From Zygnema circumcarinatum SAG 698-1b (lineage: Eukaryota; Plantae; Zygnematophyceae), in contig CM074804.1 in assembly GCA_037447605.1 (NCBI GenBank), positions 7,727,909-7,791,908 on the forward strand: a DNA stretch of 64,000 nt. The letters are read 5' to 3'. Numbering within the stretch: position 1 is the first letter of the stretch; every line of letters begins with the position of its first letter. Below are positions 1 through 64,000 of this stretch, piece after piece. A program made the translations under genes and the position numbers. Under the pieces are notes generated by a model. It saw nothing but the letters and a program-made list of their open reading frames with translations, made no database searches and was not told where the DNA came from.

Positions 1-739
1 GGATATAATGCGTTGGGTGGAAGGCTTCAAAGGCAAAGGCTTCATTGCAGCAAGGGAGAGGGTAACATTTAGTTGCAGAGATTTATCAGGCCACTGTTGC
101 CTCCCCTCTCCCTCGTGCACCTTCTCTTTGTATATAAACTGCGGCTGAGAAGTCGAGCCATCGAGATTGAAGTCATGGGTCGCGGAAGTCAGGCGACTCA
201 ACTTCACTGTATGTATGGGATTCTGTGTATGTGGTAGTTCTTATCGTCTCTCTCTGCTGGAGACTGCCGGGCAGACCGGTGGCTGTATAGAGCTGCAGAT
301 TACGGGGCAAACGGCTGCAGGTGGCAGAGGAGAGCTCAGGATTGGAATGCAGAAGCAGGTAGAGATCATGTCTTTTTTATGTGGCTTAATACATGAGTTT
401 GCTTTAAGCGGGGGGGGGGGGGTGGCATTGATCTCACGATGGCGATACCATCAAATGTACAAAATGGACAAAATCATCATGGGGAACCACAAAGAACTGG
501 TCGCAAAGGACCGAAGGAGAAAATGAAAAAAGCGAGGAGCTGAAAACTACGTTACGAATTAAACCTTATTATTGTTATTTTTTATTAATTAATAACTCTC
601 CCTTAATTAATTAAGTGAGAGTTTCGTTGTTAAGTAGGCTTAACAACGTAACTGTCCCTCGAAGCAGTCGTGAAGGTCGCCGATGAAGCAGTCGTGAAGG
701 TCGCCGATGTGCGGCACATCGCACGGTCATCAACAATCG

Positions 740-1480
740 CAGCACGCGTAGAAGCGAGGCAACGCTGAAGGCCGACGGGAATGCGCTGTCGATAAAAAGT
801 AGCGAGGATCGTCGGAGGAGGAGAGGAGGGCTTCGCATCTCAAGGAGCGATGGGCGCACAGGGCGGCATCCAAACGGGCGTCGAGGCGGAGGCACCCACA
901 AATCGCAACAGCCATAGGACTGCTCCGACGTCACGTCACGTCACGTCACGTCACACTACGTCACGTCACGGTAAGCAATGGGCATACGCGCGAGCAGCCC
1001 CGCCCTCATGGAGCGCTGCACGCGACGATAAATCGCGACGGGTCGGATCGGCCAACACAACATCCTCGACAAGGCGCGGGCATTGCCCATGAGGGAGGGA
1101 GGGAGGGAGGGAGGGAGGGCCAAATCAGGCCGAACTCCGCGCTCGCCACGAACAGTCGGTCGGTCGAGGGGGCACAATGTGGCCCGGTTCGCGGCGCACA
1201 AGAAAACTGATCTCTTGAGCCAATGTAGCACAACATCATGAGCCAAAATGCGTTCACCGCCGTGCGCGCATCGAAGATGATGGACGCCCTCCTGCCCATC
1301 GATCGAATCACCACAAACACAGCTAGGAGCACCCTGCAATGGGGGGTGGGGGAGCCCGAGGTGAATTCGCGCTGCAAGCTGAAACTGGCTCGGGGTAAAA
1401 ACGAAGGTTGGAGGGGCGCGGTGGATGCAGGTGTCGTCTGTAGTCAATCGAGGGACTGATGGAATGACGGCTACGGCATG
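740..1480 (-). mobile_element. Decayed 3' fragment of a CRE/R2-like non-LTR retrotransposon (Zn-knuckle plus restriction-like endonuclease region)
   Basis: Collinear minus-strand motifs spread over several frames: RIHLGLPHPPLQGAPSCVCGDSIDGQEGVHHLRCAHGGERILAHD (CxC..H..C..HD), RPDLA (~1120), VEDVVLADPTRRDL (~1070-1030), AVAICGCL (~910) and FYRQRIPVGLQRCLA (~800-755). It is interrupted by frameshifts and by (GGGA)n and (CACGT)n microsatellites. No RT domain is seen. Confidence 0.55.
929..970. repeat. (CACGT)n pentanucleotide microsatellite
   Basis: gtcacgtcacgtcacgtcacgtcacactacgtcacgtcacg, read directly. Confidence 0.85.
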
Positions 1481-2130
1481 TCTGAGCTCGTGGTTTGCAT
1501 GCGCTGTTGGAATTGCACATGATGTCCGCTTTGCAGGAAAGGCAAAGGGGGGATTGGCCTCGTGCACTCTCTCATGCATTTGCAAAGTATGTTTTTTTTT
1601 TTTTTTTGAAGTAGCGATGTTCATGGGACCGCCATGAGCACGTGATGTGGGCTTCATTTCTTCTGTATAATTCGCGACCTTTGTGGGCTGCCCGGTCAAT
1701 CTTTTGCTGCCCGGTCAATCTTTTGCTGCCCGTTTGCTACCGGTTGGAGAATCACGCTCAATAACCAGCACCAAAATGGACAAGAAAAGGAAAGGAGCAA
1801 AAAAAAGGGGGGGCGGAGGACAAAAAAACTTACATTGTCCATCGCATTCTTTCGTTCAAAGCTAAGTCTGCAACAAAAAAATTTATACTGTAAAGCTTAA
1901 AATCCAAAAGCTGCTTGAACAGCTTGCTTCCCGGCTTTCCCCCCTACCTTCTCTTGCATGCCTCTCCCCCTCCCCCTCCCTCCAAAAAAACGCTTTTTTT
2001 TGCCTTGTACAACCTCCTAGTGCACAGCGCCATACAGGGGCATCCGAATCCAATTTATTACTGCAGTTTCGGTTTCACCCCTCTCTATGGCCCCATCTAT
2101 GCAAACCCTAAAAGTTGAGCCCTTCCCAGT

Positions 2131-2767
2131 TCACACTCTCCACACTTTGGCGGTTCCATCCACGGAGCTGCTCAGCATGCACTCCTCGCTGGGGTGGTAC
2201 GCCACGCTCGTCACCTGCAAGCGGAGGAAAACCAAACCAATCAAAAAAGTGGGAAGAAATCGATCAAACAAGATCGGAACAATCTCAACCATCAAATTAG
2301 GGGTGGGGGGAGGGCAGTGTAACGGTTCTCAAAGTTTCCCGGAATTTACATTCAAAGAGAATTGCCAAACCTCTTAACTAATCGGAGTAAGAAGACGTTT
2401 TGGGCTTAAGAACTGCTGGAAGTTGTAGGGTTGTAGAAACTTTAGATTTGTTTTGGGAAGGGGGGGGGGGGGGGGTTCAGGGAAGCTTGTGCCCCTACCG
2501 CGCCCGAATGGGCAGGCAGGGCGAGCAGCAGCTTTGCCTCCACTAAGTCCCAAAAACACACTTTTCCGTCCTCGGAACCGCTCACTACATGCGCGTCCGT
2601 ATTACTGAAACAGCTGTCCATCTTGTTCGTCTGCAACACATGGAAACAGATAACAGTTTTAAAAACTTGCATCGGAAAGAGAGAGAGAGAAGGTGCGCTC
2701 AAGCACTCAAGACTGCCAAACAGAGAGATAGAGAAAGAGAAGTGAGTGAGGGGAGAGAGAGAGGAAA

Positions 2768-2813
<46 letters not shown>

Positions 2814-5800
2814 CTGAAAGCAGGACAGCAAGAAGGGTGAGAAGAATTCGTGCCGTGTTCACATGTCCCGTGTACTCGTTCAGGAGCTCCCCACTCTCTC
2901 TGCACTACTCCCACCCCACAAAGAGGGCTGCCACGTGTCAGCTTCTCCTTCGCTCGCTCGCTCGCTTCTCTCCTTGATATCGACTACCCGGTGGCAGCAT
3001 CATCTCACTGACTACTTCAAGCAGCGCTTTTGTGATGTCATTATTGCAAACGGGGAATTGGATTGGATGGGGAAACGATCAAACCGGAGGAAAAAAGCAA
3101 AACCCTAAAAACCCTCAAAACCCTAAAAACCCTAAAACACAAGCTAAAGGCATTTGCAAGGCGAAGTTGTCCGGCGGCCATGCAGCCAATGGGAGCGTGC
3201 CACCTGTCGAGTAGGCGCAGCGTGCTGTCGAGGCAGCCCGCGAGCGCGCAGTTTCCGTCGTTGGATAGCGCCACACTGTTCACGGCGGGGCCCACATGGT
3301 CCGCCGTCACGCTGAACCCCAATTGCACCCCATCATCATCATCCGGTCACCGCTTTACATTTAGTTATTTTGATTGGTTTGTTCCTAGAGTGAATGAATG
3401 GTTTGGGACAGGACACGACTCTCTGACAAAAAAGGTTGAAAAGTCCCTCGCCCTCATCTCCCTTCCCCCCTCTCCCTCCCCCTCTTTCCCCCCCGCTTCC
3501 CCCTTCCTCCCCTCCCGTCCTCCTCCTGCTGCCCCCTTCCCCTCCCACTCTCATTCACACACACACACACACACACGCACGGACGTTTGCTCCTAATCTT
3601 GACGAGTCCCCCCCAGCCCATCTTCTGCATAGAAGCCAACACCATCACCCGGCCAGAAAATCCGACGAACCGCGCTCTCTCTGAAGCCACACATTCCTGA
3701 AACCCTAGCCCTAACCCTAACCCTAAAAAACGAAACCCTAAACCCTAACCCTAATCCTAAACCCTAAACCTAACTCTAAACCCTAACCCTAACCCCTGAA
3801 CCCTAACCCTAACCCTAACCCCTGAACCCTAGCCCTAACCCTAACCTTAACGCCTAAACCCTAACCCTTACCCCTAAACCCTAACCCAAACCCTAGCCCC
3901 TAAACCCTAACCCTACCCCCCCCCCTTCTCACCGGCCCATGCGAATGTCAAAAGTGCGCACGGAGCCGTCCACGGAGCCGGCAATGATCTCCGCCGGAGC
4001 CAAAGCCAGTGACGTCACACTGTCAGAAAAGGGGTTCATCATCTGCACTACCATCGAATAGGGAGAGACCTCTTTTTAGGGTTACTTTGAAATCATGAAG
4101 GTTAGACTACTCTGAAATTCACATATCGAATTCGGCATCGAGGTTCAGGGTCTAATCCAAGTGCCATGGGAATCTTAGAGCTAAAAATTTAAAGAAGCAT
4201 ATAAAGGTGCAGGAATCAGGAATTCTGCTTCTGTTGTTTTCACCTGAACCATATCGATGCTGTTTGAGCGTAGGTCCCACACCCGCACGCTTCTGTCGTA
4301 CCCCGCTGACGTCACCACACTGTTCGTGTCATTTATCTTCACTGCATTCACCTGCACCCCCCAATGCAGGGCCTCTCTATTTCTCTGATGTTCTTTACTT
4401 TAGAGAGAGAGATTGAGAGAGAAAGAGAGCGAGAGAGAGAGAGAGAGAGAGAGGCTAGATTTGGGGGGCGCGGAGTGCTTAGGGTTTGAGACATTTCCAG
4501 GGTTTAGGCTTTAGGTCGTACACTTTTGGATTTCGTGATTTCAAACTTCAAAGCTTTTGAGTGAGCTTCGAGCTTGAGGGCTTCGAGAATTCGAATGTCT
4601 GAGCTTTACTGCTCTCAAAAGCTTCATATTCTTTCCAAACTTACACTGGAGAAACATGGTTTTTTTCAGAGGCAGGCGCTTAAAAAAAATGCTTCAGGGC
4701 TTCAAGGTGCAGGATGTGCAGCTTTTTGGGTTTCAAAAACTTTCCTGTTCGCATAGTTATACAGTTTCAGGGTTTAAGAAAAGTTTTGTGTTCAAGAGTT
4801 TTCGGACTCGAGAGTTTCAGAATGTACAAAAAGGCTTCGGTTTCTGAGCGCTGAGCGTTGGGCTTTTCACCTAATGGTCGCAGGTTCAAGCTGCAGTATT
4901 GGCTGCTCAAAAAATGAGCTTGGCTTAAAGAATTGAAGGTTTGATGTTTGAGGGAGTTCGAATCCAAAAGTTTCAAGGTTTCATGCTTTCCGGGGTTCAA
5001 GGGTCCTCAGCCTCTAGGGTTCAGAGTTTAAGGTTTAGGGTTTAAGGTTTCAGGTTTCAGACGTAAGGCGATGTGATGGTTAGGGTTCAGGATTTAACGT
5101 TAAGGGTTTCGGGTTCAAAGTTTAGGGTTCAGGGCTCGTAGCTCAAGGTTTAGGGTTCAGGCTTTAAGTTTTAGGGTTCAGGGCTCGTAGCTTAAGGTTT
5201 AGGGTTCAGGATTTAGTTTTAGAATTCAGGGCTCAGAGCTTAGGGTTTTGGGTTCAGGCTTTAAGTTTTAGGGTTCAGGGCTCGTAGCTCAACGTTTAGG
5301 ATTCAGGCTTTAAGTTTTAGGGTTCAGGGCTCGTAGCTTAAGGTTTAGGGTTTCAGGGTTTAGAGTAATAGGGGTGGTTCTTCCTTCCCGCACCTCGCTG
5401 TCGTGTCCACGGAGCTTGCGCAGAATGCGGCCCGAGGCCACGTCCCAGAGGAAGAGCTGCCGGTCGGCCCCGCACGAGACCAGCCGGCTGTTGTCGCTGG
5501 AGCCTAGCGGGGGGGAGAGGGAAGGGTTCAGGGATGAGGGGGTGTACCGCGTTGCTTCAGGGTGTGCGGTGTCAGGGTTCAGAGCTCAGGACTCAGGGAT
5601 GGGGGTGCCAGGACCAGGGCTCAGGAGGTGAGGGTTCAGAGAGTAGGGTTCAGGGCTCCTATGTACGACACCGCACATTCAACATCGCCACAGTGAACTC
5701 TTGGACCTCCCTCCATCCATCTATCCATCCATCCATCCCTCCCGGCCATCCCTCCCTCCCTCCCTCCCCTCCCCCCCCCTACCTGTAGACCGCCACGTCG

Positions 5801-5991
5801 CGCACGTCCCTGGCGTGGCCGTTGTAGACCTTGACGGCGCGGCCCGTGCGCGCGTTCCAGAGGCGCAGCGTGCGGTCGCGGCCGCAGGTCAAGCAGTAGA
5901 CCGCGCCCGGGCCCGCGCTCAGCCGCGCGGCGAGGACCGCGCCCTCGTGCCCGCGCAGAACCGCCGCCTCGCGCCGAGGGAGGCCGGCCAT
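2131..5991 (-). CDS. WDR83: WD40-repeat protein, WDR83/MORG1 homologue (8 coding exons)
   Basis: Exons 5991-5783 (MAGLPRREAAVLRGHEGAVLAAR..GHARDVRDV), 5503-5394 (SSDNSRLVSCGADRQLFLWDVASG..GHDSE), 4351-4244 (VNAVKINDTNSVVTSAGYDRSVRVWDLRS), ~4042-3933 (DSVTSLALAPAEIIAGSVDGSVRTFDIRMG), ~3310-3204 (VNSVALSNDGNCALAGCLDSTLRLLD), 2899-2854 (ESGELLNEYTGHVNT), 2630-~2500 (TNKMDSCFSNTDAHVVSGSEDGKVCFWDLVE) and ~2214-2131 (VTSVAYHPSEECMLSSSVDGTAKVWRV*). Motif order matches the WDR83 family. Confidence 0.9.
3098..3140. repeat. Short degenerate telomere-like repeat (AAACCCT variants) in a WDR83 intron
   Basis: aaaaccctaaaaaccctcaaaaccctaaaaaccctaaaac. Confidence 0.7.
3700..3916. repeat. Interstitial telomere-like array, mixed CCCTAA/CCCTAAA, inside a WDR83 intron
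   Basis: About 215 bp of aaccct(a/aa) units with variants (ccctag, ccctga, cctaa), seen directly. Confidence 0.9.
5020..5365. repeat. Telomere-derived minisatellite (TTTAGGGTTCAGG variants with a ~46-48 bp higher-order unit) in a WDR83 intron
   Basis: Recurring ggctttaagttttagggttcagggctcgtagc(t/c)(t/a)aaggtttagggttca. The orientation is opposite to the 3700-3916 array. Confidence 0.8.
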
Positions 5992-6773
5992 GGCGGCTAG
6001 GGTTCAGGGGTTGTAGGGCTCAAGGGCTTCTGCGGTGCGGCAGCAGGAATGGGCATGGATCTGAAGGGTCCCTACTGAGAAGTGGAGGGAGGGGGGGGGA
6101 TGTGAGAAGGTAACAAGTTAATGAATTACATAGAGAGAGAGAGAGAGGAAGCGAAGAGAGCGCTGCTCCACTGAGGCGAGGCCTCGCAGCGGCAGGGTTC
6201 TAATGGCGGCTTCGTCGCCCAGACCGCCATGGATAGTGAATCCGAAAGCAGCCACACCCTGCTCAGGAGGGAGGGAGGGAGGGAGCAGAAGCGGCGGTAG
6301 GGGCACCTCCATGCAAGCGGCTCCCTGTGCTTGCGCTGTGGGGGCATCGCACATTCGTACGGTACGAATACAAGATCCACAGCGAAGAGGGGCTACGCGC
6401 ACACCGACATGGGCCCTCCATTGGGTCCAACCAATGATTGCCAACCATTGCCAGATTTTTGTTGGTTGGGTCAGTCGCGACCCGTTCACATTGGGACTGC
6501 ATTTGTCGTTTGTACGAGCACATTTGGCGGCGCCGCCGTCGCGAGATCAACGTCGGATCCACTATACCTCATGATCCAATGAATTTATGTACATTACCCC
6601 ATTTCTACCCGAACCTAAATTCCACCTGCCGTACGGTGTGAACAAGCAGATCTAACGCTCTGACACTCGGATCAGCGTTCAGATTCACCATGGATCCTTC
6701 CAACGAGTGGCCCTTTGATCCTTCCTCCTTTGAATCCCAGCCACGTCGATAGAATCAACTCATTACTCATTAC

Positions 6774-6792
6774 CCAATAAACACTTGCCACG
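6774..6792 (+). promoter_or_regulatory. CCAAT-N9-CCACG composite element (ERSE-type NF-Y/bZIP site)
   Basis: ccaat-aaacacttg-ccacg, in the divergent WDR83/PPase-like intergenic region. Confidence 0.55.
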
Positions 6793-7269
6793 TTTCATTT
6801 GAAATCGACTACATACCACGTGGCACGTCTTGAGTCGTCCTTCATGGACACTGACGACTCGTCTTGACTCGAATCTGGATGCCACCCCACTCCCCAGGAC
6901 CTCAACCGAGATAGCTACCGACAAAATGAATAAAACGACAAGATCTCTGGACGGGCACCGAAAGACGACAGTTAGAGTCTCCGCATCTCCAAGATCTGAC
7001 GGCCTGGATGGCGTCTCCAGCGTGGCACGAATCCCTTCAGATGTTGTCGCCGGGATCTGACCGCTGACTTGTCCTTGTCCAGCCCGCGGGCAGCCACGTG
7101 CCCTCACGGCCGGGTTTCCTGGACCCTATAGCCCTTCATGACAGACGTCGTAGCGTACAAAGTTTTTTGTCGTCTATCATATCACTCAATTGTCGTGAAG
7201 TGAGCATGATTTGTCGTAACGCGTTAGAACGCGCCGTGATTGGTCAGCGCCCGGACGAGCCTTGTGTCC

Positions 7270-7638
7270 ACCGACATCGCTCTGCGACAAAACCGCCCCT
7301 GGGCGGCTGGCCGCAATCACCGACCCGAACCCATAATTCAGCTCTTCCAAATGTCGGTGTGTCTCGTACGGCCCCACCGTCCCTTGTCGGAGCCGCCCGG
7401 CCCGCCTATTTCCTTCGTCCTCTTCCCCTGTACGGCAGTCCAAAAAATCTGTACGAAAGTCTCTTGTTGGCGCTGGCGTTCGTACAGCATCTTGCGGCCA
7501 TCCCTTAGCGCCACCGACACTGCCAGCGGGGCTCCACGAGCATGTTCCACCAATCGCGGCCTACCACGTGGCGCCTTGATTCTGAGCCTCCAGTTGGCCC
7601 CTATCATCCACCGACCTACTTCTGACTCAAATGTCGGT
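7270..7638. promoter_or_regulatory. Cluster of ACCGAC (DRE/CRT core) and TGTCGG motifs
   Basis: ACCGAC at 7270, 7319, 7513 and 7610; reverse GTCGGT at 7353 and 7633; extra TGTCGG at 7385. The function is inferred only. Confidence 0.4.
7550..7568 (+). promoter_or_regulatory. CCAAT-N9-CCACG composite element overlapping a G-box
   Basis: ccaat-cgcggccta-ccacg(tggc), about 390 bp upstream of the ATG at 7957. Confidence 0.55.
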
Positions 7639-7956
7639 GGCCGCCCCTCTACGCCTTTTTATCCGTACGTGTCCGCTCCCGCGGCTCCTCAGCCCGACAC
7701 GTGTCCTCTAACTGCCGCCCGGCCGCGCCGCCGCGAAGCGGACAAAAGGCCCCGCTACTGATTTGCGGCTGCTCGCGGCGGGAGGCCGACTCTCCTCACT
7801 CCCTCTCCCTCCCCTTCCTCTCCATCTGTCCCCCCCTCCCCCTCTCTCACTCTCTTCGTCACCCTCCCTCAGTTCCTCCCTCTGTTCCTCCCTCCATCTC
7901 TCCCTCTTCTCTCCTTCTCCCTCGCCCTCCTTTCTCGCCCTCTCGCTCCCCCAGCC

Positions 7957-10473
7957 ATGGCGAACCTTCTCCGATGCTTCTTTTGCAGGAGCCGGAGGCC
8001 CCGTGGCGAGGGCGAATCTCACCTTGACACGTGTCAACCCACAACTGACGTGGAGGCCGAGGAGGCGGCCTTCCTCCCCGCGGCGGAGCCCCCGAGGAGG
8101 GTCCCTCTCGCGAGGACGCCACGTCAGCTGCTTGGCGGCCGCGGGGAGGGCTGCCACGTGGCAGCCTCTCGGTCGGTTGGAGCGCGCTGGAGTGGACACG
8201 TGGCGTGGGAGGCGGAGGGGGGCCACAGCTTCGACCCCAGCTCAGAGGAGAGCTTCCACCACTTGGGATTGGGCGCCTCTCAGACTCACTCGCAGAAGGG
8301 AGAGGGAGAGGGAGAGGGAGAGGGAGAGGCCTCCTCCCTGATGATGATGCGGAGGCAGAGGGGCGGAGCCATGGCGGCCATGTTCTCTCCCGCGAGGACG
8401 AAGAGTTCGGACGAGTTCGAATCCTGCGCGACCTCCTCACAGACGGCGACAGAGACGGAGGACAGCCTGGGGGAGAGCCATGGCGGCGACTTCGGGTACA
8501 CGTGGGAGCCCGATGAGGAGGGGGAGGCGGACACGTGGACCAATGCCGGCCCAAAGATGGCTCCCAATGTGGCCGAGGGAGGAGGCCCCGGGTGGGTCAA
8601 ATCGGCAGAAAAAGAGGCCCCTAAAGTCGCGACTTCGAACCCCATCAGCTCCGATCTCAAGCCCAAGAAACTCGCTGACGTCATCACCGGGTGCGGTCTC
8701 CGCGCGGTCGACTTCGGCCCCTCCGGCAGCCTTCGCTACCGCCTGCTGTTTGCTGACGTCAGCGGCGCCCCGAAGAGCCCCTGGCATGACGTCCCCCTCC
8801 ACGCCCCCTCGGGGGCCCTCCGCTTCCTCTGCAAGACGCCGGCTGCCACGTGGCAGCACCTCGAGGTGGCCACGGAGGAGCCCCTCGCGCCCCTCCGCCT
8901 CAAGCGGTCAAAAAGTCAACGTGGGGGCCCAACGCACTACGCTGAGAACGTGCCATGGAACTTTGGGTTTTTCCCGCAGACGGCGGCGCAGGGGGTGTTA
9001 GGGTTCAGGGGGGACGCGCTCCCGGTGGAGGCGGTGGAGATAGGGACACGTGTCGCACGTGTGGGGGAGGTGTACGGAGTGAAGGTGCTGGCGGCCATGG
9101 CGGTGGTGGAGGGAGGGGGCGGGGAAGCTTCCTGGAAGGTGGTGGTGATCGCGGAGGATGACGCCATGGCGCCCCTCCTGGGTGGTCTGCGTGACGTCTC
9201 TGTCTTCTTCCCGGACACGCTCGAGAGGCTCAGGGATTGGCTGCAGACGAGGAACTGCGTGCACCCAGGTGAGGGAGAGGGAGAGGGAGAGGGAGGGAGA
9301 GAGGGAGGGAGGGAGCAGCTGTGTGTGAGAGAGAGAGAGGGGGAGAGAGAGGGAGGGAAGTTATTTTGACGGTGTTGTTTGCGTGGCGAGGGTGGCCCTG
9401 CAGAGGACCGAGAGAGCGGCATCGGCTTCAACGGGCAGGCCAAGGACGAAGTGGTCGCCATGGAGGTGGTCCACGCGGCGCACGCCGCGTGGCGTCACGT
9501 GGCGGCAGATTACCGCAAGAGGACAAGTAGCAGCGCGCCGATCTCCATCAGCGAATACGAGAGCGACACGTGGCAGCAGCTCGCCGCCGCGGAGCCCAAC
9601 GAAGAAACGATCCCTCTGTGCGAGCTCGCAAAGATTTCCGCTTTTCGGTACGAGAGGGCGTGGCTGCGCTCAAGCAGGGACGACTCGGACTCCTCCCTCT
9701 CCCTCTCCCTCTCCTCCTCCTTCAACGCTTCGGGAAGCTCCTCTCCCGCCCTCTCCGAGGGAGCCATGGGCAGCCCCGCGAGGAGGATGCTTCAAAGCTT
9801 CCTCCACCGCAACCGAAAGAAGGGGACGGAGGGAGGGGAAGACGGAGAGGAGACTGCTCCTGCTCCCTCTCCCTCTCCCTCTCCTGCTCCTCCTAGGAAG
9901 GGCCTTAGGAGCGGAGAGATATGGAGAGGAGCTCCCATAGAACCCAAGAAGCAGAGTGGTGGTAGTCTCTCTCTCCCTTCCCCGAAGAGGTTCACTTTTG
10001 GGCACACGCGAAGCCTGGACGAGGAGACCATCAAGAAGATTCGGGTATGCAGGAGCCCTGCCTCGGCGGTGTTCGCGAGTGGGCGGACGTGGGGGGGGTC
10101 CAAGGGGACGTTTGAGAGGCAGCTCTCCTTCACAGAGGGGAAGGAGAGGGGGGGGAATGGCAGGAAGGCAGGGGGGGCAAAAGCTCCCTCTCAGATTGTG
10201 GCGGAGTGGCACGAGCTCTGTGCGACTGCGAAGAAGGAGGCGGAGGGAGAGGAGAAGGAGGGAGAGGGGGAGGGAGAGGGAGAAGGAGGAGGTGGGAGAG
10301 GAGGGGGAGCGAGAGGGAGGAAGTACTTTGAGCAAAAGCGGAATGTTTCGGAGGAGGAGAGGCGGATCACGGCGAGCCTTATAAAGTTGGCCTCGGAGAT
10401 GGCTAAAGGAGGGAAGCAGCAAATATCTGTGGAGGAGCTTCTGCGCCCTACGGCTTGTGTGGGAGGGGCGTGA
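7957..10473 (+). CDS. Family-I soluble inorganic pyrophosphatase-like protein, probably catalytically inactive, with long low-complexity N- and C-terminal extensions (2 exons)
   Basis: join(7957..9268, 9404..10473); the GT-AG intron keeps frame (g|ag = Glu). The core GSLRYRLLF..SPWHDVPL..LEVATEEPLAP..WNFGFFPQT..GDALPVEAVEIG..WKVVVIAEDD..FPDTLERLRDW..AHAAW matches the PPa6/IPP1-type fold motifs. Confidence 0.8.
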
Positions 10474-25713: not shown

Positions 25714-28700
25714 ATGGCAGCCATGGCCGCCCTCCTCCTCGCCGCCGTCTTGGCCGGCCACTGCGCGCCGACCCGCGCAGACCTGCCGGCCAGCAGCCTT
25801 TTTCCGCCGGCGTACGGACCGGCCGGCAGTGAGGTCAGTTCATGGAAACCGTTGTTGGGACAGTTTGCCGTTGCGTGTATGCATGGGTAGGACTGATCTA
25901 TGCGTCCAGATCCGTGGTCCACGACGCTGTGCACACGTGGAGATTTACGATTGGGTGTCTGCTTTGACTTTGTACGGCTTGACCGTACGGTCGTTCGTAC
26001 AGGTGGCGGATCCCTGCGAGGCACGCTTCGACGCGGCGTTCACGGCCGCGCTCTTCCCCGCCGGGTTCCAGTTCGGGACCGCCACGTCAGCAACGCAGGT
26101 GCGCGCCGGCGCCATGCAAAGCCATGCATCTTTTTTTTCTTACTTTTAGGAATCGGAACGGGAGGCGATTTTTGGCCATGTGAAATGGATGCTGGATTGC
26201 ATGGGGCTGCATGGGGTCGCAGGTGGAAGGTGCGGCTTTTGAGGGCGGGAGGGGCCCCTCCATTTGGGATGCGTTTGCAGCTACACCCGGTACGGTAATG
26301 TGCTGTGATTGCAGACCCTCCTGGACTCCTCTCTCTCTCTTTAAGGCCGATCAACTTTGCTTCAGGAAACGGATTGAATGTGACCACCATCGTGTTTGCG
26401 TTTCTATGTCTGAGTTCCGTCAACCATTGAGATAGTGGCACTGTCTGTCTGTGTAGCAATTTGCTGTGTTCGAGCTGACATGGAACCGTGCTGGGCTACG
26501 GAGAATGCATTCTGCAGGGAACATCGCCGATAACAGCACCTCGGACATTGCTGCCAACCAATACCACATGTTTCGTGTACGCATCTCTCGTTGACTATGC
26601 ATTGGAAACATGTATATACAGATATGCGAGAGAGTGTAGAGAGGGAGGGGGAGAGGGAGGAGGATGGGGAGAGCGAGCGAGAGAGGGTATGTCTTACGGG
26701 TTGGGTCATGTCACTAGTTTTGCTGGACTTGAAGGAGACCTCGGAGAGGCCCTCTGCAGGAGGATGTGAAATTGATGAAGGAGTTGGGAACCACAATGTA
26801 TCGCTTCTCCATTTCTTGGTCGCGAATACTTCCAAGTAACTCCAGAACCAAACCCCTTCAACCTCGAGAAAAGTTTGCAGTTTCAAACTGTTGAAACCCC
26901 CGAGAATTTCAGAACCCTAAATTCTTGAAATTGACGTTCGCAGAGGGAACCGGAGAAGTCAATCCGACAGGAATCGCATACTACAACGCGCTCATTGATG
27001 CCCTTCTTGCTGAAGGTATTCCTTTCATCCGTCCTCAAATTTCCACACCCATGTAACTCTCCTCGAATTTCCCCTCCTCTCCCTTTCTCGATTGCCCTTC
27101 TCCCATGTTGTAAATTGCTTGTTGACAACGAAAATGAGACCGGCAATCTTAAACGAAAATACATTACACTTTGAAACATGTATAGAGCTGAAAAATGTCC
27201 TGCTTTCCTTTTTTTAAATGCAGGCATCTCCCCTGCAGTCACTCTCTACCACTGGGACCTCCCACTGTATCTGGAGGAGACTATGGGCGCCTGGCTGAAT
27301 GCCTCCATAGTGTAAAGCTCCCACCCTCTCCAATATTGGGCTTCAAGATAGCCATTTCAGGGTTACAGAAGGGAATTTAGGGTTCCTCCTTAGGGTCATA
27401 AACGACCAAGCGGCTAGAAGGGTTTAGGGTTTCTAACATGACGTCAGCTGACATGTCCTGCAGTGACTACTTTATGGAATATGCGGATTTGTGTTTTCGC
27501 TCCTTTGGAGATCGAGTTCAGCTTTGGATGACGTTCAATGAGCCGGGAAATGTGGCTACTGAGGTAAATATTTTAGTATTGTTGTATTATCATTATTGTT
27601 ACTTTTTGTTTTGGTGAATTCCTCACATGTTTTACGAAGGCTGAAGGTGTTGCTCCGCCTGTAACAGGGGTACGCATCCGGCGAGATGCCCCCGCAACGC
27701 TGCTCAGATGCTGCCACGTGTCCTAACGGAGGGGACTCCTCATCTGAGCCGTACATTGTGGCGCACAACATTCTCCGCTCCCACGCATATGCAGTGGAGC
27801 TCTACCGCTCCAAGTATCAGGTGGGAGGGAGAAATTTGAAATAAGGAAAAGAAGAAATGGACGAGGAGGGGGAAGAAAGTGGGGGAGGGGGAGGGGGAGG
27901 GGGAATAGATGAAAGATAATTTTTTGATGACATGGATGAAATGGATAAGTTTAGAGAGGGCTTTACTTTAACGAACTCTATTCGATCTGAAAAATCGAAT
28001 CTGGAGAATGAAGTGAGAAATGGTGGAACTTTGTAGTAAGCAATTGCCTGGCAGGTTGGGAAGTGGTGGTCTTGTCGTGGTTTGGATGATTTGTATGAGT
28101 CCACTTACCCTCTCCCTACGCCATTTTTTTTTTTTTTTTTTTTCTTGGAGAAATTATGTCAATTCAGGCGCAGCAGGGAGGGCGCATAGGAATGGTTCTG
28201 CAGACATGGTTTTTGTATCCTCTCACAAACTCTACCGAAGATGAGGCCGCCAGCGAGAGGGGGATGCAGTTCAACTTTGGCTGGTAGGCTTCGAACAGAG
28301 AGGGAGAGGGAGAGGGGGAGGGGGGGGGAAGAGGGAAAGGGAGAGAATGGAGGAGAGGGAGAAGAAAAGGGTGTTAGAGGGAGAAAGGAGAGGGAGGGAG
28401 GAGGGAGGGAGGAGGGAGAGGAAAACGAGAGTGAGCGAGCGGGAGAGGGGGAGAGGGTGGCGGGGGAAGGGGTGGTGGGCAGTGGGTGTGGAAAGATTTC
28501 GGAGAGGGAGAGGAGGGGAAGGGGGATAATGTAAGTAAGCGAAGATGTATGACTCTCCAGAAATGCCCATAAAAAAATCTCAAGAAACTGCGAATCATCT
28601 CCTGAAAAAATCCGAAACCCTTACTCCTCAGACCGAGTTTAGAAGCACCTTACATCCTCCAAAAGGAAAATCTTTTAAAACGAAAAAAATTGACCCTGCG

Positions 28701-30333
28701 CTGTGCAGGTTTGCGGAACCCCTCGTGGTCGGAGACTATCCAGCTGTCATGCGCCAATTGGTCGGCGCGAGGTTGCCGGAATTCAGTCCTTTGGAACAAA
28801 TGTTACTGAAAAATTCAACGGACTTTTTTGGACTCAATTTTTATACCGCTCGTTATGCGTCGGCGGCACTTCCACCGGCGCCTGAAAATGCGTCCATACT
28901 GACAGACCCGCAGATTAACCTCTCAGGTAGGAAATGGAGAGAGTGAGAGAGAGAGAGCGGGAGAGAGGGTGAGAGGGAGAGAGGGAGAAGGGGAGAGGGG
29001 GAGAGGGGGAGAGCGGGAGAGCGGGAGAGAGACAGAGAGCGGGAGCGAGTGGGAGGGGGGAGAGAGAGGGCGAGATAGAGAGAATGTGTGAGAGAGTGAG
29101 AGACCTAGTCTCCGTCAAGCAAAAAGATAGAGGGGAAGGACGTTAATGGCGCAAATTTGGAAGAAGAAATGCCTGACACCGCAACAAGATCCGTGAAACT
29201 CGAAATATTTCCATGTTCATAAGAAGAGTGTGCTGTTTGATGCAGAAACAAACGCTCTTGGAGTGTTGATTGGCACGCCGGTGAGTCGCTCAAGTTTTAC
29301 AGATACAACTTTAACTCATAGAGTTTTTAGGGTTTTTAGGGAGACAGAGAGAGGGAGCGGGTGGGGGCGAGGGTAAAGTGTGGTGGAAACGAAAGAGGTT
29401 TGAGAGATTCCTGGAGTTTCTTCTGATATCAATGGGACAGAAATTCTATGTGTCTACTGTTGTATGTTTGTTATAATGCTTGTTTTTTCCCCCCTTACCT
29501 TTGCTGCAGAGTGCATCTGAATGGCTCCTCTCGGTTCCTAACGGAATATATTCCATGATTATGTGGGTTAGTGCCCGCTATAGCAACATTCCTATCTTGA
29601 TAACGGAAAATGGTGAGGCTTCTTCAATCCTAAAGAATCCTAACTGGTATATCAGAGTTGCTGTAACTACATTGCGTAAAAAAAAACAATATATCTTGAA
29701 ATTCCTGAGATGTCTGTATACAAGTGTTCATCTCGCAGGAGTGAGCGATTCCGGGAATGTATCGATTCCTACCGCCTTATGCGATCAAGAGCGCATCACA
29801 TACATGGAGTCTTATTTAAAGGAAATTCTCCAGGCCATAAAGTAAGAGATCCTTTGCAAACATATTTCCGTTCTTTGCGTGTGAAAGCATTCTTTTACAC
29901 TCATCCATGTATCCATCGTACAGTTTTCTTTTTCAGGTTGAGATGAATGGGAGAGAGGAAGAGAGACAGAGAGAGCGAGAGAGAGTGGGAGAGTAAATTT
30001 TAGAGAAATAACCTTGAAATAGCCTATCCTTCCTAAAAATGTATGTGGGTCTCTACCAAAGTTGTAGATTCACACACATGTGTACGTACATGCATGCATG
30101 CGTGCATGCATGCATGCTCGCCGGCGCTGACTGCGGGCCGGTGCCGTTTGGCGCGCAGCGAGGGCGCGCTTGTGGAGGCGTACCTGGCGTGGGCGTTCGT
30201 GGACAATTGGGAGTGGGCGGAGGGCTTCTCGCAGCGCTTCGGCCTCCTCTTCGTCGACTTCGCCCGCGAGGACCGACCGCGCCGCGCGAAAATGTCCGCA
30301 ATATGGTACGCGCGCTTCCTGCGCGCGCCCTAG
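25714..30333 (+). CDS. Glycoside hydrolase family 1 beta-glucosidase with signal peptide (~15 exons)
   Basis: [18 protein letters not shown] leader; [15 protein letters not shown]|[16 protein letters not shown]; [12 protein letters not shown]; TLYHWDLP; acid/base motif TFNEP (~27530); DFFGLNFYT; nucleophile motif ITENG (~29600); [23 protein letters not shown]. Confidence 0.93.
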
Positions 30334-31597
30334 GTAGGGTCTAGGGCCTAGGACCTAGAGCGGCGTAGGGAAGGAGGGAGGAGGGAGGAGGGAGATGGTG
30401 TTGAATAGTTTTCAGGGGGGAGGGGAGGAGGGAGGGGGTAGGGAGGATGGAGGGAGGGAGAGAGGAGGGAGAGAGGAGGGAGAGAGGAGGGAGAGAGGAG
30501 GGGGAGAGGAGGGAGGATGGAGGGAGGATGGAGGGAGGAAACCGGGGGACGTAGGCTGTAGGCCATTATATGGCAAATTTCGCGGGAAAGTGTGTACTTT
30601 TAGTTTACTTTTTTTTGGGAGATTGTTGTTAGGAATGTGCTATACTCTGATGAGAGAAAAGTAACAACACGTATGAAAAAGATTGTAAAAGAGTGAGAGA
30701 GAGGTCGAAGATGAGAGAGGAATATAGAGAAGAGAGGAGAGGGAGAGAGGAAGGAGAGAGCAAAAAGTAGAGACGAGAGATAAATTGCGAGAGCGCGCAA
30801 AAGATAGAGAGGACAGGAGCGTAGGAAATTGCAGAACAATGTGTACACATATGTTGAGAAATTATAAAATTTGACTTTGTAAAATTTTAATCTACTGTTC
30901 CCTTTCTTCGGCACTGAAGACTTGACGATAATTTTTTTTTTTTTTTTTCTTTGATTCTCGGGGCTTAATCAAAAAGACATACTCCTTTGACCGGAATTTA
31001 TCAAATTATAATGAATCTTAAAATTAAATACATCCTCCTACTTTAAATGTTTCCAAACAAAGGTTGTAAAAACCGCTGATGGTCAAGCAATTTGGAGAAG
31101 GAGAAGTAAAGAGAGAGAGAGAGGAGAAGATGAAGGAAATATCTCTTCAAAATATTCTCATTTGTCAGCAAAATGAATAAGAATGTACTCTCTTTCCCAT
31201 GCATGAATGTACCCTAGAACTTCTCCGAACAATACTTCCTCTCCCGCATCCCTCGCAATATATCCCTCTTCCAGCCTTCGCTGGAAAGCCAAAGTTGTCC
31301 TAAAGAAGGTGGCAAAAACTGCCCAAAAAGGTTTATAGCTAGATACTTAACATCCTCGTGTATCCTCTCCCATCCCATCCCATCTCTTCTCTCCCACCCT
31401 CCTCTCTACCTTTCCTATTCCCTCTACTGCCATCTCGCCATTCTTTCCTTCGTCCTCCACTCATTTCCTTCTTTCTCACTTTCCTTTACATCAACCCTTT
31501 GCTTGGAAAAATTCAAATTTCCAAACTCAATGCCGAACCCTCCTAGTGGTTTCAGACCCCCCTCCCCTCAGAGTCTGCTCCGAGGGCCCATCGCGGT

Positions 31598-34500
31598 TCA
31601 AATGGAGAGAGAGGGCGGCACCCACACATAGCCATGCGTCCTCTCATACCCAACTCGGGTAGCCAGCTCATCCGCTTCCGCAGGGCCCCGCCCCCCTTGC
31701 TCATATACGGTCAGCTTTAGCTTCCCAGCATCGATCTTATCCAGCAAAGGGGTAAAGATCTCCCACGCAGCCTGCAGGGCAGAGGCACAATGGAAAAACA
31801 GAACACAGGGAAAGGGACCTACTTGTAAGGAGCTTGTTTACCATAGCTGCTGGCTATCAGTACTTGTCTAGATATTTGTGAAGAAGTACAGATGGAAAAG
31901 GGCAAAGCAAGTGAAGTGAATCTGAAGGGTACCTTCAGTTCATCTCGTCGAACAAAGTGCTGCTGATCTCCTCGAATTCTGCGATACAGAAAATAGCAAG
32001 GCAATTTGAGGGACAATTTAGCCCCACACAGAATCCCTTTCAACCAACAGGGAGGTTAATAGGGAGGTTAATGAGAGCTAAAGCATTCCACAGAAAGCAT
32101 GAAGATAGAGCTCGCCACTCACGTATCAAGAATGAGCCGCTCATAAGCTTCAGGAATGGGCACTCCCACATAGCGCTGCTTGTAGGAGAGGTCCAACTCG
32201 CTCTGTGTAGCCGCCATGTCAAGGCCGGGCTGCTTCACCTGTTTTCAACCCATTTCAATGTTGTACACATCAGTTACTCGGTTTCCCCCCTTAAGAAACT
32301 TACCAACAGTTTCAAGAGAAGTGACCTAATGGGAGGCAGGCAGTCCATTGTGCAAACTAAGCATTCACTTGACCTACGGGCTAGAGACTAGAGGCTAGGG
32401 GCTAGAAGACATAAACGAGAGATGAAAGCAGCAAGTGCGGGTAAACTGAAGGTTTGTTAAAAACAGAAAGATCCACTTTGAGAGGTGAACAAATGAAGTG
32501 AAAGTGGAGGACTGACCGTCAGTTTCATGTACATCGCTTCAGAGGGCTGCAGCCTCATCACAAACTCATTCCGCCCCTGCCTATTGGCTGCATTTCAAAC
32601 AAACAACAAAGGATGTATTTAGGCCTGACCTTTCACTCAGTCCCAATCCCTAAACCACAAAGACCAGCCTGAATAGGTTTAGAAATCCCAATTTTCGACC
32701 CTAACCCTGTTCCACCCCACCACCTCTCCCGTTTTCCCTTTAATTCTTTCGAGTGGAATCAGCCAAAACCACACAAGCTCACATTTAAAGATGTCTCCGG
32801 GAACATCCTTAAACTGTACGCGAATCTCCGCCTTCCGCTCGTTCAATGCTTTTCCTGCCTTTATGATGAAGGGCACCCCTGCTCCAAACGCAAAGTGAGG
32901 GCCAAATAAGCACCTTCCTGAGACCAGCTGAATTTTCTCCACAGAGAGAGAACAGAATTACTTTGTACTAAAGAAACAAAAAAAAGAAGCAAAACCCGGC
33001 CTCCTTACCATCCCAGCGCTCATTGTTGATTCGAATGACTACGGTGGCAAAGGTGGGAGTAACGCTCGCTTTGGGGACGGTGGGATCGTCCTTGTACCCA
33101 TCATATTGGCCCAACACAACTTCGTCGTCTTTTATGGGTTGCACACATTTCAGTACCTGCAACAAGAGAACAGAAAAGCAGACAGTATAGTATCAACTGA
33201 AATCATATTCGTCTGAATCAAAGACAAGTTACACGATACAAACCTAGATTCTACTGACTAACTTCATTCTCTTTAGCTGAAATGAACAAGGTCAATGCAT
33301 CAGCTGCTGAGTTGATGCAGATTCCATCAGTTCCATTTCAAGTGCTCTCGAGAAGAGATGATAAGGAGAGATGAAAACAACGGGCACATTATTCCAATGT
33401 ACAGCTTTATGTAGAGAAGAGGGGTGGGGGAACAGCTCTACCTTGACCTTCTCGTCGCGAATGTGTTCTGGATCAGTTGAGATCGGCTTCTCCATAGCAA
33501 CGAGACATAGAACCTGCAAATTTCTTCCCATAGGAGCCCTTCCCCCTTCATAAATCAACAACCTTGAAGACTCTGAGCACAACATAACGACCTCTGTGCG
33601 TATAAGGCAGATCCCATCTAAGAATTTATGAATGCAAAACATGGCAGTTCAATTTGTATCAACTTTTCAATCTCAAGCCTTTCCAATTGCCGATGCATAT
33701 GTGAGGTCTCAAAAAGGCATCAATCGCGTACCTGAAGGAGATGATTTTGAATGATGTCCCTCACAATTCTGCAATATGGAACCCAAAACTTATTACTGTA
33801 AGGACATTCACACTCACATGCATGTCAACTCTGCCGAGTGAAGAGAGAAGAGCGAAGATGAAAAGAGAGACGAGAGGTGTCAGGCTCTGCAAATGGTAAA
33901 GAAAAAGTAAAGAGAGAGAGGGGGATGGGGAGATGGAGAGAAAGGGACGGGGAGGGGAGGGAGGGAGAACGATTCCAAAGATGCAACAACTCACCCATAT
34001 TCGTCAAAATAGCCTCCTCGGCCCTCTGTTCCAAAGTCCTCTCGGAAAACGATCTGGTTTCAGGAAAATGAAAGGGGTTTTAAGAACTATATATTGCACA
34101 CGTTGACTGATAATAAGGCCATGCTATGAAAGTTGGCCGCATGCATACTTCAGTTTTTGCCATTGCAATTCACCTGAAGGTCTAGCACTGCAGCAAACAT
34201 TGGGGCATTCAGAGTGCCTAGTCTGGTTTTGCAACACAGAGAATTGACAATGTCTCTACCTGAACATTGTCGATATTATCTCGGTTCCAAAGTGGGACAA
34301 AGAATCGGTTGGCAAATCGCATCACAAGCTGACGCATGGCAGCACAGGATAGGGAAAGAGTCAGTGGGTAATAGGCAGCTTTGGTAGCCCCTGCAAAGAG
34401 ACTGAACTTCTACACATGCACAATGCTACTTCCAACAATGGCTTTCATGGTTTAAAAGCTGGGGAAAAGACCCTTTAAGACCCTTAAATTGGTTTTTAAA

Positions 34501-37075
34501 TACAGCAACGGAAGCTGATTTGCTAAATGATTCTCAAGAATGAAGTACGTTTGTATGAGACATATGCACTTTTTCCAGTCACAGAGAGAACATGCAACTC
34601 ACCAGATTCTGAACAATTTCTTTGCCTAAATAGTGGTCGATGCGATAAAGCTGCTCTTCCGTAAACAATTGGCCAAGTTCCGAGCTCAGCTTTTCCGCTG
34701 AAGCGAGGTCTTTGCCGAACGGTTTTTCGACAATCACTCTTGTCCAGCCACCTGCCAATCAGTCCGAAGCCAAAGCTTGAGTGGAGATACAACTCACATT
34801 GATGTTTGATGTTGTCTGCTAAATCAACGAAGTCCAAAAAACGTTCACACCGTGCTAATTCCGCTTTAGTTTCGCCGCAGATCGTACCAAGCTTAACAAG
34901 AATCTCCTCACAGACTTCATAAGGCTAATGCATCTGCTACAAGTGCAAGGACCGCTTTCAAAGACTTGTTCTACTTAGAAACTGAAACTCCCCTTCACTT
35001 CCCCACAATATATTCACCAAGCAGCTTCATACCTTCCCACGCAGGCAGCGACTCGTAGACTTACGAGAGTTCATGCAGTATTGTCGAACCTCCTTAGCCA
35101 CTGCAGGGTAGACGGAGGGAGGCAATGCCATGTAAAAAAGACGGCGGGTTGGACCGTTCTCCCCTGCCTTCGTCCTCTCATAGGCCAACACTTGCTCTTG
35201 TAGTTTCGCATAGCCATCCCTTCCCTCATAGGGGCCGGATACATACGTTATGAGATTCAAAAACTCAGCCACCGGGTCTTGTTCAGTCTGAGGGCCACTA
35301 ACCTTCAGATACCTGCAAGTGAGCGCCGACAACGACTTCGTAAAATTACCATAGAAAAACAGCTGTTAACAAATGCACGCATATGGGAAATCAAAAGCAG
35401 TTATGATGGCTAGAGTTTGTGGGTCTTAAGAATTAGTGTCAGGCGTAAATCCTTGACAGTTGCCTGCGATATGGCTATGCACATGCAGTGGTAAAAGCGT
35501 GCATCACACTTCAATGAAAGGTTGAAAGAGTAACTGGGTTGTACACATTGAATGCAGTGATGAAGTAGACTAACTGGGTAATGTTTATACGTATTGTTCT
35601 TCCGTAGTAAAACAATCTGTTCCTTAAGCCATGAGCGGTGGTGAAGGCCAGAGTGGCATCAAATAAAACCAGCAGATAACGCCGTGAAGGTTTTGCAGCC
35701 CGGACAAAGCAAGACAAACCCGTTGACTGTGACAACTCACTCCATTGTAGAGGTTGCATGCATATATACTGCATAAGCGGTAGGGTTCATCACTTAAAAT
35801 ATAAGCGGTTGCTTCAAGTTCATACTCGAACAATGCAGGAGAAGCACGAGTGCTTGAATCAAGTTTAAAGTCATAAATTTTTCAATTCATTTTTTTGGGC
35901 ATTCTGATTGATCATATTTTATTTACTGGCATTTCAGTTCATGATTAAGCATGGAAGCGGGCAAATACCCTTTTATGCGATCACGGAGCTCATCATCGTC
36001 AAGCTTGGAACGAGCGTAGCCAAAGATATGCACTTGATCTGGCTGGAGGAAGCCCTGCTAAGTCGTGGTCCCACATCAGGGCACACTTGTAAGCATTAAG
36101 CAACGAAACCAGAGACAGAAACTGAGCGTGATGCGTTGCAGGCACATGCTGATGCATGGCGACTAAACGCTCACCAAAAAACATCAGATCCTTTCAGTGA
36201 TGTAATTCCCGAAGCAGTTTGAGCATGTGCCGTTCACGAGCACCGACGTGTACAGATTCAATGCTTTAGAAATAGATTTCATTACCTGCATTCCATAGTC
36301 TGAAGAGCTCTGCTCGTTCATTCAATGGACTTCTCTCAATTCTTTTTTCAAGTTCTTATGCACTGTCTATCTAAAGGCGATAAAGACAACCCATCATCGA
36401 CTATGGCTGGATTTCTTGCCAGGAGATAAAGTGATTTCAAACCAGCAAGCAATCGCAACCAAAGTTTAAAGGCCAGTACGCAGACAACAGTTCCATGTGA
36501 TTAAGAAAATCGCCCTCTATCTAAATCAAAAAATGAAATACAGTTAAAATCGCATCTTGAATACCTGTCGAAAAAGGTTAAAAATTGCAGGAAACGTCTT
36601 TTTCTTGGCCAAATCTCCGGATGCTCCCAGGACCACTATTGAAAGAAAGCCTCCCTGTGCAGGCAGCCACGTCAGACACATGCTCAGAAGGACACTTTCT
36701 TCTTATTTTTTTGCCGAGTCTATAGAGAAGCATTTCATATAAATTACTTCTGAATGTGGGAAAAAGCCGTTCAAGACGGGGAAAAAAAGGAGGGAGGGGG
36801 AAGGGGAGAGAAGAAGGGAGTGATAGTGACTGCATGGTTGAAACCAAATCCTAAGCTTCGTTCTAATATTGTAACCGAGGCAGTTTAAAAGGCTTCTGCT
36901 GCATCCAGACGCAAAAAAAATCTTGACATGATGATTAAATATTATAAAAGAAGGATACTTATGTCGGCATTGGCATCGTCACCTTGGCAACATTCTCAAA
37001 TGACTTCTCAGTTCCGGCCTTCAGGTTGTCGAAGTCGAGTGCTGGCGCCACTTGCTCCTTCACGGCAGCACTCAT
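31598..37075 (-). CDS. G6PD: Glucose-6-phosphate 1-dehydrogenase, cytosolic type (~15 exons)
   Basis: [24 protein letters not shown]; HIFGYARSK; [13 protein letters not shown]; [14 protein letters not shown]; [10 protein letters not shown]; [15 protein letters not shown]; [10 protein letters not shown]; [14 protein letters not shown]; [10 protein letters not shown]; HFVRRDELK; [11 protein letters not shown]. No plastid transit peptide, and the C-terminus is of the cytosolic-isoform type. Confidence 0.95.
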
Positions 37076-37627
37076 TGCGAATCTTGTGTGTGTGTGTGTG
37101 AGAGAGAGAGAGAGGGAGAGAGGGAGAGAGAGAGGAGAGTTTGATAGAGAGACGAGAGGGAAAGAGCGATTGAGAGAGGGAGATGAGAGCAATAGAGAGG
37201 GAGGGAGAGTTTGAGAGAGATAAAGAGGGAAAGGGAGGGAGAGAGGCAAAACGACAAACCACCTCGGCCGTTCCCGAAAGGCTCGAGAAAATCCAAAAAC
37301 ATGCTGATGCCATATGCGCGCGCGCCATTGGCTGCAGAGCCGGTAAGTGACGTCACTAAACGCTCGCTCTCCTTTCCGCCCCGCCGAAGGGCCGCGGCAA
37401 TTGCACGCGTCGTTGCCGGAACGCGGTTTTTGAAATTCGGGTACAATGGGGGTATAGCAAAGAAGGAAGTTCGGGTGCAATGGGGTTATAGCAAGGAAGA
37501 AACCAGGAACTAAAAACCAGAAAACAGAAACTGAAAACCAGAAACCTGAAATCAGAGCAGTACGTGAGCATTTGTTTGGGCGGGTGGGGGGGGGGGAAAG
37601 ACGCAGTGGGTCCTTGGGAAATCCCAA

Positions 37628-37673
37628 CCAATCACAGCGTGCCACGTCAAGAATAGTGGCAGTCTGTGATTGG
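37628..37673. promoter_or_regulatory. Inverted dyad CCAAT-N9-CCACG / AGTGG-N9-ATTGG in the G6PD upstream region
   Basis: ccaat-cacagcgtg-ccacg (37628-37646) and agtgg-cagtctgtg-attgg (37655-37673). Confidence 0.6.
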
Positions 37674-38637
37674 CTCCAATTTTCAGTCTCGAGTTTTCCA
37701 GTACAGTACCCTCGAGTCCCCACTTCCCACTCTCCCGTGTAGGGAAAATCCTCGAGGGGACTAAGTGGGAGAGTAGGGCCTGAAGTTGCAGGAAAAGCAA
37801 TTTGAGGGTGTTGAGATAGATAGCTCTGTTAGAGAAGGCGGGCCATAGGGGCTGCGCACTCTGCAGCGAGAGAGAAAGAGAGCGAGAGAGAGATAGAGAG
37901 AGAGGGTGAAAGAGAGAGCGAGAGCAGAGTCTGGGGGGCACAGTTGCAGTTGCAGTGCAGCTACGGCCAATTATGAGTAAAACTTATAGAAAACAGCCAC
38001 GGACATTCATCGCTCATAATGATATCACTTGATAACGGCAAACGGTGCTGCACTTGATGGAAAATGGATGTCGAAAGAGCAGAGAGATGGACATTGATAC
38101 GGAAGGAGATTGTCCGAGTGTGCACTATACAGTGAAGTTTGGGGAAGCCAAACCGAAATGGCACACTTCAGAATGTCTGGAACAACTTTAACACATTCAA
38201 AACGCGAACATGGCAAGAACTGAGCCTGCAACTGAATTACACACTGTAACTGTACATAAGCTGCAACCTCCAAATAACTCCGAAATAGGAGTAGATCGGA
38301 CAACAACTGCATAGGATGGACTGGGCTAGAATGAACCCACGAGATGCATAAACCTGCACAAATTTTCTATGCCTAGCTCGCAAAGAATAATTTGGAGAAA
38401 AGTCCAATCGCCACACAGGCAAGATCCTAATAGCCATCACTGCAATGCTGACGCCCAGGTCAATGCAATAAGATCCTCTAATTCAGGCCTACTAATTTCA
38501 ACCAACTTGGATCCCAATATATACGCGCTACCTTGCACCAATTAATAAAGTAGAAAATCTCCAGCTTGTAAAAATGTACGGGAGGGAGAGCGGGAGGGGG
38601 AGTGGGAGGGAGAGGGTGGGCAAAGGAGTGAGGGAAG

Positions 38638-39840
38638 TCAGGAATCGCCTGCTTCATAGACATTCAGTGTCGCCAGAGGAGCAATCTTTTCCAAAGCCAT
38701 TCGTACTGTGCTGCCAAATTGAACAGCTCCGTCGCTTTTCTCTACAAGGACAACTTCAGTGATGTCACTATAAACCTCCCCACCTTGGGCGATCATGGCA
38801 ATGATGGCAGCCTGTAGAGGAGGCAAACTAGGGTTGTATGCAGCACATTCCATGTACGAGCCACGATAAATTATTCCACCAGAAGTCCTTATGGCAACTC
38901 CAGACGGAGAATTGCTGTATGGAGCATAGGAGTCGTTTGCTGCTTCCAAGGCTGCTGCCAAAAGTACGTTTTGATCATCAACTTTTATGATAACTTGCCT
39001 TCCAGAAGAAGCAGCAGCGCCATTTCCATGAGCTTGCAAGAGCTTCAGGCCGTTGTCCCTAGCCTCCATGAGCAGCGGAAAATCTTTATGCAGCAAATCG
39101 TGTGGGCCAAAACGGTGGGGAAGAAATGCGGAGAGCTGCCGCTCGTCGCCATCACCACTGATGCAGATGCGGAGGTCTCCTGCGTTACGAAGCTCCGACA
39201 GAAACTGGCGGCAATGGCCACATGGCGCATGGCTGACACAAACATATTGAAGAGAGGTTTCGCCATGCTGAGATGCATTTGCAACCATAAACTGCTCAGC
39301 GTGGACTGAATGATGGAGTGGAAGTCCCGGAAACTCTAGGTTAACGCCTACATATGCGTGCCCGCTGCCGCCAATGCCTAAGGCTGCCACGTGAAAAGCA
39401 GAGATAGGAGGTCGAGCAAGAGGCATTGAGGATTGCACAATGCGAATCATGGCCTCCTTTTGGGAACCGTCGCTGTGCTCGACCTGCACCCTCTCAAGAT
39501 CTTCCGGCTGGAAAAGGAAGGGAGTTTTTCTACTCTTGTCGATCCAAACTTGAGTCCGTTTTCCTGCTGCAAAAGTCTGTGATGGCCCTTGTGTTCCATT
39601 TACTATTGTTTCTGCCAGGAGTAAACGCCGAGCTCTGTGAGTCCATGGCCGCCTGTGACCAAGTACAGCTGTATTGCTTTCAGAAAGGTATCCCGGGGGC
39701 GTTTCCAATTGCCTGCAGAAGCGTGATTTAAGCTGAGAAATGTGAGATGCTACTGAGAAGCGCGCGTTCCTCCAATCTGTGCACTGTCTACATATTGCCT
39801 GCAAACTGTGTCCTGCGTGTGTTGGCGCCATTCCAGCCAT
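38638..39840 (-). CDS. CDA: Cytidine deaminase, plant/E. coli two-domain type, single ORF with ~100 aa N-terminal extension
   Basis: PPISAFHVAALG..GVNLEFPGLPLHHSVHAEQF..HAPCGHCRQFLSEL (Zn-binding HAE and PCxxC motifs); second domain SYAPYSNSPSGVAI..GSYMECAAYNPSLPPLQAA. Confidence 0.92.
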   Translation of the reverse strand: MAGMAPTHAGHSLQAICRQCTDWRNARFSVASHISQLKSRFCRQLETPPGYLSESNTAVLGHRRPWTHRARRLLLAETIVNGTQGPSQTFAAGKRTQVWIDKSRKTPFLFQPEDLERVQVEHSDGSQKEAMIRIVQSSMPLARPPISAFHVAALGIGGSGHAYVGVNLEFPGLPLHHSVHAEQFMVANASQHGETSLQYVCVSHAPCGHCRQFLSELRNAGDLRICISGDGDERQLSAFLPHRFGPHDLLHKDFPLLMEARDNGLKLLQAHGNGAAASSGRQVIIKVDDQNVLLAAALEAANDSYAPYSNSPSGVAIRTSGGIIYRGSYMECAAYNPSLPPLQAAIIAMIAQGGEVYSDITEVVLVEKSDGAVQFGSTVRMALEKIAPLATLNVYEAGDS

Positions 39841-40029
39841 GCCGCAGCCCGCATACAGAAAAACTCCCTCCCACTCATCCGAGGCCGCTCTCCTCCCCTA
39901 CCGGCTCCCCAACCTCCTGCAGCAGTAGCAGCAGCAGCAGCAGCAGGCAGCTATGGCGACAGCAAGAATAGCGAGCCAAGATCATGGGTCTCTCACCTCT
40001 TGCGCACGCTCTCAAGAGGCGAGCATCGG

Positions 40030-40084
40030 CCAATGGTGGCTTGCCACGTGTATTCTTCTGCATACGTGGCGAATTCCCCATTGG
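40030..40084. promoter_or_regulatory. Inverted dyad CCAAT-N9-CCACG / CGTGG-N10-ATTGG in the CDA/transportin-SR bidirectional promoter
   Basis: ccaat-ggtggcttg-ccacg (40030-40048) and cgtgg-cgaattcccc-attgg (40065-40084). Confidence 0.6.
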
Positions 40085-40739
40085 ATGATGCTCGACTTTT
40101 TTTAACTTCGAAATTTCGTGGTAGTGTAACATAAATTTCAAATTTAAACTTGGGCACGAGTTCGGAAAGGAGAGAAGGATGTTTGATTGAACTCACGATG
40201 GCAAGGCCATCAAATGTACATGGATAAAATCGACATAGGGAACCAGAGGAAGCGGTCACAATGGACATAAGGACAACGAGAAAGCCTCGAAACGGAAATC
40301 TACTTCTAGGCGCAACAACACGGCACTAGGTTCGGCAAGGTGGAGGAAACATTCTATTAATACAGTACTGTACTTCATATCCGTACAATACCAGTGTTGT
40401 ACAGTACATGTCTATTGTCTTTAATTTTTGATTTTTTTTTCTGCACCTAGGCAAGAAAAGTTTTCAAATATGGCTCAGCGACGACACATTGAGCATCCCA
40501 ACGGAAAATCTTGAACTATAGGCGAAATCGACGGCCCAGAAGCGACGACGCGCTCGGCTGGATGGGAAACCACGAGGAACTCAAAATGGAGAGAGCTGAC
40601 GACCGAGGTCAGGAGCTGCAAGCAGCTTGCAGGACATACAGCATGCAAGGGTGGCTGCAAGGGTTTTGGAGAGCTATTTAGGAGTTTGGAGAGTGATCTG
40701 AAGTGATTTAGGGTGGTGGCGAGAGAGAGTGAGTTGGCC

Positions 40740-43700
40740 ATGGCTGCCACAGACACTTCGTCAACGCTCAAGCAAGCGCTGCAGGCTCTTTATCATCATC
40801 CGGAGGGGGGAATACGGACGCAAGCAAGCAAATGGCTGGAGGAGTTTCAGCAGACGCAAGAAGCATGGCAGGTTGGGAATGCGACATGGATGGCCAGGGG
40901 GCCGAATTGCATAGGAAGTTTTTCGTGCCGATTTCTTGGGGCTGCAATCTTTTTTACTCTCAAGAGAAAGTAAAGTACGTTTGGAACTTTGGAGGAATGT
41001 TGAAAAGGAAGGCTTTATCTTTCTGTGGCTGTGCAGATTGCTGATCAGCTTCTACACGATTCAAGCAGCTCGTATGAAGTATTATACTTCTGCGCTCAAA
41101 CTTTGAGAACGAAAGTGAGTTGCTGGATCCATTCTTTTCATTTCAGATTTGAAAGCTGTGGTTATAAATTAAATAAAGTACAATCCTCTTGATTACCAGA
41201 CAGTGCTCAAGGCTGGACGAGGCCGCTCAAATGGTCAGAGCATTCCCAATCGTGTTTTTTTTGAAGCTGAGCACTGGAGTCATGTATGTCAAGCAGGTTC
41301 AAAAAGATTATGAAGAGCTTCCTCCCAATGCAGCTGACTCGCTGCGGAATTCTTTATTGGTATGCCGATACACGAGCAATGATTGCCTTTTTCTCGTATC
41401 CACCATGAAATTATGTAAATTCCAGACGTATTCTGCTTGTGCTCTCTGATTTCTTGCAGTTTCTTAGAAAAATTAAAAACGACATGCCTCTAGTGTCGAG
41501 GTTGACTTGCTAAAAACCTTAGCTAGTTGGTTTCTGACACGTTTATCTTTGAGCAGGCACTTGTGGTTAGGTTTCGACAAGGACCAGCTCTCGTACGCAC
41601 GCAGGTAGTTCCAGCTTTCCCCTCTCGAATGTGACAAGCATTGGCGGCAAGGATGTACCTCAAAGTGAATGTTCTTTTTCAGACGCAGTCGTAAGCGTTT
41701 GTTGAGATCATAGTTTCATCTCTACCAACAATGTATATTTACGCGTCGCTTTCGTCCCCAGCTTTGCATTGCTTTAGCAGGTCTTGCAGCCCGTGCTTCG
41801 TCGTGGCAGTGGGGCGAGGGACGTGGCGTAATCCGGTGGCTTGCAAACGAGCTTGGCTCCCAGCCTGACGCTGGCCCCGGGCTGCTAGAGCTTCTGACTG
41901 TCTTGCCGCAGGTGCTCATATAGAGATGCTGTCAGGCAGATCAGATTGTGCACCATGTGCAAGTCTGCTACAACAAATCTTTAAGGAGCATATTTTGAAA
42001 GTGAATGACAAGGAATTGGAAATGTTACAATGAAGATCCGTTTGTGGGGTTGAATTTTCAACGATAGAACTGTTCAGCTGCCCACAGTATCATCTTTCTA
42101 AACGGTCAATAACTGATCGTGTTTCTCTAGTTCAACGTTCCTTGTTCAACCATTTTGTATGGTCGTTAAGATCCGCTGAAACATTAGTCGCTCATTGCTA
42201 ATTGTAGGATTGCTTCTTCGTGCATTTTTTTCAAGAATGGAGTCTATCATTTGTTGAAAGCGCCTCAAATAAGTTTGTTATGTTTGGTTGAAACATGTGA
42301 ATTGCAGGAAGCAGAAAGTTACGTTCGACCTGAACGTAGGCGACAGTTCTTAGGGGAGTTGACAGCTTCTGTCCCCGATGTCTTGAAGCTGCTGGAGGCA
42401 TATTTGGCTGCAAACAGCTCTTCAATTAGTCATCGGAAGCAGGTATTGTTTGGCATTCATTGGTTGAAGCCAGCCGCATTAAAGTTATCCATTGAAAGAT
42501 TGGTTCTTGCAGGCAAGACAGCCCTTTGCCTGGTGCTTGGCATTATACGTAATGGATACGTGGGGCGAAGTATTGAAGTGTTTGAAGTGTTGTGATTACC
42601 ATCTTTGTGATTGTCCACAAAATGCACAGTTACAGTATGATATGCGGCTGTGTCCAATATTTACACAGGCCACAGATGATCAAGCTGTTCTTTGACTTGT
42701 AAGCCAGCCTTCTTGTCAAGGTCGAATATACTGTATTCAAACCATTGTATCCGTTTTTTAATGCTTTTTGCAGATCTTGCAAGCCCTGGGGGCTTGGATT
42801 CGCTACGCACACGGGTGAGTCGTGTAATGTGTAGGAACACTGCGCCTCCGAATAAGGTTCATCATGAAATCTCGCAAATCGTTTATGTGGCAGTTTCGGT
42901 TGTGTTGAGCGCTCTACAAATAGGCATTCACTTTTTTTGTGCCTCAGTCACAACCTTTGTGACTTGCTTGTCATTCATTTTCGCAATAGGCATAAATGAA
43001 AGGAGAGCGTTACTGATGAAACTCGACTATCACTCTTTGTCCTTCTAACCTTTAACGATGGATGGGTGACAAACTCGTGCAGGATATCTGTTTCAAGCCT
43101 GGCCACAAGTCCTTTGATTCTGGCTGCTTTGGATGGCCTCAACGCACCTGGAACGTTTGACGAGGCTGTGGACGGTATGCTCCAGTTCTAAACATGAACA
43201 TTGGTTGATTTTTTTTTTGTCAAACGGAAAGGAGCTCAAGATTCTTTGTTGAGGGTGGTGCTTCTCTGCAGCTGTCTGCGAGTTGATCCGCTTCTCTGTC
43301 GCTGGAGGGCCGTCCAGCCTGGCCTCAAATATTGCTCTTGTGCAACTCATACTTTCGCGCTTAATGTCTGTGAAGCAACGGTTCAGTGCGGCCCTTTCGA
43401 AGGTACTGCTTGTGTTACTGGGAACTCGTAGTATTCTTATGTGTAGGAGTGACGAGTAGCAATGGCTATCCATTTTGAGATGGAAAAGGATTTTTGAAAA
43501 GATGTAGTCGTACACGCAAAGGTGCAGCACACATTGTCCAGCTGGTTCCACAATATGATTGACCGGAGATTGTCGATGAAATGTTAATGCACAGATTGAC
43601 CACTCACTTGAGTGATCTAGTTGACTTGATATTTGGGTGGATTTTGACGAACTATTTTCTATATTCTACACTATGGTTTCAGCTAAACAGACGTTTGATG

Positions 43701-46700
43701 GCAAAGTGCTTTTTCTATGGTTTAATACTGCCTTGTTTGTTTTTACAGAATTCGGTGATCAATGCTGCACCACAGGGAGGTGTAGACTTGGAGTTGGATG
43801 AGGTAGGATTGCACCTGCAGCTATCCGGGATTATATTGTGTGGATACATTTTGACAAGAATGATACCGTAACGTGTTCAACTTAGCTGATGGATTTAAAT
43901 GACCCTTCAGACCTGATGTGATTTTCAGAAAGAATAGAGCCAGATATGGAATCACCAGATATGAAATCACCTATATGTTTATTTGTCCCTGGATTTTGCT
44001 TCTGTAGGAACCTTACATTTAGGGTCGCTGCTCTTTAATCTGTTGAACTTTCGCATCCTGACTCATAGCGTTTCAAGGTGACTAAGGTCATGAAGTGCAA
44101 GTGTCATGGCTTTCTCTGTGACGGTGTCATATACCAATCATGCATGGCCGAAGGGTTTGTGAGCATGGTCACAGAAGCTGTTCGAATGCAGCTCGCATGC
44201 ATGAATTATGACCCTCATATCCTGGGTCCTTTGGTTACCCAGAACGAAGACACATTGAAGGGACTGGCAAGAGTCTTTGCCGAAATGGGAGAGGCCTATG
44301 TGGACCTCATCGCAAGTGGTATGTAAAGCCCTCTTTGCACTGTACAGATGCATTTGCTGATTAGTCGGGACTGGGAGGTTGGTCTATGCGTGTATGCAGG
44401 GATCTCGTCACTGCCTGCAGGTCCCTGTGTTTTGAATTTGTCGGAGGGGTTATGGTAGCCATATTGAACTACCATTTATCGTTGAAAGATGTTTCTAATC
44501 TGGGTCTGGTACTGTCGGCTTCACATTTTTCAGGCTCAGACGAAGCATTACAGATGGTACAGGTTATCGCGGAGGTGACTGCACATAAAGATTATGAAAT
44601 TTGTTCAATCACTTTCAACTTTTGGCATGACCTGAGCTACCACTTAAGCAAGTATGCCGCCTCATTCCTGGGCCTCAGTTGTCACAAATAGTGATGGATG
44701 CATTGAGCACTTGGGTCTAGTCGTTTGATGTACACTTTTTTGAAATTATCAGTGAAGGAAGCTAAATTTTCTGGATTCCATAGCCAGACTAGATTGACAT
44801 ATTAAGAAATTTTAGTCGAGCTTGAGCTAGTCACTTGTCTGCCAACCTCTCGTATGGAAGCGTGAGTTTAATGAGCATGGCAACCTACTTAGCCCAGTCC
44901 ATGTTGGCTTTGCAGCTCAAAGGGGGATGACTATGGAGGAAATAATGAGAAAGCTGTGAATCTTGTTGAGAAGGAGAGACGCCTGTCAGTATTTCGGCCT
45001 GTATTCGGGTTGCTTGCATCTCTTGTAAGCAGCATTCTCCTTTAGAAAATCTGTAGCATGTCATACTCCCACTTGTACAGTTGCATGTATTCTGAAGTCT
45101 TCTTCGCATATAATATAAGTTTCATTCACATAATCCTTTAAAGATTTAATGTTTGGTGCTTTCAAATGTGCAAACGCATTACACGGGGTCTGGGCATTTT
45201 TCACTGCCAGGATTGAGATCTCTCACATTCTCTTTCTCTGCAGGTTAGCTTTCGAGTCCAATATCCTCCTGAATACGAGAGCTGGAGAAAGGATGAACGA
45301 GCAGATTTCAAGCAAACACGATATGGTATCAAAGAACACTGCTTTACATTACCTTGATCTGTTGCGACGTCTAAAATGAGACGTAGAAACTAAGTATAGT
45401 TGAGCTGTTTCTATAACTGGCAATGCATAGGCCCAAGCTATCTTAGCTTTTTAGACTTTCCTTGTTTTTCCGCTTTCAGAATTTCTAACGAGAGTCGTAT
45501 TCTGTGTTTTTGATGTTGCAGCCATTGCAGATGTTCTGTTGGACACTGCTGCAGTCTATGGAGGAGAGGCTCTGCTCCAACTGCTTGCTGAGCCATTATT
45601 CAAAGTACGACAAAGAAATTCTCTTTTCCTCCAATCTCTTTGACTCGTAGTGGAATGCTCTCTTTCAACCCAATGTCATGTTGTTCGTATTCTTTGTGCT
45701 AAGTGGGAGTGAGCCTCAACGACGACAATAATAATGACCCAACTTTGACTGTGGTTGATGCAGGAAGCTGAAGCAGCTGCTGCAGGAGGGACATGGAATG
45801 TTCTTAAAGCAGAGGCTTGCTTATACTGCATTCGTGGTATTGCAAGTGTGATTCCTCGATCTGAAAGAAATGTTCTTCCCAAAGTGAGTGGTTAAGGACA
45901 ACAGATTAAGGATCCAAATGTGTTCTTGAACCCTTGTCCCTCCCTCATAGCTTTCAGATCTTCTTGATCTAGCATGTATTTTACTTTGTTTGATCTGGCA
46001 GGTGATGGAATTGTTGCCCAAGCTACCACCACAACCTTTGCTATTGTATACCGGTGAGCACCATCCTAGGCGACACTGTCAGGCATAGACGTTTCAGCTT
46101 GCTTTTTTTTCTCAAAAGGCAGCCTTAAGCTCATGTTCAAGATGCAGAGAAAAGAAAAGCGCCGTCTGATCAGTATGCACATGAAGGTTAACATCCTAGT
46201 GCAGTGTTAGAATACCATTGGATGCTGCCGATACAGCGAATAACCTCAAAGTCTTGTGGCTTTGTGTGCAGCCTCCTTGACCATTGCAGGTTATGCTGAC
46301 TGGCTTGAACAAGCAGCGAGTGTGGGAACACTGTTGCCCCCTCTACTCAGCCTTCTCACAGCTGCCCTTTCATCATCGGGTGATGCACCTGCTGCAGCAG
46401 CGCTAGCCTTCAAACATGTCTGTGATGGTGAGTTGGAAAACTTAAGGTCTGTAAACCTGTACAGTGAGTCGCGCAATTGGTAGGTCGTTGATGGTTATTA
46501 GTTTGAAGGCCCTGGCATCAGTTCAGTCTAATTGTGAAGCTTGACTTTGTTCACCTTTGAGACATTTGTTGTCTTGTTGATGATTTTTGTTTTTCCTCAG
46601 CGTTAGCGTAAGTCATTTTAGTTCAAGCGTGGTAATTCATAGATAATTCATTGCTGGACAATGTGTGAACGAAGAGCAAGTTGCTTCGTCGTAAACTGAG

Positions 46701-49700
46701 TTACGCTACTGTTTTCCTTAAATTTCTTTAAACGAAGTCCTAACACAGTCTGGCACTGTGCTGTTCTTTCAGCTGTCGACTGTAGGCTAGTTTTAAAAAT
46801 ATCAAATTGGTTGACTTAGAATCACAGAAAAGAATGCAGTATTTCAGAAATCACACGTTATGGACATGTCTGCCTGTGGTGATCAACTGCAGACGGATTG
46901 TTTTTCCCTTGAAAGTCCCCTATTCACATTGTGCGCTGTCTTCCTGAGTACATGTGGTTTCTTATAGGGGATATTGTGGCTGCTTCTGTGCAGCTTGTAG
47001 GAACCATCTTGTGGTTTCAATCGAGCCTCTTCTGCGAGTATATGAGCAGGTCATGGCAGGGGATGGCAGCCTGCGGCTCGATCCGGAGGATGAGCTAGAA
47101 ATTGTGGAAGGCCTTTGGTACGCTTCCCTCTGTAAGCATTGCCTCCCAGCTGGGCTGAGAGACTTAAAATTGATATGTGCCAGTCAATTTCAAGAGTTGT
47201 GCGGATTCAGAGGTGCTTGGACGATTGCAATCTTTGAACCTCACTGCTCATTCTGCAGTAGTCAGATCATTTGATGAGCTGGCGGATGCAAGACATTTGC
47301 ATGCATAAGTAGCATTAGCAGCACGGAAGTCTTTGCTTACTGGGCTGTTAAGCTTGGTCATTGATGAGGATAAGACTCTGAAGTTTTGTATCTTCCCATG
47401 TCGGTGTGCCCCCCTGGGAATTGCAGTTTGGTTGTCAGCGCCCTCCCGTCAGAGCAGTGCCCCAAGGCACTCCAAGCGCTGTGTCTGCCAGTTGTCACCG
47501 CCCTGGAGGTACATTTGACATCATACAGTTGACGTGAATTTGAAATCACTGCAAGAGTTTAATCAATTTTCTGGCGAGAACAATGAGCTGTACAATAGCG
47601 GTCAAATAAAGCATAGAGTCGTGCAGTATCAGCTGGGAAGTGCTTTTTTCATGATTTCGAGCGGTGTTTACTAGGATATTCTGTGCATATGCAATTCAGT
47701 CGCTTTATGCAGGAGATAGCAACACTTCGAGTCTGCTGTAGGGAGAGGTCCTTTTTTCGTAGGCCTCCTCCTGACCCTTATATCCGTTGTGTGAGCTATT
47801 TTTATTTTTGCAGAAGGTTGTCTATGCCGCCCAGACTGATGCCAGTGCAGTTCCAGTACTCAGCGTCTATTCACTTCACATTGATCGGATAGCGAATATT
47901 TTTAGGTGGGCCCCTTGCGCTAGTTGGAAAGTAGCAGTGTTTGATCAGACAACTGCTGGGATTCCCATTTCTTGTGGGACTCTGATTTTTGCTGCATGTT
48001 ATTTTCTGGTGTACAGGTAAGGCTGTTTTCTCTGCCACAGGCAAGCTGGACATTTTCTTGCTTCTGTTTCTCTTGTAGTTATTCCAAACCGTTCTTCATG
48101 CGACGAATTTGGTCACCATGAAAGTTGCAGTTTGATGCATGACTGCGCATTGGTCTATCATTGTTAATGTTGCTGACCTGTAACTGATGCAGTCATTGGC
48201 AATCTTTATGGTCGATGTCAAACTTTTGCCATAAGGTATAACGATTTTTAGATCCTCTAGCTTTTGCCATTGCAATTAAAATTACAGGACGTTGTGGCAG
48301 ATATGTACAACAACCACAACTACTAGCTGCTGTTTTCCAACAAATGTGGCCCCTTCTTCAGGCGGTGTTTAGACAGTAAGTAAAAGATTCTTTCTTATTG
48401 ACTACTCGGTATTCAATTCAGGCTCTATGTGTCCTGTGTCATTGGAGACCCTTCTTTCTTCTGGAATTCTTTATGCGGAGTATTGGTTGTCAGAAGGCTG
48501 TAGCTTTAGCCAATAGTAAGCTTTGCTATTCACCTGCATTCGTTCTTGTCTGTAATGCAGGAGAGCTTCTGACGGCAGGATTATGGAGCGCTTAGGCCGA
48601 GCATGCAAATATAGTGTATGTGACTTGAGCTGCAGCAACACCTGTAATAAGCCTGACGGGATGTGAGCTATATGTTTCGTGTTCATTACTTGCCATTGAC
48701 TCGTGGGCAGGTGAAATGACCTCTTGAGCGATATGTATGCAACCTTACCACTCAAGAGGTTCTATGTGGCAGGTACGGTCTTGCAGAGAGCATTTGGCTC
48801 CTTCCCTGGGTCCTTTGTTGGAGGAAGTCCAACGTCTGTATTTGGAGCATCAGCAGCCATGCTGCCTTTACGTAGCCAGCGAGGTTATCAAGGTAACTGT
48901 TCTCATTCTCTTGCCGAGAAAAATTGTGGAACACCTGTTGTCAGTCGTGAGAAGGTATAGAAATTTTCAGATCGTGCTTTATAATTGTCAATTTCGTGGT
49001 AGTTTATTGTATGTTCCTAATGATTTAGTATCCTACCTATCGACCTAAGGATGAAGCAGACCTTGGTGAGTTGATCGTTGGCTTTACGCCTTGTTCGTGT
49101 TTCAGGTGTTTGGCAGGGACCCATCGTGCACAGCTCCACTAGCCCACTTGATCAACGTAATGTTTGGACAAACTGTACTACTAATACAGACTCTGAAGGT
49201 ATGCTGAAACGTCGTTTTCTTTGTAGTTTAGTGGCCTGAGATTAGGGACAGTGCATATAAAAACGTGATGAAACATTGCTACGGAGCGTGCACTCATTCG
49301 GTCTCCCTCCGTCCCCTTTTTGCGAGCTCGTCTCTTTCGTTTTATGTGTAGTCCTATTGTGGAGGACGAGGACTTCCTAACCATCTTTTGTACTTGAACA
49401 CTGTAGAGACGTTTCCTAGCTTTAAGAAGCAGATCTGCATATCCGTTCATTCAGAATGGTTCTAGGTTGGAGCAGTGATCTGACAACCTTATATATCCTG
49501 TATTCTTTGGTTTTTCTTTGGCAGGATGTTACAGAGCGCCCTGATATTGCTGATGATTGCTTCCTTTTGGCGTCACGGTGCATACGATATTGCCCCGATA
49601 TTATCGTTCCATCACCAGTCTTCTCACAACTACTCGACTGTGCGCTGGCTGGAATCCTCGTCCAGCACCGGTACATCCTTGTCAAATTCCTCAACTTTTC

Positions 49701-50805
49701 TGCGTGCAGAACTGTGTTTGCTATGTTGGTGCTCTCTACAGAATGTAGTGTGCACAGTATAGTTTTGTTGGAAGTGTATTAGCCTCCATTAAGCATCGCA
49801 GGCACTGTGATGCGATTCTCCATACCATTTGTGAGAACGATGCTGTTTTGAAAATAGCTTATGTCGGAGGCTACAAGCGTGTCCTTCCTTCAGCCTCTAC
49901 TTGTCAGGAGCATCATGTTCAGTGTTTCACAGAGGATTGGGCTAGACAATGTCGAAAGTCATTTCAAACCTTTGCGTCACCTGATGGATGCAGTACTAAC
50001 TTATGATGTTTCAAATTGAACTCCTCCATGTGTGGGTTCAGCCCACACATGCACGTTGCTGCTTCCTTGAAGAATGTGTCATGGATCTGCTTTGGTTTGA
50101 GGTGAGTACCCAATTGTTTGAGAACTAAAGTGGCAGCGGCTGGATGGGCGAGTTTGGTGGATCTACAGGGAGGCATGCAAGTCCATTCTCAACTTTCTGA
50201 AAGATGCACTCGATCTGCCCCTCACCTCGGCGGGTGCTAGTTTCCGCCCAATTGTAGAAGCAGCCGTTATGCAGCGCGGTGCTCTCCTCACACGTCACTT
50301 ACTAGCTGCTCTCATGGGAGGCCTTCCAGAGTCACGCGTAGATGAGGTAAGCATTCCCACGTTAAAGGTTTTGCTTCTTTGCAAGCTCCTTTTTGGAATC
50401 AGTCTGGTAAGCTGAAGTGCTGGGGTGGATTGTAGACATCGTCATCGTAGGCGTCTTGTACTCTATTTGTCATCTCCAACCTCCATCCTTTCTAGTCCCC
50501 CACCTTCCTAACGCGTTGTCTGTATACCCCCATATCTGCAGATTGTGGATGTATTCAGGTCTCTGGCTGAGCTCAGCGGGCCCCCCATTTCCCTATGGGC
50601 CGCCGCTGTCCTGCAAGCGGTCCCGTCTGCAGCCGTCTCGGACTCAGAAAAGCGTGCCCTTTTGGAGGCCCTCGGGGCCGGAGGAACGGGAAGGGATGCG
50701 CGCAGACTCACTGCGAAGATGGAGGAGGTTTCGGAAGCTGCCAGAAGGAGCACCCGCGTGATGGAGCTCGTGCATGCGGCCCTTCAGCAGCAGCCCACGG
50801 CATAA
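40740..50805 (+). CDS. MOS14: Transportin-SR / MOS14 (importin-beta family, TNPO3 homologue), >20 exons
   Basis: LKQALQALYHHPEGGIRTQASKWLEEFQQTQEAWQ; YEVLYFCAQTLRTK|VQKDYEELP; GPALVRTQ|LCIALAGLAA; LELLTVLPQE; LARVFAEMGEAYVDLIA; EVTAHKDYEICSITFNFWH; AEACLYCIR; RPDIADDCFLLASRCIRYCP; HREACKSILNFL; ..HAALQQQPTA*. Confidence 0.9.
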
Positions 50806-52355
50806 CATCCTTTTGAGCTCGTTTTTGAAATCATCAAGCGAAGCTTTGCTGTCGGCCTTCTTGTTCTACTAGTTTTTTTCCCTTCTTTCTTTCTTTTCTT
50901 GTTGCCTTTCTTTTTTTGGCTCCTAGTAGAAGGCAACAAGTGTCGGGTATATGCACGTGAAGAAAAGCATTTTTTTTGGGGTATCTGGGTTCTAGTTTCT
51001 TCACTCTTGGCAGTCCAGGAGGGCCTTTGGAGTGTTTACCATCGTGGCTCCTGCTGTAATTTTTTTGCACAGAATTGTGGTTCGAGCGAACTGCTTAGGC
51101 CAATAAAAAGGTGTATGAAGAATGTGTGCCTGCTGGTGATGAGCAGCAGGTCCTGGTAGTCGCGTCCGCAGTCTCAGCTCCACCAGTTTTGGCGTAGGCG
51201 GAGGACAAAGCCCAGGACCTGAGGTGTGATCGATGGAGCATCGGTCAGTTTTCCAGCGATAGCGCTGTGACAGATTGGACCACAGTGCTACTCATGCCCT
51301 GCAGTTTTCACTCCAGTATTTCGACCGTTCATTTTTATGTTGATCGGCGTCATAACCGCGTTCTGTTTGGAAAATTTGGTTGTATGAGCCATTGTTCTTG
51401 AATGGTCTGTTCTTGATGGCGTCTGCAAGTATTGTAAAGATGCACTTGCGTATGACTCTTATCCTTAATATCCATTATCAGCTTACTGTATCAGCAAAGT
51501 GTTACTTTTGGTATGACAAATTCTAGTTTACACCATTGGGTGATTTCATAATTAAGAGAATCCACCGAGGATTCAAGATCTATAAAAGTCTTCCAATGAA
51601 AAATAAGTAACAACAGCAGTATGACAGGTTCAATGTTGGTCCTTGGTCCTTTGGCCACCGAAGGTCAGACGGCAGTCAGTAAAGCTAATTCACATACCAT
51701 AAGCTTTTGAAGGCTCACAGTTTTACGATGGCAAGCGATTTCACACCACTCGAAAAACCACTCCCATCTGGACCGGCCAGCGCGTCCAAGCCACAGGTTG
51801 GACAACTAAGGCTCATAAAAGTATTACGCATGGCCATCATGCAACGCCCAAACTCTAACCACATTCCTTACAGCATTCCATCATGCATCTTCTGAGTCCT
51901 CTGTACTTGTTGCACAGTCAAAGGCACATAAAACTACCAAAGCACACAATGCGGGAGTGATCAATGCCCTCATGTTCTTAGTCAAGCAACGAACTACAAG
52001 CTTGTGCACTCCCATGTTCCTCCCAAAAGAAGGAAACAGATTAAGAAGCACACAATAGGCCTTTGCGGACTGACATCAACCACGGGTAGAAAAGTGCCTC
52101 ACGGCAAAAGGGCAGCCACACCTTCCAGCCAACCCTACCACAAAGAAACATTTCTGGGCCCACGACTAGCTGAGAACGACACTGCTGCTACAAAGCTAAA
52201 CCATCCAGACTCACTCAAATGGTTCATTGGGACCATTCAAGGTTGGCTTTTCACCAATTCCCAATTCAAAGTTGACTACACGAGACTGTCAGTTTGATGC
52301 AGATGCGCGGTCAAAATCAGCAGGGTTTATGATGAGGTGCGTAGGCGCAAAGCCT

Positions 52356-55300
52356 TCAGTCCTCGTCATCTTGCAACGGCTTAGCCTCATCTTCATCAGG
52401 CCCCTTCCCCTCCTTATCATCCTTTGCATCCTCATGTCCAGCATCTCCAGCTGCTTCATGGACATCTTTATCCACCCTGTCCCCTGTCACCCTGTCGCCC
52501 TCGTCATCATCTTCATCCTCATCCCCGTTCTTCCGCTTTTGCTGACCTTCGTCATCTTCATCATCTTCATCCTTAGCCGTGTCCCTCCGCCGCTTTTCTC
52601 TTTTGTCGTCGTCGTCATCGTCTTCATCTCGACGGTGCCTTTCATCATCATCTGCATCATCTCCCTGCATTGGCCTTCCATTCTCCTCCTCATCCTCCTC
52701 CTTTTGAGAAACACGAGGCTCCTTCTCAGCCATATCATCATCATCATCATCCTCAACGCGATCCTTCCGGTCACTCCTAACCGGGCTTCGGCTGTCCCGA
52801 GGACTCACGCTGCGGCTGCGGCTTCGGCTACGGTCACGGCTGCGGCTGCGGCTGTCAACAATCACAGACCACAAGCGCTGCAAATCAGTAAATCGCCCAA
52901 AAGGGGTTACGTCTTTCTGAAGGCATTTCAACGCCTTCCACCACTCCAAACTTAGCATCTTGCTCACGCAGAGACGAGTACTCTTGGGCCAAAAAGGCTG
53001 TCATGGCCCGAACAGTAAATCGCACCGCCATTGCCGCCTTACCCCGGACCACATGCAGACAGCTAGAGCTGCCTTTACCAAGCCTCGACACAAGTCAGCG
53101 ATTCGGCAATCTCCCATCTTTTCTGAAGCCACCCACTGTGACACGTGTCACAAGGAAACTCTGATGCTGCCCACATCTGAGGTCACAGTCCGAACTGCCT
53201 GAACTGAACTTACCTCCACGGTTCATCCTCAGAATCATTCTTGCTGGGGCTCTCAGACGAATGTCTGCGGCCATAATGGCGGCTCCGATAATACCGACGC
53301 CCCANNNNNNNNNNCAATAGCACCTATGTGTGTACAGATGATGCATCCAAGAAAAGCTGCTCCAAATAGTCTATTGCTGAAATCTAGAAACCACCGTAAG
53401 GACCAATCACCAAAGGAAGCTTTGTTTGCAAATGAAAGTGTGAAATGTCGTAGAAGTCGTTGAACCTTCTTGAACTGGCCTTTCGGATAGGTCCAACGTC
53501 ATGAGTCCTTCAGTGTTATGAAACAAGGATAAAATCTGAATTTTTTTTTTCTTATGATGAATATAGTTTCTTGCCAAAAATGCACTTCTCATTGTACTAC
53601 TGTCACAACTTTTGACCACAAAGCGAGGTGCCACGCACTTACCTCCTGTATCCATATCGATACCCACTTTTCCTTGGGCTTTCACGCCGGTCAACACTGG
53701 AGCTCCGATAGGAATTCCTTAAAGGAGGAATTGGACTCCTGTACAATTACCCCTTACATGTATAGGAGGAAGTGGCGGCGGAAGGAAACCCTAAAGGTAA
53801 ATTTAATGGATGTCCAGAACCCTCCGATAATGACAGAGTATAGCTTATAGTTCACATGGTAATGAGCAGAGCCATAGAGTCCTGATACCTTGATATAGCA
53901 TCACCATGTATACTACATTACAAGGGCATCATGCCATATATGTTTCTTAAGCTTCAAGGTTTTCCAGACCTGCAAAGCTCAGACTCCAATAGGAGTAAAC
54001 TCTGCAATGATTGGCCGAGGGTATGGACACCTAAAACTAAAGAACCTGATCGACTCATACGTATAGATGGTATGCAGACATTCACCTGTAGGAGCGGCTC
54101 CGGCTGCGACTCGGACTCCGACTGTAACTCTTTCCCCGAGGAGAGCGGGACCGTGAAAGAGAGCGACCTTCAACATATCTGCTCCAAGGGCAGAACAAGA
54201 ACAATGGATTAAAATGGATTAGCAATTCTAGGAAAAATCATTCACAGCTAGCATCTTGGGGGGTCTTGCTAGGACTTTCTCCAACAACAATGACGACGCA
54301 AAAATTCAAGCCAGCCTGCCAATTCCGAATTTCATCCATTTTTGCTATCTACAATGCGTTCTAGTTACCTCCCTCCCTCCATAACTTTCTCAGTCCTCCC
54401 TCCTCTCCGTCAACCTCAAGACACGTGTCTTTTCTGGAGCAAAAGCCACAAAAGCCGGCTGCTGAAGCCCTAAACAACTTACCCCGCTCGTGGGCTATTT
54501 CTGCAGTTGCGCTCGATGTGCCCGTTTCGCCCGCAACGATAACACTTGTCTCTCCAGTCTCCGGCTCTGCAGTCTCGCGCCCAGTGCCCATCTTTTCCAC
54601 AGTTGTAGCAGCGCCCAGTTCCAGGGGGAGGACCCCTTCCAAGGTACTCTCGTACACCTCCTGGTCCTCGAGGGCCCTGTAAAATGAAGATACAACAACA
54701 ACAATCAACGCGTTATCAAGATGAAATTCCAAAAACATGCTCCAATTCTAGTTCAAAATGCTATGACAGCTACACTTCATAATCTGAGCAGTAATCAATA
54801 ATACAAGAGCACGACTTACAGGTCTCCATGGAGAAAAGACGCATGCAATCTATGAAGGTAAAAAACACTTTTGAACCAAAAACTGAAGGATCCTCTTTGC
54901 CAGGGTCGTTGGGAAATAAAAACTACGCCAGTTTACAGTATTACAATTACGACTGAAAAAAAATGGGGTAAAATTAGGGCAGCTTAAGAAGAATGCACAC
55001 CCTCCGAGTGAACTCCACGACCAAGCGACTCCCGTCCACTTCCTTGCCGTTGAGATAGTGCCTTGCGTCATCCGCATCCCGAGAATCGTGGTACTCCTGT
55101 GATTCAGGAAAAGAAAAAAATTTGCAATATAAATTTAACCAGCGCACTCCATCCATACACCTTTTAAGAGAAAAGGGTCTTAGATCCACACTAAATAAGG
55201 TACTTGGTTCTTACTCAACTTTTATTGCACTACTGTTCTCGCGAAGCCCTCTGTTTGCAACAGCAGTTACAGATGCAAAGTGGAAGTTGGCCAGATGCAA

Positions 55301-56357
55301 AGTATCATGCCAATGTATAATACTACTGCAAGGTGTCAAGTCGTAGAAATGCATGCTTTAACAAAGGAGAAAGTTGAGAGCCCGTACTACAAAGGCAAAG
55401 TCGTGTTTGAGGTCGACGTCCCGAACTCTGCAACGGTGGCCACTTCTGGCAGTCAGTCAGAATCGCGGCTTCCTTCAACAAGCAGCAGCTGAACGAGCGA
55501 AACACCGCTGGGGAACGCTCAGATCCTTGAAACTCCACAGCAACCTCCAAAGAATAGCGTTACGCTCTGACGAGTTTGGCAGCACAACGCTGTCGAAAAC
55601 CTCCATAGGAGCCCAAGCTCCTCCACCAATCACGCTGCAGCAAGCCGCTAAACGCCACCAAGCTCCAAGGCCACCAGCACGACCACCGAGCTTTCACCGA
55701 CCTTCATCAACAGCGTGGCATGCCATGGCGGCCAATTCTCAGCCCTCCTTCCATCAACATTCCTACCGACACCTAAGTCTGCATCTGCATCGCCTGTGCA
55801 GGAAGTGCAGGATCGCGAAATCACAACTGCCACGGTAACGCAGGCACAGTCATCCTCGCTGAACGGATAGATAACATCATTTGCTAGCTCCAGCTGCCAG
55901 AAGACTCGCAGTTTTGGCAATCGGATCAAACCCTAACTGCATCCAATCACGCATTCCAGCTCGCACAGCAATCGACCGCTGCGGGTCAAGTGAAGGAGTT
56001 GTCCACAAACCTTGTCATACCTGATAGTCCTAAAAATAAGAAACAAAAGACACACCTGCCATACTTCAGGAAGAGGTCCTCCAGGTCCCGAGTTCGAGTT
56101 CGACTTGAAAGGCGTCCAACATACAGACGTGTGGGACCGGTGTTGCGACCGCTATCCCGACCACCATCCCGACCGCCATCTCGACCACCATCCCGGCCGC
56201 CATCCCGGCCACCATCTCGACCGCCATCCCGGCCACCATCTCGACCGCCATCCCGGCCACCATCTCGACCGCCATCCCGGCCACCATCTCGACCGCCATC
56301 CCGGCCACCATCTCGACCGCCATCCCGACCACCATCTCTATCGTACCGCGACGACAT
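52356..56357 (-). CDS. RS2Z: RS2Z-type SR splicing factor (RRM + two CCHC Zn knuckles + RS domain + acidic tail)
   Basis: Exons 56357-56056 (..[25 protein letters not shown]), 55427-55388 ([13 protein letters not shown]), ~55100-55010 ([29 protein letters not shown]), ~54676-54484 ([46 protein letters not shown]), ~54165-54087 (RS), probably ~53304-53214, and ~52853-52356 (SRSRSR..DE-rich tail). Confidence 0.92.
56148..56339 (-). repeat. Coding 12/24-bp tandem repeat encoding (RDGG)15-RDSG
   Basis: 180 nt of cgggatggcggt/cgagatggtggc units directly after MSSRYD. Confidence 0.9.
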
Positions 56358-57311
56358 AGCCACACAATCCTGCAAGCTGCAAGACAGAAACAGCGTCATC
56401 ATCTGAATCTGCCAAAGATCGACCAGAATCTTTTAACCCATTCAAAAAACCCTAGGAGTAGCCAGATTCCGCACTTTATATGATTTCTAAGGCAAGCACG
56501 TTCCCACCTTCCATCGCCATCCTCCCAATTCAATACGAGCCAAAAAAGCACAATAACAAATTCTCTAACCCACTGCTTGATTTCAGGACGAGCAGCCTCA
56601 CCAGCAGAAGGTCGTTTTGACTGCTCGGACGAGACCACCTGTTCTCTCCTGCACCTCCCCTCCCCCTTCTCCCTCACTCGAAAGCCTCTCTTTTCCGCTC
56701 CAACAGTGAATGAAGCTTCAGGAAACAGTCGCAGGTCGGCGTCGCCGAATGGCAAGCGACGGCTCCCATTGGCTGGCGACCCCTCGGCGCGCTCGTGATT
56801 TGTCGCACAAATGGTCGCTCAGATCGGTCTGGGGATGTGTGCGTCCTGTGCGGGTTCAAGGGAACATCTGTTTTGAGGCAAATGTTGTAAAGCCTTAGCC
56901 TTCTTTGTGCTTTGCGTGTTTATTTTTCATGCATGGTCCATAATCAACATGGCTCAGAAATTGTTTGTTGGGTTCGTTCACTAACAATTGACAGCATGCG
57001 AACAATGTTGCTCACAAATTTTTGATAGCCCAAAGCATGGCATTGCAAAGGCTTTGAGATCTTCTTCCAGTAATTGGAAGAAGAGGAAAGAATCATCCAA
57101 GCCATTTCAAGCAGGGCATATTCGTTACCCTCTGTACAAAGTTTATCTAGAGGCAAGCTAAGCACTTTCCCGGCCCTTCCTTGCAATCGAATGCCAATCC
57201 AATGCAGCCCACATTCACAAGTCCTCCGTATCAAAGCTTGGCGACTACCATACATATCTAAATTAGTGAAGATATCTGGAAAACCCTCAATTTCTCTTCA
57301 AACAACCCTTG

Positions 57312-60300
57312 CTATCGCTTCCGAGGAGGATCACGACCTTTCCTGAAGCCAAGAGCTCCCTCCAAACGTAGATATTCGCTTGTGATTCCAGCCAGCTCCA
57401 ATATTTCAACATCTACGCCCAACACTGATTCCTTTACACCGCCCTTCCCCTCCTCGTTTCTTCTCGAAACCCGTCCTCTCCCACTCCTCTCTCCTGCATA
57501 TTTGACAGATAGGTCATCCGTCTCTGTGTCATGTGAAATCTTTGCCACTCTCTGGACAGGCTTCCAGTCCCCTCCAAGCCAACCTGCTGAGCGTGACTCT
57601 GCCCTCTGCACAGGGCGTTTCATTGTAGATTCGTTCAGCGGAGCATACTTCTCGGCTCCCTTTACCTCCTCGAAGTGGCTCGAAGATTCCGTGCTTCTTT
57701 CCTCAGTTTCAAGACGTCTTTGCATGTTGGCATGAATCAAGTTCGCCTCGACCTCCTTGCTCCTTTTCCACGTGTCAATTAGGTAGTCATTGCTAATTCT
57801 TGTCTTGTCGAAGGACTCCTGAGGCATAACCTTTGCAGATACCATCTGTCCTTCTCGCTTAGTATCTTCTGACAGTTCTCCTCCTTGCCTATGTTCTCCT
57901 TCACTGGCAGTTTCCCAAACAGAGAACGGCCGTCGTAAGTCTAGCCCAGGTTCGGATGCTTTAGGATTGTCTTCACCATCAGGTTGCCTTTCACAAACAC
58001 TCTCCATAGAAGGACGCATCGTGTCGGCCCTGTATTCTTGCCGCCATACCTCTCCTCCATCCCCAACCAATGTAATCCTTCCTTCGTTGTGTTCTCCTTC
58101 ACCTTCTGCTTCCTGAACTGAGGCTTGATTCTGTGAGGCTAAGCGGCTAGTTGCTGAATCAGACGCCAAATGTCTCCAAAGCGTTCTCCTTCCGTGATCA
58201 TTCCCATCCGAACCTACACTTACTTCATTTTCAGACTGCCCTTGCTCGAGCAAGCCGTCCATGGAATGCGGTTCCCCTTCAAGACTGCCCTGCATTCCTT
58301 CCTTCTCTTTCTCCCATCTGTCTCTCTGCATCCCTTTTCTCTTTTTCTGTCGATGAATCACCTCTGCTCCGTTCACCACCTTCACTACTCCTTTCAAACC
58401 CCACACCTTTCCCCGCTTCACATCACTCAACCATTTCAGCAAACTCTGCTGAGGCTTCAAGTCTTCACGCTCCATCTCCACTACAAGTTTTTCTGCCTCC
58501 CTAAACCTTCCTGCCAAAAGATAACCTGCAATCCTTGCTGAATAACTCGTTTCGCTCGGCCTGAACCCTGCTGCCTTCATCCGGTTGAACCACACCTCTG
58601 CCTTTTTGTAGAATCCTGCCTTGCTGTATGCCCCAATTAGAGAATGGAATGTAAACTCATTGGGCTGTACACCTGCAGCTACCATACACTCCAACCATAC
58701 GAGGGCCCTTTTGAAGTTTCTCGCCCGAGCGAAGGCAGAGACGACGCAGCTGTAGCTCACTTCATTTGCAACATTTCCTTTCGCTCGCATCTCCCTGAAT
58801 GCATACTCAAAGCAGAGAGTAAGGTTCCGCAAAAGAAACGAATGAGATGAATTTAGAGCTCAAGTATGCATCGCTATGTCTTTAAACAAAGCACAGAAAA
58901 GCAGAGTGGAAGTAAGGGATCAAGAAGCACCTGAATAAGGCCTCCATCTTGTCCAGCTCATTTGCTTTCCCATATGCGTGCAGCAGAGTATTGTAAGATA
59001 CTCTGTCAGGCCTGCAGACAAACCCAACAGATACACGAGAGTTGGTAACAAAAGCAAAATATGCTTCGTCGATCATTTGCACTCAAAGCTTTTTGTCAGA
59101 TTCTCTATTTCTTAATTTCACACATTTGAAAACACATTCACACAGTAATACACCACCGGCATTAAAAATTCATCAATAAGAATGAGTGATCAAAATGCAT
59201 CTGCACTTTTCGTTCTCCTGTGAGCAGACATTCCTTCGTCTCCCTATAATCTCCTTTCATCTACTTCTGCAGTTTCTTTCATTTCTCCTCTCCGGCAGCA
59301 AACAGGCGAGCTTTTGATTTAGACCTTCGTCTGCTTTCTGGTAAAAAATCCAATGGCAGTACAGATGGAGACTCGAGCAACGGGTGCGAACCTGATTCTT
59401 TGGCCCTTTTCTTTCATTTTCGCAAATAGCTCCTCGGCCTCCGTCAACATACGACATCGTGAATATGTCGCCAACATCACATTGTACACCCTTAACGGGT
59501 CCTCCAATTTCTCCTCCCAGCCTCCTTCCACCATTCGCTTCATCACTGCTATGGCCCCATGCATTTGCTGGCACTTCTCATACGCGTGGACCATGGCCAT
59601 CCATGTCAATTCATTCGGCACCAACCCAGCCCCCAGCATTCTCGTCCACAGTGCTTTCATCTTTGAGAGAATCCCTCTCTCTCCATATGCTCGAATTAGA
59701 ATGTTATATGTCCATGTACAAACAGGCAACTGTTTCATCTCTATCCAATCCAGCACCCGTTCTGCTGCCCCAACTTCTCCCGACTTCATGTATCCTACGA
59801 TCAAGGCATGGTATGCCTCCACAGGATACACGCCGGCCGCTTCCATATCCCGAATGACTTCTTCCGCCCTTGCCACTCTTCCGAGCTTTACCCACATGTC
59901 AACCAGAATGGTGAAACTGTAGTCATTTGGTTCTATCTGTCTCCTCTTCATCTCCACAAACACTTTCTGAGCCATATCAGGTAAGCCAGCTTTTGCATAG
60001 CTGTCCATTAGGTCTGTAAAGGTCCGATTTGATGGGGGACAGGAGGCAGGCATCTGTGAGATGACCGCCTCTGCTTTGGCAAACTCACCATTCCGAGCAT
60101 AACATGAAATCAAACAATTATAAGATGCCACAGAAGGCTTCAGCCCCCTTCGAAGCATAGCTGCATGGAATTCCTCCACCTGTCGACGGTCAGATGAAAG
60201 CGGAAAACAAAACGACGAAGTGATTAGTAAGAGGCCTTTTCGATAAGACTGATAGTAACTGCTTTATGCAATGCTGGTAACATGCGGAAGATACAAGACC

Positions 60301-62995
60301 GAAATTCAACTATCTGGTAGACACATTTTCCATCCCAGATGTACTCAGTCTTGGAGGAAGCAAGAGGGAAGAATAAGATAATGGAAATCATTGTACAATA
60401 AGGAGACTGCAAACCACAATCCAGGATCAAACTATAGAACACTTCACAGTCTGGAAGCATGAACCCACACCTTCGCGAGCCTCACCTTCTGTAAGTCTCC
60501 AGCCTTCCCATATATATCCATAAGTGATGTGAAAGTTGTCATGGACGGTGCACATCCTGCCATCTCCATCTTCTTAAGCACCCGTTCCACCTCTTTGAAC
60601 TGCTTCATTTTGCCATACCCATACACAAGAACAGAGTACAGTGACGTGTCCGCTGTGAGGCCATGCTCCGCCATTTCCTCAACCAGTGCCTCTGCATCCG
60701 CAGGACGTCCTAGCCGACCGATTGCGTAAGCGACAGCGCTATATGTCACAATATCAGGGACATAGTTGTTTGCCTTCATGGTTTCGAAGAATGAGACTAC
60801 TCGTGTATACCTGTAGAGCAGACATTCAAGTCACTCGTTAGTTGAAATGGTACTACAGGCAAAAGAACAGGGCTGGTTTGCTCTCTTGGCTGTCCCTTTC
60901 TTCATTTGCATAGTTTAGTTTAGTTTACTCAGCAGAACCTCTGGAAAAAGAACTCTTGAGCATTTGCCTGTAAAATCTGAACGGCAGAAGGGAATGCTTA
61001 TTATGCCCACAGTAACCACTGTCATATATACATGACAAAGGCCATGAAAGGCATTGACGCATAAACACAAACGTCAAGAGAAAGCCCCGTAGGAACAAAG
61101 AGAGATGAAAATAGGAGAATTCTAAGACCTGCATTCATCCAAGACTGGTAAGACCAAGTGAGTCCAATACTGGACAACGTTGGAAACTACATCAAGAAGA
61201 ACAAGAAACATTCTGAAAGTCCGTAATTTTCGACCTGACATCTACGTTGTCCATACTTCCTCCCAAAATTGTTCATGTAGACTTTCTTAACAAGTAAACC
61301 GTCTGAAAACCCCCATGAAGCTTCCTACCTGCCAGCCTTCACCGAGTGATTTATGGCTGAGGAGAAGGAGAAGGCATCAGGATGACATCCGACTCTCCCA
61401 CTTGTCAGATCCTCCATGATTGCCGTGGCTTTGTCGAACATCTCAACCTTTCCATACGCGTTCATGAGAGCGTTGTATGTGAATACATCCCGCGGTAAAT
61501 CGAGCTCCCCCATGAAGTCAAAAATCTGTTGTGCCAATCTCGCATCCTTCGATCGGCCCGCCAACGCTATCAGCTTCGTCAGCGTATGGCTGCCAATCGT
61601 CCTTCTCAAACGCTTTTTGGCCCATTTGACAATCTGCGGAAATACAAGTGAAGGGTCAAGGTCTCCTCCCGAATGAGAAAAAAACTTGTGAGGCCGAATT
61701 GGCGAAGGAAACAACAGCACAAACCTTTCACGCTTCAAGCTTCCAATCAGATCAAACAATATCAATGACCGCTCAAGCCATGTACAGAAGCAAACTAAAG
61801 GAGAGTGATAATTGTTGCGTGCGAGGTAATTCTGAAGAAACAAGCGGAAAAGTAGATAACACAGGCGACTACTAAAGAGCTTAGAAACTTTGGAGTCTTG
61901 GTCCATCAGCAAAATTTAAAAGGCAGACTACCCAGGGCACATTCCTCGAGTGCAAAAAGGGCATGAATTTGAGCAATTCCCAAACATTTACGAATTGCTT
62001 TGCAAGACAAGCCGATTCAATCCAGCAATATCTAGTGACGAATCCACAGTAAACCTCCAGCGAACGTTCCAGTCTTGGTTGTCATGTCAATTCTTCACCT
62101 CAAAAATCTTACTCGGTTGCTCGTTTTTTACGCAAGCCTCCAGCAAAATGAGCAAGTTGACCGAAGCCATATCCTCCAAGTTCGAGTCCATCATGGCCAC
62201 CAACTCCTCATCACTTTTGGCAGCTAGAACCTCTAATTGCAACCTTCCAGCCAATCCTGTATTATCATCCGCAAGCCGGAACGACTCAGGTCCCTCGCGA
62301 CCTCTGTGCAAATTCCTTGCTTCTAGTTTTGGCCATTTCTTGCGTTTCTTTTCCAAGGCCAGATCCTGTGCCTCTCCTTCACTCTTCAAACTTTCCCAAG
62401 GTGCTGCGCCAGCTGCCGAACTCTTTCTGCCAGGCCTTTCCAAGAATTCATGGCGGCTCCAAGTGGAGTTTTCTTGCAGGCCTGGCCTTGTTGCTTCTGC
62501 AAGGGACTTGCCGTCAACTCCTTCCTCAGAGTCTGCCTTGCTGACTTCCAAACTCTCCGAATGACACCCTGAATTGTTGTTTGGCAAGTCGGCCCAGTTG
62601 GAGTGACTGAAAGTATCATCTAGTTCTATAATTTTTTCCGCTATTCTCCTACTTCCTGCTTCTGTACGCTCTAGACGTCGAACCAAGCTCGTATCCTCTC
62701 TGTCCGTTGCATCATCGTTGCAGGTACTCGGCAATAAACCATCGCTTTCATATTCCTTCCTCACAAACTTCCCCTGCAACCTCCGACCTTCAGCTGACGT
62801 CCGTGATCTCCTCAATTCCGCAGCTCCTGCTATGTGCACCACAGACTTTTCATTCAGACCTGTGAAGGATGAGCTCGGCACGCTGCGAACACGCTCTGCT
62901 CCTGCATGACTCTGCGGAGGAACAATGCAGGAAAAAAACTGTCTGGTCTGCTGCCTTCCCTGTACAAACGCCATAGCCGGACAGGGGCAGTCCAT
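57312..62995 (-). CDS. P-class pentatricopeptide repeat protein, about 16-17 motifs, with long N- and C-terminal extensions (~6 exons)
   Basis: Repeated 35-aa motifs, e.g. DVFTYNALMNAYGK, DIVTYSAVAYAIGR, SMTTFTSLMDIYGKAG, SVASYNCLISCYARNG, NELTWMAMVHAYEK, DRVSYNTLLHAYGKA, NEFTFHSLIGAYSKAG. Exons at ~62995-62093, 61690-61330, 60810-60480, 60180-59390, 59030-58940 and 58800-57312. No E/DYW domain is seen. Confidence 0.9.
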
Positions 62996-63720
62996 TCAGC
63001 AGGCAATGGAGTATGGGCTCATGAATTAGGATCAGGAAACTTTTTTCCCGTAAAGGAGCTTCTTCTTTCAGCTGTGTCCATGGCCCCAAAGCAGCCATGC
63101 GTACTGCATGCACAGCGGAACCAAGTGCCGGAGCAGGACTCCCCCTCCATGGCGGCCACCCGCTCCCTTCAGAACCTCCCCTTGCTGCATTTCTCCTCCG
63201 GAAAGGGACCTTCCTCTCATAAGGGAACAAGGAGTGAAAATATTTACAGACATGTTTCCTTCTGTCTTTGTGTGTGTTCGTACTAGCGTTGAGGGCACAC
63301 GGACATGCCCGGAGCACGGTTCACACGGCCGTACCATTCACTTCATACAGTACTGTACTGTACTGTACGTACTTCCAATCGTACCGTTCATACATTCTGC
63401 AGGTGTCTCCGTACTGTAACTGGTCCAATTTTAACTGTTCTATGTGGTCAAGTCATGGGTCACGACAAGCGGCATGCCCCCCGGGGGGCACGTGCCCCGG
63501 GGCACGGATTGGGCCGGGACCGTGCTCTCCAACCCTAGAGCGTCTGTCTGGCAGATATTTACTCTATTTTAAAATTTTAAAAAATGGCGCGTTTCTTTGG
63601 ATAGCCTGCTCGGATAAGCGTGGCGGAACGGGACTGTGTGATGTTATGTCGCAACGGCTCCAAACGCTACAGCTAACGCTAGGCGGGTGCAAATCCAACA
63701 GCAATCACAGTCCACATGAG

Positions 63721-63739
63721 CCAATCACAATTCGCCACG
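63721..63739 (+). promoter_or_regulatory. CCAAT-N9-CCACG composite element upstream of the PPR gene
   Basis: ccaat-cacaattcg-ccacg(t). Confidence 0.55.
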
Positions 63740-64000
63740 TAGAACAGTATGCTGACCAGGCAGGCCTTCTGGCTGATGTCATCGGAGGTCCTCTCTATTG
63801 TAACGACACAAGAGGGCCAATGGTTGCTACCATTCCATTGGATCCAATGGTTGGCTGGATCGGAACCAACGGTTTGCAAATCGCGACCATTCCAATGGTT
63901 GATCCAACCCATGGTCCGTCCAGCCCTTGGCCCGAAACGTTTTCGGCTGCCCTGTCCGCGAAGCAAACGTCCGCGATTGGGCGAGCGTTGACCGGGCAGC

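Follow-up and report, generated by a model that had tools for sequence, protein, structure and literature searches.

Soluble pyrophosphatases (sPPases) are essential, very conserved housekeeping enzymes. Those of the eukaryotic family I type (EC 3.6.1.1), among them yeast IPP1 (PDB 1e6a, 1wgi), human PPA1 (6c45) and a Toxoplasma enzyme (5wrt), have the motifs SPWH, WNxGxxPQT and SWK and a C-terminal helix in common with the protein described here; the plastid enzymes of plants and algae, such as PPa6, are also of this type. The trypanosomatid acidocalcisomal/vacuolar VSP1 (5cuy, 5cuu, 5c5v; E about 1e-23) also carries its PPase domain within a longer protein, but it is an active enzyme that retains the GDNDPVD and DWK catalytic positions missing from ours, with a folded EF-hand domain at its N-terminus as the additional part instead of disordered arms. 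Arabidopsis BAM9 is a pseudo-β-amylase, a pseudoenzyme derived from a metabolic enzyme (PMC12046210), and together with the general pseudoenzyme class (PMC5106787, PMC10211241) it shares with our protein the concept of a kept fold, lost catalytic residues, selection and a presumed regulatory or scaffold role, although the BAM9 fold is a different one. The searched literature described neither a pseudo-PPase clade nor any soluble PPase that has become a pseudoenzyme, which agrees with the initial annotation of this locus, to which no such described family was known; the gene is not unique, however, but one of a large clade.

The gene is encoded on the + strand of the window, a 64,000-nucleotide stretch of the Zygnema circumcarinatum SAG 698-1b genome, and consists of two exons separated by an in-frame intron, with a 793-residue product (Table 1). 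Compared with the eukaryotic-type family I enzymes, this product has 10 of 13 catalytic residues replaced, a 252-residue N-terminal arm, a C-terminal tail of about 320 residues and a clade-specific module, and it falls in a separate clade. The two underlying ORFs, 7957..9369 and 9379..10473, are in a common frame, the first ending at an in-frame TGA inside the intron (9367-9369). In the alignment with the library representative P0002 the intron forms an exact 45-residue gap, and the junction is gapless once the intron is removed. The in-frame stop 5' of the first ATG is at 7759, the ATG at 7957 has the context GCCATGG, and GC3, at 0.62 before this ATG, is 0.76 after it, with in-frame values of 0.71-0.83. 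In a composition-matched Markov model, the probabilities of an open frame by chance in three segments were 0.017 (N-terminal arm), 0.03 and 0.0004 (tail), their product being ~2e-7. The N-terminal arm resembled none of 150 relatives, and the true start may therefore lie further downstream, for instance at the ATGs of 8341-8347; additional in-frame introns may likewise be hidden within GA-rich stretches. Microsatellites sit within the coding region, and the GC-/GA-rich sequence favors long ORFs by chance, both in other frames and on the opposite strand. A Pfam search of these antisense and off-frame ORFs gave zero matches, and an NCBIfam search of the window's exons gave none.

Table 1 Coordinates of the PPase-like gene and of the features of its product within the window.
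Feature	Position	Strand	Remarks
CT-rich (pyrimidine) leader	7780..7956	+	Tandem arrays 7790-7936, before first ATG; probably 5' UTR or core promoter, judging from sequence
Exon 1 CDS	7957..9268	+	437 codons plus first base of codon 438; GT donor 9269-9270
N-terminal arm, 252 aa	7957..8712	+	Acidic, pI 5.1; GC3 0.76-0.80; no in-frame stop
GEGEGE run	8297-8329	+	Encoded by (GAGGGA)n; in N-terminal arm
PPase-fold domain, portion in exon 1 (aa 253-437)	8713..9268	+	PF00719, PDB search and model; holds the degenerate catalytic positions
SPWHDVPL	8776-8799	+	Fold motif
CKTP	8830-8841	+	Replaces VEIP
QHLEV	8854-8868	+	KMEV site
GGPTHYA	8923-8943	+	KLRY site
WNFGFFPQT	8956-8982	+	Fold motif, NFG site
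GDALPVE	9010-9030	+	GDNDPVD site
VVEGGGGEASWK	9103-9138	+	Motif from the initial annotation, located in exon 1
FPDTLERLRDWLQTRNCVHP	9208-9267	+	Motif from the initial annotation, located in exon 1
Intron, 135 nt	9269..9403	+	GT..AG, in frame; mostly (GAGGGA)n; tandem repeat 9271-9355
Exon 2 CDS	9404..10473	+	356 codons including the split one; TGA stop 10471-10473
Last helix of PPase domain, GIGFNGQAKDEVVAMEVVHAAHAAW	9404..9513	+	Aligns with yeast PPase 200-234
Post-domain module, EYESDTW ... IPLCE ... SAFRYERAW, then acidic run	9553..9690	+	Specific to the pseudo-PPase clade
Tail island, basic-hydrophobic, ARRMLQSFLHRNRKK	9778..9822	+	P0002 counterpart RKRMWLSFLKRQKHK
Tail island RSLDEETIKK	10009..10038	+	P0002 counterpart HSLDEATMRK; candidate phospho-site
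Tail island PSQIVAEWHELCATAKK	10186..10236	+	P0002 counterpart PSQLMAEWEELCALGKK
C-terminal island EEERRITASLIKLASEMAKGGKQQISVEELL	10351..10443	+	P0002 counterpart DEDESRTMASLLRLTSHLAKVRNQQISAEELL

The family-I PPase fold proposed by the initial annotation was confirmed by profile, structure database and model, and each motif listed there was found. Searches were run on the two exons separately. Exon 1 matched PF00719 with 45.3 bits (cut-off 23.5; E 1.1e-11) over profile positions 28-124 of 153, the remainder of the domain being encoded in exon 2; the whole domain extends from residue 253 to about residue 470. The best phmmer match in the PDB was 5wrt_A (E 7.2e-24), and all matched chains were of the eukaryotic type. 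An AlphaFold2 model of the domain built from a 97-row alignment reached pLDDT 92.3 and pTM 0.88. Foldseek superposed it on human PPA1 (6c45_A) with TM 0.81 and rmsd 1.6 Å, the top 50 matches being family I PPases throughout (TM up to 0.82); across the IPP1, PPA1 and Toxoplasma structures, TM was 0.78-0.82 and rmsd 1.6-2.4 Å at 29-33% identity. The domain is, as modelled, an OB-like β-barrel of the PPase type. Its near-invariant core residues are all retained, and in an iterated search its last helix, GIGFNGQAKDEVVAMEVVHAAHAAW, also matched the corresponding helix in many true enzymes.

Catalytic residues were compared at 13 positions (yeast numbering E48, K56, E58, R78, Y93, D115, D117, D120, D147, D152, K154, Y192 and K193) with a reference set of 48 true PPases. 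At each of these columns, 44 to 48 of the 48 rows carry the residue of the series E K E R Y D D D D D K Y K, against K H E T F D L E E S K R N in the query, which keeps only E58, D115 and K154 (3/13). The replacements are E48K, K56H, R78T, Y93F, D117L, D120E, D147E, D152S, Y192R and K193N; every substitution listed in the initial annotation was verified against the reference set, which added the overlooked change at D147. The metal-binding signature DxDPxD, present in 47 to 48 of 48 true rows, reads D-A-L-P-V-E (9013-9030), four of the six acidic metal ligands are changed, as is the general-base position D117, and the residues that hold phosphate P1 (R78, Y192, K193) together with K56 are all replaced. 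With replacements in the acidic cluster that binds Mg, at the general base and at the basic and aromatic residues that bind phosphate, the protein should not hydrolyze pyrophosphate (PPi). The four acidic residues left in the pocket (E58, D115, E120 and E147) could still hold one metal ion. A rescue of the site by displaced Asp, Lys or Arg, which the initial annotation had considered for catalytic Asp and Lys, was looked for in the R78 loop and in the Y192/K193 turn, and no acid or base had moved into either. Columns conserved only in true PPases include each catalytic one; those conserved only among the degenerate proteins are few and scattered, which fits a structural module.

Degenerate sites were detected in 86 of the best 150 library representatives, whose median length was 610 residues versus 313 for the true enzymes in the same set. 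In the tree, a branch with 100% SH-aLRT support separates the 47 degenerate rows from the true PPases, and the query is sister to P0002 (98%). All eight named members of the degenerate clade are Zygnematophyceae, Mesotaenium endlicherianum ME000420S07042 (P0004) and ME000124S00201 (P0016), Closterium CAI5973334.1 (P0145) and Netrium digitus EP00270_P005535 (P0103) among them. Several replacements recur in the clade: K or T at E48, E at D120 (33/48), S at D152 (28/48) and loss of R78, with K154 kept; in the query the corresponding residues are K, E, S, T and K. A His follows the R78 column in 65%, and a Cys stands at or near Y192 (25/48; 60%). A CxC motif, WL[RK]TC.C, replaces Y192-K193 in the clade; the query reads WLQTRNC, with the second Cys present and the first an Arg, as also in P0002, P0033 and P0018. 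Across the clade, no one new set of conserved residues has taken over the former pocket. Downstream of the domain, the clade pattern YE..W ... PL ... [YF]ERAW is found in the query as EYESDTW, IPLCE and FRYERAW; this post-domain module aligned in Mesotaenium P0004 and P0050 and in P0002, P0015, P0017, P0094, P0124 and P0027 but not in the true PPases P0029, P0141 and P0032. On these alignments and the tree, the query is one selected member of a large clade of single origin. It has the degenerate site pattern, the post-domain module and the long tail in common with other members and differs from them in D117 being Leu, in the first Cys of CxC being Arg, and in its domain following a 252-residue arm rather than lying near the N-terminus; for the family, the median start of the domain is at about residue 32, which makes this arm atypical.

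The orthologue P0002 aligned with the query from the domain to the C-terminus (590 columns, E 1e-73), exon 2 being homologous to its residues 290-600 (E 1.3e-31). It was assembled with an identical CDS from seven sequencing runs (SRR8128902-08) as intron-less contigs of 2.2-2.9 kb, in which no poly(A) tail was seen. The two proteins keep 49% of residues in the domain and 38% in the tail, while synonymous sites are saturated (pS 0.87-0.91; pN 0.35-0.45), a saturation that bars dN/dS, and selection was read from the contrast between pS and pN. Since the frame is open where chance would have closed it, an orthologue exists and residues are kept despite synonymous saturation, the gene is best read from its sequence as a pseudoenzyme under purifying selection rather than a decaying pseudogene. 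The initial annotation had described a protein of about 790 residues with disordered arms, and its length and the compositional disorder of both arms, the N-terminal one with 252 residues, hold. The tail, which among the 150 relatives is common to P0002 only and returned no usable match in a feature search, nevertheless holds six islands conserved with P0002 and is hence not featureless.

From this anatomy we consider it rather probable that the protein is a scaffold or adaptor with a non-catalytic, folded PPase head in an otherwise disordered chain, and the repurposed scaffold suggested by the initial annotation remains the best reading. A eukaryotic-type family I sPPase ancestor would have given rise to a non-catalytic descendant whose β-barrel is kept by purifying selection, the head now serving for structure or interaction as a stable module that needs no metal. 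The clade-specific motif follows the head, disordered arms lie on both sides, and the conserved short linear motifs of the C-terminal arm (the basic-hydrophobic patch, the SLDE site and two helix-like islands) may act in partner recruitment or regulation.

The initial annotation had also offered a sensor of PPi or phosphate. More broadly, the remodelled pocket might bind a small anion or a metal, or sense redox state, and signal to the tails, and the clade's His and CxC at the old P1 site could form a Zn or redox switch. The retained K154, E58 and D115, the new basic residues (K at E48, R at Y192) and the recurrence in the clade of S at D152, E at D120, His after the R78 column and Cys near Y192 are compatible with such a role. 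Against it, the P1-holding R78, Y192 and K193 are gone along with K56, four of the six acidic metal ligands and D117, both the query and P0002 lack the first Cys of CxC, their pocket identity (7/13) is not above the domain average of 49%, and a uniform new pocket is absent across the clade. A PPi or phosphate sensor does not agree with these replacements, and a sensor of ligand, metal or redox state in general appears unlikely.

Alternatively, the dead head could pair with a true sPPase and tune or localize the active enzyme, in the manner of the trypanosome prozymes. The fold is kept very precisely (TM 0.81, rmsd 1.6 Å to human PPA1), and many pseudoenzymes regulate their active paralogues (reviews PMC5106787, PMC10211241). 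The column of the yeast dimer-interface Trp52, however, holds Gly in 83% of clade members and Ala in the query, and one enzyme needs no such number of paralogues with differing tails. Moreover, eukaryotic-type sPPases from the plastids of algae and plants are monomeric. We regard this pairing as quite improbable.

Weak cleavage of PPi, or hydrolysis of another phospho-substrate through the remaining acids, is less probable again: E58, D115, E120, E147 and K154 are present and the changes D120E, D147E and Y93F are conservative, but D117 has become Leu and D152 Ser, and R78, K56 and K193 have given way to uncharged or weakly basic residues among ten changes in all. The changed positions are those of yeast active-site variants named in PDB titles among the Foldseek matches, and single changes at these positions of the yeast enzyme lower kcat by one to three orders of magnitude. 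A pseudogene, whether decaying or silent, or an error in the gene model, for which the proneness of GC-/GA-rich sequence to chance ORFs and the microsatellites in the coding region might speak, is very hard to reconcile with the low chance probability of the open frame, the intact core residues, the tail conserved with P0002 despite saturated synonymous sites and the lack of Pfam matches in antisense and off-frame ORFs, and the initial view of an intact ORF with an in-frame intron, not a dead pseudogene, was borne out by the 135-nt GT..AG intron, the open frame and the conservation with P0002.

The family offers a clean case in which to ask what new use is made of a metal-dependent fold after removal of its metal site. 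Catalysis would have been lost once, and the lineage then expanded greatly, with several copies per genome. The conjugating green algae (Zygnematophyceae) are the sister group of land plants, and since all named members come from these algae closest to land plants, the family is a candidate for a regulatory innovation peculiar to this lineage and dating from the time of interest for plant terrestrialization. The present locus contributes a member that has an N-terminal arm, six conserved tail islands defined by an expressed orthologue, the clade-specific post-domain motif and a possible conserved neighborhood. More speculatively, a housekeeping sPPase could have turned into a signaling or scaffold family just before the radiation of conjugating algae or in its course, its P1 pocket rebuilt as a His plus CxC redox/metal switch and its post-domain motif coupling the head to fast-evolving disordered tails; the query would then be an old, positionally conserved member (by the neighborhood of Mesotaenium ME000420S07042) from a sub-lineage that has lost half of the switch. 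This fuller scenario we hold to be unlikely.

A gene neighborhood shared with Mesotaenium ME000420S07042 is possible. The window also carries genes for a PPR protein and a dimeric cytidine deaminase, the latter being 52-54% identical to bryophyte, lycophyte, Mesotaenium and Spirogloea deaminases alike. These two neighbors place the window in the plant lineage and speak against an apicomplexan source, to which the Toxoplasma enzyme as best PDB match might have pointed. Other neighbors are UAA transporter and GH1 sequences, split into short exons.

The product of the query, a two-exon gene on the plus strand (7957-10473, 793 aa), carries a family I soluble pyrophosphatase (PPase) domain. Exon 1 matched PF00719 at 45.3 bits (cut-off 23.5), and the stretch 8650-9267 (206 aa, residues 22-199) matched solved eukaryotic-type PPases from Toxoplasma (5wrt, E 7e-24), as well as trypanosome VSP1 and the human and yeast enzymes (E 1e-19 to 1e-23). 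The start of exon 2 corresponds to the last PPase helix, matching yeast residues 200-234, and in an iterated search matched the same helix in dozens of true PPases; the domain thus spans the intron, occupying roughly amino acids 253-470. All near-invariant core fold residues are present, and a domain model built with a 97-row alignment was predicted with pLDDT 92.3 and pTM 0.88. The top 50 Foldseek matches to this model were all family I PPases, the best with TM 0.81-0.82 and an rmsd of 1.6 Å (human PPA1), in agreement with the fold proposed in the initial annotation.

The active site has been dismantled, as also proposed there. Catalytic columns were derived from the data by alignment with 48 true PPases and numbered as in the yeast enzyme. 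The consensus of the true enzymes is E K E R Y D D D D D K Y K, with each residue present in 44 to 48 of the 48 rows; the corresponding residues of the query are K H E T F D L E E S K R N, and only E58, D115 and K154 are kept among the 13 positions. Three changes are conservative (Y93F, D120E and D147E). Non-conservative changes take away the general base (D117L), one metal ligand (D152S), the acid at E48 (E48K) and K56 (K56H), and replace the entire P1 phosphate triad (R78T, Y192R, K193N). Catalytic residues kept at shifted positions would offer an alternative, but on inspection neither the R78 loop nor the Y192 turn contained one that could rescue the site. Judging by structure titles, the altered positions coincide with active-site variants of solved yeast PPase structures. 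Single conservative changes at these positions lower kcat 10- to 1000-fold. Taken together, the replacements, the lack of rescue and the cost of the yeast variants strongly suggest, at the level of sequence, that the query has lost PPi hydrolysis.

The gene consists of two plus-strand ORFs in the same frame (7957..9369 and 9379..10473). Excision of the intron, which is largely a (GAGGGA)n array and contains an in-frame TGA (9367-9369), joins G(9268) to AG(9404-9405) in a single Glu codon, giving 437 + 1 + 355 = 793 codons before a TGA stop at 10471-10473. Independent support for this model came from the orthologue P0002 (644 aa), whose alignment (8713 to 10443, E 1e-73) contains the intron as exactly one 45-residue gap; with the intron removed, 20 residues align across the junction with no gap. 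The first ATG lies in a GCCATGG context. An in-frame stop at 7759 and a leader rich in CT precede it, and GC3 changes from 0.62 upstream to 0.76 downstream. Third positions of the proposed frame have a G+C fraction (GC3) of 0.71-0.83, second positions one of 0.44-0.59.

The initial annotation had taken the intact ORF as an argument against a dead pseudogene. The frame is indeed open, but the region is 62-68% G+C, and its remaining frames and opposite strand also contain long ORFs that arise by chance (no Pfam match to any of these), so that an open frame by itself is weaker evidence than was assumed. Sequences following a composition-matched first-order Markov model would lack an in-frame stop with probability 0.017 over the N-terminal arm, 0.03 over the domain and 0.0004 over the tail. 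Comparison of the query with the P0002 contig showed saturation at synonymous sites (pS 0.91 for the domain and 0.87 for exon 2), with non-synonymous differences of 0.35 and 0.45 and residue identities of 49% and 38%, respectively. The P0002 CDS is identical in seven runs, on intron-less contigs of 2.2-2.9 kb with short end flanks, and these contigs therefore look like mRNA; no poly(A) was seen on them. Given the saturated pS with lower non-synonymous differences, the intact core and the mRNA-like P0002, decay as a pseudogene is very unlikely.

Across 1.84 billion representatives, an exhaustive HMMER search returned 1269 matches. Among the best 150, 86 kept at most 6/11 catalytic residues, 61 at least 9/11 and 3 fell between, the degenerate proteins having a median length of 610 aa vs 313 aa for the true enzymes. 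A maximum-likelihood tree built from 97 domains placed 47 degenerate rows together on one side of a branch (SH-aLRT 100%), with P0002 as the partner of the query (98%). The partly degenerate P0136 (317 aa, JGI metagenome; 6/11) is placed inside the true enzymes and is thus an independent, second loss of catalytic residues. All eight organism-named clade members among 30 proteins looked up were Zygnematophyceae (five from Mesotaenium endlicherianum, two from Closterium, one from Netrium digitus), a range resting on these eight, and land-plant members may occur among lower-ranked matches; ten further looked-up members were EukProt transcripts. Full-text literature searches found no pseudoenzyme of the soluble PPase family and no such family in Zygnematophyceae; the initial annotation likewise knew of no described family of this kind.

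Several replacements recur across the clade: E48 becomes K or T, D120 becomes E (33/48) and D152 becomes S (28/48), a His follows the R78 column (65%), and CxC substitutes for Y192-K193. Columns conserved in true enzymes alone include all catalytic ones, and those conserved in the pseudo clade alone are few and scattered. Clade members share a post-domain module, absent from true PPases, that runs YE..W, PL, S...[YF]ERAW and acidic residues. In the relative P0001 (5113 aa, NCBI source, 18.7 kb contig), 17 stretches matched as degenerate PPase-like domain; the catalytic pattern, K K E.. D R E. S K, resembles that of the clade, and the protein reads as a tandem array of putatively dead PPase folds. 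P0007, P0010, P0035, P0037 and P0062 (532-1320 aa) carry two to four PPase domains in tandem, whose catalytic residues are intact or almost so.

Features of the query and its neighbourhood
Feature	Position	Strand	Remark
Intron	9269-9403	+	135 nt; GT at 9269-9270 right after codon 437, AG at 9402-9403
Post-domain module	9553-9690	+	aligned with clade members
Tail island 1	9778-9822	+	conserved with P0002
Tail island 2	10009-10038	+	conserved with P0002
Tail island 3	10186-10236	+	conserved with P0002
Tail island 4	10351-10443	+	conserved with P0002
Purine-rich (GAGGGA)n / (GA)n microsatellites	8297-8329; 9271-9355; 10236-10319; 10478-10498		exon 1; intron; exon 2; after stop
CT-rich arrays	7790-7936; 9690-9720, 9854-9891		leader; exon 2
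Strand-skewed tract	16000-18800		
UAA-family nucleotide-sugar transporter, exon	19769-20269	-	
Family 1 glycoside hydrolase (GH1), exon	28545-28946	+	
Cytidine deaminase, dimeric-type	38638-39840	-	
PPR protein gene	57312-58832	-	

Judged by charge and hydropathy, the composition of both arms is on the disordered side of the boundary, and that of the domain is on the folded side. The N-terminal arm (252 aa) is unusual, the domain starting at a median residue 32 in 50 long relatives, and it had no match to the relatives searched. The tail matched P0002 only (E 1.3e-31); with the post-domain module and four islands, it is more than uniform disordered filler. The islands are separated by runs of Ser, Gly, Pro and Glu, which CT- and GA-rich microsatellites encode. 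The GEGEGE, SLSLSL and SPSPSP stretches are repeat-encoded, and repeat slippage thus accounts for part of the arms' low complexity.

We favor a role as a largely disordered scaffold protein, in which the folded, probably metal-independent head would now serve as a structural or interaction module and motifs in the tail may recruit partners. A remodelled metal or redox site across the family, built from the His and CxC, is an interesting possibility, but half of it is missing in the query; the first Cys of its CxC is lost. Heteromeric control of the true enzyme by the query is possible, with nothing in its favor, and the yeast interface Trp column is Gly in 83% of the clade and Ala in the query. 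The PPi or phosphate sensor envisaged initially is not supported, since the phosphate-binding residues are the most thoroughly removed.

The PPR, deaminase, transporter and GH1 genes place the window in the plant lineage. For the deaminase, identity is 63% to one contig and 52-54% to Sphagnum, Selaginella, Mesotaenium and Spirogloea alike. In Mesotaenium, the deaminase ME000420S07050 (P0161) and the pseudo-PPase ME000420S07042 (P0004), a member of the query's subgroup, share a scaffold, with gene numbers that differ by eight; their counterparts in the window are 28 kb apart. Their proximity in both suggests positional orthology within a conserved neighbourhood, as a lead rather than a demonstration. 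The strand-skewed tract (GC skew -0.39, AT skew -0.49) holds ORFs of 300-578 aa in several frames on both strands, one of which gave no match in a Pfam search, and probably represents an extended region of low complexity or repeats.
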